Assembly (NCBI GenBank): GCA_964439265.1
Contig: CAYTOA010000012.1
Span: forward strand, 11,029-75,028
Direction: 5' to 3'
Length of the DNA: 64,000 bases
Source of the DNA: an uncultured Chitinophagaceae bacterium
GTDB taxonomy: Bacteria; Bacteroidota; Ignavibacteria; UBA10030; UBA8401
Shown here: piece by piece, positions 1 through 64,000 of the stretch
Layout of the letters: each line of letters begins with the position of its first letter
Numbering within the stretch: position 1 is the first letter of the stretch
Program-made: the position numbers and the translations under genes
The notes under the pieces: generated by a model
The model's input: the letters and a program-made list of their open reading frames with translations, nothing else
What the model was told of the DNA's origin: nothing
Databases searched by the model: none

Positions 1-1712
1 ACGCGGTCGAGTTTCGATTCGCTTTGTTCGAGCGACGACTCAAGCATCTGGGTTAATTCTCGTTTAGTATCTTCGGGCAATGATTTCTTGAGCGCCCACA
101 CTGCAAACACGAACGGGAGTTTTTGCCACTCATACCACTCTTTTGCGAGGTCGAAAACAAGTTCAAACCCCGGCAATCCGAATTTATTTCGGCGCAGCGC
201 TTCGTCGCCGATGAGCAGAACAGCGTCAAATTCGCTGTGGTCGTTCACACCGGAATGCATTCTCACAAGCGAAGCCTGGACATGGTACTTCTTTTTCAGC
301 AGGACCTGGAGAAGGCGGATCGAGGTCGCTGTGTCGTCGGTAATTCCGATCCGCTTGCCGTCGAGGTCTCCCCATCCCTCTTTTGAAAAAAGCATCACAC
401 TTTTGACCTGGTCTCTCGTCGCGATGCAGTAATTCATCAGGTCGAGATTTTCTTCCTGTGAAAGATAATTCATCAGCGAGAAAATCCCCGCGTCGATCTG
501 GTGCGTGATTGACAATTCACCCATCCGCCGAGGCACGACGGGGAAGATCTTGAAATGACGTTTTTCGAAATTGGCGTAAAAGGGGACGGAGTTAAGATAT
601 GGAATCTTCCCGATCACTTTCGACGAATGCAGTTTCAACGGATGATAGTAGACGTCGCGTTCGACCGGAATTTTCCCCGCATCGAGGATGATCTTGACGA
701 TCTGCTCCTTTGCGAGTTTCATCGGGCTCACAGCTCCCGCATCGTGTGCGATGTTTTCTCCGCCAACAGTGCCGTCCATGTCGTCGGCGCCGAAATTCAG
801 TGCGACGGAGGCAACTTCCTCCGTCAGCATCACCCAATATGCCTTGATGTGCGGGAAGTTATCGAGCATGAGCCGAGAGACAGCGATTGTTTTCAGGTCG
901 TCGATCGCGGACGTGAACTCGTTCTTCGGTTTGATGCCGGTAACGCCCGGTTGAAATGCGAGCGGAATAAAGGTGAGGAAGCCGCCTGTTTCATCCTGCG
1001 CCTCGCGCAGTCTTATCATGTGGAGCACGCGCTCTTCGTACGTCTCGATGTGTCCGTACAGCATCGTGGAATTTGTCGGAATGCCGAGTCGATGCGCCGT
1101 CGTGTGCACTTCAAACCATGTCCTAGCGCCGATCTTCTGGTTGAACAAAAGTTTCCGCACCCGCTCGGAAAAGACCTCAGCGCCTCCTCCCGGCATGGTG
1201 CGAAGACCGGCGTCCTTCAATTGAAGGAGCACTTCCTCGATCGTCATCTTGAATTTCTTATGGAAGAAATCTATTTCGACCGCGGTGAATGCTTTTATGT
1301 CGACGGCGGGGAAATTCTTCCTGATCTCCCTGATCATCTCTAGATAATATTTCCATTCCCAATCGGGATGCAACCCTCCGGTAATGTGTACTTCCTGAAT
1401 TTCCGGCGTCAGTTTCCCCACAATGTCTGCGATGGTCATTTCATAGGCATTGGACTGTCCCGCTTTTGTCGCAAAGTCACAGAACTTGCACGAGAGAACG
1501 CAAATATTTGTCGGCTCGATTTTCTGGTTCAGCACGTAGTATACCGCATCGCCGCTCTTTTGCTGTTGGACGGCATGCGCCATCTTTCCGATGGCAATGA
1601 GGTCGTTCGACTGGAAGATCGTAACGCCGTCGGCGAGCGAAAGCCGTTCACCGGACTGGATTTTATTCCAGATCGGCACGAGCAGCGAATCTCTGAAATT
1701 TATGTTAAGCAC
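1..1712 (-). CDS. Radical-SAM futalosine-pathway enzyme (MqnE/MqnC family) fused in frame to an MqnA-like domain; 3' end runs off the window
   Basis: Own reverse-strand translation from GTG at 1712; the ORF is absent from the track because it is open at the window edge. It reads VLNINFRDSLLVPIWNKIQSGERLS...TNICVLSCKFCDFA (CxxxCxxC radical-SAM motif)...ERDVYYHPLKLHSS. With no stop it continues KVIGKIPYLNSVPFYANF...IDAGIFSLMNY...FVFAVWALKK, which is MqnA-like. The junction is near 620. Confidence 0.8.
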   Translation of the reverse strand, partial: MLNINFRDSLLVPIWNKIQSGERLSLADGVTIFQSNDLIAIGKMAHAVQQQKSGDAVYYVLNQKIEPTNICVLSCKFCDFATKAGQSNAYEMTIADIVGKLTPEIQEVHITGGLHPDWEWKYYLEMIREIRKNFPAVDIKAFTAVEIDFFHKKFKMTIEEVLLQLKDAGLRTMPGGGAEVFSERVRKLLFNQKIGARTWFEVHTTAHRLGIPTNSTMLYGHIETYEERVLHMIRLREAQDETGGFLTFIPLAFQPGVTGIKPKNEFTSAIDDLKTIAVSRLMLDNFPHIKAYWVMLTEEVASVALNFGADDMDGTVGGENIAHDAGAVSPMKLAKEQIVKIILDAGKIPVERDVYYHPLKLHSSKVIGKIPYLNSVPFYANFEKRHFKIFPVVPRRMGELSITHQIDAGIFSLMNYLSQEENLDLMNYCIATRDQVKSVMLFSKEGWGDLDGKRIGITDDTATSIRLLQVLLKKKYHVQASLVRMHSGVNDHSEFDAVLLIGDEALRRNKFGLPGFELVFDLAKEWYEWQKLPFVFAVWALKKSLPEDTKRELTQMLESSLEQSESKLDR

Positions 1713-1730
1713 AGGAGTATTGTTTGCTTA

Positions 1731-3503
1731 TTATTTCCAATAACTTTCCCAGCGGTCGTCGACGAGTTTGACGATCTTTTCGTCCATAGCAAGTGGCTCG
1801 GGATAGCCGATCTTCCACGTGGCATCAATTCCCATGGTTCCTTTGTAAATAGGGGATATCCCGACAAGTTTTTGCTGAGTAAAATTGACGTCCCGTTCGC
1901 AGTCGAATCGCGTGAAGACACCCCAAATATAACTTTCCTGATCGTGAATATCCACATCTTCACTTACGGCGGCCACGAGTTTTATTCCGTCCAGCAAGGC
2001 CGATTTGAGCAGCCTTTTGACGACTGCGGCGCCGTCATCTTTCACTTTTACCAAAAGCAGTGCTTCCGCGATGAGATTGGTCTCCACAATTCGCCTGTCA
2101 TGGGCGGCTAATTGGTGAATAAACTGCTCGGTTTTCTTGGATACGTGCAGCGTTGACTTCGGCTTCTTTTTCTTTGTCGCATCCAGGATCATCTTGCTGC
2201 CAAGGTTCATCGTGTACGAAGTAAAGTCGAGCGTATCAAGCGGGACCTTCGGAAGCAGAATGAAATCGTAGTGCGGGTCGAACTCATCGCGGATAGCATG
2301 GAGCACTTCGCGGAAATTTCTCGGGTCGACGTCTTCCGAAACCGCGATCAAACATTTTGTCAGCGAAAGCTGCTGCGTCCCCATCAATCCGAGTGCCGTT
2401 TTCATCGCCTCCTTCTGGTATCGCTCTTCGATGGATACAACAAGGAGATTGTGAAACCCGGCTTCGTAATACGCCCACATGCTGCTGATTTCGGAGTGGA
2501 GGAGCTTGGCGAGCGGTCCGAGAATTCTCTGAGTTGCATCTCCGAGGAACTTGTCTTCCATGGGCGGAATGCCGACAACTGCGGCAGGATATATAGGATC
2601 TTTTCTGTGTGTGACGGCGGTGATATGAAAGACGGGGAATTCGGCCGCCGCAGAATAATGTCCGAAGTGATCGCCGAACGGCCCTTCGCTCCGGCGTTCC
2701 TTCGGCGGTACATATCCTTCGAGGATAAATTCCGCATTTGCCGGAACGGTGATCGAGACCGACCGTCCTCCGACAAGTTGTGTGCTTTTCTTACGGAGGA
2801 ATCCGGCGAAGAGCGCTTCATCGATTCCTTCGGGCAGCGGAGCAATTGCCGCGAGGAGCATTGCAGGGTCGGTGCCGAGTGCCACGGCGAGTTCGAGCGG
2901 CTTATTTAATTTGTCGGCCTGGTAGTAATGGAACCCTCCGCCTTTTTGGATCTGCCAGTGCATGCCGGTCGTCCTCGCATCGAAGACCTGCATCCGGTAC
3001 ATGCCGATGTTGCGCTTGCCGTTCAGCGGGTCGTGTGTGAGTACCTGCGGCAATGTGATGAACCTTCCGCCGTCCTGCGGCCAGCATTGTATGATCGGCA
3101 GATCGTTGAGATTGGGGTTCTCGACGACCTCCTGAGAGGGAGCGATCATGATATCGCTCGTCCGCGACGCGAAAAATCTACGTACCATCCCCGGATGTTT
3201 CGTGAGCGTCCTCGCGGACGGCGGAAGCGCCTCCTCGAAGAAAGAAATGAGCTTCGTGCCGAGGGCGTCGGGCTGCTCGCCGAGTGCGAGCTCGATCCGC
3301 CGTTCACTCGCCAGCGTATTGATGACGAGGGGATATTTGGCGCCTTTTACTTTTTCGAAAAGGAGGGCGGGTCTCTTTTGTTTCAGCGCGCGGCTTGCGA
3401 TCTCCGTAATTTCGAGGACCGGGTCCACCTCAAGGCTCACGCGGTGAAGCTCACCGTTCTTTTCGAGGTAGTTGACAAATTCGCGGAGGGCAGTAAAACG
3501 CAT
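1731..3503 (-). CDS. UbiD-family (prenyl-FMN dependent) decarboxylase, proposed late futalosine-pathway step (MqnL-like)
   Basis: 590-aa ORF. N-terminus MRFTALREFVNYLEKNGELHRVSLEVDPVLEITEI and the overall length are typical of UbiD. It sits in an operon with UbiX and UbiA homologues. Confidence 0.85.
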   Translation of the reverse strand: MRFTALREFVNYLEKNGELHRVSLEVDPVLEITEIASRALKQKRPALLFEKVKGAKYPLVINTLASERRIELALGEQPDALGTKLISFFEEALPPSARTLTKHPGMVRRFFASRTSDIMIAPSQEVVENPNLNDLPIIQCWPQDGGRFITLPQVLTHDPLNGKRNIGMYRMQVFDARTTGMHWQIQKGGGFHYYQADKLNKPLELAVALGTDPAMLLAAIAPLPEGIDEALFAGFLRKKSTQLVGGRSVSITVPANAEFILEGYVPPKERRSEGPFGDHFGHYSAAAEFPVFHITAVTHRKDPIYPAAVVGIPPMEDKFLGDATQRILGPLAKLLHSEISSMWAYYEAGFHNLLVVSIEERYQKEAMKTALGLMGTQQLSLTKCLIAVSEDVDPRNFREVLHAIRDEFDPHYDFILLPKVPLDTLDFTSYTMNLGSKMILDATKKKKPKSTLHVSKKTEQFIHQLAAHDRRIVETNLIAEALLLVKVKDDGAAVVKRLLKSALLDGIKLVAAVSEDVDIHDQESYIWGVFTRFDCERDVNFTQQKLVGISPIYKGTMGIDATWKIGYPEPLAMDEKIVKLVDDRWESYWK

Positions 3504-3508
3504 ACGTC

Positions 3509-4060
3509 TTATTCCAGTTCTTCGCTTCTCCAGCCCTTTGTCGTTCGCTCCCCGATGACGCCGAGAAGTTTTTCGGTGAAGGCAGAAACGTATTCATCGA
3601 CGGTTTTTGGAACGAAGTAGAGCGGAGAAGAAATGGGCATGATGACGGCGCCGTACTGAGAAAGCCGGGCGCATTGTTCTAGCGAGACCGTGGAAAGAGG
3701 AGTCTCCCGGATGCAAAGAATAAGTTTGAAACGTTCCTTCATGGCAACCTGCGCTGCGCGCGTGATAAGGGTGTCGCCGATGCCCGACGCAATTTTCCCC
3801 AGCGTCGATGTCGAGCAGGGAAGGATGACGCACGCGTCGATATGGTTCGAACCGGATGCAATAGGGGCGGCGAGGTCATCATTGGAAAACTGGTGTTTGA
3901 TGTACGGCAGCAATTCCTTTTCTGAAAGGCCGAGCTCGTCTTTCATCAGTGCCTTTCCCCATTTGCTGATGACGAGGTATTTGTCCGCCTTCGACTGCTT
4001 CAAGAAATCCAAAGCATAGACAGCTCCCGACGAACCAGTAATTCCGAGGATCACTTTCAT
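3509..4060 (-). CDS. ubiX: UbiX-family flavin prenyltransferase
   Basis: 183 aa. MKVILGITGSSGAVYALDFL N-terminus (flavoprotein fold) and ...PCSTSTLGKIASGIGDTLITRAA. Overlaps the downstream UbiA-family gene by 4 nt. Confidence 0.85.
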   Translation of the reverse strand: MKVILGITGSSGAVYALDFLKQSKADKYLVISKWGKALMKDELGLSEKELLPYIKHQFSNDDLAAPIASGSNHIDACVILPCSTSTLGKIASGIGDTLITRAAQVAMKERFKLILCIRETPLSTVSLEQCARLSQYGAVIMPISSPLYFVPKTVDEYVSAFTEKLLGVIGERTTKGWRSEELE

Positions 4061-4890
4061 GGCAAAACACTTGGAAGGATGACCATCGCGAAGATGTTGA
4101 AGCCTAGCAGGATATTTATCTTAAAGAAAGCGAGTTCAACGTCGTCCGCTTTTTTCTGCTCAAGATAAAGGAGGAGTCCGCTCAGAAGGAGCGGGGGAAT
4201 CGCAACGAAACCTTTCAATGAATGGAAAAATAGGACCACAAGGGCGATAAACGCCAGGATGTGCAGCCCGGCCGAGATCTGGAGCGCCCGCTCTTTTCCA
4301 AACCGGGATGGGAAGGAATAGAGGTTCGCGCTGCGGTCAAATGATTCGTCGAGTGTCGAATAGATGATGTCGAATCCGGTTCCCCAAAAAAGTACGAAGA
4401 CGGGGAGAATTAGTCCGGTACCGATGTTGTCGAATGACCCGCTGATCGCGAACCAGCCTCCCAGCGGTGCCATCGCCATGCCGAGGCCCACCCCGAAATG
4501 CGCGAGCGGAGTAAATCGCTTCAGATAAGGATAGACGATGAAGACAACGAGAGGAATTGGAGAGAGGCGGAAACAAAAGTCTGAAATAAGTTTTGCAGCA
4601 GTCAGGTAAAGCATCAGCCCGGCTGCGAGCACCGTGCATACCTGCCAGAGTGTAAGTTTTCCGCTCGGTAATTCACGGTTCGACGTCCGCGGATTTCTCT
4701 TGTCGATCTCGCGGTCGATGAGACGGTTGAGCGTCATCGCAACGGTGCGAGCGCCGACGGACGCCAGAAGCACGAGAAGCAGGAGTTCGTTCGGCGGCTT
4801 TTCTTTTGAGGCGAGGAACACGCCGCTGTATATCATCGGCAGCGTGAAAAGCGTATGTTCAATTTTAATAAAGCTGAGGAGCCTTTTCAA
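4057..4890 (-). CDS. UbiA-family aromatic polyprenyltransferase (MqnP-like)
   Basis: 277-aa polytopic membrane protein with the UbiA Asp-rich motif NRLIDREIDKRNPRTSNRELPSG. Operon context with UbiD/UbiX and Mqn genes. Confidence 0.8.
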   Translation of the reverse strand: MKRLLSFIKIEHTLFTLPMIYSGVFLASKEKPPNELLLLVLLASVGARTVAMTLNRLIDREIDKRNPRTSNRELPSGKLTLWQVCTVLAAGLMLYLTAAKLISDFCFRLSPIPLVVFIVYPYLKRFTPLAHFGVGLGMAMAPLGGWFAISGSFDNIGTGLILPVFVLFWGTGFDIIYSTLDESFDRSANLYSFPSRFGKERALQISAGLHILAFIALVVLFFHSLKGFVAIPPLLLSGLLLYLEQKKADDVELAFFKINILLGFNIFAMVILPSVLP

Positions 4891-5193
4891 TCGGTTGCGG
4901 CAAGAATGAGAGATGTCCGGAAATTCAGCGCTGCTTCCACAAAGACGGCGCCGTCAAACAATATCAAATTTACCCAAAAATAAGGAGCGAGTCAAGGAAG
5001 GCTTGACGGAGCGGATGACGGAGACGTTGACTAAAAAATATCCCTAGATTGAAATATTTGACGAAATGAACCGGGCAATTCTCCAGCCTCTGCCCGTGAA
5101 GTCATGGCTTCGCCTAGCTATCTGTTGTTTGGAAGTCCGAAGCAGTTTTTGTATATTTATATTCAACTTTTGCCGACGAAAACCTGAGTAATA

Positions 5194-6213
5194 ATGCACA
5201 CTGTCACTCTTATCCCCGGCGACGGAATTGGCCCAAGCATAGCTGAGGCAGCCCAACGGGTCATCGAGGCGAGCGGCGTAGCCATACAATGGGAGATTGC
5301 CCATGCCGGGATTGCCGCCATCGAGAAGTACAAAGACCCGATTCCGGAGTCGACGATCCAATCGATCCAAAAGAACAAAGTCGCCTTGAAAGGGCCGCTG
5401 ACAACGATGAGCGGCAAAGGCTTTCGAAGCGTGAACGTTGCACTGAGAAAAGAATTTGATCTTTTTATCAACCTTCGCCCCGCGAAATCGTTCGAGGGAG
5501 TATCATCGCGGTATTCGAATGTCGATGTCGTCATGTTCAGGGAGAACATCGAGGAATTCTATTCCGGCATCGAACATTATATCGATGCACAAAAGAGCGC
5601 AGCAGAAACGATCGGCATCGTCACTCGGTTTGGTTCTGAAAGAATTGTCCATGCCGCATTCGATTACGCTAGAAAATACGGCAGAAAAAAAGTAACAATC
5701 GTACATAAAGCCAACATTATGAAATTCTCCGGCGGATTATTTCTTGAAGTGGCGCGCGAAGTTGCACGGAAGTTTCCGGAAATCGAGGCAGAGGACCGCA
5801 TCGTCGACAACATGGCGATGCAGCTTGTTCTCAATCCGAATCAATTTGACGTGATCGTAACGACGAACCTCTTCGGTGATATTTTGTCCGACCTTTGCTC
5901 AGGTCTCGTCGGAGGGCTAGGGCTTGCACCTGGCGCGAATATAGGGTCCCACGCCGCGATCTTCGAAGCAGTACACGGCAGCGCTCCGGATATTGCCGGA
6001 AAAAATCTTGCAAACCCGTGCGCAATTATTCTTGCCGGCTCGATGATGCTCGATTATTTGGGGGAAGAGGCGGCGGCATTGAAGATCCATAACGCTGTCG
6101 CGAAAATTCTCAAAGAGGGGAAATTCGTGACGAAAGACTTGAACCCACGTTCAACCACGGGAACGATCGAGATGACGGATGCGATTATCAACACAATTCG
6201 TACAACATCCTAA
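5194..6213 (+). CDS. Isocitrate dehydrogenase, NAD-type (isocitrate/isopropylmalate dehydrogenase family)
   Basis: 339 aa. TLIPGDGIGPSI, KNKVALKGPLTT, SVNVALRKEFDLFINLRP, HKANIMKFSGGLF and NLFGDILSD are motifs of the beta-decarboxylating dehydrogenase family, closest in style to IDH3-type enzymes. Confidence 0.8.
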   Translation: MHTVTLIPGDGIGPSIAEAAQRVIEASGVAIQWEIAHAGIAAIEKYKDPIPESTIQSIQKNKVALKGPLTTMSGKGFRSVNVALRKEFDLFINLRPAKSFEGVSSRYSNVDVVMFRENIEEFYSGIEHYIDAQKSAAETIGIVTRFGSERIVHAAFDYARKYGRKKVTIVHKANIMKFSGGLFLEVAREVARKFPEIEAEDRIVDNMAMQLVLNPNQFDVIVTTNLFGDILSDLCSGLVGGLGLAPGANIGSHAAIFEAVHGSAPDIAGKNLANPCAIILAGSMMLDYLGEEAAALKIHNAVAKILKEGKFVTKDLNPRSTTGTIEMTDAIINTIRTTS

Positions 6214-6222
6214 GAGACGTAA

Positions 6223-7011
6223 ATGAAAAGCATGTTCCGGTTATCATTCGCAATAGCAATAACGACGCTGATCTTATCGCTTTCATTACCCGCACAGACA
6301 AGTAAGGTGGGGAGGGGAGTCAGTATTACCTGGTATGGACACTCTGCGTTCAAGATATTGACCACGAAGGGGAAAGTGATCCTCATCGACCCATGGCTTG
6401 ATAATCCGAAGGCGCCGAGCAGCGCACGAAATATCGACAGGGCCGATTTGATTTTGGTAACGCACGGGCATTTCGACCATATTGGGAATACGGTTGAGCT
6501 GGCGCAAAAATTCGACGCAACAGTGGCGTGCAACGGAGACATTGCCGCATACTTGACTAGCAAAGGGGTGAAAAAAACGGCCGTGCTCGACTATTCCGGT
6601 ACATACGAAGTCGACAATCTGAAAGTCATTATGGTCCACGCCGATCACGGCTCGACCATCGACAACAACGGGCAGAAATTGGCTGGCGGCAACGCAGCAG
6701 GATTTGTTATTCAATGCGAAAACGGAGTCACATTATACCATGCAGGCGATACGGGCGTTTTTGGCGACATGAAACTTATCTCCGAACTCTACAAGCCGGA
6801 TATCGTCATGATTCCGATCGGCGGAGTCTACACGATGGGACCGAGGGAGGCTGCGAAAGCATGCGAGCTTCTTAACCCGAAATGCATCATACCAATGCAT
6901 TACGGTACTTTTCCCGCTCTCACGGGCTCACCCGTCGATCTGAAGAGTTTCCTTCCGGCGCAGTTAAAAGGAAAGGTCGCCGACATACTCCCGGGCGATA
7001 CGGTAAATTAG
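6223..7011 (+). CDS. Secreted metallo-beta-lactamase-fold hydrolase (UPF0173-like)
   Basis: 262 aa. Signal-peptide-like N-terminus MKSMFRLSFAIAITTLILSLSLPAQ. ITWYGHSAFKI...LILVTHGHFDHIG (HxHxDH-type motif). Confidence 0.7.
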   Translation: MKSMFRLSFAIAITTLILSLSLPAQTSKVGRGVSITWYGHSAFKILTTKGKVILIDPWLDNPKAPSSARNIDRADLILVTHGHFDHIGNTVELAQKFDATVACNGDIAAYLTSKGVKKTAVLDYSGTYEVDNLKVIMVHADHGSTIDNNGQKLAGGNAAGFVIQCENGVTLYHAGDTGVFGDMKLISELYKPDIVMIPIGGVYTMGPREAAKACELLNPKCIIPMHYGTFPALTGSPVDLKSFLPAQLKGKVADILPGDTVN

Positions 7012-7041
7012 TATTTTTATGCTTTTTAGTTGTTAAGATTT

Positions 7042-7135
7042 TCTCACGCAAATCCCAAAGGGATGGCTTCGTCAGACGCAAAGTCGCAGTTTAATTAAAC
7101 GAAATAATCTTTGCGCCTCTGCGGCTTTGCGAGCG
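7042..7135. repeat. REP/MITE-like intergenic palindromic element (CGCAAAG family), copy A
   Basis: TCTCACGCAAA at the left end, and CTTTGCGCCTCTGCGGCTTTGCGAGCG at the right end (reverse complement CGCTCGCAAAGCCGCAGAGGCGCAAAG). There is an internal GACGCAAAGTCGCAG / CTGCGGCTTTGCGAG inverted pair. Related copies lie at 14614 and 39294. Confidence 0.6.
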
Positions 7136-7156
7136 ATATCGTATCATTTGTCAACT

Positions 7157-8158
7157 ATGAAAATTGGGTCGATCGACATAGCACAACCGATCCTTCTGGC
7201 GCCGATGGAAGACGTCACGGATCCCTCCTTTCGCCTGGTATGCAAACGGCTTGGCGCTGATATCCTGTACACGGAATTTGTCAACTCCGAAGGACTTGTG
7301 CGCAATTCAGAGAAGACAAAAAAGAAAATGTACTTCTCCGAAAAAGAACGCCCGTTTGGTATTCAAATCTACGGAGGCGAAGAATCGTCGATGGACGGGG
7401 CCGCGAGAATTGCAGAAAGCATGAGCCCCGACATCATCGACATCAATTGCGGATGCTGGATAAAGGGTGTAGCATTGAGGGGTGCGGGGGCGGGTCTCTT
7501 GAAAGACCTGCCGCGGATGGAGAAGATCGTTTCGGCGGTCGTGAAAGCTACCCACACTCCGGTGACCGTCAAAACACGGCTCGGATGGGATGAGAGCTCA
7601 ATTCGAATTGTCGAAGTGGCGAAAATGCTTGAAGGGATCGGTGTGCAAGGGCTTACCGTCCACTGCCGCACAAGGGCGCAGGCTCACAAAGGCATTCCGG
7701 ACTATACGTGGATTCCCAAAATAAAAGCCGCCGTCGCTATCCCGATTGTGGTGAATGGAAATATTCTCGAGGCTGCCGACGTTCCAAAAGTTTTCGCCGA
7801 AACTGGCTGTGACGGCGTAATGATCGCCCGCGGAGCAATCGACAACCCCTGGATATTCCAGCAAGCCAAGAATTTAATGAACTCGGGGACCTTAACAACT
7901 GACGTGTCGCTTGCAGAAAGAGTTGCAGTGTGCATCGAACATCTCACCTTGTCCGTTGAATACAAAGGAGAGCATTACGGTGTTCTGGAAATGCGCAAAC
8001 ATTATTCCGGCTACCTGCGCGGAATGCCGAACATTGCCAAACTGCGCGCCGAGTTAATGACGTATGCGACGGCAGAACCGATTGTCGAACGGCTGGCCCG
8101 ATTTGCGGAAGAAGTCCCCGCGGAACCTGAGCCTGCAGCAGGAATTATTTTTGCCTAA
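7157..8158 (+). CDS. dusB: tRNA-dihydrouridine synthase
   Basis: LLAPMEDVTDPSFRLVCKRLGADILYTEFV and NCGCW...VTVKTRLGWD...LTVHCRTR are Dus-family motifs. ATG at 7157 is preferred over the track's TTG at 7127, which lies inside the repeat element. Confidence 0.85.
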   Translation: MKIGSIDIAQPILLAPMEDVTDPSFRLVCKRLGADILYTEFVNSEGLVRNSEKTKKKMYFSEKERPFGIQIYGGEESSMDGAARIAESMSPDIIDINCGCWIKGVALRGAGAGLLKDLPRMEKIVSAVVKATHTPVTVKTRLGWDESSIRIVEVAKMLEGIGVQGLTVHCRTRAQAHKGIPDYTWIPKIKAAVAIPIVVNGNILEAADVPKVFAETGCDGVMIARGAIDNPWIFQQAKNLMNSGTLTTDVSLAERVAVCIEHLTLSVEYKGEHYGVLEMRKHYSGYLRGMPNIAKLRAELMTYATAEPIVERLARFAEEVPAEPEPAAGIIFA

Positions 8159-8294
8159 GGATTTTGCGATTCTTCTTCAATTCCTTTATCTTCATACGTC
8201 ATCGAAAAAACATTGCCGCCTGCACTTTCAATACTATCTTATGTGACAGTGCTTGTCGTAATTGCCTAACGCTGCCTCAGAATATTAGATTTAG

Positions 8295-8912
8295 ATGATC
8301 GCATTCATCGTGGGATTTGTTGTCGGTTTTTTCACCACCATTCCTGTCGGCCCTATCAACATCGCTGTTATGACAAAAGGGTTGTCGGGCAAGACCGGTC
8401 AGGGACTTATGATCGGAGCAGGTTCAGGGTGGATGGATATCGTCTATTGCGCGGCGGCGATGTTCGGCATCTCGTCACTGAACTCGAACCCAAAAATTGA
8501 ACTCATTTTTCGAATTGCAACGTTCGCAGTTTTCTTTTTACTTGGGATCAGAACGACGTTCTTCAACGTGCGAGAAGCAAAAGTGTCGAAGAGCGAAGAT
8601 TCCCCAGGTTTCAAACGATATTTTCTTCTTGGTATTGTCCTCTATCTTTCAAATCCTTCCTTCATTGCCTATTGGATCACCGTTGCCGGTATTATTCACG
8701 GATATCATATTCTCGAAGCCACGTCATACAATAATTTATTTTTTTCGCTTGGCACCGGGTTCGGAACGACCGGATGGTTTTTCATCCTTCTTGAACTCGT
8801 CGAAAAGCAGAAAATGAAACTTGACAAAGCGTTGATAGAAAAAATTACCCGCGGTTTCGGCATTATCCTATTGCTCATCAGCCTGTTTATGGGATATAAG
8901 TTGATCTCGTAA
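8295..8912 (+). CDS. LysE/RhtB-family amino-acid exporter
   Basis: 205-aa multi-TM protein with an N-terminus TTIPVGPINIAVMTKG typical of LysE-type translocators. Confidence 0.65.
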   Translation: MIAFIVGFVVGFFTTIPVGPINIAVMTKGLSGKTGQGLMIGAGSGWMDIVYCAAAMFGISSLNSNPKIELIFRIATFAVFFLLGIRTTFFNVREAKVSKSEDSPGFKRYFLLGIVLYLSNPSFIAYWITVAGIIHGYHILEATSYNNLFFSLGTGFGTTGWFFILLELVEKQKMKLDKALIEKITRGFGIILLLISLFMGYKLIS

Positions 8913-8980
8913 CCAGCCGGAACCGTACGCGCGAATTCATTGCCAACTATCCCTGAATCATTTTTTGGAGGAAAAGTACT

Positions 8981-10957
8981 ATGCCTACCAACGGCCAACA
9001 GAATACATCGGCGAACATTACTTCCGTTCTCAGAGAGTACAGGGTATTCAAGCCGAACGCTAAGTTCTCAAAATCGGCGGCAATCAAATCGTTCGCGCAG
9101 TACAAGAAAATGTACAACGAATCGATTCATTCGACGGAAAAATTTTGGGCCAAAATGGCCGAAGAGCTTTTCTGGTACAAGAAATGGACGAAAGTTCTCC
9201 GGTGGAAGCTTCCGTTCGCCGAATGGTTCGTCGGGGGCAAATTAAATGTTTCCGCGAATTGCCTAGACCGGCACCTGACGACGTGGAGAAAGAACAAGGC
9301 CGCGATTATCTGGGAGGGAGAGCCGGGAGATACACGGACGCTGACGTACGCCGACCTGCACCGCGAAGTCTGCAAGTGCGCGAATGTATTGAAGAAACTC
9401 GGCGTCGTGAAAGGTGATCGCGTGATCATTTATATGCCCATGATACCCGAACTTCCCGTCGCGATGCTCGCATGCGCCCGCATCGGCGCAACGCACAGCG
9501 TCATCTTCGGAGGATTCAGTGCCGAAGCGCTCAAGGACCGCATCAACGACGCGCAGGCGAAACTTGTCGTCACGGCGGACGGCGGGTATAGAAGAGGAAG
9601 CGTCATTCCGTTGAAGGCGAATATTGATGAAGCGCTGAAGGTTACCCCGACGGTCGAAAGCGTTATCGTCGTCAACAGGGTCGGCCTGGACGTCATCATG
9701 GTTCCCGGTCGCGATCATTGGTGGAATGGATTGATGTCCACCACGCCGGCCGACTGCGAGCCGGAAAAACTGGACTCCGAGCATCCGCTCTATATTCTCT
9801 ATACAAGCGGCACGACCGGCAAACCGAAGGGCGTCGTTCATTCCACGGCGGGATATCTCCTTGGTTGTTACCTGACGATGAAATATGTCTTCGACATCAA
9901 AGATACCGATACCTATTGGTGCACGGCGGATATCGGATGGGTAACGGGGCACAGTTACATCGTTTACGGTCCTTTTTCCACCGGGGCGACGGTGGTGATG
10001 TACGAGGGGGCGCCAAATCACCCGGAACCTGACCGGTTCTGGAGCATTGTCGAGAAATATAAAGTGAATGTCTTTTACACCGCGCCTACCGCGATCAGGG
10101 CGTTCATAAAGTGGGGAGAACAATGGCCGCTCAAACATGACCTGAGTTCGATTCGGCTGCTTGGAACTGTTGGTGAACCGATCAATCCTGAGGCATGGAT
10201 GTGGTACAGCAAAATTATCGGGAAAGGAAAATGCCCGATCGTTGACACGTGGTGGCAGACGGAAACCGGATCGATCATGATCACGCCCATTCCCGGCGCA
10301 ACGCCGACAAAGCCCGGAACCGCTACGCTTCCGTTCTTCGGCATCCAACCGGATGTGGTAAACAAGGAAGGAAAATCGGTTGGGGCGAACCAGGGGGGAT
10401 ATCTTGTCATAAAGAAGCCGTGGCCTTCGATGATGCGGGGGGTATACCGCGATCCTGAGAGATTCAAGAAAACATACTGGAGCGACATCAAGGGAGTTTA
10501 TTTTACCGGAGACGGTGCCCGGCGCGACAAAGACGGCTATTTTTGGATCATGGGGCGGGTTGATGATGTCATCAACGTTTCAGGACACCGGCTTGGCACA
10601 ATGGAAGTAGAAAGCGCGCTAGTGAGCCATCCTTACGTCGCTGAAGCCGCCGTAGTCGGAAAACCTGATGAAATAAAGGGGTCGGCAATTTGCGCCTTCG
10701 TGACGTTGGAAGGGAAGCGTTCACCAACACCCCAATTAAAGGAGGAATTGCGCCTTCATGTTGCGAAAGAAATCGGAGCAATGGCAAAGCCTGACGACAT
10801 CCGTTTCACCGATGCTCTTCCAAAGACGAGAAGCGGAAAGATTATGCGCCGTTTATTGCGAGAGATAGCTTCCGGAGGTGCAACGACCGGAGATACGACG
10901 ACACTCGAAGATTTTTCAGTCTTGGAAAAGCTGCGGCACCACGAAGACGAGGAATAG
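8981..10957 (+). CDS. acs: Acetyl-CoA synthetase (acetate-CoA ligase, AMP-forming)
   Basis: 658 aa. [12 protein letters not shown] (AMP-binding motif), [41 protein letters not shown], ...[11 protein letters not shown]. Confidence 0.95.
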
Positions 10958-11213
10958 ATGCGATAGTCGATTGTGTCATCGATTTTGAAAATGATTTCAG
11001 GATACGTTCTTCCGTTCCAAGCGGCCTTGGGTAACAATTGAAAGTTTCATTTTTCCCGATCTCAAAACGTGAACGCAATATCGCCATCGAGCTGAGCGGG
11101 ATCACAACTCTCGTCAGCACGTAAGATTCTACTTGCGCCAATTTGCCGACTTTGCTATATTCAAACGTCCTTCGGTAGCGCAGGAGAAAACAGCTCGTCC
11201 ACCTTCACACCTT

Positions 11214-11723
11214 ATGCCCAAAGTTTATTGCACATCATTCGATTCTAAGATTGGCCACATCTATATCGCGTCCACCGATAATGGAGTGTGCAAAATCAGT
11301 ATACCAAAAGAATCGAAAAAAGACTTCTTCGACTGGCTTTCCATTCATTTCGACGACGACGATGTGGTGGAAAACAAAAGCCGGAATAAAGAAGCGATCG
11401 AACAGTTGAACAGATATTTCAACGGCAAGCTCGCGAAATTTTCTGCCCCCGTCGATCAGATCGGCACAACATTCCAGCTGCGGGTATGGAAAGAGCTGCT
11501 GAGGATCCCCTACGGAACGACGATCACCTACAAACAGCTCGCAAGGAGAGTCGGGGTGCCCCGCGGCTTTCGAGCAGTCGGTACTGCCAACGGAAGCAAT
11601 CCTCTTCCGATTGTTGTTCCTTGTCATCGCGTCGTCGGCCATGACGGATCGCTCGCCGGTTACTCCGCCGGAGTGAAGACCAAAGAATTTCTTCTTCGGC
11701 TCGAAGGCGCAATCATTTTGTAG
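11214..11723 (+). CDS. ogt: Methylated-DNA-protein-cysteine methyltransferase
   Basis: FQLRVWKELLRIPYGTTITYKQLA...NPLPIVVPCHRVVG (PCHR active site). ATG at 11214 chosen over the longer track ORF. Confidence 0.85.
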   Translation: MPKVYCTSFDSKIGHIYIASTDNGVCKISIPKESKKDFFDWLSIHFDDDDVVENKSRNKEAIEQLNRYFNGKLAKFSAPVDQIGTTFQLRVWKELLRIPYGTTITYKQLARRVGVPRGFRAVGTANGSNPLPIVVPCHRVVGHDGSLAGYSAGVKTKEFLLRLEGAIIL

Positions 11724-11845
11724 TTTGTTTTCGATCGTCGTTTCTTCGTTTGTCCGCTTCGTTGGTACCCTCTCCCCCGTTTGCATCCCTACGGTAATTT
11801 GCGTATTTTTTCTCCATACGAATTCCATTTTTTTTCTCCCTTGAC

Positions 11846-14101
11846 ATGAATCTGATAGAACAACTTAATTCTGTACAGAAGCAAGCGGTTTCAGCCACCG
11901 ACGGTCCGGTGATGATCGTCGCCGGAGCGGGGAGCGGGAAGACGAGGGTGCTCACGTACCGTATTGCCCATCTCATTGAGAATGGAGTCAAGCCGTACCA
12001 AATCCTTGCGCTCACGTTCACGAACAAGGCGGCGAAGGAGATGAAGCACCGTATCGAGCAGCTTGTGGGAGAACTGGCTGTGGACGTATGGGCAGGAACT
12101 TTTCATTCCATCTTTGCGCGCATACTGCGGCATGAGTGCGAGGCTATCGGATATCAGAGAAGCTTTACTATCTACGACAGCGATGACAGCCTGGGACTCG
12201 TGAAGAATATTATGTCGTCGCTCAACATCTCTGCGCAGCAATTCAATCCCCGAGGCATTCAATCACGCATCAGCGGCGCCAAGAATCACCTTGTTTCGCC
12301 GGAGCGCTACGAGGAGATCGCGAAAGATCCTTTTGAACAGCGTACGGCGCTCATATTCAAAGAATACCAGGCACGGCTCTTTAAGAACAATGCAATGGAC
12401 TTTGACGATCTTCTGTTGAAGCCGATCGAATTATTTCAGAAGAACGAGAGCATACTTGAAAAGTATCAGTACCGGTTCCGGTATCTTCTTGTGGACGAAT
12501 ACCAGGACACAAACCGGGCTCAGTACGTCTTGATCAATCTTCTCGCGAAACGCTTTAAGAATATTTGCGTTGTCGGCGACGACGCACAGAGTATTTATGC
12601 CTTCCGCGGCGCAGATATCAGGAATATCCTCGATTTTGAACAGGATTACCCAGAAAGCAAAGTCTTCAGGCTGGAACAGAACTACCGGTCGACGAAGACG
12701 ATACTTGCCGCAGCGGATGCTGTCATCAAGAACAACCGAAACCAGATCCATAAAACGTTGTGGACGTCGAACCCTCAAGGCGAATTGATCACTATGATTG
12801 AGGCGGAGGACGACAAGGACGAGGGGATGAAGATCGTTTCCCATATCCAGGAGCAATGCGGCAAACTGAAGCTCGACTTGAAAGATTTCGCCGTTCTTTA
12901 CCGGACGAACGCGCAGTCGCGGTCGCTCGAAGACGGTCTTCGAAGGAACGGCATTCCCTACGTTATCGTCGGCGGCGTGGAATTCTATAAACGGAAGGAA
13001 ATCAAAGACGTTCTCGCGTATCTCCGCGTTATCGTCAACCCGAAAGATGAAGAGAGTCTCCGGAGGATCGTCAACGTTCCGGTTCGCGGAATCGGCGATA
13101 CGACATTTGAAAAGATCCTTCTTCATGCCGAGCACAATCCTGCGGGCCCTCAGGGATTGTTTGACGCTCTGAAAGATGTCAATGCCATTGCCGGGATCGG
13201 CGAACGCCCGAAAAACGCGGTTCTTCAGTTCACTCTCTTCATGCAGAAGTACATTGAACTGAAACTGCAGATGTCTCCCAGCGAACTTGCCCGTGCGCTC
13301 GTTGATGAACTGGGATTCTTGCGGAGTTTGAAAGAGGAGGCGACTCCCGAAGCGCTTGCCCGATGGGAGAATATCCAGGAACTCCTTTCAGCGATCACAG
13401 AGTTCACGTCACAAACTCCGGACGCGACGCTGGAAAGTTTCTTGGAGGAAGTCTCGCTTGTATCACCCGTCGATACGGTGGTTGACCAGCGCAATGCGAT
13501 CACGCTGATGACCCTGCACGCCGCAAAAGGTCTGGAATTCCCGGTCGTCTTTATTGCGGGATTGGAAGAGGGGTTGTTTCCGCTGTACCAGGTCGCTCCC
13601 GAGCCCGATGAGATGGAAGAGGAGCGCCGGCTCTTCTATGTCGGCATTACGCGCGCGATGAAAAAGTTGTACTTCACGCATGCGCGGCTTCGATACCGTT
13701 TCGGCGATGTCACGTATCCTGTTCTTTCCCGATTTGCCGAAGAGATCGAACCGTCGCTTATTCAGCGAGAATTGTCCAGGCAGGCTCAGTTCCCCGCGCA
13801 TCATCGTGGTGGTAATGCTGGACAGGACGGGAGCCATTTTTCATTCAAGGAAGTTCGCACGAAGAAACAACTCGGCTCGCTCCACTCCGGATTTCAGGAA
13901 GAGAGCCAGCCGGATTACGAAAATGAGTCGCAGGAAATGGTGATGCTAAGAGTAGGGGCGAAGGTCGAACACGAATCTTTTGGTACGGGGAAAGTGCTTC
14001 AACTCGCGGGCTCCGGAGAATCGGCAAAGGCGGTCGTGTTGTTCGACAGTGTCGGTGCAAAGAATCTCATGTTGAAGTATGCGAAACTACGCCTGCTCTG
14101 A
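11846..14101 (+). CDS. UvrD/PcrA/Rep-family ATP-dependent DNA helicase
   Basis: 751 aa. AGAGSGKTRVLTYRIAHL (Walker A), LLVDEYQDTN, VGDDAQSIYAFRGA, NYRST, TLHAAKGLEFPVVFI, RRLFYVGITRA. Confidence 0.95.
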   Translation: MNLIEQLNSVQKQAVSATDGPVMIVAGAGSGKTRVLTYRIAHLIENGVKPYQILALTFTNKAAKEMKHRIEQLVGELAVDVWAGTFHSIFARILRHECEAIGYQRSFTIYDSDDSLGLVKNIMSSLNISAQQFNPRGIQSRISGAKNHLVSPERYEEIAKDPFEQRTALIFKEYQARLFKNNAMDFDDLLLKPIELFQKNESILEKYQYRFRYLLVDEYQDTNRAQYVLINLLAKRFKNICVVGDDAQSIYAFRGADIRNILDFEQDYPESKVFRLEQNYRSTKTILAAADAVIKNNRNQIHKTLWTSNPQGELITMIEAEDDKDEGMKIVSHIQEQCGKLKLDLKDFAVLYRTNAQSRSLEDGLRRNGIPYVIVGGVEFYKRKEIKDVLAYLRVIVNPKDEESLRRIVNVPVRGIGDTTFEKILLHAEHNPAGPQGLFDALKDVNAIAGIGERPKNAVLQFTLFMQKYIELKLQMSPSELARALVDELGFLRSLKEEATPEALARWENIQELLSAITEFTSQTPDATLESFLEEVSLVSPVDTVVDQRNAITLMTLHAAKGLEFPVVFIAGLEEGLFPLYQVAPEPDEMEEERRLFYVGITRAMKKLYFTHARLRYRFGDVTYPVLSRFAEEIEPSLIQRELSRQAQFPAHHRGGNAGQDGSHFSFKEVRTKKQLGSLHSGFQEESQPDYENESQEMVMLRVGAKVEHESFGTGKVLQLAGSGESAKAVVLFDSVGAKNLMLKYAKLRLL

Positions 14102-14111
14102 TAGGCGCGCG

Positions 14112-14540
14112 TTAAAGGAGGTCGTCGGTGATCTTAGAGCGGATGATCATCATATTGTTCCAGTAATCGCGATGGATGTAATGCGTGATGATCGCCGTGA
14201 ACTCTGCGATCAACCCCTGGGGTAGAAGGAAACAGACCTGCGACGGTTTTCCGTTTTTAGTGTTCTTGTGGTCGAAAAAAACGTCGTACTGAGTGAGTGA
14301 GTCCTGTGATTCGAGCTCATCGCTTTGTACTTTTACGACACCGATAACAAATCTGTTCTGAATTTCGTCGAAGGCCAGGATATCGGGGCGTCTGTCTTTC
14401 TGGTCGCCGTAGCCGTCATTGTGGAGCGCCTCCGGAGGACGATACCCGGCAACACCCTTCGCTCCGACGATCGTGTACTTTTCGGAAACAAAGTGCTGTA
14501 GCAATTCTTCAATCATTGGCGTCTTGCTGTCCATCATCAT
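14112..14540 (-). CDS. Hypothetical protein (no family recognised)
   Basis: Track ORF 14112-14618. I shortened it to the MMMDSKTP methionines because the 5' end of the long ORF overlaps the repeat element at 14614-14642. No motif recognised; the start is uncertain. Confidence 0.4.
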   Translation of the reverse strand: MMMDSKTPMIEELLQHFVSEKYTIVGAKGVAGYRPPEALHNDGYGDQKDRRPDILAFDEIQNRFVIGVVKVQSDELESQDSLTQYDVFFDHKNTKNGKPSQVCFLLPQGLIAEFTAIITHYIHRDYWNNMMIIRSKITDDLL

Positions 14541-14613
14541 GATCAAAAGTAATTTTTTCGCAGATGAAATGCAAAAGCCGGCAGTGCCTGAATTTATGAT
14601 TCTGTTAAACTCG

Positions 14614-14642
14614 CTCACGCAAAGTCGCTAAGGCGCAAAGAG
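14614..14642. repeat. Half-copy of the CGCAAAG-family intergenic element, copy B
   Basis: CTCACGCAAAGTCGCTAAGGCGCAAAGAG matches the left half of copy C (CTCACGCAAAGCTGCCAAGGCGCAAAA). Confidence 0.55.
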
Positions 14643-14683
14643 AATTGATACGTCTTCCTTATCGACCATTATCCAGAACTCGA

Positions 14684-15439
14684 ATGCCGCTTTCTGAACC
14701 ACATTTTGAACCTCGGTTCTCACTCCTTCCAAAAGTAGGTTCGCTTGCAGCAGTGATCGCCTGTTTTGGTCTTATCGAATGGGCGTCGTCGTTTCATATC
14801 CTCACCCAATCGCTCCCGCTTCCCTCATCGCTTTCGATCCCTCTTGCGTGGCTTTTTGAGCATCAGGTATGGCAATTCGGCATTGGGATCACCGCCATCA
14901 CGATACTCTCACGCGGCCACTTATGGAGCTACGGAATAAACTCATCCGATATCCGACTCTCGATGTCAATTCTGTTAAAATTTTATGCCGTTGCATTGGT
15001 CATTATTCTCGGTCTCGTAGTACTCCCGCTTCTGGTTTCCGGTGGACTGCCGGAGTACTTCATCCGAATGGGAAGAGTCGATATGGCGGTGTGGATCTTA
15101 TATCAGTGGATGGCGACAGCTGTGGCAGACGAGATTTTGTTCCACGGATTATTCCAGACTCTACTGCTAAAATACTGGCAGGAAAAAATAAAGATCCTGT
15201 CTTTTGAAATTCCAGTCGTAGTTCTTATTACGAGTGTTGCGTTCGCGGCCGGGAGGACAAATGTTCCGGTGTACGGCGGGCACTTTATAGAGTATATTCT
15301 GGCACTGGTGATGGGTTTGTATGGGGGAATCGTTTACTACCGCACAAAAAGCCTGCTTACGCCGATGCTCTCACAGGCTTTCTTTTACGGCCTGCCGTTC
15401 GTCATTCGATTTGTCTACCTGGCTTTTATCACAGGGTAG
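14684..15439 (+). CDS. CPBP-family intramembrane glutamic protease (CAAX protease-like)
   Basis: Polytopic membrane protein with the ADEILFHGLFQ (EExxxR-type) motif region. ATG at 14684 preferred over the track's TTG at 14645. Confidence 0.6.
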   Translation: MPLSEPHFEPRFSLLPKVGSLAAVIACFGLIEWASSFHILTQSLPLPSSLSIPLAWLFEHQVWQFGIGITAITILSRGHLWSYGINSSDIRLSMSILLKFYAVALVIILGLVVLPLLVSGGLPEYFIRMGRVDMAVWILYQWMATAVADEILFHGLFQTLLLKYWQEKIKILSFEIPVVVLITSVAFAAGRTNVPVYGGHFIEYILALVMGLYGGIVYYRTKSLLTPMLSQAFFYGLPFVIRFVYLAFITG

Positions 15440-15463
15440 AATTTCATTGAGGGGGTTTTTCCC

Positions 15464-16606
15464 TTACCGGCGGGCGCTGGCTGTGCTGGTGTTGAGAATT
15501 CGTTCGTAATGGCGCTCGTATACTGCTACAATCTGCTCGATATCAAAATTCTCTACCGCTCTCGTGCGGCCCGCCTTTGCGAACATTGCGCGCCGCGTGT
15601 CGTTCTGCAGAAGTTCGATCGCATACTTAGCCATCCGTTCTATGTCTCCGATCTCGGCGATATAGCCTGTCTCTCCGTGCACAACAAGTTCCGGCAATCC
15701 TCCCACGCTCGATGAAATGACCGGAACTTCGCATGCCATTGCTTCCAGTGCAGAAAGCCCGAAGCTTTCAGACTGGCTCGGCATCAGGAACAGGTCGGAG
15801 GCGGAAAGCAGCTCCACGAGTTCCGCCTGTTTTCCCAAGAACTTCACGCTGTCTCCAAGCTGCAGCTCGCGGCAAAGGTTCTCGCAGCTCGACCGGTCCG
15901 GTCCGTCGCCCACGAGAACGAGTTTCGAAGGGATCTTCTTAGCGACGAGGTTGAAGATCCTGATCACATCCGTGACCCGTTTCACAAGACGAAAATTGGA
16001 GACATGGATGAGAATCTTTTCGCCGTTCGGAGCGATGGCTTTTCTGACATTTGTCTCAGCCATTCTTGTAAAAAGCTGTGTATCCACAAAATTTGGAATG
16101 ACTTCGATCTCTTTGTTGATGCCGTAGTTCGTAACGGTTTTCTCTTTCAAGAAACGTGACACCGCCGTAACGCCGTCGCTTTTTTCGATGCTGAATTTCA
16201 TGACCGAGAGGAAACTCGGTTCCAATCCTATCAGCGTGATGTCGGTACCGTGCAATGTTGTGATGACGCGGAAGTGTTCGTCGTTGAGGATCTGCTTCGC
16301 AATGTAGGCACTCGTTGCGTGAGGAATGGCATAGTGCGCATGGATCAAATCGAGCTTCTCGAATTTCGCAACCTCCACCATTTTGCTTGCAAGCGCGGGG
16401 GTATAGAGAGGGAACTCGAATAACGGGTACGTCGCCATCTCTACTTCGTGGTAAAAGATGTTGTTCATGAACCCGTCCAGCCGCATCGGCATCGCGTAAC
16501 TGATGAAATGGATCTGATGTCCGCGTTTTGCGAGCCCTTTACCGAGTTCAGTAGCGACGACTCCGCTGCCGCCGTATGTGGGGTAGCACGTAATTCCGAT
16601 TTTCAT
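15464..16606 (-). CDS. bshA: N-acetyl-alpha-D-glucosaminyl L-malate synthase (GT4), bacillithiol biosynthesis
   Basis: MKIGITCYPTYGGSGVVATELGKGLAKRGHQIHFISY is the characteristic BshA N-terminus. C-terminal GT4 motif SESFGLSALEAMACEVPVISS. ATG at 16606 chosen. Confidence 0.8.
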   Translation of the reverse strand: MKIGITCYPTYGGSGVVATELGKGLAKRGHQIHFISYAMPMRLDGFMNNIFYHEVEMATYPLFEFPLYTPALASKMVEVAKFEKLDLIHAHYAIPHATSAYIAKQILNDEHFRVITTLHGTDITLIGLEPSFLSVMKFSIEKSDGVTAVSRFLKEKTVTNYGINKEIEVIPNFVDTQLFTRMAETNVRKAIAPNGEKILIHVSNFRLVKRVTDVIRIFNLVAKKIPSKLVLVGDGPDRSSCENLCRELQLGDSVKFLGKQAELVELLSASDLFLMPSQSESFGLSALEAMACEVPVISSSVGGLPELVVHGETGYIAEIGDIERMAKYAIELLQNDTRRAMFAKAGRTRAVENFDIEQIVAVYERHYERILNTSTASARR

Positions 16607-16797
16607 AGGGGGGGTCCTTTTGTGATTCAACGTACGGTTAATTCGACTGAATTTCAAGAACAGGAGGAGAGGAGTGGAGGATCGTAATCAACTCCCAATA
16701 GGGCGGATGAAGGGATAATCATGGTTTTCTGATCACAATTGCAAGGCTGGAACTATTTCATTACTTTATCCGGCACAAGTACCATAAGGGAGGACGA

Positions 16798-17883
16798 ATG
16801 AAGCCTTTGCTAATTGTGTTCGTTGTGATTTTTTGTACAACCCCGCTGTATTCGCAAGCGAAAAGGGACGATAAAAAATCTGTCTCCCAAAGTCTCGCTC
16901 CGGCAAAATCCAATGAAGGAGTTCTTTGGGGCCAAGCTTTTGCGGACTATTTGTACAAAGCGCAGGCAACCAATGCCTCGGAAAAGGGGACCAACGGTTT
17001 TGAATTCCGCCGAATTTATCTTGGCTACGATCAGGATATTTCCGAACAATTCACGGCTCGAGTCCTGATCCAGGCAAACAACGAAGACACCGCCCGGTCC
17101 GGCGCAATGGATTTTACCGCACAGGAAGTGTATCTCGAATGGAAAAACCTGGTCCCTCTCTCAAGCATCTATTTCGGTGTTTCTGCGACTCCTTCGATAG
17201 CAATTGCTGAAAAAATTTGGGGATACCGATCTCTCGAAAAAGTGATCCTAGACCGGAACGGACTGGTGGCTATCGACGATATGGGGATCGGAATAAAGGG
17301 AAAATGTGCTGCAGACGGGAGCGTCGGATATGCTCTTATGGCCGCCAACGGTCAAGGTGTCAGGCTTGAGAACGATAAACTGAAGAAGATCTACGGGGAG
17401 TTCTATTTCACACCGATGAAGAATGGAGTAGCCGAAGTGTACTCCGACTTCGAGAACAACTTGGATGCGCAATGGAAGCTCACCGGTAAAGCTCTTCTGG
17501 GATACCAGGTGCCGTCGGTGTCTGCGGGAGTGGAGGGATTCTACCGGACAATTCACAACGGCGTTCTTAATTCTCTGTCTCCGGTTGATTCAAATTTGGC
17601 GGGAGGGTCAGCATACACTTCCTTCCAGTTCGCAGAAAACCTGCGCGGCGTCCTTCGGGGAGACTATTTTGATGCAGATGTTTCGGAAAGAACTGTAGGC
17701 GTACGTGAAATACTAACTGTGGCCGGCGTGGATTATTCGCCGGCGCAGGATGTTCATGTGATTCCCAACGCACTTTACACTCATCGCGTGTATAAGGTCA
17801 GTCCCGCACCCGGACCCGCGCTGGTGGACGATGTCACAATTCGTCTTACGTTCGCGTACTCATTTTCGGCACGCATTCGATGA
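16798..17883 (+). CDS. Putative outer-membrane beta-barrel / porin-like protein
   Basis: 361 aa. Signal peptide MKPLLIVFVVIFCTTPLYSQ, with alternating amphipathic beta-strand-like composition throughout. No specific family recognised. Confidence 0.5.
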   Translation: MKPLLIVFVVIFCTTPLYSQAKRDDKKSVSQSLAPAKSNEGVLWGQAFADYLYKAQATNASEKGTNGFEFRRIYLGYDQDISEQFTARVLIQANNEDTARSGAMDFTAQEVYLEWKNLVPLSSIYFGVSATPSIAIAEKIWGYRSLEKVILDRNGLVAIDDMGIGIKGKCAADGSVGYALMAANGQGVRLENDKLKKIYGEFYFTPMKNGVAEVYSDFENNLDAQWKLTGKALLGYQVPSVSAGVEGFYRTIHNGVLNSLSPVDSNLAGGSAYTSFQFAENLRGVLRGDYFDADVSERTVGVREILTVAGVDYSPAQDVHVIPNALYTHRVYKVSPAPGPALVDDVTIRLTFAYSFSARIR

Positions 17884-18491
17884 GGGATGAATACCAATCT
17901 ATCAAGGTAAACGCGAACGCCTCGTTGAAAGTTGAAGGGTCGAGATTCATCGCCAGTGCCTTTCCTGTTCGAGATCGGGTACACGCGGAGGAGACACTCG
18001 CAAAAGTGCGAAAGGAATACTACGACGCCACACATCATTGTTTCGCTTACGCGATCGGAGCTGAAGGGAAGGAGTTCCGCTACTCCGACGACGGCGAGCC
18101 ATCCGGTACTGCGGGGATCAAGATCCTCTCGGCCATTCAATCGAAAGATCTGTCCGATATTTTGGTCATCGTTACGCGCTATTACGGGGGTACGAAGTTG
18201 GGAACCGGCGGACTCGGGCGCGCATACTTCGAGTCGGCAGCCCGGGCATTGGCAGAAGCGGTTGTGATACCGAAGGTTGTTACCGAGGAACTGCGGATTA
18301 CTTTTCCCTACGATGAGACAAGCAGAGTCATGAACACTCTTTCACACTCCCACACGAAGATCATCGACACGGTCTATGACGACGACGTCACGCTTCAGAT
18401 TTCAGTCAGAAAAAATTCAGTGCGTATGGTGATCGACGAACTTGTTAATGTTACACGCGGAAACCTCGCCGTTAAAAGTCACGGCGGTTAA
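17880..18491 (+). CDS. YigZ / IMPACT-family protein
   Basis: SRFIASAFPV...HHCFAYAIG...YSDDGEPSGTAGIKILSAI...VTRYYGGTKLGTGGL are typical UPF0029/IMPACT motifs. Overlaps the upstream stop by 4 nt. Confidence 0.8.
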   Translation: MRDEYQSIKVNANASLKVEGSRFIASAFPVRDRVHAEETLAKVRKEYYDATHHCFAYAIGAEGKEFRYSDDGEPSGTAGIKILSAIQSKDLSDILVIVTRYYGGTKLGTGGLGRAYFESAARALAEAVVIPKVVTEELRITFPYDETSRVMNTLSHSHTKIIDTVYDDDVTLQISVRKNSVRMVIDELVNVTRGNLAVKSHGG

Positions 18492-18516
18492 TCCTTCAGC
18501 CGCGTTACATTCTCCC

Positions 18517-19725
18517 TTACGCGGGTTTCAAATTTTCGCAAATGGTCATCGTATCGAGCGCGATCATAAGTTCTTCGTTTGTTGGGACGACGTAGACTTT
18601 AACGCGCGATGAAGCCGAATGGATCGGTTTTTCTTTCTCCTTCGACATGTTGCTCTCGTCGTCCAATTGGATGCCGAGAAACTCCAGGTTGCTGCAGCTC
18701 GCCTTACGAACGTCGGGACTATTTTCGCCTATACCCCCCGTAAACACGATCGCATCCGCTCCCCCCATGGCAGCCATATAGGCGCCGATATATTTTTTAA
18801 TCCGATAGTTGAACACATCGAAGGCGTACTGCGCCTTTTTGTTGCCCTCTTTCATCTCTGTGATGATTTCACGCATATCGCTGCTCACACCCGAAATGCC
18901 CATAAGACCGCTGTGTTTATTGAGAAGCGTGTTTGCCTCGGAATAATTCAGTCCTTCCTTTGACATAATGTGAAGAATAATATACGGGTCGATATCTCCG
19001 CTGCGAGTTCCCATCAACAAACCTTCAAGCGGGGTCAGTCCCATCGACGTATCGACGGAGATCCCTTTGTCGACGGCCGCCATGCTGCACCCGTTGCCGA
19101 GGTGGCAGGTGATGAGTTTCAGGGATTTGTATTCCTCTCGCATCAGCTCGGCGGTACGTTGAGCGACAAAAGAATGGCTCGTTCCGTGAAAACCGTAGCG
19201 TCGGATCTTATGCTGCGTGTAGAGGGAATAGGGAATGCCGTACAGGTACGCATGCGGGGGCATCTTTTGATGGAACGCCGTATCGAACACGGCGACCTGC
19301 GGAACGTCCGGCAAATGAACCTGGCATGCGTTGATTCCCCGAAGGTTGTGCGGATTATGAAGCGGCGCAATGTCGATGTTGTCTCTAATTCGCTTGATGA
19401 CGTCGTCGGTGATAAGGACGGAAGCGCTGAATGCTTCACCCCCGTGAACGACGCGGTGTCCGACCGCGCTAATCTGGCTTTTGTCGCTCAACACACCGTG
19501 ATTCTTGCTGAGAAGGACCGCGAGAATGTACTCGATCGCTGCCGTATGGTCCAGGATCTCGCCGGTTATTTTGATCTCATCCCCGTCGGACCGGAGATTG
19601 GTGAGGACCGCGCCGTTCATGCCGATGCGGTCCACGATCCCTTTGGCAAGTGCCTGGCGGGATTCAATTTCAATGAGCTGATATTTTACAGATGAACTGC
19701 CGCAATTGATAATAAGAATATTCAT
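18517..19725 (-). CDS. ackA: Acetate kinase
   Basis: MNILIINCGSSSVKYQL, GHRVVHGG, VFDTAFHQ, RRYGFHGTSH, HLGNGCS, GTRSGDIDP. ATG at 19725 preferred over TTG at 19746. Confidence 0.95.
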   Translation of the reverse strand: MNILIINCGSSSVKYQLIEIESRQALAKGIVDRIGMNGAVLTNLRSDGDEIKITGEILDHTAAIEYILAVLLSKNHGVLSDKSQISAVGHRVVHGGEAFSASVLITDDVIKRIRDNIDIAPLHNPHNLRGINACQVHLPDVPQVAVFDTAFHQKMPPHAYLYGIPYSLYTQHKIRRYGFHGTSHSFVAQRTAELMREEYKSLKLITCHLGNGCSMAAVDKGISVDTSMGLTPLEGLLMGTRSGDIDPYIILHIMSKEGLNYSEANTLLNKHSGLMGISGVSSDMREIITEMKEGNKKAQYAFDVFNYRIKKYIGAYMAAMGGADAIVFTGGIGENSPDVRKASCSNLEFLGIQLDDESNMSKEKEKPIHSASSRVKVYVVPTNEELMIALDTMTICENLKPA

Positions 19726-19760
19726 GATACGTTCAGAGTCGGTCAAAATGTGAGAGATGA

Positions 19761-20696
19761 TCAGGTCGTGCGTTTTGCCTGGTCGTTATATTTAAAGAAC
19801 CCTTCGCCGCTTTTTCGTCCCAGTTTTCCCTCGCGCACCATTCGGCGGAGGAGGGGGCATGGGCGGTACTTGGCTTCGCCTAATTCATGGAAGAGCGATT
19901 CCATCCACGCGAGCACTTCGTCCAAACCCATCATGTCGGCTAACTCGAGAGGGCCGTACTGAAAATTGTAGCCGAGCTTCATCGCCGTGTCGATCCCCTC
20001 AGCCGTTGCCACACCTTCCATTAATACGTGCATTGCTTCGTTCAAAAGGGGGACGATGAGCCGCGTTGTTACAAAACCGGGATACTCGAAGACCTCAACG
20101 ACGGTCTTACCGATTCTCTCGGCGAATTTTTTCACGGTGTTGAATGTTTTGTCCGAAGTTGTGGTGCCCCGCACCAATTCCACGAGCGGCACCTTGGGGA
20201 CGGGATTGAGAAAGTGCATGCCGATGACTTTATCGGAGCGCTTTGTGGCCGCAGCAAGTTTCGACAGCGTGAGCGTGGAAGTGTTGGAGACAAAAATGGT
20301 TTCGGGGTCGCACAATTCATCCAGCTCCGAAAAGATCCTTCTCTTCAATTCAAAATTCTCATCCACTGCTTCAATAATGATGTTGCATTGCGCCGCATTT
20401 TTAAAATTGACCGATCCGTGAATACGTGAGAGCGTTGAGTTCTTCTCGCTTTTTGTCAACGTCCACCGATGGATCTCCCGGTCCATGCTGTCCCTGAGAA
20501 TTCCGGTCATTGTCTCGAGTTGCTTCTCGTTTTTTTCAATTGCGACAACTTCAATACCGTGGGAGGCGATAGTTTCCGCAATGCCCTGCCCCATCACTCC
20601 GAGTCCTATGACGGCGACAGCATTGATGCCGTCCTGGTCGTTTTTTTCAAGCTTGAGATCGCTGAGAATGTCTTCTATCTTAATATTCGTTGCCAT
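19761..20696 (-). CDS. hbd: 3-hydroxyacyl/3-hydroxybutyryl-CoA dehydrogenase
   Basis: VAVIGLGVMGQGIAE (Rossmann), ...GMHFLNPVPKVPLVELVRG..., GFVTTRLIVPLLNEA, MKLGYNFQYGPLELADMMGLD. Confidence 0.85.
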   Translation of the reverse strand: MATNIKIEDILSDLKLEKNDQDGINAVAVIGLGVMGQGIAETIASHGIEVVAIEKNEKQLETMTGILRDSMDREIHRWTLTKSEKNSTLSRIHGSVNFKNAAQCNIIIEAVDENFELKRRIFSELDELCDPETIFVSNTSTLTLSKLAAATKRSDKVIGMHFLNPVPKVPLVELVRGTTTSDKTFNTVKKFAERIGKTVVEVFEYPGFVTTRLIVPLLNEAMHVLMEGVATAEGIDTAMKLGYNFQYGPLELADMMGLDEVLAWMESLFHELGEAKYRPCPLLRRMVREGKLGRKSGEGFFKYNDQAKRTT

Positions 20697-21082
20697 TGGC
20701 AGATTGTCCGTTCATGAAAATAAATGTAAATGCCCAAATTCTAGGGCAAAAGTAGTGCCACTCATTTGATCGCTCAGATTTCCACATAATCAACTTCTCT
20801 AGACGAAGAATTGGTGAAATTGATAAAAATCCTGGTTAAACTTACCCAAAAATGGAACGCAAGTCAACAAGGCCAAGAACCGATGCCATGGTTTCATCCG
20901 GTTGATTCTCTGAGGATAGATATGATAACATCAATCGTCTCGTGGCTTGACATTCGGGCCACGATTGATTATTTTTATAAAGATTCTTCATAGTGGGAAA
21001 CGATTTACCACGGGCAATTGTTATTGTAATTGAGTGTATTTTTTTGCGGGTAAATCGGACATAATCGGTCGGGTATACGTAG

Positions 21083-21487
21083 ATGCTAAAATTGTCCAAA
21101 CGAGTCGAATATGGATTGATCGCGATACGGCATATTGCCGCCGCAGAGTCGGGGAAGATGTCGACTGCGAAGGAAATAGCCGACCGGTACAAGATTCCGT
21201 ACGAACTCCTGGCAAAAGTGATGCAGAGGCTGGCAAAGAGAGGTTTGATTGTATCCCACCAGGGAGTGTACGGCGGTTATACCTTAGCGAAGGGTGCCGG
21301 CGATCTTTCGATCTCTGCGATCATCCATGCTATTGAGGACCATCTGCCTGCGATCACGCAATGCATCGCAGAAAGCCCGGATAGCTGTTCCATCTATGAT
21401 AATTGTACCATTAAGAACCCTCTTGGAAAAATTCAGTTGAACATTGACCAAGTCTTTCAAACGATGAAACTTTCAGAGATTGTCTGA
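21083..21487 (+). CDS. Rrf2-family transcriptional regulator (IscR-like)
   Basis: MLKLSKRVEYGLIAIRHIA...STAKEIADRYKIPYELLAKVMQRL. Cys residues CIAESPDSCSIYDNC are consistent with a cluster-binding Rrf2 protein. Lies directly upstream of iscS. Confidence 0.8.
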   Translation: MLKLSKRVEYGLIAIRHIAAAESGKMSTAKEIADRYKIPYELLAKVMQRLAKRGLIVSHQGVYGGYTLAKGAGDLSISAIIHAIEDHLPAITQCIAESPDSCSIYDNCTIKNPLGKIQLNIDQVFQTMKLSEIV

Positions 21488-21489
21488 CA

Positions 21490-22710
21490 ATGAAGCTTCC
21501 CGTTTACATGGATAATCATGCAACGACACAGGTCGACCGTCGGGTAGTCGACGTGATGATTCCATATTTTACGGAACATTTCGGCAATGCCGCAAGCCGC
21601 CAACATCGGTTTGGCTGGGTGGCTGAAGCGGCGGTAGAGAACGCGCGGAATATGATTGGGCGGGTCATCAACGCGGAAGCGAAAGAAATTATCTTTACGA
21701 GCGGAGCGACCGAATCGAACAACCTTGCACTCAAGGGTATCGCTGAAGCCTATGCAAGAAAAGGAAAGCATATCATTACGGCGAAAACAGAACACAGGTC
21801 GATTCTTGATGTGTGCGCCATGCTGGAACGATCGGGTTTTCGCGTTACAACCCTGGATGTAGATCAGTTGGGAACGGTACGACCGCAGGCTGTCCGCGAG
21901 GCAATTACCGACGAGACGATTCTTGTCTCGATCATGATGGCCAACAATGAGATCGGGACAATCGCGCCACTTTCAGAAATCGGCAGCATCTGCCTGGAAC
22001 GAGGAATTCTTCTCCATACCGACGCGGCCCAGTGCGTAGGAAAAATTCCGATCGATGTCCAAACCCTGAATATCCATTGCATGTCCCTCAGCGCTCACAA
22101 AGTGTACGGTCCCAAAGGCGTCGGTGCGCTGTACATTCGAAACAAGAATCCGCATGTGAAGATCATTCCCCAAATGGATGGCGGAGGGCATGAGCGGGGA
22201 ATGCGTTCAGGAACGCTGAACGTCCCGGCGATCGTTGGTTTTGCAGAAGCTGTTCGCCTGGCCTCTGAGGAATATGACGATGAATTTGCGCGCGTTGGCG
22301 GACTTCGAAACAGAATGGAAAAGATCTTGCTTTCGGTCGAGGGCGCTCAGCGGAACGGAGATCCGGCAAATCGATTATGCAACAATCTGAACGTTACATT
22401 TCCGTACGTTCATGCCGACGACTTGATAACAGCTTTGAAAGACGATGTAGCGGTTTCATCGGGCTCCGCATGTTCGTCCGCAGATGCCAACGGAGAAAAA
22501 GTTTCGCACGTTTTGAGCGCTATCGGTCTTGACGATGAACTTGCCCGCTGCACCATCCGGGCCGGGCTCGGCAGATCTAACACAGAAGAAGAGGTCGAAT
22601 ATGCAGGGAAGAAAATAGTAGAAACAGTTCAGCGGCTCCGCGACGCATCGCCGCAGTACCAACTCGTGACGAAGAAAAGGCTTTTTCCAGTGACAGCATT
22701 GATTCATTAA
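21490..22710 (+). CDS. iscS: Cysteine desulfurase, IscS/NifS type (class I)
   Basis: VYMDNHATT, FTSGATESNN, SAHKVYGPKGVGALY (PLP Lys), SSGSACSS (active-site Cys loop). Confidence 0.9.
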   Translation: MKLPVYMDNHATTQVDRRVVDVMIPYFTEHFGNAASRQHRFGWVAEAAVENARNMIGRVINAEAKEIIFTSGATESNNLALKGIAEAYARKGKHIITAKTEHRSILDVCAMLERSGFRVTTLDVDQLGTVRPQAVREAITDETILVSIMMANNEIGTIAPLSEIGSICLERGILLHTDAAQCVGKIPIDVQTLNIHCMSLSAHKVYGPKGVGALYIRNKNPHVKIIPQMDGGGHERGMRSGTLNVPAIVGFAEAVRLASEEYDDEFARVGGLRNRMEKILLSVEGAQRNGDPANRLCNNLNVTFPYVHADDLITALKDDVAVSSGSACSSADANGEKVSHVLSAIGLDDELARCTIRAGLGRSNTEEEVEYAGKKIVETVQRLRDASPQYQLVTKKRLFPVTALIH

Positions 22711-22730
22711 AATAGAAGAATACGCTCTCG

Positions 22731-23012
22731 ATGAAAAAATCAGCGACAATTATCAACAACCAGGTCGAGTTCCTTCATTTTCTGAAGGCAAAATTCCCTT
22801 TGTACCATTTATCGAATTTCTTTTTCCGCGACCTGCATTACGGCATCATCAGCTTTTTTGAACAGAAGCACCTGAAGATCGGTTATGGCGATGCAGAGCA
22901 TGTCGCCCGCGAAGTCGCGCAGCATTTCGAAAAGCAGAATATTTTTAAGAAAGTGAACCAGCAGGGATGGGTGCTGCAATATCCAGAGTTCACGGCAAAG
23001 AAAGCATCCTAG
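22731..23012 (+). CDS. Hypothetical 93-aa protein embedded in the isc/suf cluster
   Basis: Clean ORF filling the iscS-sufA gap on the same strand. No family recognised. Confidence 0.5.
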   Translation: MKKSATIINNQVEFLHFLKAKFPLYHLSNFFFRDLHYGIISFFEQKHLKIGYGDAEHVAREVAQHFEKQNIFKKVNQQGWVLQYPEFTAKKAS

Positions 23013-23086
23013 AATAAATTAAGAATTAAGAATTAGGAATAAAGAAACAAAAAATAAGAATTTACAATCAAGAAGGAGTAGTAACT

Positions 23087-23467
23087 ATGTCTGAAGTGCT
23101 TATTGCGCAGGGACCGCAACCGCAAACGACGATTCCGGATGAGATCCAATTAACGGAGAAGGCAGCAGCGGAAGTAAGAAATATCAAATCATCCAATAAC
23201 ATCCCGGAGTCGCATGGCTTGCGTCTTGGCGTCAAGGGCGGAGGGTGTTCAGGAATGACGTACGTCCTCGCGTTCGACGAGAAGCCGAATGAAAAAGACA
23301 ATGTACTTGACCTTCAGGGCATTAAAGTATTCGTGGATCAGAAAAGCATGTTCTATCTCTCGGGAACCGTGTTGGATTTCACCGACGGGCTGAACGGGCG
23401 CGGATTCGTTTTCAATAATCCCCAGGCGGCAAAGACCTGCGGATGCGGCAGTTCGTTCGGCGTATGA
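23087..23467 (+). CDS. Fe-S cluster insertion/A-type carrier protein (IscA/SufA/ErpA family)
   Basis: LRLGVKGGGCSGMTY...FNNPQAAKTCGCGSSFGV (C-X..-CGCG motif of HesB/IscA). SD AAGGAG upstream. Confidence 0.9.
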   Translation: MSEVLIAQGPQPQTTIPDEIQLTEKAAAEVRNIKSSNNIPESHGLRLGVKGGGCSGMTYVLAFDEKPNEKDNVLDLQGIKVFVDQKSMFYLSGTVLDFTDGLNGRGFVFNNPQAAKTCGCGSSFGV

Positions 23468-23501
23468 ATTGGAAACAGACAAACTTTAGATTGGAGTTCT
23501 G

Positions 23502-24941
23502 ATGCAAGAATCAATGGAGACCCTTGTCAACCAGGAATACAAGTACGGTTTCGTCACCGATATCGATACCGATGCCATCCCGAAGGGTCTGAGCGAAGAT
23601 GTCATACGCCTGATTTCGCACAAAAAGAACGAACCGGAATTTATGCTCGATTGGCGGCTCAAGGCATACCGCCATTGGCTGACGTTGAAAGACGAGCCGC
23701 ATTGGCAAAATTTTACTTATCCGGCCATCGACTACCAGAATATCATCTACTATGCGGCACCGCGGAAGAAGCCGCAAGTCAACAGCCTTGAGGAGGTCGA
23801 CAAGGAAATTCTCGCGACCTATGAGAAGCTGGGTATCTCGATCACCGAACAGAAGCGAATGAGCGGCGTTGCGGTTGACGCGATCTTCGACAGTGTCTCT
23901 GTGGCAACGACGTTCCGGGAGAAACTTGGCGAACTTGGAATTATCTTTTGTTCCTTCTCCGAAGCGGTGCAGCATCATCCCGACCTGGTGAAGAAATATC
24001 TCGGCTCGGTCGTTCCGTATACCGATAATTTTTTTGCGACGCTCAACGCGGCAGTATTCAGTGACGGCTCGTTTTGTTTTATTCCGAAGGGTGTTCGCTG
24101 TCCGATGGAGCTCTCGACCTATTTCCGAATCAATACAGCAGAGACGGGCCAGTTCGAGCGGACGCTCATCGTGGCCGAAGAGGGAGCCAGCGTGAGCTAC
24201 CTTGAAGGATGCACGGCGCCGATCCGGGATACCAATCAGCTTCACGCTGCTGTGGTCGAGCTGGTCGCGCTGGACGATGCGCAGATAAAATATTCGACCG
24301 TTCAGAATTGGTATGCCGGAGACAAAGAAGGAAAAGGCGGCATCTATAATTTTGTCACAAAACGGGGAAAGTGCCTCGGCAAGAATTCAAAAATTTCCTG
24401 GACACAGGTCGAAACCGGCTCGGCGATCACCTGGAAATACCCGAGTGTGATCCTGCAGGGAGATAATTCGGTCGGGGAATTCTATTCCGTTGCCGTCGTC
24501 AACAACCGCCAGGTTGCAGACACCGGCACGAAGATGACCCATATCGGAAAAAATACGAAAAGCACGATTATCTCAAAAGGCATTTCAGCGGGGTTCGGCG
24601 GCAACACGTACCGCGGCTCCGTAAAAGTTTTGCCGAATGCGACGAATGCACGAAATTATACGCAGTGCGATTCGATGCTTATCGGAGACCGGTGCAGCGC
24701 GAACACTTTTCCGTACATCGAGGTTCGAAACACTTCATCGAGTGTCGAGCATGAAGCTTCGACGTCAAAAATAGGCGAGGATCAGCTCTTCTATTGCAAA
24801 CAGCGCGGCATCGACACCGAAAATGCGATCTCCATGATCGTCAACGGCTTCGCAAAAGAAGTCTTCAAGAACCTTCCGATGGAATTTGCCGTTGAAGCGC
24901 AGAAGCTGCTGGGAATCAGTCTTGAAGGCAGCGTTGGTTGA
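23502..24941 (+). CDS. sufB: Fe-S cluster assembly scaffold SufB
   Basis: 479 aa. [16 protein letters not shown], ...YLEGCTAP..., [41 protein letters not shown]. Confidence 0.95.
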
Positions 24942-25024
24942 CAATTTACAATGAACAATCAACAAGTAACAGCTAGAAGCTAAAACCTAACACCCCAGAA
25001 CGAACAACAAAGGAAACGGATCGA

Positions 25025-25786
25025 ATGCTCGAAATAAAAAACCTCCACGCGAATGTTGCGGGAAAAGAAATCTTAAAAGGAATCAACCTCACTGTCAACG
25101 CCGGCGAAGTCCATGCAGTGATGGGGCCGAACGGCTCCGGAAAAAGCACGCTCGCGCAGGTGCTCGCTGGTCATCCTTCGTATGAAGTTACTGAAGGTTC
25201 GGTTTTGTATCATGGGAAAGATCTGCTGGAAATGGCTCCCGAAATACGCGCTCAGGAGGGGGTGTTTCTGGCATTCCAATATCCGGTAGAGATTCCGGGA
25301 GTGAGCAATAGTTATTTTCTGAAAGCCGGAGTCAACGAAATTCGGAAGCACAACGGACTTGAGCCGCTCGATGCGATGCAGTTTCTCAAGGTTCTCAAAG
25401 AAAAGATGAAACTGGTCGAGATGGATCCAAGCTTTATTAACCGTCCAGTGAACGAAGGTTTTTCCGGCGGAGAAAAGAAGCGCAACGAAATTCTGCAGAT
25501 GGCGGTTCTCGAGCCAAAGCTTGCGATCCTCGACGAAACGGATTCCGGGCTGGATATCGACGCGTTGAAGATCGTCGCAAATGGGGTTAACCAGCTTAAG
25601 AAACCGGACAATGCAGTTATCGTTGTGACACACTACCAGCGTTTGCTGAATTACATTGTCCCCGATTTTGTCCATGTCCTGGTCAACGGACGGATCGTAA
25701 AATCGGGAGGCAAAGAACTCGCGCTCGAACTCGAGGCGAACGGGTACGATAACGTGAAGGAAGAAGCTGAATCGTTAGCCGGCTGA
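25025..25786 (+). CDS. sufC: Fe-S cluster assembly ATPase SufC
   Basis: GPNGSGKSTLAQVLAGHP (Walker A), NEGFSGGEKKRNEILQ (signature), ILDETDSGLDIDA (Walker B). Confidence 0.95.
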   Translation: MLEIKNLHANVAGKEILKGINLTVNAGEVHAVMGPNGSGKSTLAQVLAGHPSYEVTEGSVLYHGKDLLEMAPEIRAQEGVFLAFQYPVEIPGVSNSYFLKAGVNEIRKHNGLEPLDAMQFLKVLKEKMKLVEMDPSFINRPVNEGFSGGEKKRNEILQMAVLEPKLAILDETDSGLDIDALKIVANGVNQLKKPDNAVIVVTHYQRLLNYIVPDFVHVLVNGRIVKSGGKELALELEANGYDNVKEEAESLAG

Positions 25787-25812
25787 TTCATCTAAAAAGT
25801 TCATAGGACAAA

Positions 25813-27189
25813 ATGCAGTCATCTCAAGAAATAGAAAAATACGTCTCAGACTTTCACGTGTTTGAAAACAACGGAGCCGGTCATGATCCGGCATGGCTGA
25901 AGAGTTTGCGGCTTGCCGCCATCGGGAAATTTACTGAATTAGGATTTCCCACGATCAAGCAGGAGGATTGGCGCTTTACGAACATCCTTCCCTTGACGAA
26001 GACTCATTTCCATCGTGCCTTGAAGAGGGGCTCTCCGAGTGTGCACCTGGATGGACTCCGCAAATACATTATTGAAGGAAGTTCAAAGAGCATTCTCGTC
26101 TTCGTGGACGGACATTACAGTCAGGTACTTTCCAACGTCTCGGGTCTGCCGAAAGAACTTGTTGCCGGTGGACTGGCGGATGCTTTTGCGGCACACGGGG
26201 ATATCGTGCGGGAGCATCTCGGCAAACATATTCCGTTACAAAGCCATCCGTTCGCGGCATTGAACAGTGCGTTCATTCATGACGGCGCATTCGTGTACGT
26301 GCCCGAGGGAACAATTACCTCATCGCCCATCCAAATGCTTTTTGTCTCCGCAGGGGAGAGCGACGGCCATACCGCTGCCTATCCGCGAAATCTCATCATC
26401 GTGGAGAAGAATGCGACGGCAACATTCATTGAAAGCTATGTCTCGTTGTCCGAAGACGTTTATTTCACGAATACCGTCTCAGAAATATTTGTTGGAAAAG
26501 AATCGGCGGTTGATTTCGTGAAAATCCAGCGTGAGAGTGAACAAGCGTTTCACGTCGGCACGATGCAGGTCGAACAGGGGAGCCGGAGCAGATTCACCGG
26601 GTTCAGCCTCGCCCTCGGTGCATCGATCGCCAGGAACGACATCAACATCGCCGTGAACGGCGAACAATGCGAGACGATGCTCGACGGCCTCTACCTGACG
26701 GCAAACGAGCAGCTTGTCGATCACCATACGTTTATCGACCACACGGAGCCAAATTGCTCGAGCCGCGAGATCTTCAAGGGAATCATCACAGGCTCCGCGC
26801 GCTCTGTCTTCAACGGAAAGATCTTTGTGAGAAGAAAAGCGCAAAAGACCGATTCCAAACAAACGAACAAGAATTTGCTGCTTTCAGATAAAGCGACGGT
26901 CGACACAAAACCGCAGCTTGAAATATTCGCCGACGATGTGAAGTGCACGCACGGAGCGACCGTCGGCGGATTGGATGCAGCCTCGCTTTTCTACGTGAAA
27001 AGCAGGGGAATCAGCGAAGAAGCCGGGCGGGCGTTGTTGACTGTCGGCTTTGCCGGCGAGGCGACAAACTACATCAACGACGAGGCGGTGCGCAAGCATG
27101 TCGATTCGCTCGTCATTGAACGGCTCCAGGAAAAAGTTGTAAAGACAGCATTGCCGGAAATTGTTCACTCCGAAACGAAATCGTTATGA
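25813..27189 (+). CDS. sufD: Fe-S cluster assembly protein SufD
   Basis: 458 aa. The C-terminal beta-helix region is homologous to SufB (SKQTNKNLLLSDKATVDTKPQLEIFADDVKCTHGATVG). Position between sufC and sufS. Confidence 0.9.
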   Translation: MQSSQEIEKYVSDFHVFENNGAGHDPAWLKSLRLAAIGKFTELGFPTIKQEDWRFTNILPLTKTHFHRALKRGSPSVHLDGLRKYIIEGSSKSILVFVDGHYSQVLSNVSGLPKELVAGGLADAFAAHGDIVREHLGKHIPLQSHPFAALNSAFIHDGAFVYVPEGTITSSPIQMLFVSAGESDGHTAAYPRNLIIVEKNATATFIESYVSLSEDVYFTNTVSEIFVGKESAVDFVKIQRESEQAFHVGTMQVEQGSRSRFTGFSLALGASIARNDINIAVNGEQCETMLDGLYLTANEQLVDHHTFIDHTEPNCSSREIFKGIITGSARSVFNGKIFVRRKAQKTDSKQTNKNLLLSDKATVDTKPQLEIFADDVKCTHGATVGGLDAASLFYVKSRGISEEAGRALLTVGFAGEATNYINDEAVRKHVDSLVIERLQEKVVKTALPEIVHSETKSL

Positions 27190-28460
27190 AACCTTCAGTT
27201 GAAACCATAGTGAAAGAAACGGGGCGCAACGGCGAGGCTGTCTTTGATGTCGCGCGTCTCCGGGAGGATTTTCCGATCCTTCAACAAAAAGTCCACGGCA
27301 AACCGCTTGTCTATCTCGACAACGCCGCGACAAGCCAGAAACCCCAGGTGGTGATCGACGCGCTGACAAAATATTATTCGTCGCAGAATGCCAATATCCA
27401 CCGCGGAGTTCACGCGTTAAGCGAACTTGCAACATACGAATATGAAAAGGCGCGCGGCAAGGTGAAGTTGTTTTTGAACGCCGCTGAATCAAAGGAAATA
27501 ATTTTTGTCCGCGGGACGACCGAAGGGATAAATCTTGTCGCCCAGAGTTATGGAAGGAAATACATAAAAGCGGGGGACGAGATCATCATCTCGGCGATGG
27601 AGCATCATTCGAACATCGTTCCATGGCAGCTCCTCTGCGAACAGACCGGGGGAGTTCTGCGAGTGATCCCGATGAACGACGACGGCGAATTGTTAATGGA
27701 CGAATACGAAAAATTGTTGAATAAGAAAACAAAATTCGTTTCCGTCGTTTATCTCTCAAATTCTCTCGGCACCATCAATCCGATCAAACAGATCATTGCA
27801 CGCGCTCATCAATTCGGCATTCCGGTTCTTGTCGACGGCGCTCAGTCAACGCCCCACATCGCGTTGGATGTCCAAGACCTAAATTGTGATTTCTACGCCT
27901 TTTCGGGTCACAAAGTTTGCGGGCCAACGGGCATCGGAGTCCTGTATGGAAAAGCGGATTTGCTGGAGTCGATGCCGCCATACCAGGGGGGCGGAGATAT
28001 GATCAGTTCGGTGACGTTCGAGAAAACAACCTACAATGCGCTTCCGTACAAATTCGAGGCGGGGACGCCCAATATTGCCGATACGATCGCGTTCGGAGTC
28101 GCCCTCGATTACGTCAACAACATCGGATTGAAAGCGATCTCTTCATACGAACACGATCTGGTAACCTACGCAACAGAGAAGCTTTCAGCCATCGAAGGAG
28201 TGCGCATTATCGGAACGGCGAAGAAGAAATCGAGCGTCATATCGTTCATCATGGGAAGCATTCATGCCCACGATGTCGGAACCATCGTCGACCGCGAGGG
28301 GATTGCGATCCGAACCGGCCATCACTGCACACAGCCGGTGATGCAGCGATTTGGAATTCCTGCGACGGCACGGGCATCGTTTGCATTCTACAATACAATG
28401 GAAGAGGTTGACGCGCTTGCAGGTGCACTTCTGAAAGTTAAGGAGATTTTTGGTTCATGA
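27186..28460 (+). CDS. sufS: Cysteine desulfurase SufS (class II)
   Basis: YLDNAATSQKP, HRGVHALS, FSGHKVCGPTGIGVLYG (PLP Lys), RTGHHCTQP (active-site Cys). Confidence 0.95.
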   Translation: MKPSVETIVKETGRNGEAVFDVARLREDFPILQQKVHGKPLVYLDNAATSQKPQVVIDALTKYYSSQNANIHRGVHALSELATYEYEKARGKVKLFLNAAESKEIIFVRGTTEGINLVAQSYGRKYIKAGDEIIISAMEHHSNIVPWQLLCEQTGGVLRVIPMNDDGELLMDEYEKLLNKKTKFVSVVYLSNSLGTINPIKQIIARAHQFGIPVLVDGAQSTPHIALDVQDLNCDFYAFSGHKVCGPTGIGVLYGKADLLESMPPYQGGGDMISSVTFEKTTYNALPYKFEAGTPNIADTIAFGVALDYVNNIGLKAISSYEHDLVTYATEKLSAIEGVRIIGTAKKKSSVISFIMGSIHAHDVGTIVDREGIAIRTGHHCTQPVMQRFGIPATARASFAFYNTMEEVDALAGALLKVKEIFGS

Positions 28461-28930
28461 GCAGCGATCTTAACGAACTTTATCAGCAGTTGATTCTCGA
28501 CCACAACAAGAGTCCGCGAAATTTTGGGAAGCTGGAACACGCCACAAATCATGCCGAAGGCTACAATCCCTTGTGCGGTGACCACTTCACCGTCTTCGTC
28601 GAAATGGACGGAGACGTGATCAAGAACGTGAGTTTTCAAGGTTCGGGGTGTGCAATATCGAAGGCTTCTGCTTCGATGATGACCACGGCGGTGAAAGGGA
28701 CAAAGAAGGAGGAGGCCGAGAAACTTTTCGAGAAGTTTCATTCCGTCGTTACGCGTGACATCCACAAGGAAGTCGATGATCTCGAAGATCTTGGATGCCT
28801 AGGAGCACTTGCCGGGGTTGCGGAGTTCCCTGCCCGTATTAAGTGTGCGAGCCTGGCGTGGCATGCACTTCATTCGGCGCTGAAGTCGGATGGGGCAGTC
28901 GTTTCGACAGAAGATGCGAAGCTTAATTGA
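28457..28930 (+). CDS. sufU: SUF-system NifU/IscU-like sulfur acceptor SufU
   Basis: LYQQLILDHNKSPRNFG, NPLCGD, GSGCAISKASASMM, RIKCASLAW. Confidence 0.9.
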   Translation: MSSDLNELYQQLILDHNKSPRNFGKLEHATNHAEGYNPLCGDHFTVFVEMDGDVIKNVSFQGSGCAISKASASMMTTAVKGTKKEEAEKLFEKFHSVVTRDIHKEVDDLEDLGCLGALAGVAEFPARIKCASLAWHALHSALKSDGAVVSTEDAKLN

Positions 28931-28949
28931 TCAGCGATGAGATGATACC

Positions 28950-29285
28950 ATGGGCGATTCAGATTTCAATACTTTCGAATTGTTAATAGTAAAAGACCAG
29001 GTGATCCAGGCATTGAAAACCTGTTTTGATCCTGAGATCCCGGTAAACATCCACGAGTTGGGACTTATTTATTCGGTCGATGTTGACAATGCGGGTGTCG
29101 TGCAGATCAAGATGACGCTAACTTCGCCTGCATGCCCTGCAGCGCAGAGCCTGCCGCCGGAAGTCAAACAGAAAGTCGAAGCAGTGAAGGGCGTCACCTC
29201 TGCGCAGGTCGATGTTGTCTGGGAACCTCGATGGGATCCGAGCATGATGTCCGAAGAAGCGAAGCTTGCCTTGAACATGTATTGA
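28950..29285 (+). CDS. DUF59 / SufT-YitW-like Fe-S assembly protein
   Basis: 111 aa. DPEIPVNIHELGLIYSV...MTLTSPACPAA...VVWEPRWDPSMMSEEAKL is typical of MIP18/DUF59. Confidence 0.85.
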   Translation: MGDSDFNTFELLIVKDQVIQALKTCFDPEIPVNIHELGLIYSVDVDNAGVVQIKMTLTSPACPAAQSLPPEVKQKVEAVKGVTSAQVDVVWEPRWDPSMMSEEAKLALNMY

Positions 29286-29356
29286 CGTTTGTCTCGTAAG
29301 AATTACGACGAACATTTTCAACTAAAACCCCATTACTATCACAAGGAGATTCTACA

Positions 29357-29971
29357 ATGGCGTTCACAGTACCCCCGCTTCCATATGCGTTTGATGCACT
29401 CGAACCATATATCGATGCTAAGACGATGGAAATTCATCATGACAAGCATCATGGTGCATATGTCACCAATTTGAACAACGCTCTAGCGAACAATCCGGAG
29501 TTGCAGACCAAAACGGCGGAAGAATTAATAAAATCGTTGAGTTCTCTCCCCGAGGCGATTCGTACAGCCGTGCGTAACAACGGCGGCGGTCATGTCAATC
29601 ATTCGATGTTCTGGCAGCAGTTGAAAGCCGGAGTCAAAGAGCCAACCTCAGGCAAACTCATCACGTCGATCAACAGCGTATTCGGTTCAGCGGCGGCGTT
29701 TAAAGAACAGTTCAACAAGGCGGGCCTAGGACGTTTCGGTTCCGGGTGGGCGTGGCTCGTCGTCGGCAAAGACAAAAAGCTTGCGATCGTTTCGACTGCA
29801 AATCAAGATAACCCGCTGACCGACGGCGCAACTCCTGTACTCGGATGCGATGTGTGGGAGCACGCATATTACCTGAAGTATCAGAACCGGCGTGCGGACT
29901 ACCTCACAGCATTTTGGAGCGTAGTAAATTGGTCCGACGTCTCCGACCGGTTTGATGCGGCTTCAAAATAA
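29357..29971 (+). CDS. Fe/Mn superoxide dismutase
   Basis: [30 protein letters not shown], ...[11 protein letters not shown], ...[18 protein letters not shown]. Confidence 0.95.
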
Positions 29972-29986
29972 AATGAGATAATGAAA

Positions 29987-30018
29987 ACGGGAGACGATCG
30001 GAATCGTCTCCTGTTTTC
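29987..30018 (+). terminator. Rho-independent terminator after the SOD gene
   Basis: ACGGGAGACGAT-cgga-ATCGTCTCCTGT stem-loop followed by TTTT. It lies inside the 5' end of the long track ORF 29981-30667, which argues for the later ATG of that gene. Confidence 0.65.
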
Positions 30019-30028
30019 GTATCACCCT

Positions 30029-30667
30029 ATGAACTCGCATCGGATTCGAAATCTTCCTCTTTTTCCTCTCAAGGTCGTCCTTTTTCCGGGATCGCTCCTG
30101 CCCCTTCACATTTTCGAAGAACGATACAAGACCCTTATCCATGAATGCATTGAAAACCATTCGGAATTTGGAATTAATCTGATCGAGAACGACAAGATCG
30201 AGCCAACCGGGTGCAGCGCGATCGTCAAGACTGTTGTTAAAGAATACGAGGATGGTCAGATGGATATCGCGGTGGAGGGGAGGACACGGTACACGTTGGA
30301 GCATCTCGTCGACAGCGAAGCTCCATATTTTATCGGAGAGGTTTCCTTCTTCGAAGACAGGGCGGAGAAAGTCAATTATTCTCTCCGGCGCCGCGCTATT
30401 GAATTGTATAACCGATTCGTCGAAACCGCGTTCAAAGGGACGGTCATGCCGGCGAACGAGGCTTCGTCCGACACCAAGATTTCGTTCCTGCTTGTTCAAA
30501 AGGCTGGACTGGAATTGAAAGACAGGCAGAAGTTTCTTGCTCTCCAATCGGAGAACGAACGGCTGAGCACATTGAACAGTCATTTCGAATCGATGCTTCC
30601 CCTTCTGACGTCGCGTGAAAAATACGACAAGTTTGTCATGAACGACGGCTACCTCTCGCCGTCGTGA
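30029..30667 (+). CDS. LON substrate-binding (N-terminal) domain protein
   Basis: LPLFPLKVVLFPGSLLPLHIFEERYKTLI is the canonical start of the Lon N-domain (PUA-like). There is no ATPase or protease part. Confidence 0.75.
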   Translation: MNSHRIRNLPLFPLKVVLFPGSLLPLHIFEERYKTLIHECIENHSEFGINLIENDKIEPTGCSAIVKTVVKEYEDGQMDIAVEGRTRYTLEHLVDSEAPYFIGEVSFFEDRAEKVNYSLRRRAIELYNRFVETAFKGTVMPANEASSDTKISFLLVQKAGLELKDRQKFLALQSENERLSTLNSHFESMLPLLTSREKYDKFVMNDGYLSPS

Positions 30668-30712
30668 GATGTTCCTTGATTTCCGCCTTTCATTTTTTTA
30701 TTTTAAGCAAGG

Positions 30713-30892
30713 ATGGAAAAGGGACAGAACATTACCGAAATACGATCGATCCTCAAATCTGCCGTGCGTCCTGCCGCGGCGGAGCCTCACTACTGGCAGT
30801 ATTGCGTCAACTGTGGAACGAAACTCGACAGCCGGAAATGCAAATTGTACTGCCCTAAATGCGGATTCTATCATTCATGCAGCGAGCCATAA
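30713..30892 (+). CDS. Small zinc-ribbon protein (59 aa), not in ORF track
   Basis: Own translation: MEKGQNITEIRSILKSAVRPAAAEPHYWQYCVNCGTKLDSRKCKLYCPKCGFYHSCSEP. Two CxxC pairs. Confidence 0.45.
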   Translation: MEKGQNITEIRSILKSAVRPAAAEPHYWQYCVNCGTKLDSRKCKLYCPKCGFYHSCSEP

Positions 30893-30920
30893 TATCTAAA
30901 TCAAAGGAGAAGTATCCTCG

Positions 30921-31027
30921 ATGAATAAAAAAGGACTGCGGGTCAGCAGAAAACATCGCAAGCGGCAGCGCAAGATGAAGGCAAAGATCAAGACAATGCT
31001 TGCCCAAAAGAAACGACCGTCAGCGTA
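30921..31027 (+). CDS. Very basic 35-aa peptide, not in ORF track
   Basis: Own translation: MNKKGLRVSRKHRKRQRKMKAKIKTMLAQKKRPSA. AAAGGAG lies upstream of the ATG, and a hairpin terminator follows directly. Confidence 0.4.
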
Positions 31028-31034
31028 ATCCACG

Positions 31035-31066
31035 ACCCTCTCGACCGAGAGGGTTGTTCATTTATT
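31035..31066 (+). terminator. Putative intrinsic terminator
   Basis: CCCTCTCG/CGAGAGGG stem followed by the T-rich TTGTTCATTTATT. Confidence 0.45.
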
Positions 31067-31118
31067 GCTAATCGTTCATCATTTCGATATATTCCGGCGA
31101 GACGGAAGATCGACAACC

Positions 31119-32003
31119 ATGGTCCCAACGGATACAGATATTCCTCATTCGCCGTTTTTGGTTCGATGCGGCAGCAAGTCCATCGACCTCTCTTCCAGGA
31201 CGTACGTGATGGGAGTGTTGAATGTTACTCCCGATTCCTTTTCTGACGGCGGTAAGTACTTGAGCAAAGACCAAGCTGTCGCCCACGCGCTGCAAATGGC
31301 CTCGGATGGGGCAGATATCATCGATGTTGGCGGAGAGTCGACAAGACCGAAAGGCCCTTACGGGGAAGGCGCGGAAGAAGTCAGCGCCGAAGAGGAGATC
31401 CGCAGAGTCGTTCCTGTGATTGAGGAGATTTCATCCAGCTCGGATGTCCTGATCTCGATCGATACGTACAAGGCCGTAGTTGCAGAAGCTGCGTTAAAGG
31501 CGGGGGCTGCGATCGTGAACGATATCAGCGGGTTGAATTATGATCCCGCGATGGCTGAAACAGTAGCCTCGCATGAAGCAGTGTTGATCGCCATGCACAT
31601 CAAGGGGACGCCGAAAACGATGCAGCAAAATCCCGCTTACGAAAATGTCGTTGAAGAAGTCGCATCGAGCCTCTCCCGATCTGTTGAAATTGCGCGTGGA
31701 GCAGGCATCGGACACGTTTGGATCGACCCGGGATTAGGCTTTGGGAAGAAACTGGAACATAATCTCTCCCTCATCAAGAATTTGCGGCGTTTCGCGGAGT
31801 TGAAATGCCCGATCGTAATCGGACCCTCACGAAAAGCCTTTATCGGAATGCTTCTCAACCTCCCGGTCGATCAACGGATCGAAGGAACGGCTGCGGCCGC
31901 TGCGGCATCTATTTTGCAGGGGGCAAATATTCTCCGCGTGCACGATGTCAAGGAAATGAAACGAATCGCCGTTGTTGTGGATGCCATCATGAGAGCTGCA
32001 TAA
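31119..32003 (+). CDS. folP: Dihydropteroate synthase
   Basis: VMGVLNVTPDSFSDGG, DIIDVGGESTRP, ISIDTYK, IVNDISG, DPGLGFGK, GPSRKAFIG. ATG at 31119 chosen. Confidence 0.9.
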   Translation: MVPTDTDIPHSPFLVRCGSKSIDLSSRTYVMGVLNVTPDSFSDGGKYLSKDQAVAHALQMASDGADIIDVGGESTRPKGPYGEGAEEVSAEEEIRRVVPVIEEISSSSDVLISIDTYKAVVAEAALKAGAAIVNDISGLNYDPAMAETVASHEAVLIAMHIKGTPKTMQQNPAYENVVEEVASSLSRSVEIARGAGIGHVWIDPGLGFGKKLEHNLSLIKNLRRFAELKCPIVIGPSRKAFIGMLLNLPVDQRIEGTAAAAAASILQGANILRVHDVKEMKRIAVVVDAIMRAA

Positions 32004-32022
32004 GTATTCCAATACCCGGACT

Positions 32023-32838
32023 ATGGAACTATTCAAAATCGGCTTTATCACCATCTCGCTGATTGACGTGTTCGACATCGCCGTCGTTTCGTTCATCTTC
32101 TACCGGCTTTACGTGGTGATGCGCGGGACAATTGCTGCGCAGATATTCGTGGGTATGATGGTTATTGTCGGTTTTTCGTTTCTTGCTCAAGCCATCAATC
32201 TGAAAGCGATGGGGTGGCTGCTGCATACGCTCACCGACATCTGGGTCATCGCCTTCGTGATCTTGTTCCAGCCTGAAATTCGCCGTCTGCTTTCCACGAT
32301 CGCGCGGAACAGGATCGTGCGGATGTTCTTGCGGATCGACGTCGATGAGTCGATCGAGGAAATCGCCAGCGCCGCGGTCGATCTTTCAAAGAAAAAACAG
32401 GGAGCATTGATCATCATCGTGCGGGGTACGGGCTTGAAAAGCGTCAGCGAGTCCGGCATCATACTCCAGGCAAGAGTGAGCAGGGCGCTGCTGCTTTCTA
32501 TCTTCAATCCAAAATCGCCGCTCCACGACGGCGCTGTGATCGTGAACGACAGGACTATCGAAGCGGCCCGGTGTACGCTGCCGTTGTCGGCCGTGACACG
32601 TGTGGGCGACATCGTGTTAGGAATGCGGCATCGAGCTGCGCTGGGCATTTCGGAACAGGCGGATGTCATTTCCGTAGTGGTATCTGAAGAGACCGGAACA
32701 ATTTCGCTTGCTGAAGACGGCACGCTGTTGCGGGGGCTGAAATCGCAAGAGCTGCGGAAAGAGCTCCGCGGACGCCTCGTCCTTTCAATGGAACGATCGT
32801 GGAAGAACATGTGGCAGGCAGTACAGGACGAAGTGTAG
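32023..32838 (+). CDS. cdaA: Membrane-anchored diadenylate cyclase (c-di-AMP synthase)
   Basis: N-terminal TM helices followed by a DAC domain: GALIIIVRG, PLHDGAVIV, GMRHRAALGISEQADVISVVVSEETGTISLAEDG. Confidence 0.9.
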   Translation: MELFKIGFITISLIDVFDIAVVSFIFYRLYVVMRGTIAAQIFVGMMVIVGFSFLAQAINLKAMGWLLHTLTDIWVIAFVILFQPEIRRLLSTIARNRIVRMFLRIDVDESIEEIASAAVDLSKKKQGALIIIVRGTGLKSVSESGIILQARVSRALLLSIFNPKSPLHDGAVIVNDRTIEAARCTLPLSAVTRVGDIVLGMRHRAALGISEQADVISVVVSEETGTISLAEDGTLLRGLKSQELRKELRGRLVLSMERSWKNMWQAVQDEV

Positions 32839-32852
32839 CGTGACGGAATCGA

Positions 32853-33524
32853 GTGTCAATGAAGAATATCGGCGTTATCATTCCTGCGTTCAACGCGGGC
32901 GGGACGATCGGCGCAGTGATCGCCGGGGTTGCACAATATATCAACCGCGCAAACATTATCGTCGTCGACGACGGCTCTTCGGATACGACCGCATCGGTGG
33001 CAGCATCCTTTGATGTTCGAGTCTTACGGCATTCAGTGAACAGTGGAAAGGGAGCCGCACTTCAAACCGGCTTTGATTCTGTGCTTGAGACTTCCCTCGA
33101 CGCCGTCATTACGCTGGACGCCGACCTCCAGCATCCCCCCGATTGCATCCCGCAGTTTACCGGCCTCTATTCGTCAGGCGAGTTCGATATCATCATCGGG
33201 AGCCGGCTTCACAATAGAAAAGGAATGCCGTTTCACCGCATTCTCTCGAACACGATTACGACGTTTTTGGTCTCCGCGCGAACTGCAAAAAAAATTACCG
33301 ACAGTCAATCGGGCTACCGTCTGATCGATCGGAAGGTACTAGAGGCTCTTCGTCTGCAATCGCTGGGGTTTGAGGCCGAGACGGAATTCATTATCAAGGC
33401 GGCTTCGCTTGGGTTTCGGTTCGGATCAGTTCCAATACGGACGATCTATGCGGGGGAGAAAAGTTATATGACAAATTTTGCAACGACAGTGAATTTTATA
33501 AGAGTATTGTTTCAGGATTATTAA
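32853..33524 (+). CDS. Family-2 glycosyltransferase
   Basis: IGVIIPAFNAGGTIGAVI...VVDDGSSDTT...LDADLQHPP (DxD) are typical of GT2. Confidence 0.75.
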   Translation: MSMKNIGVIIPAFNAGGTIGAVIAGVAQYINRANIIVVDDGSSDTTASVAASFDVRVLRHSVNSGKGAALQTGFDSVLETSLDAVITLDADLQHPPDCIPQFTGLYSSGEFDIIIGSRLHNRKGMPFHRILSNTITTFLVSARTAKKITDSQSGYRLIDRKVLEALRLQSLGFEAETEFIIKAASLGFRFGSVPIRTIYAGEKSYMTNFATTVNFIRVLFQDY

Positions 33525-33537
33525 CTTATGTTGCCCT

Positions 33538-33606
33538 CTCTGTGCATCCTCTGTGTCACTCTGTGTAAAAAAACCGTTTCACTGAGTGACACAGAGAAGC
33601 ACAGAG
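33538..33606. repeat. Heptamer-array palindrome (3x CTCTGTG forward, 2x CACAGAG reverse)
   Basis: CTCTGTGcatcCTCTGTGtcaCTCTGTGtaaaaaaaccgtttcactgagtgaCACAGAGaagCACAGAG. The arms can pair over about 23 nt with one small bulge. Confidence 0.7.
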
Positions 33607-33674
33607 TTTAACGGTTCCACAAAAATATAAACATTAGGGCTCTTTTGGGACGATTCGAAACTGAACGAAAAGAA

Positions 33675-34280
33675 ATGATTTCATTATTGGAAACGAGGGG
33701 AATCACCGACCCCAACGTCCTCGCGGCAATGACGAAAGTTGAACGTCATCTTTTTGTAGAGCAGCCGTTTGTGAACCGTGCGTACGAGGATAGCGCGCTC
33801 CCTATCGGCCATGAGCAGACCATTTCTCAGCCGTATACAGTAGCATATATGACTCAGGCGCTCGCATGCAAACCTGGAAATAAAGTGCTCGAAGTGGGGA
33901 CAGGGTCGGGTTACCAGGCGGTTGTTCTCGCTAAGATGGGATGCAGGGTGTTCACGATCGAACGCCATCTCGGACTCCTCTCTGAGGCAAGAAAGATGTT
34001 CGACAAAATGAACCTTCGCATCGCATCGAAAGGGGGAGACGGCACAATTGGATGGAGTGAATTTGCTCCGTTCGACGGAATTATCGTCACCGCCGGCGCC
34101 CCCGATGTTCCGGAATCGCTCAAGCAGCAGCTCGCCGACGGCGGGCGGTTGGTGATCCCTGTCGGTGATCGTGAAGTTCAGAAAGTGCTGGTGATCAAAA
34201 GAATGGGCGAGAAGTTCATGACGGAAGAAACCTTCGGCTTCAAATTTGTACCCCTCGTCGGAAAAAATGGATGGAGTTGA
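33675..34280 (+). CDS. pcm: Protein-L-isoaspartate O-methyltransferase
   Basis: VERHLFV, ALPIGHEQTISQPYTVAYM, VLEVGTGSGYQAVVLA, DGIIVTAG. ATG at 33675 preferred to TTG at 33645. Confidence 0.9.
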   Translation: MISLLETRGITDPNVLAAMTKVERHLFVEQPFVNRAYEDSALPIGHEQTISQPYTVAYMTQALACKPGNKVLEVGTGSGYQAVVLAKMGCRVFTIERHLGLLSEARKMFDKMNLRIASKGGDGTIGWSEFAPFDGIIVTAGAPDVPESLKQQLADGGRLVIPVGDREVQKVLVIKRMGEKFMTEETFGFKFVPLVGKNGWS

Positions 34281-35206
34281 GCAGCCCCCTTCCCACAATT
34301 CTCGTTATCGTCGGCCCTACGGCTTCGGGAAAAACCTCACTTGCTCTTGAAATCGCCCGCCGCACGTCTGCAGAGATCATTTCCGCAGACTCACGCCAGG
34401 TGTATCAATATCTCACTATTGGAACGGCGAAACCGACTCCGGATGAACTAAAGGAGGTCAAACATTATTTTGTGGATCAAATCCTTCCAGATCAGCACTT
34501 CAGCGCTGGCGAGTTCGGCATCGACGGCAGAAAAATAATCGACAAGATCATCGGGCAAAAAAAAATGCCGGTCATCGTCGGCGGGACCGGTCTCTATATT
34601 CGCTCGCTTGTCGACGGATTGTTTTCGGGCCCCGGCAGAGAAGAACATTTACGCGAAAACTTGGAAGCCAGGCTGGAGTCGGAGGGAGTTGATGTCCTTC
34701 TTGAGGAATTACGGCGTGTTGATCCCGAAGCGGCGGCAAGAATGCTCCCGTCGAATCAACGGAGGATCATACGTGCGCTGGAAGTTTATTACGCGACCGG
34801 AAAGCCGATTTCGCAGCATCACGGCGAACATGAGAAGAAGAAGTTTTTCAATCCTGTCTTTGCCGGGCTGCAGTGGGAACGGAAGAAACTGTACGACCGG
34901 GTCAATTCCCGTGTTGAGAGAATGCTTGCCGCCGGTTTTTTGGATGAGGTGAAGGGATTGGTCTCCCGCGGTTATGACGACCAGTACAAATCTCTTCAGA
35001 CAGTGGGCTATAAAGAGGCGTTTGCCTTCCTGCGGAAAGATATTAGTTACGAGCGGATGGTCGAATTGATGAAGCAGAATACCCGCCGTTTTGCCAAGCG
35101 CCAATTGACCTGGTTTAGGAGGGACGCAAGGATTCGTTGGTTCGATATCGGTGAAGAGAACGAGATTCCGCGGATTGCAGAAGAGGTTTTGATTTTGCTG
35201 AAATAA
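34271..35206 (+). CDS. miaA: tRNA dimethylallyltransferase
   Basis: VIVGPTASGKTSLALEIA, EIISADSRQVY, IGTAKP, PVIVGGTGLYIRSL, YAKRQLTWFR-like FAKRQLTWFRR. Confidence 0.9.
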   Translation: MELSSPLPTILVIVGPTASGKTSLALEIARRTSAEIISADSRQVYQYLTIGTAKPTPDELKEVKHYFVDQILPDQHFSAGEFGIDGRKIIDKIIGQKKMPVIVGGTGLYIRSLVDGLFSGPGREEHLRENLEARLESEGVDVLLEELRRVDPEAAARMLPSNQRRIIRALEVYYATGKPISQHHGEHEKKKFFNPVFAGLQWERKKLYDRVNSRVERMLAAGFLDEVKGLVSRGYDDQYKSLQTVGYKEAFAFLRKDISYERMVELMKQNTRRFAKRQLTWFRRDARIRWFDIGEENEIPRIAEEVLILLK

Positions 35207-35231
35207 TTTTGTATAATTGATCGAGTCATAA

Positions 35232-35304
35232 GGGCCGTTAGCTCAGCTGGGAGAGCGCGTGAATGGCATTCACGAGGTCAGCGGTTCGATCCCGCTACGG
35301 TCCA
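35232..35304 (+). tRNA. tRNA-Ala (anticodon GGC)
   Basis: Hand-folded cloverleaf: acceptor GGGCCGT/ACGGTCC with a G3:U70 pair, D-arm GCTC..GAGC, anticodon arm CGTGA-ATGGCAT-TCACG, T-arm AGCGG-TTCGATC-CCGCT. Confidence 0.9.
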
Positions 35305-35313
35305 CATCAAACG

Positions 35314-35346
35314 AAAAAAGGGAACAACATTGTTGTTCCCTTTTTT
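35314..35346. terminator. Bidirectional intrinsic terminator between convergent tRNA genes
   Basis: AAAAAA-GGGAACAAC-att-GTTGTTCCC-TTTTTT. A perfect 9-bp stem flanked by A and T runs. Confidence 0.8.
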
Positions 35347-35350
35347 ATTG

Positions 35351-35425
35351 TCGGGGCGGGGAGATTCGAACTCCCGACCTCTTGGTCCCGAACCAAGCGC
35401 TCTAGCCGGGCTGAGCCACGCCCCG
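35351..35425 (-). tRNA. tRNA-Pro (anticodon CGG)
   Basis: The reverse complement folds as CGGGGCG-TG-GCTC..GAGC-G-CTTGG-TTCGGGA-CCAAG-AGGTC-GGGAG-TTCGAAT-CTCCC-CGCCCCG-A. Confidence 0.9.
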
Positions 35426-35528
35426 TATTTCGTTATACTGTTTTGACTTCGTGGTGCGCATCAATATACGAACGATTGCCCAATTTGTCAACGAAATGAA
35501 GCTGCTCAAAAAATTCTTCATTTTGTAC

Positions 35529-35584
35529 TTGACAAATTCCTTCCGATAGTATATATTCCACTATAGTAAAAATATATACACTAT
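35529..35584 (+). promoter_or_regulatory. lexA promoter (TTGACA-17-TATATT) with overlapping ATAGT/ACTAT palindromes (candidate operator)
   Basis: -35 TTGACA at 35529-35534, a 17-nt spacer, and -10 TATATT at 35552-35557. ATAGT-N9-ACTAT spans 35546-35564 and ATAGT-N12-ACTAT spans 35563-35584. There is also an 8-bp inverted repeat GTATATAT/ATATATAC. Confidence 0.5.
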
Positions 35585-35599
35585 GTAAAGGATTTCACT

Positions 35600-36265
35600 A
35601 TGCCATCGCCATCGGTCGAACTCACCTCCCGTCAGCAAAAGGTCTATAACTTTGTGAAGCAGTTCATCGAGGACAACAGTTACCCTCCGACGCTGCAGGA
35701 AATTTCCGACAAGTTGAAGATCCAGCCGAGCGCCGCCCGGATGCACCTTCTTCTTATGGAAAAGAAGAAGGCGCTGCGGTACGTTCCGAACACTTCACGC
35801 GGCATCGAACTGCTGCATGAACGGCCGTCCGGCATTCCGATCTACGGAAGTGCGCCGGCAGGGCATCCGTTCACCTCTCAGGAAAACATGGTCGATACCT
35901 TCGAGGTCCGGCGCTACATTACTGCGTCCGACGATTTGTTCGGCATTTACGTCCGGGGCGACAGCATGAAGGATGCGCAGCTTTCTACCGGCGACCTGCT
36001 CTTCGTCGACCCCAAAAAGGACCCCCGTAACGGCGAGATCGTGGTCGCCGCCGTGGAAGGAGAGCCGACGATCAAACGGTATTATAGAGAAGAGAGCGGC
36101 GTGGTGCTTCGTCCGGAAAATAAGAAATACAAGCCGATTCACGTCAGCAGAAGCGACGAAAATTTCAAAGTACTCGGCGTTGTGGTCGGGATGATCCGCG
36201 CCCTCGACAAAAAGAAGATCGACGCGTTGACCGATGAATACAAAGCGTACTCAAAGGCATCGTGA
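35600..36265 (+). CDS. lexA: LexA repressor (S24 peptidase)
   Basis: N-terminal wHTH LTSRQQKVYNFVKQFIEDNSYPPTLQEISDKL. Cleavage region IPIYGSAPAGHPF. Catalytic GDSMKDA (Ser) and PTIKRYY (Lys). Confidence 0.9.
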   Translation: MPSPSVELTSRQQKVYNFVKQFIEDNSYPPTLQEISDKLKIQPSAARMHLLLMEKKKALRYVPNTSRGIELLHERPSGIPIYGSAPAGHPFTSQENMVDTFEVRRYITASDDLFGIYVRGDSMKDAQLSTGDLLFVDPKKDPRNGEIVVAAVEGEPTIKRYYREESGVVLRPENKKYKPIHVSRSDENFKVLGVVVGMIRALDKKKIDALTDEYKAYSKAS

Positions 36266-36279
36266 GGAACGAGGTGGCT

Positions 36280-36480
36280 ATGGCAACGTCGACATATTCG
36301 ATAGAAGAAGAACGGCAGATCAATTTTTATCTCAAACAGATCCTGGACCTGCTGAGCGTGCGCATTCCGGAAGACCATTTTGGGACGGTGGAGATCGCAT
36401 TCCCGCGCCAGAACGGCAAGATAGCCGGGGAAGTGGAGATAAAATTACGTTCGAAGCATCGGCGGGGAAAGGTCCAGTAA
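36280..36480 (+). CDS. Small protein, possibly DUF2292/YezD-like
   Basis: MATSTYSIEEERQINFYLKQILDLLSVRIPEDHFGTVEIAFPRQNGKIAGEVEIKLRSKHRRGKVQ. The FG(T/S)VEI...G.I...EIK..SKHR pattern resembles YezD-family proteins from memory. GAGGTGG lies upstream of ATG 36280. The ORF is open from GTG 36262, which overlaps the lexA stop. Confidence 0.45.
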   Translation: MATSTYSIEEERQINFYLKQILDLLSVRIPEDHFGTVEIAFPRQNGKIAGEVEIKLRSKHRRGKVQ

Positions 36481-36531
36481 CAGCCAACTGATCGCAAATT
36501 TTGTTATTGATAATTTTACGGACAGGAAACA

Positions 36532-36936
36532 ATGATGAACCGCGCAACAGGAACATTTGAAGTGAAGCTCAATCCTCAGAAACTGGCGGACGGTGCGGCG
36601 GACTCAACATTAGGGCGGCTGTCGATCGACAAGCAGTTTCACGGTGATCTTGAAGCTGTCAGCACGGGGGAGATGCTGAGTGCGGGAACGAGCGTTAAAG
36701 GGTCGGCCGGATATGTCGCGATTGAGCGGGTCAGCGGCACGCTGCAGGGGCGCAGCGGTGCTTTCGCGCTGCAGCATAGCGGCACCATGACACGCGGTGC
36801 TGCACAGCTGAGCGTTACCGTCGTGCCCGATTCCGGAACGGACCAGCTGGCCGGACTTGCCGGGCAGATGACAATCAATATCGTTGACGGGAAACATTTT
36901 TATGATTTCGATTACACGATCGCAGAAACCCATTGA
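36532..36936 (+). CDS. DUF3224-like protein
   Basis: 134 aa. ATGTFEVKLNPQ...LGRLSIDKQFHGDLEA.STGEML...GYVAIERVSGTLQGRSGAFALQHSG fits my recollection of DUF3224. Confidence 0.55.
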   Translation: MMNRATGTFEVKLNPQKLADGAADSTLGRLSIDKQFHGDLEAVSTGEMLSAGTSVKGSAGYVAIERVSGTLQGRSGAFALQHSGTMTRGAAQLSVTVVPDSGTDQLAGLAGQMTINIVDGKHFYDFDYTIAETH

Positions 36937-36945
36937 AGGACGCCG

Positions 36946-37272
36946 ATGAGAATGGAAACGACCGAAGAGTTATATAAAGAGCTGCTGTCGCTTCTGAAAA
37001 AAGTCGGGACATTTGAAACCGAGCAGAAGAAAGAATCTATCCATATCGTGAACGGCAGGGCGTTTGTGGGCGTCCACCCAAAAAAGAGTTACCTGGGAGT
37101 GAATATCGTTCTTGAAAAAGGCGAGAGTCTGCTCAAGGCTGATAAGATTGAACAGGTTTCCGCTCGCCGGTTTCATCATTTTTTTAAGATAACATCGAAA
37201 CGGCAGATGAATAAACCGTTTGTCCGGCTGCTGCACGAGGCCTATCAACTCACAAACCTCACGGAGAAATAA
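36946..37272 (+). CDS. Small conserved hypothetical (DUF5655-like)
   Basis: 108 aa. ...KKESIHIVNGRAFVGVHPKKSYLGVNIVLEK... pattern. The family assignment is tentative. Confidence 0.45.
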   Translation: MRMETTEELYKELLSLLKKVGTFETEQKKESIHIVNGRAFVGVHPKKSYLGVNIVLEKGESLLKADKIEQVSARRFHHFFKITSKRQMNKPFVRLLHEAYQLTNLTEK

Positions 37273-37276
37273 TATC

Positions 37277-37708
37277 ATGGCAAAGCATCCTCTCCTTTTG
37301 CGAAAGACGCTGAGCATCAAGGCTCCGGCGTCGAAAGTGTGGGAAGCGTTGACGTCCCCGGAATGGATCAAGCAATACCTGTTTGGCACGAAGGTGATCT
37401 CCGACTGGAAAGCGGGAAGCCCGATTCGTTTCACTGGGACGTGGGAAGGAAAAGAATACGAAGACAAAGGAACGATCCTGAAATTCGAAAAAGGGAAGGT
37501 TTTCCAATACAGCTATTGGAGTTCCTTTTCATCGACGCCCGACATTCCGGAAAACTATGCCGTCCTGACATTCGAGCTCTCATCGCATGGCGATAAGACC
37601 GAGCTTTTGCTGACTCAGGACAATATTGCCAGCGAAGCGGAGCTGGAACATTCCAGCAAGAATTGGGAAGGAGTATTGGGAGCGATGAAAAAGCTGATTG
37701 AAAAATGA
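37277..37708 (+). CDS. SRPBCC-superfamily protein (AHSA1/START-like)
   Basis: LRKTLSIKAPASKVWEALTSPEWIKQYLFGT...GKEYEDKGTILKFEKGKVFQYSYWS is typical of Aha1-domain/SRPBCC proteins. ATG at 37277. Confidence 0.7.
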   Translation: MAKHPLLLRKTLSIKAPASKVWEALTSPEWIKQYLFGTKVISDWKAGSPIRFTGTWEGKEYEDKGTILKFEKGKVFQYSYWSSFSSTPDIPENYAVLTFELSSHGDKTELLLTQDNIASEAELEHSSKNWEGVLGAMKKLIEK

Positions 37709-37837
37709 AGCGCGGTCGGAGATCCCTGAATTATTAGTTGCGACATTGATTATGAAAAGAATAAAGCATAAGAGGTCAAAAAGCTTTTATGACGTGATGC
37801 CAGATGGTGCGGTTCTTTCCCTTTTAAAACAAATCCG

Positions 37838-38080
37838 TTGGAAGAAAAGCTGAAGAGTTTTTTAGAGGGACGCAAGCGTTACAATGGTGAGATTTATGAG
37901 TTCGTTCTGAAGTGTGGCTTTTTGCCAAAGCATGCCAATGAAGTTTTTTTCAATTGGCAAAACAAGGATATATTAATTGTGGAAACTGATAAAGGAGAAA
38001 AAGCGCGGAAACGTGCATTCTACATAGCGTATAAATACTATCACGATGACAGCAAAAAAGTTAAATTCGAATTAAGGTAA
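37838..38080 (+). CDS. Hypothetical 80-aa ORF abutting the DUF5131 gene (possible remnant of a partner gene)
   Basis: TTG start, with the stop 1 nt before the DUF5131 ATG. A 33-codon ORF (37752-37853) in another frame overlaps its 5' end, which would be compatible with a frameshifted or truncated gene. AT-rich like its neighbour. Confidence 0.35.
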   Translation: MEEKLKSFLEGRKRYNGEIYEFVLKCGFLPKHANEVFFNWQNKDILIVETDKGEKARKRAFYIAYKYYHDDSKKVKFELR

Positions 38081-38081
38081 T

Positions 38082-38807
38082 ATGGCACAGTCAAGCATTG
38101 AATGGACTGAGATGACGTGGAACCCGACAACCGGGTGTTCCAAAATCTCCGCTGGATGCAAATTTTGCTATGCCGAGATCATGTCTCGTCGGTTGCAAGG
38201 GATGGGCATTGAAAAGTATAAAGATGGATTTGCTGTAAGAATGCATCCGGACGCATTAAGGATTCCATACTCTTGGAAAACATCAAAAATTGTTTTTGTT
38301 AATTCGATGAGTGATTTATTCCATGAAAACATTCCTTTAGAGTTTATTCAACGGGTTTTTGATGTGATGAATGACAATCCGCAGCATGTTTTTCAGATAC
38401 TCACGAAAAGAGCTGAGAGACTTTTAAAGCTTCATTCAGGACTGAAATGGACGCACAATATTTGGATGGGGGTTTCCGTTGAGAACGACAAAGTGAAGCA
38501 CCGGATCGACTTATTACGGAAGACAAAGGCAAAGGTGAAATTCCTTTCCTGCGAGCCTCTTATTGGACCGCTTTACGATATGAATCTAAAGAAACTAGAT
38601 TGGGTGATTGTCGGCGGTGAAAGCGGGCATCGGCCGCGGCCAATGGAAACGGATTGGGTTTTGGATATTCAGGGGCAATGTAAAAAAGCCGATGTCGCTT
38701 TCTTTTTTAAACAATGGGGTGGAAGAAATAAAAAGAAAAATGGCAGGCTTCTTAACGGCCAGACGTATGATGAGATGCCTGAAATGATGGAATTAGAAAA
38801 GGAATAA
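38082..38807 (+). CDS. Phage Gp37/Gp68-family protein (DUF5131), three-Cys motif
   Basis: MAQSSIEWTEMTWNPTTGCSKISAGCKFCYAE (IEWT..TWNP..GC..S.GC..CYA signature), ...VFVNSMSDLFHE..., FLSCEPLIGP, WVIVGGESG, FFFKQWGG. Confidence 0.8.
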   Translation: MAQSSIEWTEMTWNPTTGCSKISAGCKFCYAEIMSRRLQGMGIEKYKDGFAVRMHPDALRIPYSWKTSKIVFVNSMSDLFHENIPLEFIQRVFDVMNDNPQHVFQILTKRAERLLKLHSGLKWTHNIWMGVSVENDKVKHRIDLLRKTKAKVKFLSCEPLIGPLYDMNLKKLDWVIVGGESGHRPRPMETDWVLDIQGQCKKADVAFFFKQWGGRNKKKNGRLLNGQTYDEMPEMMELEKE

Positions 38808-38811
38808 TTCG

Positions 38812-39294
38812 ATGAAAATATTCAGGATGCCGATTTTATCTGTTCTTACGCTTTGCCTCTTTGGTTTTCTTAGCTTTACACTGTATGCCCAGGACTCATT
38901 ACATTCCACAACAAAGGGATCAGCCGTGACAGTCTCAAACAACAATCTTCGCATCGATTATATAGAGTTTTCCGCCGTCGATATTGCAGCGGTAAGGAAT
39001 TTTTACTCGGCCGTTTTTGGTTGGCAATTTACCGACTACGGGCCCGACTACACGAGTTTCGAGGATGGCCGGATCAGCGGAGGGTTCGCGAAGGCGCCAT
39101 CGGTCTCCGGCAGCGGCGTGCTCGTGGTGATCTATTCGTCCGAACTGGAAAAAACGAAAGATGCTGTCGTTCGCAACGGCGGGAAAATAACGAAACCGCC
39201 GTTCAATTTCCCCGGCGGTTGGCGTTTTCACTTTACCGACCCGAGTGGAAATGAGCTTGCTGTATGGAGTGAGAATAACGGCGTCAAAAAATAG
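38812..39294 (+). CDS. Secreted VOC (glyoxalase/bleomycin-resistance fold) family protein
   Basis: Signal-like N-terminus MKIFRMPILSVLTLCLFGFLSFTLYAQ. IDYIEFSAVDIAAVRNFYSAVFGWQFTDYGPDY...FHFTDPSGNELAVWS. Confidence 0.7.
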   Translation: MKIFRMPILSVLTLCLFGFLSFTLYAQDSLHSTTKGSAVTVSNNNLRIDYIEFSAVDIAAVRNFYSAVFGWQFTDYGPDYTSFEDGRISGGFAKAPSVSGSGVLVVIYSSELEKTKDAVVRNGGKITKPPFNFPGGWRFHFTDPSGNELAVWSENNGVKK

Positions 39295-39410
39295 TCTCAC
39301 GCAAAGCTGCCAAGGCGCAAAATGCATTGCAAATAAAATTTGCGCGGCTTTGCGACTGGCGAAGCCATCATCCTGGGGAGTCCTTCGGACCTTCGGGAAT
39401 TGCGCGAGAC
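39294..39410. repeat. REP/MITE-like palindromic element (CGCAAAG family), copy C, most complete
   Basis: Termini GTCTCACGCAA ... TTGCGCGAGAC are inverted repeats. Internal pair CGCAAAGCTGCCAAGGCGCAAA / TTTGCGCGGCTTTGCG, plus a GTCCTTCGGAC mini-hairpin. Confidence 0.65.
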
Positions 39411-39636
39411 AAGTGTTCTTGATTTTCCAGAGGTCTACATAATAAGTATATGACTTAGTTTTTGTCTGTTTCCTTTTGTGCTTCTTCGTGTCCTTCGTGG
39501 ATCGCCCGGTAAGAAGAATGTAACGACATAGCAACAGGGTTGTTGAAATACTCAAGCCCGGTTTTGTGAAGAGCGCCGTCATGCGTTCTCTCGAAACCGG
39601 GTTTTTTGTTTGTCTTCATCTCACAAGGAGGCTGCA

Positions 39637-40560
39637 ATGATTACACTGGACCAGCAAAAAATTTTTGTGGGGATGGGGGGCTGGGATTTGCCCCCATTCC
39701 ATCAATACTTCTACCCGCCAAAGCCGAAGAAGGGGTTTCGGAAACTGGAATTCTACGGCCAGTTTTTCGACAGCGTGGAAATCAACGTCACGTTTTACAA
39801 TACGGCTCTTACGGCCGACCACGCTCGCCGCTGGCTCAGTGACGTTGCTGCGAATAGGAATTTCATGTTCACGGTAAAACTGTATCGCGGGTTCACGCAC
39901 ACTTTTGATGCGACGAACGACGACGTCCGTTCTGTCCGGCGCCTTCTTGAGCCGATTGCCGAAGCGGGAAAACTGGGAGGCATCGTGGCACAGTTTCCGC
40001 AGTCGTTCGTCAACACGTCCGAGCGTCAGCAATATCTCCGGCAGTTCAGCAGGGTCTTTTACCCGCACCGCGTGTTTGTCGAGGTGCGGCACGCTTCGTG
40101 GAATGATCCCGCCGTCTTCAACCTTTTGCAGGAGAACAACCTGCACCTTGTGAACGTCGACTTGCCGCCGGTATGGAATTCAATGCCGTTGACGTCGATG
40201 GCGTGGAATAACGTTGCCTATTTCCGGATGATGGGGAGGAATGTTAAAACGTGGAATCATCCTGAGCTGGGGGAGCGGTACGACTATTATTACAACGAGA
40301 AAGAGCTTGCCGATCTGCTGGAACGAATGAAGAAATTGCGGGGACAATCGAACACCCTTTTTGTCGTATTCCATAACGACCCGGAAGCAAACTCGCTTGT
40401 CAACGGTTTTCAGCTCCGGCATCTCGTGCGAAAGCCCCCGGTGCTTGTTCCGCGGGGAATGATCCGGGCATTCCCCGAACTCAAAGGAATCAGCTCATCG
40501 GTGAACGTGCTGCACCCCCTCTTTGCGGAAGAGGAAATTCCTGTGGTTGAACGCCGTTGA
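39637..40560 (+). CDS. DUF72 (YecE-like) protein
   Basis: IFVGMGGWDLPPFHQYFYPPKPKKGFRKLEFYGQFFDSVEINVTFY matches the DUF72 N-terminal signature. AAGGAGG sits 5 nt (CTGCA) upstream of ATG 39637. Confidence 0.8.
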   Translation: MITLDQQKIFVGMGGWDLPPFHQYFYPPKPKKGFRKLEFYGQFFDSVEINVTFYNTALTADHARRWLSDVAANRNFMFTVKLYRGFTHTFDATNDDVRSVRRLLEPIAEAGKLGGIVAQFPQSFVNTSERQQYLRQFSRVFYPHRVFVEVRHASWNDPAVFNLLQENNLHLVNVDLPPVWNSMPLTSMAWNNVAYFRMMGRNVKTWNHPELGERYDYYYNEKELADLLERMKKLRGQSNTLFVVFHNDPEANSLVNGFQLRHLVRKPPVLVPRGMIRAFPELKGISSSVNVLHPLFAEEEIPVVERR

Positions 40561-40567
40561 AACGCGT

Positions 40568-41293
40568 CTATTTTTTCTTCAGAGGCTCTACGCATTCCGG
40601 CACGTCGTTGCGGGAGGGACTGACGACGGTGGAAACGCGGTATGCTTTCATCTTTGCGGCGGGATAGGGGAGGAGGAATTTTTTGAGGGACGCGGTATCT
40701 TTGAACGCTCTGTCCAGCCACTGCTCAAAATGCTTCTCGGGGAGGATGACCGGCATGCGGTCGTGGATATCTCCCACGAGCTCATTGGGAACGGTGGTGA
40801 TGATCGTGTAGGAAGGAAATTCTTTCCCTTCGGAATCTTTCCAGACGGAAAAGAGGCCGGCAAACATGAACGGCGATTCGTCTTTCATGCGGATGCACAT
40901 CGGCTGTTTTTCGATGACCTGCCGTTCTGCGCCGCGGATCTCTTTGGTGACTGCCGTCTTTTTCCACTCATAAAATCCGTCGGCGGGAATAAGACAACGG
41001 CTTCCTTTGAAATAGGTAGTGTAGAGTTTGCTCTGGTCCAGCGTTTCCGCCTTTGCATTGAACGTTGAAAACGCGACCTTGCCGTCTTTCGACCAGTGGG
41101 GGACGAGTCCCCAGCGCATCTGTTCTGCGGCGAGAGCGTCGTTCCTGACGGCAAACACAGGCATCCGTTGAAGCGGGGAGACGTTGTACCGGGGCAATTC
41201 CTCGAAAACTTTGCCCGCGGTTTTAAGACCCTGCAGCAGTGCAAATGTCGCAAAGACTTTTTTGCCGTCGATCAGGACATAACGTCCGCACAT
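40568..41293 (-). CDS. SOS-response-associated peptidase (SRAP / YedK-like abasic-site processing protein)
   Basis: Starts MCGRYVL (catalytic Cys2), then ...RYNVSPLQRMPV..., WGLVPHWSKD, ...NAKAETL..., DGFYEWKK, ...DRMPVIL. The ATG at MCGRY is chosen over the longer track ORF. Confidence 0.85.
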   Translation of the reverse strand: MCGRYVLIDGKKVFATFALLQGLKTAGKVFEELPRYNVSPLQRMPVFAVRNDALAAEQMRWGLVPHWSKDGKVAFSTFNAKAETLDQSKLYTTYFKGSRCLIPADGFYEWKKTAVTKEIRGAERQVIEKQPMCIRMKDESPFMFAGLFSVWKDSEGKEFPSYTIITTVPNELVGDIHDRMPVILPEKHFEQWLDRAFKDTASLKKFLLPYPAAKMKAYRVSTVVSPSRNDVPECVEPLKKK

Positions 41294-41332
41294 CGTTGTT
41301 GTCTCCGTAATAGTCGAGAAGAAGTTAGAAAA

Positions 41333-42055
41333 ATGGCCCCAAAAAATCCACTGCTGGCAGTGCCAACGTCGTATCAGGCCCTGGCACGGCATTTTGCCGC
41401 ACCTGCCGGCAAGACCTATCTATTGTATGGAGACAAACCGATCTTCCTGCTCTCGCTGAAAATGGCCGCGTACGGCATCACCGGCGGCTCTTCCGTTGCC
41501 GTCGTCGACGGCTGCAACAGGTTCAACGTTCATTTCCTTTCTCAGTTTGCGCGGGAAAGGAAACTGAACATCGACGATTTTCTCCACCATATTTTCGTTT
41601 CGCGCGGCTTTACCTGTTACCAGATGGAACAGGCGATCGTTCACCGGCTCCCGTTGTTTCTCGGCACGATCCATTCGCGCACAGCGATGATCTTCGGCCT
41701 CCTCGACACGTTCTACGACCAGCAGGCATCGTTACGGGAAGTCCGGCAGATCCTCGGCCGGGTCGTCGCCGCTCTTCAGGAAATGAAATCAGACGGGATC
41801 TCCGTGCTCCTTGTGTGCAGAAAACTGAATGTGCTGCCGAAAGAACGGAACGAGTTGTTCACAACATTGCAGGCAGGCGTCGATACGATCTACCGATTGC
41901 AAGCGGATGACGCCGGGCTGAAACTTTTTCTTGAGAAAGGAGTGCTCGACGATGGGACGAACAGTGCCGACCTTCACGAACATTATCAACGACGAGATCG
42001 CAAGCTGGTCGAAGTATCGCCGCGGTCTTCGAAAAGACGACCAGGAGCTTTTTGA
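41333..42055 (+). CDS. RecA-fold protein with degenerate Walker A (ImuA/KaiC-like by layout)
   Basis: GKTYLLYGDKPIFLLSLKMAAYGITGGSSVAVVDGCNRF occupies the strand-P-loop-helix position of RecA-like proteins but lacks GxxxxGK[ST]. TAMIFGLLDTFYD resembles Walker B and ISVLLVCR resembles a following strand. ATG at 41333 is 39 bp from the SRAP start. Confidence 0.5.
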   Translation: MAPKNPLLAVPTSYQALARHFAAPAGKTYLLYGDKPIFLLSLKMAAYGITGGSSVAVVDGCNRFNVHFLSQFARERKLNIDDFLHHIFVSRGFTCYQMEQAIVHRLPLFLGTIHSRTAMIFGLLDTFYDQQASLREVRQILGRVVAALQEMKSDGISVLLVCRKLNVLPKERNELFTTLQAGVDTIYRLQADDAGLKLFLEKGVLDDGTNSADLHEHYQRRDRKLVEVSPRSSKRRPGAF

Positions 42056-42233
42056 CGATATCTTCCGCGCGGCCAAGCTGCACCTGGCGGAGAATTTTTA
42101 CGCCATGCGTTCGATCCCGTTCGAAAGCATCGCCATCTCGATCGCCGTCGAACAGCGGAAATTGATCAAGCGCCTTCACGAACGTATTCTTCAGCTGGAA
42201 GAGCGGCTCGCAGTTTCACATGACGGTCAATAA
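41952..42233 (+). CDS. Hypothetical 93-aa protein, middle gene of the PolB cassette
   Basis: MGRTVPTFTNIINDEIASWSKYRRGLRKDDQELFDDIFRAAKLHLAENFY... AAAGGAG lies 9 nt upstream of the ATG. Overlaps the preceding gene by 104 nt in another frame. Helical by composition; no family recognised. Confidence 0.5.
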   Translation: MGRTVPTFTNIINDEIASWSKYRRGLRKDDQELFDDIFRAAKLHLAENFYAMRSIPFESIAISIAVEQRKLIKRLHERILQLEERLAVSHDGQ

Positions 42234-42241
42234 GGAGCGAC

Positions 42242-44530
42242 ATGCATACCACGGTGAACGGCTGGTTGTTCGACCTGTACCCATCGCCGAAAGGCATCAC
42301 GCTGTGGCTCATCGACCGGAGCGGGACGAAACATTGTTGTTTCCGCAGGTACCGTCCGTCGTTTTTTCTCCATGTAAACGATTCCGACGCGAAGCGCGCT
42401 GCTGCGCTCGGTGCCCGCTCACCGGTCGAAGTGTCGCTGGGGCGCACGACGAAAAAGGAAATCTATTCCGGCGACCCGTGGGATGTCGTGCAGGTGTACG
42501 TTCACGATACGACGCGCTTCAAGGAAGCGGTATGGTATTTCGAGCGGTTCTTCCCTCATTTCGCGTTCTATAATTCCGACATTCTTGTTGCTCAATTATT
42601 CTTGTATGAGACGAAGCTTTTTCCGCTGGCGCTTGGTGATTACGAGATCGATGAAACGGGAGAAGTGACCGGCTGGAACATCACCGATTCCCGCGAGGCG
42701 TTGGAGTACGACCTGCCGCCGCTCTCCGTGATGTCGATCCGCAATGCGAACGACTTTGTTCCGCCCAAATACCATACGACCTTCCAGCTTGAGATCTCGT
42801 ACGACGATGCGACGTATGCACTCGAACAGCAGGACCCGGTCGAAGTGGTCGAGGCGCTCAACTGGCACCTCCATCGCTGCGACCCGGATGTGCTTCTTAC
42901 CGAGTACGGAGACTCGCAGCTGATGCCGGTGATTGCAAGGCTGTCGGAACAGCACCATATTCCGTCGCTCCTGAACCGCGACCATACCGTCGGCTACACG
43001 ACGATGAAGGAATCGAGTTTCTTCCAGTATGGAAAGGTCGTTCACAAAGACGGCGCATTCGAACTCGCAGGGCGCTGGCATATCGATGTCGATAATTCCT
43101 TTACCGTCGCAATGTCGGAACTGGACGGCCTTTTCGAGATGGCGCGCCTGACCCAGACGCCTGCGCAGCGGCAGGGGCGGGCGAGCATCGGCACGTCGAT
43201 GTCGTCGCTGCAGCTTTCATGGGCCTATCAGAACAATATCTTGATCCCGTCGAAGAAGCGTGAACCGGAAGAATTCAAGTCGGCGGCGACGCTGCTGCTC
43301 GCAGACCGGGGCGGATTGATCTTTAACCCGCCGCTCGGTTTCCACGAGGATATCGCCGAGCTTGATTTCGTTTCAATGTATCCCACGATCATGGTGGAGA
43401 AGAACGTTTCCCCGGAGACAGTGAATTGCCGATGCTGCAAGAATACAAAAGTACCGGAACTGGAATATACGATCTGCGAGAAACGGGAGGGGATCATTCC
43501 CGCAACGCTCCGCACCGTCGTCAAGAAACGGGCGTACTATAAGGCGATGAAGAAGAAATACAAAAGAAAGGACGAAGCCCTTTTTCGCCGGTACGACGCA
43601 CGGCAAAATGCCCTTAAATGGATGCTGGTGAGCTGCTTCGGATATCTCGGCTATAAGAATGCCCGTTTTGGGAGGATCGAAGCGCACGAATCGGTCAATG
43701 CATTTTCCCGCGATGCGATCCTGGCGGCAAAAGAGATCGCGGAGACGAACGGTTTTGAAATGCTTCATGCGATCATCGACTGCATGTGGCTGAAGAAAAA
43801 AGGGGCGACAGAAATGGATTACCAGGCACTCTGCCGGACGATCACGGAAAATGTCGGTATCGATATCTCAATCGAGGGGATCTATCGCTGGATACTCTTT
43901 CCGGCGTCGAAACAAGATCCGGAGATCACGACCGCGAACCGATACGTCGGATGGTATCAGACGGGAGAGATGAAAATGCGGGGCATTGAATCGCGCCGGC
44001 ATGATACGCCGAAATTTATCAAAACGATGCAATCGGCGATGCTGGAGAAGATGGGGGAGGCGCACAGGGTGGAGGAGTTGCGTGCGATGCTTCCCGATCT
44101 GCTCGAAATTGTCCGTGAATATCTTTCACTCTTGCGCAGCGGAAAGGCGAATCCGATGGAGCTTGTGCTTCGCCGTCATATTACCAAAGAGGCGGAAGAA
44201 TACACGAATAACAGCATCAGCGCCGTTGTCTCAAAGCTTGTGGAAAGCATGGGCGTCCATCTCTCTGCCGGCGAATCGATCGAGTTCATCATTCTCGATC
44301 AATCGGGCAAACAGAAGCCGGAAAAAGCAAAGCCGCTGGCGTTGTATGCATTCGAAGACGGCTACGATATCGAAACATACACCGGATTTACATTGAAGGC
44401 AGCGGCAACGCTGCTGGAACCATTTGGATATTCCTTCGAAGCGCTCGAGAAACACTTTACCATCAGTCAAAAGAAGCCCCGCAATACCGTCCGAAACGAT
44501 GAAGCCACCCTGGAACTGGAGTTCATGTGA
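42242..44530 (+). CDS. Family-B DNA polymerase with degenerate 3'-5' exonuclease motifs
   Basis: Motif A ELDFVSMYPTIM, motif B LKWMLVSCFGYLGY, motif C position MLHAIIDCMW, and KxY-like MKMRGIESRRHDTP. The N-terminus GWLFDLYPSPKGITLWLIDRSG...RPSFFLHV is like archaeal/Pol II-type PolB. The Exo I/II/III consensus residues are not found. AGGAG lies 5 nt upstream of the ATG. Confidence 0.8.
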   Translation: MHTTVNGWLFDLYPSPKGITLWLIDRSGTKHCCFRRYRPSFFLHVNDSDAKRAAALGARSPVEVSLGRTTKKEIYSGDPWDVVQVYVHDTTRFKEAVWYFERFFPHFAFYNSDILVAQLFLYETKLFPLALGDYEIDETGEVTGWNITDSREALEYDLPPLSVMSIRNANDFVPPKYHTTFQLEISYDDATYALEQQDPVEVVEALNWHLHRCDPDVLLTEYGDSQLMPVIARLSEQHHIPSLLNRDHTVGYTTMKESSFFQYGKVVHKDGAFELAGRWHIDVDNSFTVAMSELDGLFEMARLTQTPAQRQGRASIGTSMSSLQLSWAYQNNILIPSKKREPEEFKSAATLLLADRGGLIFNPPLGFHEDIAELDFVSMYPTIMVEKNVSPETVNCRCCKNTKVPELEYTICEKREGIIPATLRTVVKKRAYYKAMKKKYKRKDEALFRRYDARQNALKWMLVSCFGYLGYKNARFGRIEAHESVNAFSRDAILAAKEIAETNGFEMLHAIIDCMWLKKKGATEMDYQALCRTITENVGIDISIEGIYRWILFPASKQDPEITTANRYVGWYQTGEMKMRGIESRRHDTPKFIKTMQSAMLEKMGEAHRVEELRAMLPDLLEIVREYLSLLRSGKANPMELVLRRHITKEAEEYTNNSISAVVSKLVESMGVHLSAGESIEFIILDQSGKQKPEKAKPLALYAFEDGYDIETYTGFTLKAAATLLEPFGYSFEALEKHFTISQKKPRNTVRNDEATLELEFM

Positions 44531-44635
44531 GAATGGATTTGAAGTATGCGGGGAAAATGCGTATAATCAACTGGTGCAGGGGATCCTTAAAGCAGTATGT
44601 AGTCATCAACCGGCCAATTCGCGAAACCATTACAC

Positions 44636-47600
44636 ATGAACGTTGCCCCGCTGTTCATTCGATGCACCTCTTTTCCATCACTCCACCACACATCCGGCGA
44701 CCGCGCTCCTCAATGTGAATTTCACATCCTCGCAGATATAAGAGACAAATACGAGTTTGACGAATCCCTCTTTGCCGCCAACGGCAACGTCATCTTTCCG
44801 AATTTTCATGCCGCAAGGATTTTTGCGAAGAAGTTGAACGACGCACGCGATCTCGCTCGGTTCCCGGAACGGGGAGTAAGGGCCGGACAGTTGAACGCGC
44901 TGGGGTTGATCGACGAGATCTATCATTACATCCTGCGGGTGTATGAAGAGACTGCCAATCCGGGCGTCTTCGGGCGCGCGCACGGTTATCTGAAAACGAA
45001 TCTTGGCGAGGATGGACTCCAAACAACGATCGATTCATTCGTCTCACTCTTTCCGCCGCTGAAGGTCTACAGGAAAGAATCACCGGCGACAGAATACCTG
45101 GCCGGAATAACAGAGGGACGGTCAAACCAGCACATCACAATCGAAGAATTGATACTGTTGTATTTGACAAATTTCAATCCTGCCGCCTCGAAGTTCGACG
45201 AGTTATTTTCCGACAAAACACTTGCTGAGAAAACGAAATACCAGGCACTCATCAACACGCTGGAAAATTTTTTCAGAACTGAAAGAACATTCGGTCCGGA
45301 GAACCAATTCATTTTCGATCTGCTGCGTGCTCCCATTCTTGCCCATCCCGACAGCCTCGAGGCTCAGCTGGGATACATCAAATCAAAATGGGGGATGCTC
45401 CTTTCATCAAAATTCCTGGACAGAATTCTCGGAAGCCTGGACTTGCTTGACGAGGAGAACAAGGTCGTGATTGGCGGAGGCGCTCAGGCCGTTGTTCCTT
45501 CATACGACGCTGCCGGCTCTCCCGGCGAACGCTCATACGGCTCTTTTGAGGCTGAGCGTTTCACCTCGGACCTGGAGTGGATGCCGAAGGTTGTGCTTCT
45601 CGCAAAAAACACCTACGTATGGCTGGATCAACTTTCGAAAAAATATCACCGCTCGATTACCAAGCTGAACGAAATCCCCGACGAAGAATTGGACCAGCTG
45701 GCCAGATGGAATTTCACCGGCTTGTGGCTGATCGGTTTGTGGGAGCGGAGCAATGCGTCCAGAAAGATCAAGCAGTGGACCGGAAATCCCGAAGCAGTGC
45801 CTTCGGCGTATTCTCTCTATGATTACGAGATTGCGCAGGACATCGGGGGCGAGGAAGCGTTTCAAAACTTGAGCAGCCGCGCATGGCAGCGCGGAATTCG
45901 TCTTGCAGGAGACATGGTGCCGAACCACATGGGGATCTATTCGAAATGGATTATCGAGCATCCTGAATATTTTATCCAATCGGAGTATTGTCCCTTCCCA
46001 AATTATCGTTTTTCCGGCGGAGACCTTTCGGAGAACCAGGACGTTCAACTTCGTATTGAAGACGGCTATTGGTCGAAAAAAGACGCGGCCGTTGTTTTCC
46101 AAAGAATTGACAATCGGACCGGAAGAACGACCTACGTCTACCACGGAAATGACGGGACGAATATGCCGTGGAACGACACCGCGCAATTGGATCTGCTCCG
46201 CGCAGACGTGCGGGAAGCGGTCATCCAGACGATCTTCCATGTCGCCCGGAAATTCTCGATCATCAGGTTCGACGCAGCAATGACGCTCACCAAAAAGCAT
46301 TTTCAGCGGCTCTGGTATCCACAACCCGGAACAGGAGGGGACATCCCATCCCGCGCGGATCATGCATTAAGCAAAGAAGAATTTGACAAATTATTCCCGA
46401 GTGAATTCTGGCGGGACGTCGTCGACCGGATCAACCAGTACATGCCGAGTACGTTGCTCCTGGCGGAAGCATTCTGGCTGATGGAAGGATATTTTGTCCG
46501 CACGCTCGGCATGCACCGTGTCTACAACAGCGCTTTCATGCACATGCTGATGAAGGAAGAAAATGAAAAATATCATCAGCTCCTGAAAAATACCCTGGCG
46601 TTCAACCCGGAGATCCTGAAACGGTACGTCAATTTCATGAGCAATCCGGACGAACAGACGGCCATCGCACAATTCGGAAAAGACGATAAGTATTTCGGCA
46701 TTGTGTTGATGATGGTAACGCTACCCGGTCTTCCGATGTTTGGCCACGGCCAGATCGAGGGATATACGGAAAAGTACGGGATGGAATACAAACGGGCCTA
46801 TTACGACGAGTACCCGGACGGCCAGCTGGTCCTGCGTCACGAGCACGAGGTATTTCCGATCATGAAGAGAAGGCACCTCTTCAGCGATGTCAAGAATTTT
46901 GAAGTGTATGATTTTCAGGATTCGCGCGGACACGTCAATCAGAACGTGTTTGCATATTCCAACATGTCCGGCGGCGAGCGGGCGCTGATCTTTTTCCACA
47001 ACAAGTTTCAGGAATGCAAGGGTCGGATCAGGATGGCAGCGCTGAAATCAACCGCCGAAGGAGGGGAGAGAAGGAGTGAAGAGCGGTCGCTCGGCCAGGC
47101 GTTAGCGATAAACTACGGCGATAATTATTTCTATGTTTTCAAAGACTATAAGTCGGACCTGGAGTATATCCGCACTGGAAAGGAAATTCACGACCAGGGG
47201 ATGTACGCAGAACTGAGAGCCTTTGAATACCATATCTTTTTAGACTTTAGGGAAATTTACGATGACGGCGGAGATTACCATGCCATCGCCCGAAAACTGC
47301 ATGGCGGAGGCGTTCAAAGTATCGGCTGCCTCCTTGTGGAAATGCGTCAGGCACCGATCCATGAGGCCGTAATAGCCCTTCTTTCTGAAGAGATTGTTAC
47401 TACATTTAAGGCTCATTCCCTGCGCACAGCCAGAACTGCAGCGAAGGCGATTCAGATCGGAGAAATCCAGCTTCGGTTCGAGTCATTTTCGAACGAAGTT
47501 AAAAAGCATACCAGATCGAGCGCAGATCTCAAAGCCATCGGATCGATGTTCCTGCACGACATTGAAGCGGCAGGTGCAATCTGGCGGATCCTGCAGCCCG

Positions 47601-48217
47601 TTCGCGGGAAGAAGAGCAAGAAGCCTAGCACTGATTGGGAAAGCGGATTCCGAAAATCGAAATTATTCAAAATGCTTCCGCAATCGGCGGGCAGCGGACT
47701 CCTGTTCTCCTGGATAATCGTCGATAAGCTTTCACAATTCGGTCCGGAAGACGCTCCTCCTTCAGCAAGAACTGAATTGATTGCGTCCTTGAACCTTGAT
47801 AAACCTTTCCGGAAGACGTTCCTCGCAGCCGGGCGGAGCCGCGAGCAGCTTCAGAGAGATATTTGTCTTTTGCGAATCATGACAAAGCATCGAAGTTTTC
47901 TCACCGCTGCAGATGAACATAATCGCTTCTTACGAATGGAACAGCTTTTTGACGACTTTGATGTGCGTGAATTCATTAAAGTAAATCTCTACAACGGAAC
48001 GTGGTATTACAATAAAGAATGTTTCTCAGAGATGATGCAATGGCTTTTCTTCGTTTCACTTATTCATGAATGGAACATCGAGGAGAGTCCGGGGTCGGCA
48101 AACGTGCTCAAGGCATCGCAGAAATTCTCATTCATGAATGAAGTGGAGCAGCTTTCCGACCGGTCCGAATATGATATTGAAAAGCTGCGCAAAAATTTAT
48201 TACTGGAAGAAACATGA
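44636..48217 (+). CDS. Large (1193 aa) alpha-amylase-family (GH13-like) protein with long uncharacterised N- and C-terminal regions
   Basis: The central region carries GH13 conserved regions: GIRLAGDMVPNHMG (region I), IIRFDAAMTL (II), LLLAEAFWL (III) and FMSNPDEQT (IV, with NPD instead of NHD). The start codon is uncertain. Confidence 0.65.
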   Translation: MNVAPLFIRCTSFPSLHHTSGDRAPQCEFHILADIRDKYEFDESLFAANGNVIFPNFHAARIFAKKLNDARDLARFPERGVRAGQLNALGLIDEIYHYILRVYEETANPGVFGRAHGYLKTNLGEDGLQTTIDSFVSLFPPLKVYRKESPATEYLAGITEGRSNQHITIEELILLYLTNFNPAASKFDELFSDKTLAEKTKYQALINTLENFFRTERTFGPENQFIFDLLRAPILAHPDSLEAQLGYIKSKWGMLLSSKFLDRILGSLDLLDEENKVVIGGGAQAVVPSYDAAGSPGERSYGSFEAERFTSDLEWMPKVVLLAKNTYVWLDQLSKKYHRSITKLNEIPDEELDQLARWNFTGLWLIGLWERSNASRKIKQWTGNPEAVPSAYSLYDYEIAQDIGGEEAFQNLSSRAWQRGIRLAGDMVPNHMGIYSKWIIEHPEYFIQSEYCPFPNYRFSGGDLSENQDVQLRIEDGYWSKKDAAVVFQRIDNRTGRTTYVYHGNDGTNMPWNDTAQLDLLRADVREAVIQTIFHVARKFSIIRFDAAMTLTKKHFQRLWYPQPGTGGDIPSRADHALSKEEFDKLFPSEFWRDVVDRINQYMPSTLLLAEAFWLMEGYFVRTLGMHRVYNSAFMHMLMKEENEKYHQLLKNTLAFNPEILKRYVNFMSNPDEQTAIAQFGKDDKYFGIVLMMVTLPGLPMFGHGQIEGYTEKYGMEYKRAYYDEYPDGQLVLRHEHEVFPIMKRRHLFSDVKNFEVYDFQDSRGHVNQNVFAYSNMSGGERALIFFHNKFQECKGRIRMAALKSTAEGGERRSEERSLGQALAINYGDNYFYVFKDYKSDLEYIRTGKEIHDQGMYAELRAFEYHIFLDFREIYDDGGDYHAIARKLHGGGVQSIGCLLVEMRQAPIHEAVIALLSEEIVTTFKAHSLRTARTAAKAIQIGEIQLRFESFSNEVKKHTRSSADLKAIGSMFLHDIEAAGAIWRILQPVRGKKSKKPSTDWESGFRKSKLFKMLPQSAGSGLLFSWIIVDKLSQFGPEDAPPSARTELIASLNLDKPFRKTFLAAGRSREQLQRDICLLRIMTKHRSFLTAADEHNRFLRMEQLFDDFDVREFIKVNLYNGTWYYNKECFSEMMQWLFFVSLIHEWNIEESPGSANVLKASQKFSFMNEVEQLSDRSEYDIEKLRKNLLLEET

Positions 48218-48294
48218 TATATCGAACAGAGGAGGTCGTTTCGATACAATGAAAAATCGCGAGTACGCAATCGTTACTTTTTTGTTTTTTATTA

Positions 48295-48322
48295 TTGACT
48301 TTTCATTTTTTTCCTTTATATT
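48295..48322 (+). promoter_or_regulatory. Sigma70-like promoter (TTGACT-16-TATATT)
   Basis: TTGACT at 48295-48300, a 16-nt spacer, and TATATT at 48317-48322. It lies in the gap after the GH13-like gene. Confidence 0.4.
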
Positions 48323-48329
48323 TATATCA

Positions 48330-48414
48330 GACCTGTGTGACGCTTCCTCCCCTGAGCGTCGCACCTAGAAAGGGTCGAGCCTGGCGTTCCCCCCCAACGC
48401 CGGGCTTTTTTTTT
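48330..48414 (+). ncRNA. Candidate ~85-nt small RNA or terminator-containing leader
   Basis: Hairpin 1 is GTGTGACGCT-tcctcccctg-AGCGTCGCAC (48335-48364), with a CCUCC-containing loop. Hairpin 2 is GCCTGGCGTT-ccccccc-AACGCCGGGC followed by T9 (48379-48414), a strong intrinsic terminator. No known RNA family recognised. Confidence 0.3.
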
Positions 48415-48443
48415 CTCCCGCAACCTATTATTGAAGGCAGAGT

Positions 48444-48746
48444 ATGGCCAAAGCGACAAAAGAAAAAGAGAAACCTGCAAAACGGAAAGTGAAGAAGATT
48501 GAAATTCTTCCCCTCGAAGCAGTTAATTACAAAATTCTTGTCACCGGCGTTGTTGTTGTGATACTAGGGTATGTTGCTCTTGGGATGGAACCGTGGGATG
48601 GATTTATGGCGTTAACTGTCGCCCCTATACTTCTCCTTGCCGGATACTGCGTCATCATCCCGGTTGGGATCATGTACCGGAGGAAGAGAGTCGAAATTGT
48701 TTCCCCGGCGGCGGAGCAGCCAACTGGAGCGGTAACTCAAAGCTGA
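48444..48746 (+). CDS. Small two-TM membrane protein (DUF3098-like)
   Basis: 100 aa. Lys-rich N-terminus, then NYKILVTGVVVVILGYVALGM and a second hydrophobic helix. The family assignment is tentative. Confidence 0.5.
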   Translation: MAKATKEKEKPAKRKVKKIEILPLEAVNYKILVTGVVVVILGYVALGMEPWDGFMALTVAPILLLAGYCVIIPVGIMYRRKRVEIVSPAAEQPTGAVTQS

Positions 48747-48758
48747 TGGGTGATAGAA

Positions 48759-48791
48759 GCCGCCGCGAAAAGCTTAGGTATATGCGGCGGC
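48759..48791. terminator. Possible hairpin between convergent genes
   Basis: GCCGCCGC ... GCGGCGGC, an 8-bp GC stem with a 17-nt loop. No clear U-tract. Confidence 0.3.
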
Positions 48792-48798
48792 ATTAAGT

Positions 48799-49788
48799 TT
48801 AGCGGAACAGAGGCGAAAGTACCCAGTACGTCAGTGCGGAAACAAGTGCTGAAAGCGGTATTGTTAGGATCCACGCTGTTACAATTCTCCCTGCAACTCC
48901 CCACCGAACGGCAGATAATCTTTTTGTTGCACCGACTCCCATGATAGCACCCGTGATGGTATGTGTGGTGCTCACGCTGATTCCCCAGAAGGCCGTGGCC
49001 AGCAGGGTGATCCCTCCGGCTGTTTCTGCGCAGAATCCGTCGGCCGGTTTTAGTTTAGTCACTTTTTGTCCCATCGTTTTCACGATCCTCCATCCTCCAA
49101 ATAACGTCCCCGTTGCGATCGCGATATGCGAACAGATGATGACCCAAAACGGGACGTGAAACGTCGAGAGGTACCCCGCCGAGACGAGCAACCCCGTTAT
49201 GATCCCCATTGTTTTTTGCGCATCGTTGGTTCCGTGCCCCAGACTATAGAGCGCGGCGGACAGCAATTGAAGCCTTCGGAAAAGGCGATTGATCTTTGAC
49301 GAAGGTTTCTTGTTGAAGATCCACATGAGGATGACCATCAGAACGAAGGCGATCAACATGCCGAAAAGGGGTGCAAGGACGATAAAGACGAGCGTCATTG
49401 TCCAGCCGCTGTAAAGAATTGCCCCGAATCCGGCTTTGGCAATCGCGGCCCCGGCATATCCTCCCATGAGGGCGTGCGACGAACTCGATGGGAGCCCTGA
49501 GTACCATGTGATGAGATTCCAGACGATTGCACCCAGCAAGCCGCAGAGTATCACGTACTCATTCACGCTTTCCAGTTTCACAAGCCCTGACCCGATGGTT
49601 TTTGCGACGCGGACCTCGAAGAGAAAAGCTGCAATCAAATTAAAAAAGGCAGCCCATACGACTGCCTTGCGGGGTGTCAGTACGCGGGTCGATACAATAG
49701 TGGCAATGGAATTTGCAGAATCGTGGAATCCGTTCAAGAAATCGAAAACTAACGCGACGAGTATAATGGAAACGATTAAGGTGAGCAT
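48799..49788 (-). CDS. Inorganic phosphate transporter, PiT family
   Basis: 329 aa. FLNGFHDSANSIATIVSTRVL and HGTNDAQKTMGII are the two PiT signature repeats. Confidence 0.9.
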   Translation of the reverse strand: MLTLIVSIILVALVFDFLNGFHDSANSIATIVSTRVLTPRKAVVWAAFFNLIAAFLFEVRVAKTIGSGLVKLESVNEYVILCGLLGAIVWNLITWYSGLPSSSSHALMGGYAGAAIAKAGFGAILYSGWTMTLVFIVLAPLFGMLIAFVLMVILMWIFNKKPSSKINRLFRRLQLLSAALYSLGHGTNDAQKTMGIITGLLVSAGYLSTFHVPFWVIICSHIAIATGTLFGGWRIVKTMGQKVTKLKPADGFCAETAGGITLLATAFWGISVSTTHTITGAIMGVGATKRLSAVRWGVAGRIVTAWILTIPLSALVSALTYWVLSPLFR

Positions 49789-49809
49789 GGTATCAAAGGG
49801 AATGAATGG

Positions 49810-50457
49810 TTAGGCATGCTTGATCACGATTCCTTCAAGCACGTTGGCGACGTCCTCGCATTTGTCCGTAGCGGTCTCTAATCCCACGTATATTTCTTTG
49901 AGTTTGATAATCTGGATCGGGTTCTTTTCTTTATCGAAGAGTTCAGCGACGGCTTGTTCGAATACTGCGTCGGCGGCGTTCTCGTACTCGTTGACCTTAA
50001 GGAAGACTTTTTGCAGTTCATCAAACTGCTGGATATTTCTCAATAGATTTACGCCATGATGGAGCTCGTTGATGGAAAGCCTGAGGATCTCAGCCAATTG
50101 AGCCATCTTTGGCGGCCAGCTCTTCAATTTATAGAGAACAAACCGGCCTGCGCTTCCGTCCATATGGTCCAGGATGTCGTCGAGCGAAGACGCGAGGGTG
50201 TGAATGTCTTCTCTGTCCAACGGAGTGACAAATGTCGAATTCAGTTCAGAGAAAATCCTGTGCGTGATCGTATCGCCTTCATGTTCATGATCATGGATCT
50301 TGTTGATCAATACTCCTATTTCGGTCTTGTTCTTTGTAAGTGCGATTTGTTTCATTACCTCTGCAGCTTTAACAAGGTTTTGAGCGGATTCTTCGAGCAG
50401 CGTAAAAAACTTATCGTCTTTTGGGAGAAGTCTTTGAATAAGTTGGTCAAATTTCAT
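49810..50457 (-). CDS. DUF47 / PhoU-like phosphate transport regulator (TIGR00153-type), partner of PiT
   Basis: MKFDQLIQRLLPKDDKFFTLLEESAQNL..., HEHEGDTITHRI..., TPLDREDI. Canonical pairing upstream of a PiT gene. Confidence 0.85.
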   Translation of the reverse strand: MKFDQLIQRLLPKDDKFFTLLEESAQNLVKAAEVMKQIALTKNKTEIGVLINKIHDHEHEGDTITHRIFSELNSTFVTPLDREDIHTLASSLDDILDHMDGSAGRFVLYKLKSWPPKMAQLAEILRLSINELHHGVNLLRNIQQFDELQKVFLKVNEYENAADAVFEQAVAELFDKEKNPIQIIKLKEIYVGLETATDKCEDVANVLEGIVIKHA

Positions 50458-51456
50458 CGGGAGGCCCTGGGGTTGGTTGCAGGAGTTATTATTTCCGGCC
50501 TAAAGGTACACATTATGTCTCTGTGATACAACGATTTTTTATAGGAAAAATGATATTGACAGAATCAGTCATAAAAAGGAATTGAGGCAATAGAAATAAC
50601 GAATTACCGGGGCAACGCTGCCGCGGAACGACGGGTTTTTTCGATCGCAGACGAAAGAGGGAGTCAGTTGTTGTATTTGCTTTGCGTGTTTCAATCATGG
50701 ATCCTTGATGTAGCACAGAATTACGCTCACAAAGGGAAAGAGAATCAGGAGCAGATCGTGAAATAGAAATAATTGTCTGAGATTATTATTTCTTTATGCA
50801 TTTCGTCAAGCTTAGTAACGGGGGCACGGTTAGTACCTTGAGAGTGCTTACGGTAAGCCGCTGATCGCAACAAAATACGCGAAGCGTTGTACGGGAAAAG
50901 TCGAAATATTAATTGCCTTACCATACTCCACAGATTCTCGTGCCTTCAGTTGGTGACCTGAAGCACATTCGTGTCAGCGCGCCTTGACTTTCTTTTCCCT
51001 ATCTCCCAAATTCTCCCTAAGTAAATGCACGTATTATTTTTGCGCTGAGATTTTTCCCGTCAGAGGGCAAATCCGTTTCGGCTCACGGACAAGCTCAAGA
51101 ATTCCGGACCTGTGATCTTATTCTGCAGAATGCAGCGAATCGAGTCTTGGTGTCGGGAACCGTTCAGGGAGTCTTATTTGTGTTCAAGATGACAACCCGA
51201 AATAGCAGATGGGTAACTTTCTGGAGGCTGGTCGATGTTGCTTTCAAAATACTCATTCTGGCACTGGCCTGTAATTATTTACGTTCGCAGCCCAATCTCA
51301 TCAGGGCTTCTTTTGGATCGAATTCGAAATCAAGTAATACAGGTACTCAGCTTGGCCTGAAATAATATCTGGTCGAGAACCTCGGATATTGTTGCAAATT
51401 AGCATAAGTCCGTGGAATTGGATGTGAGATGAAATCACTGAAGAGAGAGGTGAACG

Positions 51457-51720
51457 ATGAACCAGCTAACGACAGAAGAGACAAGAAGAATTGTGTTGGA
51501 TGCATCAGTCCTAAGGGCGAGATACCAATATGAGGATGCTATTCGCTTGATTCAAAAGAATATCGAGTCATTTGACCCCAATCTGAAACTCAAAGGGTAC
51601 CTGGAAATGTTTTATTCCAGCAGGGACGGAGGCGATCATGAATTTGCCAAAAAAGTGGCAAAATTAATCGCAAAAGACGATCCAAAGCTGCCGCCTATTC
51701 AGGACTATCTGAAAGAGTAA
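51457..51720 (+). CDS. Hypothetical 87-aa protein
   Basis: The only convincing ORF in a 1.7-kb gene-poor stretch. GAGAGGTG lies upstream of the ATG. Helical composition; no family recognised. Confidence 0.4.
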   Translation: MNQLTTEETRRIVLDASVLRARYQYEDAIRLIQKNIESFDPNLKLKGYLEMFYSSRDGGDHEFAKKVAKLIAKDDPKLPPIQDYLKE

Positions 51721-52180
51721 CCACTTAGGTCTTCGCAGGAACGGCGGTAAAACAGAACCTGCCGGTCCGCGATACGATCGTGCGGCATCGCAAGCGGAAG
51801 GTTGAAGCAATAGCCGCAACTCGTCAGGGAAGATCGTGCAACGCCATAATTTTGGGGGATGTAGATTGACTTTTCCCGGCTTGGACAAATGGGAGTATTG
51901 CAAGTAAACACAAATATTTAGGATCTAGAGAAATACATCGTTAAGAGTCTTCTCAATAAGTGATCTGACCCGCCGATCATTAACATTTCTCAAGAACTGT
52001 TAAGCCTCCTGCGTTGGAGTTCTCAAAACCAACCTTCTTCTCCCAAGCATAAAAAAGCATTTGTTTAATCCTCATTTTTTCGTATATTTTTTGGATGAGT
52101 TATTTCTGGCGCAACTCTCCACCCAACAGATGAACTGTTAGGTGATAGAAAATCGAAATTGCCCTGAAATAGTAAGAGTC

Positions 52181-52252
52181 GAGCGCGTAGCTCAGGGGTA
52201 GAGCATCTGCCTTTTAAGCAGAGGGTCGGTGGTTCGAGCCCACCCGCGCTCA
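52181..52252 (+). tRNA. tRNA-Lys (anticodon TTT)
   Basis: GAGCGCG-TA-GCTC-AGGGGTA-GAGC-A-TCTGC-CTTTTAA-GCAGA-GGGTC-GGTGG-TTCGAGC-CCACC-CGCGCTC-A. Confidence 0.9.
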
Positions 52253-52292
52253 CAAATACGGAGTGTATCATTTACGTAACGTTTTTTAAAGG

Positions 52293-52321
52293 GCCTGGTC
52301 ATTATCGTGATCAGGCTTTTT
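52293..52321 (+). terminator. Intrinsic terminator after tRNA-Lys
   Basis: GCCTGGTCA-ttatcg-TGATCAGGC (one G.U pair) followed by TTTTT. Confidence 0.6.
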
Positions 52322-52518
52322 GTTGTCGACTTGATACCCGGCACATCATAGGCAGATCACGCGCCTGATATTTCAATAGAACATTATGCCGATTTAAATG
52401 TAAGTCAGCTCCGGCAACCTCTCATGAACCATCACCCGCCCGGCCGCTCGAATTGCGCAATCGAGAATAATTGGCTACTTTCAATTTACATTTTCTCATC
52501 ATATTCCTTTGAGGGCTC

Positions 52519-54369
52519 ATGAAACGGCACGTTCTCTCGCTTTGTGTCATTCTTTTCTCCCAAGGCTTATTCGCTCAAGATCCCCGTGTGGATAAGGTCG
52601 AACCGCCGAACTGGTGGGCGGACATGAAGCACAACAAGATCCAATTGATGGTTTACGGCGAAGATTTGGACAGCGTGCAAGTGAAGTCCCTTTCAAGTGA
52701 TATCACTGTGCTGAAAACATATCCACTTTCCAACTCTTCCTACGCGTTCATTGATATTGAAATCAAAAAGAGCGCACAACCCGGCATACCAACGCTGGCT
52801 CTTTCGTCACGCAAGGGGAGTACCAAGCTGAGATTCCCTTTGTTCAAGCGAAGAAAGTCTGATGCCGAGCACCACGGATTCAATTCTTCCGATGTCATTT
52901 ACCTTATTGTTCCCGATCGGTTTGCAAACGGAGATACAACGAACGACAACATCAAGGGGATGCCGGATGGGCTGAGACGGGGCGACCCGCTTGGTAGGCA
53001 TGGGGGCGATTTACAAGGCGTTATTTCCAAGCTCGATTATTTCAACGGCCTCGGCGTTACGACGTTGTGGCTTACTCCCGTGATCGAAAATAATGCACCG
53101 TTTGTAAGCTATCATGGATACGCAGCAACCGATTTGTATAAGGTCGATGCTCGCTTTGGAAGCAATGATCTCTATAAAGAGTTTGTTCGTCAGGCTCACG
53201 AACACAAACTTAAAGTAATTATGGATCACGTGAACAATCATATCAGCATCAATCATCCCTGGATCAAAAACCTTCCGACACCGGATTGGTTGAACGGGAC
53301 GCCGCAAAGTCACCAGGGGCCGTTTCATTCAAAGCCGGAATTAGATGACATTCACACCGATTCGCTGACAAAACAGCGGGCGCCGAACGGCTGGTTCAAT
53401 GATCAGATGCCCGATTTAAACCAGACCAACCCATTCGTCGGAGAGTATTTGAAGCAAAGCACACTTTGGTGGATTGAGTTCAGCGGAGTTGACGGCATTC
53501 GCGAGGATACGTACCCGTACATCGATCCAAAATTCCGGGAGGAATGGTGCAGGTACGTTTTGGATGAATATCCGCGATTCAATATTGTCGGCGAAGTATG
53601 GGTGCAAGACCCTGTGTTCGTTGCTCCGTATCAACGAGGAAGTTATTTCCCGCGAAGCATTAAACCGGAGCTTCCCGCTCTTATGGATTTTGGTTTATAC
53701 GACGCGTTTCTCAAGACGTTTGCCGACACTGCCGGGAGGATCGAGAATGTGTTCACCACTCTTGCGAAAGATTTTCTTTATCCAAACCCGGACAACCTTG
53801 TGATCTTCCTTGACAACCACGACATACGGCGCACCATGTTCAACCTGAACGGCGATGTGAAGCGCTTTAAGCTTGAACTGATGACACTCTTAACGACGCG
53901 CGGGATTCCGCAACTGTTGTACGGAACGGAGATCGGAATGAAAGGGGGGACGGAAGATGGTACGCTTCGGGCAGATTTTCCCGGAGGCTTCCCGAACGAT
54001 CAGCGCGATGCATTTTCAGAAAATGGAAGAACCAAGCAAGAAAACGATATTTTTGATTTTACACAACAGCTTTTGAAGATTCGTTCGACACACAAAAGCC
54101 TTCAGCGAGGCTCGCTAATTCACTACAAACCAAGGAATGAAGTGTATGTCTATTTTAGAATATTGAATAATGAGCGTATCATGGTGGTGATCAATCATAA
54201 CACCGGAAAACAAGTTGTCGACCTCTCGCCTTTCGTATATCATTTGCTTGGAGGCGATGCATTGCGGAATGTGATAACGGGGACTGAAACAAAATTGTCC
54301 GGAACTAGATATCTTGATCTTGAAGGAATGTCTGGGATGATCTTTGAAATTGTCCATGCGCAACAATAG
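52519..54369 (+). CDS. Secreted GH13 alpha-amylase / cyclomaltodextrinase-like enzyme
   Basis: Signal peptide MKRHVLSLCVILFSQGLFAQ. DRFANGDTTND, GGDLQGVISKLDYFNGLGVTTLWLTP, VIMDHVNNHIS, GIREDTYPY, VGEVW, FLDNHD. Confidence 0.9.
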   Translation: MKRHVLSLCVILFSQGLFAQDPRVDKVEPPNWWADMKHNKIQLMVYGEDLDSVQVKSLSSDITVLKTYPLSNSSYAFIDIEIKKSAQPGIPTLALSSRKGSTKLRFPLFKRRKSDAEHHGFNSSDVIYLIVPDRFANGDTTNDNIKGMPDGLRRGDPLGRHGGDLQGVISKLDYFNGLGVTTLWLTPVIENNAPFVSYHGYAATDLYKVDARFGSNDLYKEFVRQAHEHKLKVIMDHVNNHISINHPWIKNLPTPDWLNGTPQSHQGPFHSKPELDDIHTDSLTKQRAPNGWFNDQMPDLNQTNPFVGEYLKQSTLWWIEFSGVDGIREDTYPYIDPKFREEWCRYVLDEYPRFNIVGEVWVQDPVFVAPYQRGSYFPRSIKPELPALMDFGLYDAFLKTFADTAGRIENVFTTLAKDFLYPNPDNLVIFLDNHDIRRTMFNLNGDVKRFKLELMTLLTTRGIPQLLYGTEIGMKGGTEDGTLRADFPGGFPNDQRDAFSENGRTKQENDIFDFTQQLLKIRSTHKSLQRGSLIHYKPRNEVYVYFRILNNERIMVVINHNTGKQVVDLSPFVYHLLGGDALRNVITGTETKLSGTRYLDLEGMSGMIFEIVHAQQ

Positions 54370-54405
54370 CGGCGTTAGCGTCCATACATGGAGACGCTCA
54401 CCACA

Positions 54406-54450
54406 TAAAAAAACGGATTCAAAGAGTTCCTTTCTTTGAATCCGTTCTTT
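54406..54450. terminator. Bidirectional terminator between convergent GH13 and queF
   Basis: AAAAAAA-ACGGATTCAAAGA-gttcctt-TCTTTGAATCCGT-TCTTT. A perfect 13-bp stem. Confidence 0.7.
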
Positions 54451-54495
54451 AAGAAACGATGACTGGGGTCTTACGTTGTCACTGTATCCGACACC

Positions 54496-54882
54496 TCACA
54501 GTGTCCCTTCACTGCATGTCGTATCAAATCCTCCTCTGGTATTATAGATCGTCGTAACTTTCAGCCGGTTCGTTGCGAGCGTTTTCCTGAGGTCGGCATA
54601 AATTCTCTTCGTGACGCCTTCCTGAAATATGCCGACCATCCGAAATGAAATGAAATAATACTTCAACGATCTGAGCTCGATGCACTTTCCCCCCGCAGGA
54701 TAATATTCGATAACAACCCTGGCAATATCGGGAAGACCGCTGAAAGGGCAGACGGCGGAGAATTCATCTGTTTCCGTTCGAATATATTGATCCGGGCTGT
54801 CGAAGGGAAAGGTTTCCATGAAGTCCGGACGTATGTGTGATTCATCAAGAAATTCGAACGACCTTCCTTCAGCGGTGAACAA
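54496..54882 (-). CDS. queF: NADPH-dependent 7-cyano-7-deazaguanine (preQ0) reductase
   Basis: [42 protein letters not shown] (catalytic Cys and QueF motif). Type-I size. Confidence 0.9.
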
Positions 54883-54958
54883 TGTGTTCCTCTATCGAGA
54901 GATGGTTGTGGTATATTGTAATAAGATCAGTAGTGTCCAAGGATGAGATTGTTGCGAG

Positions 54959-55036
54959 AGGTGACGGACACCTTACCGTTTTGCCCGGCCCAATCTTTTG
55001 ACACATTGGATTATTAAGGCAAGGTGTCCGTCACCT
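54959..55036. promoter_or_regulatory. Perfect 16-bp inverted repeat in the queF/queC divergent region
   Basis: AGGTGACGGACACCTT (54959-54974) and AAGGTGTCCGTCACCT (55021-55036) are exact reverse complements separated by 46 nt. Confidence 0.5.
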
Positions 55037-55144
55037 TGCCAAACTTGATCACGACTTGAAGATCGTCCCGGTTTGAAATCACTTTTTTTTTCAGTACACT
55101 AACAATATCAAAATTTTCACGAAAGCGCAAGTTACCGAGGGAAA

Positions 55145-55849
55145 ATGCCTGAGAAATTGAAAAAGGCTGTCGTTTTGCTGAGCGGAGGCCTCGATTCCAC
55201 GACAACATTGGCCGTTGCGCAAAAAGAAGGGTACGGCATTCTTGCACTTTCGTTCGATTATGGGCAGCGTCATGATTTCGAAATCACAGCTGCAAGAAAG
55301 ATCGCCGCAGCATCTGGAGTAATAAAGCACGTCGTTGCAAAAATTGACCTTCGGGAATTTGGCGGCTCAGCCCTTACGAGCGACCTTGAGGTCCCAAAGA
55401 ACCGGAATCTGGATGAAATGTCTCACCGAATACCGATCACGTATGTCCCCGCTCGCAACACGATCTTTCTTTCTTTCGCGCTGGCGTGGGCTGAAGTGGA
55501 ATCCGCAAACGATGTATTCATAGGTGTGAATGCTCTTGACTACAGCGGTTATCCCGACTGTCGGCCGGAGTACATTGCGGCATTTCAGGCAATGGCCAAT
55601 CTTGCAACCAAGGCCGGAGTCGAGAATCATCAACAACTGAAAGTCCATACGCCTCTGATAATGCTCTCCAAGGCCCAGATCATTAAAACGGGAATCGAAC
55701 TGGGCGTCGACTATTCCCGTACAAGCTCGTGCTACGATCCTTCTCCGGCAGGAGAAGCGTGCGGAGAGTGCGATGCATGCCAGCTGAGATTGAAAGGATT
55801 TTCCGAAAATCACTTGAGGGATCCGATCTCTTACAAAAGGAGATCGTAG
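55145..55849 (+). CDS. queC: 7-cyano-7-deazaguanine synthase
   Basis: [14 protein letters not shown] (PP-loop), [11 protein letters not shown], and the C-terminal Zn cluster [20 protein letters not shown]. Confidence 0.95.
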
Positions 55850-55858
55850 GCGAGGACC

Positions 55859-56500
55859 ATGGGATACGCGGTGAAAGAAATATACTATACGCTTCAGGGC
55901 GAGGGTGCACACACGGGAAGAGCCGCGGTCTTTTGCCGGTTTGCCGGGTGCAATCTCTGGAGTGGGAGGGAAGAGGATCGATCGTCCGCTGTCTGCAAGT
56001 TTTGCGACACAGATTTTTTTGGCGTGGACGGACCGGGAGGAGGACAGTTTAGTTCTGCTCAGGACCTCGCAAAAGCCGTAAAGGATAAATGGCCTGAACA
56101 CGGTTCCTCTCACGCTCAACCGTTCCTTGTTTGCACCGGTGGCGAGCCTCTCCTGCAGCTTGATGACGATCTGGTGAATGCTTTTCATGACCAGGGATTT
56201 GAAGTTGCAATCGAAACAAATGGGACGAAAATTTCTCCGCCTGCCGTGGATTGGGTATGTGTAAGCCCAAAATCGGGGGCAGAATTGGTCCTGAAATCGG
56301 GCGACGAACTCAAATTGGTTTTCCCACAGCCGGGCGCTGAACCGGAGCTTTTCAATACTCTTCGGTTTGATCATTTTTTTCTCCAGCCGATGGATGGACC
56401 CTTCCGGACCGAAAACACCAAGCTGGTTCAGGATTATTGTTTAAAGCATCCTCAATGGAGAATAAGTTTACAGACACATAAAATATTGGGTATCCCGTAG
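55859..56500 (+). CDS. queE: 7-carboxy-7-deazaguanine synthase (radical SAM)
   Basis: [30 protein letters not shown]..., CTGGEPLLQ, ...ETNGT..., FLQPMDG. Confidence 0.9.
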
Positions 56501-56511
56501 GGAGTATTCGC

Positions 56512-56877
56512 ATGACAATATTCAAAGAAATTAGTTTTGAGGCCGCACATCTTCTGCCGCACGTTCCCGAGGGACATAAGTGCCGCCGGCTGCATGGCCA
56601 CTCGTACATTGTCCAGATTTATGTAACGGGACCCATCGACACCAAGGTCGGATGGGTTATGGATTTTGGCGATCTGAAAGAAGCAGCTGAGCCCATTATC
56701 AGTCAGCTCGATCACCACTACCTCAATGACATACCGGGTCTGGAAAATCCGACATGCGAAATTCTCGCGCGCTGGATATGGAACCGGCTTCGCCCGCTCA
56801 TACCCAAACTTGCTAAAGTCATCGTAAAGGAGACTCCCACCTCAGGGTGTATCTACCTGGGAGAAGATGATTTATGA
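56512..56877 (+). CDS. queD: 6-carboxy-5,6,7,8-tetrahydropterin synthase
   Basis: [24 protein letters not shown]..., DHHYLND, ...[11 protein letters not shown]..., VKETPTSGC. Confidence 0.9.
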
Positions 56878-57334
56878 AATTGATTTCTCTCTGGACGAGG
56901 ATGGAATTCTGATTTTCGTCATACTCCCCTTATTCTCCTCTACCTGATCGACCGCTTCCTGAAAAACAAAGCTAATGCACTTCTTTCTCTCGATCAGCAA
57001 ATAGGTCGGTCCGGGTTCAACAATTCACTCCAATCCTCAAAGCTCTCTTAGCAAGCTACTCTATAGAGTGACGCGGTGAGAGCGCGCTTCCCACGCCATT
57101 GTCAAAAATAAGAGCACCTACAAGTGATTTCTTTAATTTGACAATCCTGGAAAGAAGAGGAGACGATTTTGGCGATTCTTATTAAAGAACTTTCGGCGCA
57201 ATTCTTGTATGTTTGCATTCCAATGAACGTTGCTATTTCAAATAGGCGTTTTCCGATTCGGCTCGCGAGTCTACACTATAGAATGAATAGAGAGTCTTAC
57301 ACGCAATTCAAGAAAGATCCAGCCCAGGTTTTTT

Positions 57335-58222
57335 ATGCATAATTCAATCGTCCTCGTCAAGCAGGTACCGGATACTTCCAACATTTCCGGACAAGTGATG
57401 AAAGAGGATGGCACGGTGAATCGCGCCAAGCTTCCGGCAATCTTTAATTTTGAGGACAAAGTTGCGCTTGAGTTTGCTCTTCAGATCAAGGATGAATGCG
57501 GCGGCAAAGTTACCGTCTTAACGATGGGCCCTCCCCGGGCATCGGACGTCTTGCGGGAATGCCTCTACATGGGAGCAGACGAAGCATATCTCATTACGGA
57601 TAGAAAGTTTGCGGGGGCGGATACGCTTGCGACTTCGTACGTGTTGAGCGAGGCGATAAAGAAAATTGGTAATTTCGATTTCGTGTTTGCCGGCCGACAG
57701 GCGATCGACGGCGACACCGCACAGGTCGGCCCTCAAACCGCCGAGAAGCTGAACATTCCTCAGGTGACCTACGCCGAGCGTATTCTCGCCATCAAAGACC
57801 GCTCTGTGCGGGTGCGAAGAAAAATTGACGGGGGTTACGAGATTCTCGATTGCACCTTGCCGGTATTGATGACGGTCCTTAAGGATGCCGGAGAGCCGCG
57901 GCCATTCAGCGCAAAAAGAGTGATGGCGTTTAAAGGAGCAAAGTCGCTCTTGGAATTGGAGAAAATGGCGGAAGGAAATTCATTGCTGTATATCGACAAG
58001 CTCGTCTTTGAATACACGAGCCGCTCGCTGTTCATTCCTACCTTGACCGCCGACGATCTGAATATCGATGCATCGCGGTGCGGCGTTAAAGGTTCTCCGA
58101 CGAAAGTCTATTCAGTGGAATCGGTCGTTCTCACCGGCAATGACCCAGTCCAGATTGAAAACTCGAAAGCAGGTATGAATTCATTGATCGACAAACTCAT
58201 GGAAGATCGGATTCTCGGGTGA
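57335..58222 (+). CDS. etfB: Electron transfer flavoprotein, beta subunit
   Basis: IVLVKQVPDTS, ...NFEDKVALEFAL..., VTVLTMGP, FDFVFAGRQAIDGDTAQVGPQTAEKLNIPQVTY. Confidence 0.9.
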   Translation: MHNSIVLVKQVPDTSNISGQVMKEDGTVNRAKLPAIFNFEDKVALEFALQIKDECGGKVTVLTMGPPRASDVLRECLYMGADEAYLITDRKFAGADTLATSYVLSEAIKKIGNFDFVFAGRQAIDGDTAQVGPQTAEKLNIPQVTYAERILAIKDRSVRVRRKIDGGYEILDCTLPVLMTVLKDAGEPRPFSAKRVMAFKGAKSLLELEKMAEGNSLLYIDKLVFEYTSRSLFIPTLTADDLNIDASRCGVKGSPTKVYSVESVVLTGNDPVQIENSKAGMNSLIDKLMEDRILG

Positions 58223-58226
58223 CGGC

Positions 58227-59246
58227 ATGAACCAGCTCGAAAATAATGTGTGGGTTTTTGTAGAGCAGCGCGGCGGAAAACCCTCCGATGTAAGTCTCGA
58301 ACTCTTGAGCAAAGGGAGGAAGTTGGCAGATGCCATGAAAGGAATGCTGATTTCTCTTGTCATCGGTAGCGGGGTTAAGGATGTCGCCATTGAAAGCTTC
58401 CGTTACGGCGCCGACCAGTCATTTCTGGTTGACGATCCCCAGCTCGGCAACTACACTACGCTCACATATGGCCGCATACTTAATGCGTTGGTCGATCAAT
58501 ACAAACCGAGAGTCGTGCTCTTCGGAGCAACCGTGACAGGCAGAGATCTTGCGCCAAGAGTGGCTTCGCATACTAGAAGCGGGCTTACCGCCGATTGCAC
58601 CGACCTCCAGGTTTCAACGGTGAATTACCTGGGGAAGGAATTTAAAGACCTGCTGCTTCAAATCCGTCCGGCGTTCGGCGGCAACATCATCGCCACCATT
58701 ATTACTCCCGACACGCGAACCCAGATGGCCACCGTTCGCGAAGGGGTGATGGAAATGCATACGTTGCCGATCCCTCACGAAACAAGAATTATTGAAATTC
58801 CATTTATGCCCGACGATGTCGACGGCCTCGTCACGCTTGTTGAGCAGCATAGAGAGGAACGCAAAGTCAATTTGAAGGGCGCAGCCATTATTGTCGCGGG
58901 CGGATACGGGATGAGAACGAAGGAAAGTTTTAAGCTCATCTATGACCTTGCGCATTCGATCGGCGGGGAAGTAGCGGGGAGCCGCGCTGCAGTCGATGCC
59001 GGCTTCATTCCTCACGAACGGCAGGTCGGTCAGACGGGTGTTACGGTTCGCCCCAAGCTCTACTTTGCTATCGGAATCTCCGGCGCAATCCAGCATCGCG
59101 CAGGGATGCAGGAGGCAAAGAAAATTATCGCCATTAATACCGATCCTGACGCCCCGATTTTCGAAGTAGCACATTACTCGATCGTGGGTGATGCGAGAGA
59201 GGTGATACCCAGATTCATCGAAGCATACAAAAGTAAACTGAAGTGA
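58227..59246 (+). CDS. etfA: Electron transfer flavoprotein, alpha subunit
   Basis: [11 protein letters not shown]..., [49 protein letters not shown]. Confidence 0.9.
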
Positions 59247-59249
59247 CCG

Positions 59250-60968
59250 ATGCCTAATTTCTTTCTTGACAACCCCGACGTTCAGTTTCATTTCAACGCG
59301 CTTGATCTGAAAGAGATCGTGAAGCTTGCTGAAGAAGATTACACGCAGTCAAGCCGGTTCAATTATGCGCCCGTCGATTACGACGATGCAATGGAAAATT
59401 ACCGGAAAGTACTGGAAGTGATCGGCGACCTTGGCGGCAATCACATTGCTCCGCGCGCGTCAGGCGTCGACCGGGATGGAGCCACGCTGACCGACGGCCG
59501 TGTTGCGTATGCGGAAGGAACGGCGAAAAATGTCGAGGAGCTTTCTCAGGCAGACCTTATGGGAATGATCCTTCCCCGCGAATACGGCGGGCTGAATTTT
59601 CCGTTCACAATCTACATGATGACTACGGAAATCCTTGCACGAGCAGACGCGTCTCTCATGAACATCTTCGGACTTCAGGATATAGGAGATACGTTGAAGA
59701 AATTCGGCAGTGAGGCCCAGCTTCGAGAATTTTTGCCGAAAATATGTACAGGAGAATTTACCGGAGCGATGGTATTGACCGAGCCCGATGCAGGCTCCGA
59801 CCTTCAGGCCATCAAACTCCATGCGTATCAGAATGAACAGGGAGATTGGTTCTTGCGCGGAGTCAAACGATTCATCACGAACGGCAACGCCCAGGTACTT
59901 CTTGTCCTCGCCAGGTCGGAAGCCGGGACAAAGGATGCCCGCGGATTGAGTCTATTCGTTTGTTACGGAGGGCCGACAGTCATCATTCGGCGAATCGAGA
60001 ACAAACTCGGAATTCACGGTTCGCCGACGTGTGAACTGCAATTCAACGACACGCCCGCACAACTCGTTGGTACCAGGAGATTTGGGCTGATCAAATACGT
60101 TCTGGACCTGATGTTTCGTGCGCGCATGGGAGTCTCGGCGCAGGCCCTCGGGATCTCACAGGCTGCGTATGAAGAAGCTTACAAGTATGCGCGCGAACGC
60201 CGGCAATTCGGAAAGCCAATTGTCGAAATCCCCGTTGTCTCGAATATGCTCATCGAAATGAAAGTAATGGTGGAGAGTAGCCGATCGTTGTTCTACGCTG
60301 CCGCCAAATGCGTTGATGAGAAGGAAAAATTTGAAGAACTTGTTGAAAAACGAAAAACGGAGGGTAAGCCGGTCAGGGAAGAAATAGATAAATTGAAGCA
60401 CATAACGAAGGTTGCAAACCTGCTTACGCCGATCACAAAATATACCATTGCTGAAGGAGCGAACAAGATTACCTACGACGCTCTCCAGATTCATGGCGGG
60501 ACGGGGTATATGAAAGAGTTTCATGTCGAGCAGCTCGCCCGCGACGCGCGCATCACGAACATCTACGAGGGGACATCTCAAATGCAGATCGTCGCCGCTT
60601 CGGGAGGGGTATTTAACGACGTGCTGTCCGATGTTTTTGAAGAGAATGAAAAGAGAGATTTCAAAGGAGGATTGACAAAACTTTCCAATCATCTGAAAGA
60701 GATCCGTCAATTGTTTCTTGCAAGCCTTAAATATGTTGTGGAGAAAAAGGATGTAATTTTTCAGGAAGTGGCGTCGAAGGATCTTGTAGAGATGTACAGT
60801 TATCTTTACGTCGGTTATCTTCTGCTGCACGAAGCGGAGACGGAGCCCAGGAAGGTATTTATCGCTAACAGGTATATCGTCAATGCACTGGCTAATGCCC
60901 GCAAGAACGCTGAAGGGATCCGGGACGAGCTATTCGGCGATCTGATTCACGCCGGCAAAATTCTCTAA
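59250..60968 (+). CDS. Acyl-CoA dehydrogenase family protein (long form with C-terminal extension)
   Basis: 572 aa. LTEPDAGSD, KRFITNGN, ENKLGIHGSPTCELQFND, QIHGGTGYMKEF, RDARITNIYEGTSQMQ. Confidence 0.9.
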   Translation: MPNFFLDNPDVQFHFNALDLKEIVKLAEEDYTQSSRFNYAPVDYDDAMENYRKVLEVIGDLGGNHIAPRASGVDRDGATLTDGRVAYAEGTAKNVEELSQADLMGMILPREYGGLNFPFTIYMMTTEILARADASLMNIFGLQDIGDTLKKFGSEAQLREFLPKICTGEFTGAMVLTEPDAGSDLQAIKLHAYQNEQGDWFLRGVKRFITNGNAQVLLVLARSEAGTKDARGLSLFVCYGGPTVIIRRIENKLGIHGSPTCELQFNDTPAQLVGTRRFGLIKYVLDLMFRARMGVSAQALGISQAAYEEAYKYARERRQFGKPIVEIPVVSNMLIEMKVMVESSRSLFYAAAKCVDEKEKFEELVEKRKTEGKPVREEIDKLKHITKVANLLTPITKYTIAEGANKITYDALQIHGGTGYMKEFHVEQLARDARITNIYEGTSQMQIVAASGGVFNDVLSDVFEENEKRDFKGGLTKLSNHLKEIRQLFLASLKYVVEKKDVIFQEVASKDLVEMYSYLYVGYLLLHEAETEPRKVFIANRYIVNALANARKNAEGIRDELFGDLIHAGKIL

Positions 60969-60997
60969 TAGATGTTAATTTTCAGAAGGAGGCTGCA

Positions 60998-61213
60998 ATG
61001 ACAAAGAAGAAACAATATTACTACTATAGAATCTACGACGACGAAGAAAAGTTCAATTACTTTCGGAGTATGTACCAAGCGGAGAAGATTCGCAAAATGC
61101 TCAAAAAGTATGAAGTAGCTCATCAGGAGTACCACAACGCCGCGTTCGTCGATTTCCTCAAAAAATACGACTCCAAAGCAGAACTCATCGAAGTTGCTCG
61201 GATCTCCTACTAG
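60998..61213 (+). CDS. Hypothetical 71-aa protein
   Basis: AAGGAGG sits 5 nt (CTGCA) upstream of the ATG. Lys/Tyr-rich helical sequence; no family recognised. Confidence 0.45.
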   Translation: MTKKKQYYYYRIYDDEEKFNYFRSMYQAEKIRKMLKKYEVAHQEYHNAAFVDFLKKYDSKAELIEVARISY

Positions 61214-61515
61214 CGGCTTCCCCTCGCCGGGATAATGCAAAGAGTGCAGATGATATCTCTTCGGCGCTGACGGATTCTGAAACAGAGATTCACATCGTAA
61301 GCGGAGAAGCTGTAATTCTTTATTTCGCGAGTTGATTTTCATTTCATTTGCCGCAGTTATTTCCCTTATGGCGAAGGTAGCCGTCTGAAAGCCGTTACAT
61401 CACAATTCCCTCCAGAATAGGAACCGCTACATTCGAAAATTAATGTGGCGATTGAGCCAATATATTTGCTAATTTACGGAAAATCACCATTTGTGCATAT
61501 ACTTTAGGAGGTATC

Positions 61516-64000
61516 ATGCAGTGGTTTTCCATATCGCACAGAACGAAGCGGAGTATATTCATCGCAAACGTTGTAATGTTTTCTTCTCTCTGCGCCCAAA
61601 GCCCCGGTGCTAACCCTCTGTACTTGGATTATACTCAGCCGGTCGAGAAACGAGTCGATGACCTGATCTCGAAAATGACGCTGCAGGAGAAAGTTTCACA
61701 GATGGTCAACGGCGCAAAAGCGATTCCGCGTCTTCAAATTCCAGAATACGATTGGTGGAATGAATGTCTGCACGGCGTTGCTAGAGCGGGAACTGCGACA
61801 GTATTCCCCCAGGCTATCGGTCTCTCGGCGAGTTGGGACACTGACATGATGCACAGCGTGGCCGATGTGATATCGACTGAGGCTCGTGCGAAGAACAATG
61901 AATTTCTGAGGAAGGGAGAACGGGAGATCTATAAGGGGCTCACATTTTGGAGTCCAAACATCAACATCTTCCGCGACCCAAGGTGGGGACGGGGCCAGGA
62001 GACGTACGGTGAAGATCCGTATCTGACTGCGCGAATGGGCGTATCATTTGTAACTGGACTCCAGGGGGATGACCCGAAATATTTCAAGGTGATCTCCACG
62101 CCGAAACATTACGCGGTTCACAGCGGACCCGAGCCCGACAGACACACGTTTAACGCAATCATCGACAACCACGATTTGTACGACACGTATCTGCCGGCTT
62201 TTGAAGCGTGCATCAGAGAGGGGGGTGCGTATTCAATAATGTGCGCCTACAACCGCTTCATGGGAGACGCCTGTTGCGGCTCTCCTCAACTGCTGCGCAC
62301 AATCCTCCGCGATAAATGGGGGTTCAAGGGGTACATTGTATCGGACTGCGGAGCGATCAACGACATCTTCGAAAATCATAAAGTCGTTGCAACGGCTCCT
62401 GAAGCAGCCGCGATCGCCGTGAAGGCCGGGACCGACCTCGAATGCGGAAGCGTTTACCCCTCGGCGTTGCTCGATGCAGTGAAGCAAGGTTTGATCACCG
62501 AAAATCAAATCGATGTTTCAGTAAAACGTCTTTTCAGTGCCCGCTTCCGCTTGGGTATGTTCGATCCCCCCGAGGCAGTGAAATATCAGCGGATTCCATT
62601 TTCAGAAAATGATTCACCGGAACATCGTGCATTGTCTCTTCGCGCGGCGCATGAATCGATTGTACTGTTGAAGAATTCAAACAGCACGCTGCCGATCAAA
62701 AAGGAAGTGAAACGCATCGCGGTGATCGGCCCGAATGCCGACAACGATCTTATATTGCTGGGAAATTACAACGGAACGCCTTCGAAGTTCGTTACTCCTC
62801 TGCAGGGCATCAAAAACAGGTCTGGGAATGCCGTCGAGGTGACGTACGAAGCCGGATGCGATGTTGTCGATGCAGAAGGTATTGTCAACAACCTCTCCTC
62901 GGATGTCGCGAGCGTCAATGGCGAGCCCGGTCTAAAGGTAGAATTGTTCAAGAACGGGGAGTTGTCGGGTGATCCATTTCTCGCAAGGCGCGACAATCTG
63001 GGGAATCCTAATTTATTCTATGGTTCGCTCACTCCTTCCTTCAACGGTTCTGAAGACATTGCTTCCATTCGATGGAGCGGTGATATAACCGCACCGGAGA
63101 CCGGGGAATTCGATTTCATGGTCAGGAGTGACGGCGGTTTTCGGCTGGTTTTCGCAGGCGATACTGTGTTTGACGATTGGTCAAATCGAGGTCATGCGAC
63201 GAAAGATCATCGTGTTTCACTGAAAAAAGGAACATCATATCCATTCATTTTCGAATTTTCGCGAAGATCACACTGGCCTCGCCTTTCCGTGCAGTGGAAA
63301 TTATTGAACAGCAATCACACGAAGAAGGCAGTCGAACTTGCAAAAAATTCTGATCTCGTCATCTTTGTGGGAGGAATTACGCCTCAGCTTGAGGGGGAAG
63401 AAATGGATGTAACCTACGAAGGTTTCAAGGGAGGAGACCGCACGAATTTGAATCTTCCTGCCGTTCAGGAAAACTTGTTAAAAGAGCTTCAGGCAACGGG
63501 TACTCCAGTTGTTCTGGTCCTCACGAGCGGCAGCGCTTTGGCAGTGAACTGGGAGAAGGAAAATCTTCCAGCCATCGTGCAGCTGTGGTATCCCGGCGAA
63601 GAAGGCGGGACGGCCCTTGCCGACGTTCTCTTTGGCGACTATAACCCGGCTGGAAGATTGCCGGTGACATTCTATAAGTCGGCCGACCAGCTTCCGCCGT
63701 TCAACGATTACAATATGAAAGGGAGAACCTACAGGTACTTCTCGGGAGAGCCGTTGTTTGCATTTGGATATGGACTAAGCTACACGCATTTCCATTATCA
63801 GCATTTAAGTATTCCTCCACAGATCAGGACCGGAGACTCCGCTGTAATTTCCGTCGAAGTTCAGAATACAGGGACGCTTGGTGGAGATGAAGTTGTCGAA
63901 GTATATGTAAAGAATCTTTCCGCGGCAGGCACTGTCCCAATTCATTCACTGCAAAGTTTAAGACGCATTCATCTCGATGCCGGCGAAAAAAGAACTGTTG
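61516..64000 (+). CDS. Secreted GH3 beta-glucosidase/beta-xylosidase with PA14 insertion; 3' end runs off the window
   Basis: Own translation (absent from the track because it is open-ended): MQWFSISHRTKRSIFIANVVMFSSLCAQ..., LTLQEKVSQMV..., YDWWNECLHGV, FPQAIGLSASWD, RWGRGQETYGEDP, GYIVSDCGAI. PA14-like segment GLKVELFKNGELSGDP...WSGDITAPETGEFDF. Then ...VVLVLTSGSAL..., YPGEEGGTALADVLFGDYNPAGRLPVTF. Confidence 0.85.
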   Translation, partial: MQWFSISHRTKRSIFIANVVMFSSLCAQSPGANPLYLDYTQPVEKRVDDLISKMTLQEKVSQMVNGAKAIPRLQIPEYDWWNECLHGVARAGTATVFPQAIGLSASWDTDMMHSVADVISTEARAKNNEFLRKGEREIYKGLTFWSPNINIFRDPRWGRGQETYGEDPYLTARMGVSFVTGLQGDDPKYFKVISTPKHYAVHSGPEPDRHTFNAIIDNHDLYDTYLPAFEACIREGGAYSIMCAYNRFMGDACCGSPQLLRTILRDKWGFKGYIVSDCGAINDIFENHKVVATAPEAAAIAVKAGTDLECGSVYPSALLDAVKQGLITENQIDVSVKRLFSARFRLGMFDPPEAVKYQRIPFSENDSPEHRALSLRAAHESIVLLKNSNSTLPIKKEVKRIAVIGPNADNDLILLGNYNGTPSKFVTPLQGIKNRSGNAVEVTYEAGCDVVDAEGIVNNLSSDVASVNGEPGLKVELFKNGELSGDPFLARRDNLGNPNLFYGSLTPSFNGSEDIASIRWSGDITAPETGEFDFMVRSDGGFRLVFAGDTVFDDWSNRGHATKDHRVSLKKGTSYPFIFEFSRRSHWPRLSVQWKLLNSNHTKKAVELAKNSDLVIFVGGITPQLEGEEMDVTYEGFKGGDRTNLNLPAVQENLLKELQATGTPVVLVLTSGSALAVNWEKENLPAIVQLWYPGEEGGTALADVLFGDYNPAGRLPVTFYKSADQLPPFNDYNMKGRTYRYFSGEPLFAFGYGLSYTHFHYQHLSIPPQIRTGDSAVISVEVQNTGTLGGDEVVEVYVKNLSAAGTVPIHSLQSLRRIHLDAGEKRTV

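Follow-up and report, generated by a model that had tools for sequence, protein, structure and literature searches.

The locus at positions 40568-44530 of the window (the whole stretch of 64,000 nucleotides that was analysed) raises the question of what a SRAP gene and a divergent three-gene unit ending in a family-B DNA polymerase might do together. The original prediction was of a damage-tolerance module in which a RecA-fold protein, a small protein and an ‘exonuclease-less’ PolB would act as a mutasome, with a layout not known to have been characterised in bacteria. Examination of the ORFs and sequence showed that each of the four genes lies at the coordinates originally given. The features of the region are:

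35600-36265, plus strand: canonical lexA (LexA_DNA_bind and Peptidase_S24), with promoter palindrome ATAGTAAAAATATATACACTAT at 35563-35584
39515-39618, plus strand: leader 5' of DUF72, with two hairpins
39637-40560, plus strand: DUF72 (PF01904, as annotated on identical contigs), a TIM barrel related to UV-damage endonuclease
40568-41293, minus strand: SRAP (YedK/HMCES family), with an MCGRY start and the Cys2 nucleophile present (Pfam SRAP, E=1e-63)
41333-42055, plus strand: gene 1, iRadA, 240 aa
41936-41942, plus strand: Shine-Dalgarno sequence AAAGGAG of PPB2, inside the iRadA reading frame
41952-42233, plus strand: gene 2, PPB2 (arCOG07300 / Pfam DUF8156), 93 aa
42242-44530, plus strand: gene 3, classed from its sequence as PolB2 (bacterial group G2), 762 aa
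43274-43309, plus strand: FxxA motif (F345-K-S-A348) and D(K/R) motif (D355-R356) of PolB2
43364-43384, plus strand: polymerase motif A of PolB2, DFVSMYP, with the catalytic Asp375
43772-43780, plus strand: motif C of PolB2, I511-I512-D513
44507-44524, plus strand: TLELEF at the PolB2 C-terminus, a candidate beta-clamp-binding motif

The finer layout was also largely as first described. The divergent gap between SRAP and iRadA is 39 bp (41294-41332), PPB2 lies in the +1 frame and overlaps iRadA by 104 nt, with 9 nt between its Shine-Dalgarno sequence and ATG, and the PolB2 ATG follows 8 nt past the PPB2 stop; the AGGAG in front of PolB2 (42233-42237), however, is 4 nt from the ATG and not 5 nt as claimed. 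The AAAGGAG of PPB2 doubles as the codons of a conserved ‘KG’ in the iRadA tail, and an internal Shine-Dalgarno sequence of like kind occurs in iRadA-PPB2 fusion genes (PMC11791011). Chance ORFs can be excluded for the trio, because homologues number 433 for iRadA, 495 for PPB2 and thousands for PolB2.

An AlphaFold2 model of the gene 1 product (pLDDT 76.7, pTM 0.74) was compared with known structures using Foldseek, and the top 50 PDB matches were all Rad51/Dmc1/RadA proteins or Rad51 paralogs (E ~1e-9), with no bacterial RecA among them. The RecA fold first proposed for this 240-aa protein is therefore upheld, and can be sharpened to the Rad51/RadA type. The iRadA family profile matched P. 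furiosus RadA (E=2.3e-4), and RadA/Rad51 proteins made up 16 of the 19 matches listed at E<=10; a Pfam domain was found on none of the 433 homologues. Only three residues separate the strand formed by residues 28-33 from the helix formed by residues 37-50, and the protein is therefore without a P-loop (GxxxxGK[ST]). Residues 207-240, encoded by the stretch that overlaps PPB2, are predicted to be disordered (pLDDT <50). Gene 1 is thus iRadA, a catalytically inactive core of the Rad51/RadA type that has neither N-terminal domain nor P-loop.

Gene 2 is PPB2, a small three-helix partner protein with a conserved N-terminal MGRT arm. Pfam family PF26485 was identified on all 120 of the matches listed, out of 495 homologues, and in the homologue alignment the N-terminal MGRTVPTFT is nearly invariant, the first four residues being MGRT in 65 of 66 loci. 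The structural model comprises helices at residues 8-23, 28-48 and 57-91, and both the MGRT motif and the three helices are features of published PPB2 (PMC11791011).

A Pfam search with the gene 3 product returned DNA_pol_B only (residues 322-708). The best NCBIfam models were the archaeal-type NF004416 and NF004418 (E ~1e-117), with Pol II models matching at E=5e-17 to 1e-4. The nearest solved relatives are euryarchaeal PolBs from Pyrococcus and Thermococcus (E=1e-51), which we take to be the PolB3 group, and no Pol II chain was found at E<=1e-20 among the solved structures matched. There was no match to the Pfam exonuclease domain at E<=1, and in alignments Leu stands where the Exo II aspartate would be; ‘exonuclease-less’ is apt for the loss of catalysis but not for the domain, which is kept in a catalytically dead form.

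Alignment to the P. abyssi PolB shows that the first Asp of the motif C sequence DTD has been lost and the second kept. Motif C reads IID in 32 of 33 orthologues, and none of the eight commonest variants, which account for 111 of the 114 family representatives, begins with Asp; the S. islandicus PolB2 has the same sequence, 401-IID-403 (PMC11791011). Three residues are invariant: Asp375 of motif A, the Lys of motif B and Asp513 of motif C. The block KKREPEEFKSAATLLLADRGG around FKSA and D355-R356 is nearly invariant in the 33 orthologues. Of the 114 family representatives, 58 have DK and 50 have DR at the D(K/R) position, and most carry FK[ST]A as the FxxA motif. The FxxA motif resembles the Rad51 oligomerisation motif. 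In published models, FxxA and D(K/R) are contacts with iRadA and the PPB2 arm (PMC11791011).

At the site of TLELEF, relatives have QELPLF, KQIPLF or QMPLF, and QLSLF has been reported at the C-terminus of a Bacteroidota PolB2 (PMC11791011 supplement). Such a clamp motif is found in PolB2 or in iRadA, and seldom in both (PMC11791011). TLELEF is a degenerate variant of the relatives' QxLPLF, and it may be a working clamp-binding motif. Judged by these sequence features, gene 3 is classified as PolB2 of bacterial group G2, with a dead exonuclease domain.

The same-strand order iRadA-PPB2-PolB2 was found in 64 of the 67 related loci whose upstream sequence exceeds 1.5 kb. The cassette is very probably the bacterial PolB2 mutasome operon iRadA-PPB2-PolB2 (group 1a of Timinskas 2025; polymerase group G2), which was acquired by bacteria from archaea. 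It is not new. An operon of inactivated RadA, arCOG07300 and PolB2, with lexA, was described in bacteria in 2014 (Makarova; PMC4104785), bacterial polymerases of this kind were defined as group G2 in 2020 (Kazlauskas et al.; PMC7544198), and a mutasome of PolB2, iRadA and a PPB2 trimer was modelled in 2025 (Timinskas, Timinskas & Venclovas; PMC11791011), with a further earlier report of the system in PMC12926913. The layout is already described in bacteria in the first three of these papers, and the idea of a mutasome with PolB as the error-prone polymerase agrees with what has been proposed for the same gene set. The supplement of PMC11791011 includes operons from Ignavibacteriales and Bacteroidota MAGs that have DUF72, LexA or SRAP as neighbours, and in one of these the motif C string is HAIIDCVWL (IID at 513); the string here is HAIIDCMWL (IID at 511-513).

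Based on the published work, a mechanism can be proposed. PolB2, an exonuclease-dead family-B polymerase that retains the Asp of motif A and the second Asp of motif C, would assemble with one copy of the ATPase-dead, Rad51/RadA-like iRadA, which would be held via FKSA (345-348) in mimicry of Rad51 oligomerisation. A PPB2 trimer would bind PolB2, with one MGRT arm inserted between PolB2 and iRadA, beside D355-R356 and the DNA, and the C-terminal TLELEF may recruit the complex to the beta-clamp. The complex would then carry out error-prone translesion synthesis, chiefly extension of mismatched or lesion-opposed primer ends, as shown for Sulfolobus Dpo2. The stoichiometry and contacts derive from AlphaFold models only, and the evidence for catalytic activity, mutagenesis and damage induction is solely archaeal, from Sulfolobus Dpo2; a literature search found no experimental study of a bacterial PolB2 complex.

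The place of SRAP and DUF72 in the system was considered from the neighbourhoods of related loci. Of 51 related loci, only 10 have a divergent SRAP gene upstream of iRadA, which makes SRAP an accessory neighbour and not a core component; DUF72 is found upstream in 15. Abasic sites in ssDNA are shielded by SRAP. The two proteins could be obligatory partners in a four- or five-gene unit, the PolB2 complex bypassing or extending past the SRAP-abasic-site crosslink in ssDNA. The 39-bp gap, which is strongly conserved among the closest relatives, and the 7 bp between the DUF72 end and the SRAP stop are consistent with this. However, the close relative L005 has no SRAP and keeps the remainder, with DUF72 leading straight into iRadA, and in most genomes the core trio persists without either gene, making an obligatory partnership unlikely. 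SRAP, DUF72 (a UVDE-like TIM barrel) and lexA are enriched neighbours of PolB2 operons (PMC11791011); as loosely linked accessory genes, they point to a DNA-damage context.

Other readings concern the trio itself. Loss of the exonuclease residues and the change of the first motif C Asp to Ile would fit a catalytically dead PolB2 in a structural or regulatory, non-synthetic complex at stalled forks, and the family was originally read as ‘inactivated PolB’ (PMC4104785); the invariance of Asp375, the motif B Lys and Asp513, together with the S. islandicus PolB2, which has the same IID and yet is an active translesion polymerase needed for targeted mutagenesis (PMC11791011 and papers cited there), renders this quite improbable. 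There is very little likelihood of a mobile-element or prophage replication module, or of an anti-phage defence system. Both iRadA (E=4e-9) and PPB2 (E=1e-11) do have matches among PHROGs families of unknown function, and lexA is closely preceded by two tRNA genes, but the only PADLOC defence family matched was an intein-bearing PolB model, integrase, Cas1 and terminal repeats were not seen, GC content over 39-45 kb is unremarkable, many MAGs, complete chromosomes included, share this chromosomal context, and a degenerate motif C with a dead exonuclease is ill-suited to a replicase. Finally, the chance that the cassette belongs to the ImuA-ImuB-DnaE2 family, as a divergent member, is practically nil. 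Gene 1 gave no Pfam or NCBIfam ImuA match at E<=1 and matched RadA/Rad51 instead, gene 2 encodes a 93-aa helical protein and not a Y-family one, leaving the cassette with no ImuB-like Y-family protein, and gene 3 is of family B, not C. Membership is refuted, and the original analogy stands loosely, as a general likeness (a degenerate-ATPase RecA-fold protein, an accessory protein and a non-proofreading polymerase, in an SOS context) and not as a close one: no component is homologous, ImuA being RecA/SulA-like, ImuB an inactive Y-family polymerase and DnaE2 a family C enzyme.

The regulatory sequences were also examined. The lexA gene is on the same strand, 5.7 kb upstream of the cassette, and its promoter (TTGACA-17-TATATT) and palindrome are kept in five related loci. 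The 22-bp palindrome is the sole copy in the window at 0-1 mismatch, with none in or near the cassette, which bears out the earlier caveat that the divergent gap has no copy, and no damage-responsive or LexA-type operator was found in front of iRadA-PPB2-PolB2. More distant relatives have another conserved promoter-operator, adjoining an HTH-S24 repressor gene. Between the lexA cluster and DUF72 there is a terminator-like hairpin; in many relatives DUF72 is the first gene of the co-directional cluster. The DUF72 leader comprises a small hairpin, then a 22-bp hairpin and T-run (terminator- or attenuator-like); it is kept in the related loci L005-L009, and the distant loci L067 and L068 have it too, RNAalifold gave 29 pairs, 5 with compensatory changes, and no Rfam family matched.

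Compared with group 1a (PMC11791011), nothing essential differs. Gene order and orientation are the same, as are the PPB2 MGRT arm, an iRadA of Rad51/RadA type without ATPase motifs or N-terminal domain, a PolB2 whose exonuclease is dead and which has IID, D(K/R) and FxxA-type motifs, a clamp motif confined to one partner, and lexA, SRAP and DUF72 as neighbours. Three local details set the cassette apart: the out-of-frame 104-nt overlap, one indel from the fusions in PMC11791011, the degenerate clamp-like TLELEF, and the lack of a LexA-type operator in front. S. islandicus PolB2/Dpo2, with arCOG07300 and inactivated RadA, shares the three gene families, IID and the D(K/R) motif, and is by experiment a damage-induced, error-prone extender polymerase. 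That system is archaeal, with PCNA motifs, more variable gene orders and regulation by Orc1/Cdc6-type factors, not LexA, and its PolB2 is probably shorter, with a more decayed exonuclease domain, because motif C lies at 401-403 and not at 511-513.

By analogy, Pol V or Pol zeta is a closer counterpart than ImuA-ImuB-DnaE2, and both Pol V (UmuD'2C-RecA) and Pol zeta are the published comparison. E. coli Pol V likewise combines a polymerase, a RecA-family protein and a small oligomeric subunit; as in the PolB2 model, its polymerase binds the RecA-family protein via an oligomerisation-motif mimic, the small subunit extends an N-terminal arm to the active site, and the beta-clamp is used. It differs in having a Y-family polymerase, the active cellular RecA instead of a dedicated inactive paralog, a UmuD' unrelated to PPB2, and proven LexA control. 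E. coli Pol II is also a family-B, damage-inducible extender polymerase with a C-terminal beta-clamp motif, but it consists of a single subunit whose 3'-5' exonuclease is active and whose DTD motif is intact.

Overall, a known operon is found here amid its usual neighbours, SRAP, DUF72 and lexA, and the locus is therefore an unexceptional example of a damage-tolerance system already catalogued.

Inspection of the ORF list and the raw sequence confirmed the four-gene layout and the coordinates of the original prediction, the sole slip being the spacing of the AGGAG element ahead of gene 3, which is 4 nt and not 5 nt. The features of the cassette, together with an adjoining DUF72 gene that had gone unmentioned, are as follows:

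39637-40560, plus strand: DUF72 gene, ending 7 bp from the SRAP stop
40568-41293, minus strand: SRAP gene, 5' end encoding MCGRY; PF02586 match (Pfam) over residues 1-225, E = 1e-63
41294-41332: 39-bp gap between SRAP and iRadA
41333-42055, plus strand: gene 1 (iRadA, inactive RadA), 240 aa
41936-41942, plus strand: PPB2 Shine-Dalgarno sequence AAAGGAG, 9 nt ahead of the gene 2 ATG
41952-42055, plus strand: iRadA-PPB2 overlap, 104 nt, PPB2 in the +1 frame
41952-42233, plus strand: gene 2 (PPB2), 93 aa
42233-42237, plus strand: AGGAG, 4 nt ahead of the gene 3 ATG
42242-44530, plus strand: gene 3 (PolB2), 762 aa, its ATG 8 nt after the gene 2 stop

The Pfam match bears out the SRAP call, and the N-terminal Cys2 nucleophile is present, as judged from the MCGRY start and the PF02586 domain. 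Genes 1, 2 and 3 belong to large families of 433, 495 and thousands of homologues, respectively, and so are not chance ORFs. The stored gene calls on four contigs identical to the window (L001-L004) skip iRadA and place an 84-aa antisense ORF there instead (window 41420-41674, minus strand), which indicates that automated annotation can miss this gene.

The iRadA, PPB2 and PolB2 genes are adjacent on one strand and stand in the sole bacterial order published. Together they are the components of the PolB2 mutasome, in which PolB2, iRadA (homologous to RadA but lacking the ATPase site and the N-terminal domain) and PPB2 (formerly arCOG07300, with three helices and a conserved MGRT arm) are modelled as a PolB2 : iRadA : PPB2-trimer heteropentamer (Timinskas, Timinskas & Venclovas 2025, PMC11791011). 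The bacterial gene order is reported to be always iRadA-PPB2-PolB2, and lexA, SRAP and DUF72 are enriched in the neighbourhoods (PMC11791011). The same three families and lexA had already been noted in bacteria by Makarova et al. 2014 (PMC4104785), the bacterial group G2 was defined, nested within archaeal B2, by Kazlauskas et al. 2020 (PMC7544198), and a 2026 survey of bacterial polymerases repeats the description (PMC12926913). Moreover, the 2025 supplement lists operons from Ignavibacteriales and Bacteroidota MAGs, under group '1a (iRadA-PPB2-PolB2)', with DUF72 or LexA neighbours; the motif C string of one entry, HAIIDCVWL with IID at 513, differs slightly from that of the window, HAIIDCMWL with IID at 511-513 (PMC11791011). 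These shared motifs and supplement entries place the cassette in a system that is already catalogued, as is its lexA, SRAP and DUF72 neighbourhood, this bacterial lineage included. The functional side of the original reading, a mutasome-like translesion module, is essentially sound. The system had been described before, however, and Pol V and Pol zeta are nearest to it by analogy. No experimental study of any bacterial PolB2 complex was found in the literature.

Pfam analysis of gene 3 gave a DNA_pol_B match over residues 322-708 (E = 6e-36) and no match to the exonuclease domain (PF03104) at E<=1. Leu stands at the Exo II Asp position, and the conserved block LPPLSVMSIRN, placed by eye without an alignment to an active enzyme, shows no DxE; the exonuclease active site thus appears, from the sequence, to be lost. 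For the G2 polymerases, ExoI has been reported as non-conserved and ExoIII as absent, with a single Asp in motif C (PMC7544198). In the polymerase domain, motif A (DFVSMYP) is intact, the motif B lysine is retained, and motif C reads I511-I512-D513 as against DTD in Pyrococcus abyssi PolB. An exhaustive search of representative sequences returned a best 150 full-length relatives at 32-70% identity, 114 of which were aligned for motif statistics, and the first motif C position is non-Asp in at least 111 of these 114. A cluster look-up of ten representatives yielded two organism names, Anaerolineae and Deltaproteobacteria. Many distant representatives (P0366, P0403, P0408, P0411, P0417 and others) are about 1250 aa long; their match to the query breaks into two segments at its residue 466, within motif B, which suggests intein insertions at that point.

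The PolB2 of Sulfolobus islandicus carries 401-IID-403 and a D(K/R) motif, and ahead of the latter runs a loop mimicking the oligomerisation motif of Rad51 (PMC11791011). In the window protein the counterpart is D355-R356, invariant in the PolB2 alignment and preceded by an invariant F345-K-S-A348. Among the 114 family representatives from the exhaustive search, the D(K/R) position is DK in 58 and DR in 50, and the FxxA position is mainly FK[ST]A. The D(K/R) of the window PolB2 would thus be preceded by a candidate beta-alpha motif resembling that of Rad51/RadA oligomerisation.

The best solved relatives of gene 3 are euryarchaeal PolBs (Pyrococcus, Thermococcus; E = 1e-51), which we take to be of the PolB3 group. 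Gene 3 matches S. solfataricus DNA polymerase I (1s5j; E = 7.7e-31), presumably a PolB1 enzyme, far less well, and Pol II chains are absent from the matches to solved structures at E<=1e-20. Likewise, NCBIfam models of archaeal-type 'type B polymerase' score about 1e-117, as against 5e-17 or weaker for the Pol II models. Gene 3 also differs from the E. coli Pol II type of PolB in that it has neither the intact exonuclease motifs nor the DTD of that single-subunit enzyme.

The profile built from 34 iRadA orthologues matches the ATPase domain of P. furiosus RadA (E = 2.3e-4), and RadA/Rad51 proteins account for 16 of the 19 matches listed at E<=10. The RecA fold originally proposed for gene 1 is borne out by an AlphaFold2 model (pLDDT 76.7, pTM 0.74), whose best 50 PDB neighbours in Foldseek are all Rad51, Dmc1, RadA or Rad51 paralogs, with bacterial RecA absent from these 50. 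The predicted core fold is accordingly of the Rad51/RadA type. Only three residues (D-K-P) separate the strand at 28-33 from the helix at 37-50 in the model and no GxxxxGK[ST] is found between strand 1 and helix 1, so that the P-loop is missing. Extension of the family-profile alignment shows IFGL at the Walker B position. The RadA counterpart we take to be IVDS. The RecA-type core begins at about residue 10 of 240, which means that the RadA N-terminal domain is missing as well.

At the other end of iRadA, residues 207-240, the part that overlaps PPB2, are predicted by AlphaFold2 to be disordered, and no clamp-binding motif was found in this tail, which ends ...SSKRRPGAF. A C-terminal motif of this kind is found in many, but not all, iRadA members (PMC11791011). 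By the published pattern just one of the two partners, PolB2 or iRadA, bears the clamp motif (PMC11791011), so an iRadA without it can still belong to the family. Indeed, the C-terminus of the window PolB2 reads ...ATLELEFM, with QELPLF, KQIPLF or QMPLF at the TLELEF position in relatives; a candidate clamp motif on PolB2 alone fits the one-partner pattern, and TLELEF may bind the clamp.

Gene 2 fits PPB2 (arCOG07300, Pfam DUF8156) in its length of about 90 aa, its three helices and its MGRT arm. The N-terminus, MGRTVPTFTNII, is near-invariant across 32 homologues, and the protein begins MGRT in 65 of 66 related loci. The structural model has helices at 8-23, 28-48 and 57-91 together with a free N-terminal arm; its pTM as a monomer is low (0.40), as expected of an obligate oligomer. 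The family assignment PF26485, present on all 120 of the homologues listed out of 495, was drawn from precomputed annotations and not from the Pfam scan, which returned only a sub-threshold DUF5494.

The iRadA and PPB2 frames overlap in 41 of the 66 loci that have both genes, by at least 50 nt in 35 of the 66 (typically 83, 104 or 107 nt), and in 39 of these 41 PPB2 is read in the +1 frame. The iRadA tail looks conserved (KG..GT..) because the PPB2 Shine-Dalgarno sequence and the MGRT codons lie there. Synonymous codon entropy of PPB2, taken as a gauge of selection on the overlapping iRadA tail, is slightly lower within the overlap (0.99) than outside it (1.15), with 1.30 and 1.25 in non-overlap loci, all of these being comparisons confounded by the choice of loci. 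Fusions of iRadA and PPB2 with internal Shine-Dalgarno sites have been reported (PMC11791011), and the overlap in the window is one indel short of such a fusion.

Next, gene order was surveyed with one genome per species over 80 loci, nearly all from Ignavibacteriota and Bacteroidota MAGs. For 67 loci the sequence upstream of PolB2 exceeds 1.5 kb, and 64 of these have the order iRadA-PPB2-PolB2 on one strand. Of the exceptions, L016 and L050 lack both partner genes in the vicinity, and in L011 the expected place of iRadA is beyond the end of the contig. The PolB2 orthologues at L016:7953-10310 and L010:884-3118 are 72-74% identical; no iRadA or PPB2 was found in the 8 kb searched upstream of the former, and the latter offers only 883 nt upstream. 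Both have the palindrome promoter described below directly ahead of PolB2, and stand-alone PolB2 copies may exist.

Among the 51 loci whose upstream sequence exceeds 5 kb, DUF72 lies upstream in 15, canonical LexA in five and another S24-type protein in 24. In L005, a close relative of the window, there is no SRAP and DUF72 leads straight into iRadA. Together with SRAP divergently upstream in 10 of the 51, these data indicate that SRAP and DUF72 are accessory neighbours, as the published enrichment implies, and an obligatory partnership of the mutasome with SRAP is not supported. Nor is there support for a mobile-element replicase or a defence system, since a PADLOC search gave nothing relevant to the cassette and PHROGs matches were to families of unknown function only. 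Descent in common with ImuA-ImuB-DnaE2 is excluded by the absence of homology: no ImuA, Y-family or C-family match was obtained in Pfam or NCBIfam at E<=1. A further alternative is that the polymerase is dead and serves a structural role. This is unlikely, because the catalytic residues left in PolB2 are invariant and IID is also the motif C of an archaeal enzyme known to be active.

The lexA gene lies 5.7 kb upstream of the operon on the same strand, and the features of this region are as follows:

35563-35584: perfect 22-bp palindrome ATAGTAAAAATATATACACTAT, following the lexA promoter TTGACA-17-TATATT
35600-40560, plus strand: lexA, 66-aa ORF, DUF3224, DUF5655, AHSA1, wHTH protein, DUF5131, glyoxalase/bleomycin-resistance-type protein, DUF72
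within 35600-40560, minus strand: doubtful 54-aa ORF
39515-39618, plus strand: DUF72 leader, with small hairpin AGCAACAGGGTTGTTG followed by a 22-bp hairpin and T-run
39554-39612: candidate terminator hairpin of the leader

The span from lexA to DUF72 is tightly packed, the 54-aa ORF being the sole called gene on the minus strand, and GC content falls to 0.41-0.45 across 37-39 kb. In the distant loci L067 and L068 lexA directly adjoins DUF72, so that the seven intervening genes of the window look like an insertion. Just ahead of the lexA promoter is a back-to-back pair of tRNA genes (35232-35425), tRNA-Ala (GGC, plus strand) and tRNA-Pro (CGG, minus strand), with a palindromic, terminator-like sequence between the two at 35314-35346.

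The lexA-promoter palindrome is kept in five related loci. The earlier caveat that no copy lies near the cassette holds, as no second copy was found anywhere in the window at <=1 mismatch; over all loci at this threshold it occurs at lexA promoters, plus scattered 1-mismatch matches. A relaxed search of the window for ATAGT-N12-ACTAT with <=2 mismatches gave nine sites vs 11.3 expected (chance level), none of them within 39400-44800. Inverted-repeat scans of the 39-bp gap and the DUF72 upstream region revealed no operator-like dyad, and a sigma-70 scan of 39400-44800 gave no convincing promoter ahead of iRadA. The gap itself contains the ribosome-binding site of SRAP, and nothing in it is recognisable as a sigma-70 promoter.

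In 42 of 80 related loci (L005-L084) there is a conserved promoter of the sigma-70 type in which a palindrome is embedded, cTTGACAaga-CGACAAAAATGTCG-TATnnT. It stands 46-160 bp ahead of iRadA, or of the gene that leads the co-directional cluster, be it DUF72 or another; 48 such boxes were found vs 1.1 expected by chance. The clade of the window is without this box. One of the related loci, L025, serves as an example:

L025:5694-6380, minus strand: HTH-S24 repressor gene, 228 aa; N-terminal HTH (XRE/CI-like), C-terminal S24 peptidase
L025:6825-6840: second, imperfect box ACGACATAAATGTCAT, facing the minus-strand genes
L025:6900-6965: palindrome promoter, absent from the window

The HTH-S24 gene, of the CI / non-canonical LexA type, is adjacent to and divergent from the iRadA-PPB2-PolB2 operon. 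Its product is likely to be the repressor for the promoter palindrome, with ACGACAAAAATGTCGT as a candidate target sequence. The CGACAAAAATGTCG palindrome differs from the two Bacteroidetes regulator operators on record, GGA-N5-TCC and CTAA-N5-TTAG (PMC8565304). The conserved palindrome promoter and the divergent HTH-S24 gene make repressor control of the operon family well supported.

The DUF72 leader of the window sits immediately ahead of the DUF72 ribosome-binding site and is kept in L005-L009 as well as in L067 and L068. RNAalifold predicted 29 pairs, five of them with compensatory changes; no Rfam family matched the leader, the Rfam scan of 35-45 kb giving only the two tRNAs. A related 'ATAG..CAA..GTTGCTGTCAAG' leader is found downstream of the palindrome promoter in other loci. 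The leader may act as an attenuator or be no more than a terminator for the cluster ahead of it, and its hairpin and T-run argue against simple read-through from the lexA promoter. The window copy combines a canonical LexA with a different box, the DUF72 leader, an antisense SRAP and the 104-nt overlap. A rewiring of mutasome control in this lineage, in which expression would hinge on the DUF72 leader, through attenuation or antitermination, and perhaps on a +1 frameshift iRadA-PPB2 fusion, instead of on operator repression, nevertheless seems improbable to us.

Overall, the locus adds no new kind of system. Its compact operon and clear motifs (MGRT, FKSA, DR, IID and a C-terminal clamp-like peptide) make it a reasonable candidate for biochemical reconstitution, and the promoter-operator of the relatives, together with the DUF72 leader/terminator, could help to define how error-prone polymerases are silenced in Ignavibacteriota and Bacteroidota.

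Follow-up and report, generated by a model that had tools for sequence, protein, structure and literature searches.

A PolB2-type DNA polymerase with a decayed exonuclease lobe and its predicted iRadA-PPB2-PolB2 operon in a Bacteroidota/Ignavibacteriota-type bacterium

What kind of DNA polymerase is encoded by a bacterial family-B gene whose product carries recognizable palm motifs, no recognizable exonuclease motifs, and the tripeptide IID at the position where motif C normally reads DTD? The gene occupies positions 42242..44530 of a 64,000-nucleotide stretch of DNA from an uncultured bacterium (the window, to which all coordinates refer; features lie on the forward (+) strand unless stated otherwise). 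It begins with ATG downstream of an AAGGAG Shine-Dalgarno sequence and encodes a protein of 762 residues. We propose that an iRadA-PPB2-PolB2 operon of a Bacteroidota/Ignavibacteriota-type host encodes a bacterial PolB2 'mutasome' and that this protein is very probably its catalytic subunit.

Polymerase and exonuclease motifs

A Pfam search of the polymerase returned PF00136 (DNA_pol_B) as the sole match (residues 322-708, E 6e-36), and the exonuclease family PF03104 gave no match in the 762 residues. The AlphaFold model (pLDDT 93, pTM 0.90) shows a complete PolB fold: in Foldseek the full-length model matches DNA-bound KOD/9N PolB with a TM score of 0.75, and the N-terminal half is modeled confidently as a PolB-like lobe. 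The best NCBIfam matches, NF004416 (393 bits; cut-off 516) and NF004418 (373 bits; cut-off 692), are full-length yet fall under their curated cut-offs, and from the full-length coverage we infer that both are PolB2-like models.

How well is the polymerase active site preserved? The motifs were placed by alignment to Pyrococcus/Thermococcus PolB structures, and their conservation was read from an alignment of 58 relatives with 30-69% identity. Motif A, DFVSMYPT (residues 375-382; 43364..43387), aligns with archaeal DFRSLYPS, and its Asp375 is invariant (58/58). Similarly, motif B, KWMLVSCFGYLGY (residues 459-471; 43616..43654), aligns with KILANSYYGYYGY, and Lys459 is found in 57/58 relatives; both motifs are intact, as a preliminary description of the sequence had stated. 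Motif C, LHAIIDCMW (residues 508-516; 43763..43789), aligns with LYIDTDGLY such that IID (residues 511-513) stands in place of DTD and, again as first described, the second Asp alone is kept. This residue, Asp513, is invariant across the 58 relatives, and position 511 is I/L/M/Y/V/N and Asp in none of them. Asp375 and Asp513, which we take to be the two direct metal ligands, are therefore both retained; their absence, the preliminary description had pointed out, would indicate an inactive pseudo-polymerase. Likewise, Tyr380-Pro381 and Arg585/Arg586/Asp588 are conserved invariantly. One earlier assignment has to be corrected: the block MKMRGIESRRHDTP, labeled KxY-like, aligns with the downstream TRGLEIVRRDWS block of archaeal PolB, and the true KxY equivalent is ANRYVG (residues 565-570; 43934..43951), which aligns with TKKKYAL. 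Here Ala565-Asn-Arg-Tyr568 corresponds to archaeal KKKY, with Lys replaced by Asn; the family consensus is NRY[FY]G, and the columns of Asn566, Arg567 and Tyr568 hold Asn in 44, Arg in 49, and Tyr in 46 or Phe in 12 of the 58 relatives.

The polymerase also contains the PolB2-specific D(K/R) motif, here DRGG (residues 355-358; 43304..43315), which has been described and modeled as a contact for the N-terminal arm of PPB2 (PMC11791011). Asp355, Gly357 and Gly358 are invariant in the 58-relative alignment, and position 356 is Arg or Lys in 54/58. The distance from Asp355-Arg356 to IID is 156-158 residues, versus 148 in S. islandicus (Sis) Dpo2, whose motif C is 401-IID-403 (PMC11791011).

What remains of the exonuclease site? 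The Exo II remnant, TEYGDSQLMPVI (residues 220-231; 42899..42934), aligns with TYNGDNFAFPYL and places Leu227 at the position of the catalytic Asp; this position is Leu, Ile or Val in 49/58 relatives. The segment GRWHIDVDNSF...ARLTQTP (residues 277-307; 43070..43162) is shortened, and the canonical PolB Exo III helix is deleted here. Two blocks of the family profile (5-257 and 298-739) align with P. abyssi PolB (22-267 and 353-781, respectively), and the alignment skips P. abyssi residues 268-352 (about 85 residues, including the YxxxD stretch) against profile positions 258-297 (about 40 residues), a deletion of about 45 residues relative to the archaeal enzyme. Finally, LSVMSIRN (residues 161-168; 42722..42745), the probable remnant of the Exo I strand, coincides with a predicted beta-strand (residues 163-168), has no DxE, and shows no conserved acidic residue in its columns of the 58-relative alignment. 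The absence of Exo I and Exo II from these positions and a stretch too short for Exo III had all been proposed by eye, and the profile alignment, which offers neither the NxxxFD Asp nor space for Exo III, bears this out for Exo II and Exo III. The tripeptide DYE (residues 133-135), on another predicted strand, was considered as a surviving Exo I and is the less probable candidate: its Asp133 and Glu135 columns are acidic in just 43% and 53% of the relatives, respectively, and the local match of QLEISYDDATYAL to the Pfu stretch that we take to read IMISYADENEAKVI favors the LSVMSIRN strand. A remnant of Exo I in DYE would in any case leave the enzyme without Exo II and Exo III. Judged from these alignments, the DnaQ-like lobe retains neither the Exo II Asp nor any of the Exo III segment, shows no conserved DxE at Exo I, and is predicted to be inactive.

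Could the polymerase site be dead as well, leaving a pseudo-polymerase that acts as a scaffold or regulator only? An inactive scaffold was reportedly the original prediction for PolB2, attributed to Rogozin in 2008. Inactivation was predicted in 2014 from motif substitutions (Makarova 2014; PMC4104785), and the loss of the first DTD Asp, the exchange of the KxY Lys for Asn, and the vanished exonuclease site all point the same way. Nevertheless, we consider a dead enzyme very improbable. Asp375, Asp513, Tyr380-Pro381 and Arg585/Arg586/Asp588 are invariant and Lys459 is nearly so at 30-69% identity, and such strict active-site conservation is unexpected in a dead enzyme; moreover, the Dpo2 proteins of S. 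islandicus and S. solfataricus carry the same IID and are robust polymerases.

Partner genes, C-terminal tail and neighborhood

Just upstream of the polymerase gene lie two genes of the same orientation, giving the order iRadA-PPB2-PolB2 that is characteristic of bacteria. The first (41333..42055) encodes iRadA, a 240-residue member of the RadA/Rad51 family without functional Walker motifs. Its family profile matches RadA, then Rad51 and DMC1 in the PDB (E 1e-9 to 1e-5, RadA being the best at 1e-9) over the core only; about 25 residues precede the first core strand, and there is no N-terminal helical domain. LLYGDKPIF stands in place of the Walker A GSGKT, there is no GxxxxGK[ST], and the Walker B Asp is replaced by Gly122 in IFGLLD. 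We assign iRadA as a RadA homologue that is predicted to be ATPase-dead. The second gene (41952..42233) encodes PPB2, a small three-helix partner of 93 residues that starts MGRTVPTFTN and thus carries the MGRT arm, of which Met1, Gly2 and Arg3 are invariant in 29 orthologues. A single-sequence model of moderate confidence (pLDDT 74) places its helices at residues 8-24, 28-51 and 57-92, and the orthologue at related locus L001 carries PF26485 (DUF8156). Single-sequence searches of Pfam and NCBIfam with iRadA and PPB2 gave no significant match (TIGR02236, E 0.012; DUF5494, E 0.004; both short of the cut-offs), and the identity of iRadA emerged with family profiles.

The last 34 codons of iRadA overlap PPB2 in another frame (104 nt, covering the first 35 PPB2 codons) and encode a basic tail of 34 residues, ...RKLVEVSPRSSKRRPGAF, with the tail peptide ...KLVEVSPRSSKRRPGAF. 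Is this overlap selected? In a simulation that resampled synonymous codons at 64 loci, which are related to each other, 38-43 of the 64 keep the overlap frame open up to at least codon 34, versus about 23 expected, a modest enrichment; the simulated probability for the frame of the window is 0.06, and the frame is also open at loci where iRadA stops earlier. The overlap is probably, on this reading of the codons, largely a by-product of conserved PPB2 codons, because PPB2 Phe34-Asp35 (TTT GAC) creates the TGA stop. A programmed frameshift producing an iRadA-PPB2 fusion seems unlikely: PPB2 occupies the +1 frame, and the sole T-rich run, CTT TTT CTT, would favor -1. Were the overlap under selection, it might serve to couple translation and so set a 1:3 iRadA:PPB2 ratio or, alternatively, the iRadA tail could be a new DNA- or partner-binding extension.

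How might the polymerase reach the replication clamp? Its last 17 residues (746-762) are predicted to be disordered (pLDDT <50) and end in TLELEFM (residues 756-762; 44507..44527), which the preliminary description had tentatively compared with a beta-clamp-binding tail. TLELEF[MVL] is conserved in the closest clade, and the corresponding C-terminal residues of sister clades read KQIPLF, QELPLF or xDLF; however, TLELEF is non-canonical relative to QLxLF. In Anaerolineales and Terriglobia, iRadA has QLRLF or QLNMF at its C-terminus, and beta-clamp motifs have been reported on either PolB2 or iRadA of bacterial operons (Timinskas et al. 2025, PMC11791011). TLELEFM is thus a plausible candidate for a beta-clamp motif. 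An improbable further reading is that this clade (Bacteroidota/Ignavibacteriota) has transferred clamp binding to PolB2, in the form of an atypical hexapeptide, TLELEF, with iRadA gaining the 34-residue basic tail instead.

The neighborhood contains further genes linked to DNA damage. Divergent from the operon, on the reverse (-) strand, lies a gene for an SRAP, YedK-like abasic-site protection protein (40568..41293; PF02586, E 2e-63), whose start codon was set from the sequence and whose product starts MCGRY. Next to it is a gene for a DUF72 protein (39610..40560; PF01904, E 5e-48), a TIM barrel related to UV-damage endonuclease (PMC11791011); the DUF72 gene adjoins the operon also in related loci L002-L005, L007, L014 and L024. 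A canonical LexA repressor (PF01726 and PF00717) is encoded 5 kb upstream of the operon (35600..36265), and LexA homologues are found upstream in about half of the related operons. LexA, SRAP and DUF72 are enriched around PolB2 operons in general (PMC11791011), and bacterial PolB2-arCOG07300-RadA-LexA loci were noted in 2014 (PMC4104785). The lexA promoter (35520..35600), conserved in L002 and L005, contains TTGACA-17-TATATT and the palindromes ATAGT-N9-ACTAT and TAGT-N12-ACTA. Neither palindrome recurs elsewhere in the window, including upstream of iRadA, and inspection by eye of the 39 bp between SRAP and iRadA did not reveal the Bacteroidetes motifs GGA-N5-TCC and CTAA-N5-TTAG. Since no shared operator was found, we keep LexA control of the operon as a suggestion.

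The operon itself is widely conserved. Among 63 related loci with enough upstream DNA, drawn from Bacteroidota, Ignavibacteriota, Chloroflexota, Nitrospirota, Acidobacteriota, Thermodesulfobacteriota and Armatimonadota, PPB2 lies upstream on the same strand in 59 and iRadA in 54. At a Bathyarchaeia locus (L081) iRadA is upstream, and PPB2 was undetected at the threshold used. A scan of species-representative genomes gave at least 599 matches, and about 800 protein clusters (50% identity) match with E <1e-30. Two tRNA genes lie 6.8 kb upstream, and a DUF5131 gene with a weak match (E 1e-4) to the phage-type family GP88 lies nearby. These genes could be read as marks of a mobile element or prophage whose casposon, pipolin or phage PolB is unconnected with chromosomal repair. 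We judge that origin very improbable: the neighboring ORFs scanned include no integrase, terminal protein, Cas1 or capsid, the G+C content of the locus is unremarkable, the same three-gene operon recurs in stable order across the matches counted above, and the enzyme resembles primer-dependent archaeal PolB3/PolB1-type structures in Foldseek.

Relation to known systems and a proposed mechanism

By homology, the polymerase is a bacterial PolB2 related to archaeal Dpo2; this group is named G2 by Timinskas et al. (2026, PMC12926913). The class is already known: it has been described since 2008-2014, with detailed analyses following in 2020-2026. Timinskas, Timinskas and Venclovas (2025, PMC11791011) defined the operon, the MGRT arm and the D(K/R) motif, and we find no essential difference between the published bacterial operon (PMC11791011, PMC12926913) and that of the window. 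Shared are the gene order, IID with Asp at 513, the inactive exonuclease lobe, the DRGG/D(K/R) motif, the PPB2 MGRT arm, an iRadA without N-terminal domain and Walker motifs, the SRAP, DUF72 and LexA neighbors, and a beta-clamp-type motif on one of the two larger subunits (a candidate in the window). The supplement includes Ignavibacteriales members, one of them a PolB2 entered as "HAIIDCVWL, 513, IID" with a DUF72 neighbor (PMC11791011); a close relative, classified as PolB2 in that supplement, is about 87% identical by eye over the 61-residue stretch from motif B to motif C. What sets the window operon and its clade apart is confined to details: PolB2 bears the clamp-like peptide, with TLELEF in place of QLxLF, and iRadA has the 34-residue tail, out of frame over the PPB2 start.

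Published descriptions of archaeal Dpo2 from S. islandicus and S. solfataricus (PMC8764526, PMC7390963) reveal the same family, the same IID, no exonuclease (in the window enzyme, as read from its sequence), the same two partner genes and a damage-linked context. The S. islandicus enzyme is active, exonuclease-free and distributive, and extends mismatched and lesion-opposed termini; its gene is reported to be the one polymerase gene without which S. islandicus shows no mutagenesis induced by damage (PMC8764526). An extender role in translesion synthesis is presumably common to the window enzyme. In comparison to Dpo2, the window host is bacterial, the gene order is fixed in bacteria and variable in archaea, the beta clamp takes the place of PCNA, and LexA that of Orc1/Cdc6 in the neighborhood.

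More distant systems offer analogies. Eukaryotic Pol zeta (Rev3-Rev7-Pol31-Pol32), which is not an orthologue and has unrelated accessory subunits, is an exonuclease-dead family-B extender in a multisubunit complex. Pol V (UmuD'2C-RecA) and ImuA-ImuB-DnaE2 share an architecture in which a damage-linked polymerase joins a RecA/Rad51-family protein and a small subunit, as well as clamp recruitment, but they have catalytic subunits of the Y or C family, not B, and small subunits unrelated to PPB2. E. coli Pol II (PolB, group G1) is likewise a family-B, SOS-linked enzyme with a C-terminal beta-clamp motif and 'extender' behavior, but it has an active DEDD exonuclease, an intact DTD and a single subunit. 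To an accurate PolB of the Pol II or replicative type with overlooked exonuclease motifs we give almost no credence: although family-B membership, a LexA-containing neighborhood and the clamp-like tail would suit it, the window polymerase lacks the intact Exo I/II/III and DTD of that type (including, on the profile alignment, the NxxxFD Asp and any space for Exo III), Pol II structures align over the polymerase domain only (E 5e-32, versus 6e-112 with archaeal PolB), the scores of the NCBIfam Pol II models reach just 20-61 bits where the cut-offs are 570-1435, and neither iRadA nor PPB2 is a partner of Pol II.

The assignment to PolB2 supports a specialized, non-replicative role, because Dpo2, with the same IID, is an active exonuclease-free extender. 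The genomic context, with iRadA-PPB2 upstream and SRAP, DUF72 and LexA nearby, also argues for a specialized, damage-linked role. Thus, the earlier view of a specialized or error-prone enzyme, not a replicase, is upheld on grounds beyond the motifs. Drawing on archaeal Dpo2 biochemistry and published AlphaFold-Multimer models, we propose the following mechanism. First, the operon would be induced after DNA damage. Second, PolB2 would assemble with one iRadA and a PPB2 trimer (1:1:3), as in the modeled heteropentamer (PMC11791011), and one of the three PPB2 N-terminal arms would reach into the vicinity of the active site and of DRGG. Third, the complex would be recruited to the beta clamp, here perhaps via the disordered TLELEF peptide of PolB2. 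Finally, with no proofreading, it would extend mismatched or lesion-opposed primer termini, providing damage tolerance at the cost of mutations.

To our knowledge, bacterial PolB2 has had no biochemical characterization yet, and Sulfolobus Dpo2 expressed in E. coli is said to misfold; since the bacterial enzymes are uncharacterized, a mesophilic member such as that of the window could be a convenient subject. Our findings leave the current picture of the PolB2 family unchanged, and their chief value is in the correct annotation of PolB2 genes. In metagenome-assembled genomes of Bacteroidota and Ignavibacteriota, the labels "DNA polymerase domain-containing protein" and "DNA polymerase II" stand on genes for the catalytic subunit of a three-protein PolB2 system that, by homology, is likely to carry out translesion synthesis and mutagenesis.

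The polymerase and exonuclease active sites

The PolB2 ORF (42242..44530, + strand) comprises 762 codons; it begins with ATG, and a ribosome-binding site, AAGGAG, immediately precedes it. Its sole Pfam match is PF00136, the domain of family-B polymerases (residues 322-708, E 6e-36); the Pfam search found no PF03104 exonuclease domain in the ORF. When the protein was searched against solved structures, the PolB enzymes of Pyrococcus and Thermococcus were the top matches (E ~1e-39). The structure-database search aligned motif A (DFVSMYPT) with archaeal DFRSLYPS, motif B (KWMLVSCFGYLGY) with archaeal KILANSYYGYYGY, and motif C (LHAIIDCMW) with LYIDTDGLY, confirming all three motifs of the preliminary description, including IID in place of DTD. 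With the exception of one label, that description is accurate throughout: the block that it called KxY-like, MKMRGIESRRHDTP, pairs with the downstream block TRGLEIVRRDWS, and the counterpart of the archaeal KKKY is A565-N-R-Y568.

Searched exhaustively, a set of 1.84 billion representative proteins yielded 4969 relatives at E <=0.001 and 798 at E <=1e-30. In an alignment of the window protein with 57 relatives, 30-69% identical to it, the motif A residue D375 and the second motif C aspartate, D513, are invariant; both palm carboxylates are kept, as originally claimed. The column of residue 511 holds I, L, M, Y, V or N and never Asp. K459, Y380-P381 and R585/R586/D588 are near-invariant, and D355-[R/K]-G-G is conserved, with the Asp and both Gly residues invariant and Arg or Lys in 54 of the 58 sequences. 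The AlphaFold model built from this alignment (pLDDT 93, pTM 0.90) confines disorder to residues 746-762 and matches full-length, DNA-bound KOD/9N PolB with a TM score of 0.75. At the level of sequence, these comparisons show that the polymerase active site is intact. Strictly conserved catalytic residues, and the activity of Dpo2, the archaeal PolB2 of Sulfolobus, contradict a dead pseudo-polymerase. Separately, in eight PolB2 relatives of ~1240-1310 aa (P0126, P0162, P0163, P0168, P0171, P0177, P0181 and P0210) the match to the window protein is broken at residue 466, within motif B, which suggests intein insertions at this site.

The exonuclease lobe has decayed at each of the positions reported as lost by eye. 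Against P. abyssi PolB, the profile of the 58 sequences aligns in two stretches, its positions 5-257 covering residues 22-267 and its positions 298-739 covering residues 353-781, so that ~45 residues are absent exactly at the Exo III (YxxxD) site. At Exo II, TEYGDSQLMPVI aligns with TYNGDNFAFPYL and places L227 at the catalytic Asp position, which is Leu, Ile or Val in 49 of 58 relatives. At the probable Exo I position, a predicted strand carries LSVMSIRN, which lacks conserved acidic residues; the tripeptide DYE on the neighbouring strand (133-135), acidic in 43% and 53% across the family, cannot rebuild a DEDD site. As judged from these alignments, the proofreading site is absent. Both the loss of the Exo II and Exo III motifs and the weak similarity to Pol II contradict an accurate enzyme of Pol II type.

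Partner genes and gene neighbourhood

Three genes directly upstream identify the operon as a PolB2 system. PPB2, the small helical partner (41952..42233, +, 93 aa), begins MGRTVPTFTN; its model shows a free N-terminal arm followed by three helices. The ATPase-dead RadA homologue iRadA (41333..42055, +, 240 aa) is assigned to the RadA/Rad51 family by profile: single-sequence searches gave weak RadA matches, and a profile of 38 orthologues matched RadA, Rad51 and DMC1 (E values from 1e-9 to 1e-5). Its P-loop is degenerate (LLYGDKPIF), and Walker B has Gly in place of Asp (IFGLLD). Upstream of iRadA is a divergent SRAP gene (40568..41293, -, start MCGRY), and past it lie DUF72, glyoxalase/bleomycin-resistance-like and DUF5131 genes, three small genes, and then a canonical LexA gene (35600..36265, +). 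This is a gene neighbourhood of DNA-damage type; together with the PolB2 identity, it supports the earlier interpretation of a specialised, non-replicative polymerase without proofreading.

The lexA promoter region (35520..35600), kept in two related loci (L002 and L005), contains TTGACA-17-TATATT followed by the palindromes ATAGT-N9-ACTAT and TAGT-N12-ACTA, which make up a candidate LexA box for autoregulation. Within the 64-kb window we found neither a second copy of the palindromes nor an operator common to the lexA promoter and the PolB2 operon. Just upstream of lexA, tRNA-Ala(GGC) (+) and tRNA-Pro(CGG) (-), at 35232..35425, converge on a perfect 16-nt hairpin (35314..35346). The DUF5131 gene (37838..38807), preceded by an 80-aa GMT-like wHTH ORF, gives a weak NCBIfam match, far under the cut-off, to 'radical SAM mobile pair protein A', and at least four further genomes have DUF5131 close to a PolB2/LexA locus (L001 3653..4309, L004 1928..2644, L013 1187..1876, L062 9626..10246). 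The glyoxalase/bleomycin-resistance-family gene (38812..39294), between DUF5131 and DUF72, encodes a hydrophobic N-terminus and keeps its position in L002-L005. Directly downstream of the operon is an unusually long alpha-amylase-family protein (44636..48217, 1193 aa) and, farther on, a cyclomaltodextrinase-type enzyme (52519..54369), both unrelated to the PolB2 finding.

Scanning one genome per species gave at least 599 confirmed matches, the best 80 of which represent Bacteroidota, Ignavibacteriota, Chlorobi-like bacteria, Kryptoniota, Thermodesulfobacteriota, Armatimonadota, Chloroflexota, Nitrospirota, Acidobacteriota and two Bathyarchaeia. Among the matches listed, 63 loci have at least 1300 nt upstream; same-strand PPB2 homologues precede PolB2 in 59 of these and iRadA homologues in 54, in the order iRadA-PPB2-PolB2. 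All recovered PPB2 proteins begin MGR(T/N/L), save one with a GTG start codon. PolB2 is genomically coupled to iRadA and PPB2. About half of the related loci listed have a LexA-type gene just upstream, and in closer relatives of the window DUF72 and SRAP lie next to the operon. A mobile-element polymerase is contradicted by a chromosomal operon that is stable across phyla and by the neighbouring ORFs scanned, none of which is an element gene. For the PolB2 genes of L006, L021 and L050 (72%, 58% and 42% identical), 4-6 kb of upstream sequence is present and adjacent iRadA/PPB2 genes were not detected; these may be orphan or second copies.

The iRadA ORF extends exactly 104 nt into PPB2 (41952..42055, the first 35 codons); PPB2 is read in the +1 frame. 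As a result, iRadA has a basic 34-aa tail (…RKLVEVSPRSSKRRPGAF), whose TGA stop is formed by the conserved PPB2 codons F34-D35. About 25 related loci in several phyla share an overlap of 104 nt (L002-L005, L009, L013, L017, L024, L027, L028, L035-L037, L040 and L072) or of 83, 89 or 107 nt. Under synonymous-codon resampling the frame is open in 38-43 of 64 loci against ~23 expected, a modest excess, with a simulated probability of 0.06 for the window; loci whose iRadA stops earlier likewise have an open frame. This is weak evidence of selection, and the overlap is probably mostly incidental.

Identity of the system and proposed role

The operon is a PolB2 system already described and catalogued in published work. 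Makarova et al. 2014 found PolB2 with an uncharacterised ~90-aa protein (arCOG07300) and an inactivated RadA, and pointed out that bacteria have these three together with lexA (PMC4104785). Timinskas et al. 2025, who coined the names iRadA and PPB2, described the MGRT arm, the D(K/R) motif, the decayed exonuclease domain, iRadA-PPB2-PolB2 as the only bacterial gene order, beta-clamp motifs on PolB2 or on iRadA, neighbourhoods enriched in lexA, SRAP and DUF72, and 401-IID-403 as motif C of S. islandicus PolB2 (PMC11791011). One Ignavibacteriales operon in their supplement is classed as '1a (iRadA-PPB2-PolB2)', has DUF72 next to it and carries the entry ...MLHAIIDCVWL / 513 / IID (PMC11791011); the string is nearly identical to that of the window (HAIIDCVWL vs HAIIDCMW), and the residue number is 513 in both. 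Timinskas et al. 2026 name this group of polymerases G2 (PMC12926913). The window protein strongly matches NCBIfam NF004416 and NF004418, yet under their curated cut-offs; from the full-length coverage, we read these as PolB2-like models.

Sulfolobus Dpo2 is active, distributive and exonuclease-free, inserts poorly opposite lesions and efficiently extends mismatched or lesion-opposed termini; in S. islandicus no other polymerase gene is reported to be essential for mutagenesis induced by damage (PMC8764526). The window protein resembles Dpo2 in its published features, IID being common to both, and by analogy with the Sulfolobus experiments we propose that it would act as an exonuclease-free extender polymerase. 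On published multimer models, PolB2 would bind one iRadA via a Rad51-oligomerisation-like motif and would bind a PPB2 trimer, one MGRT arm of which would reach the DRGG motif and DNA. PolB2 proteins of the window's clade have a disordered tail ending in TLELEF[MVL], and sister clades carry KQIPLF, QELPLF or xDLF at the same position. Anaerolineales and Terriglobia iRadA end in QLRLF or QLNMF, a type of terminal motif absent from the window iRadA. Clamp-like ends on PolB2 here and on iRadA elsewhere fit the published 'either PolB2 or iRadA' rule, making plausible the beta-clamp reading of the C-terminus in the preliminary description: PolB2 of this clade may be recruited to the beta clamp through its TLELEF tail.
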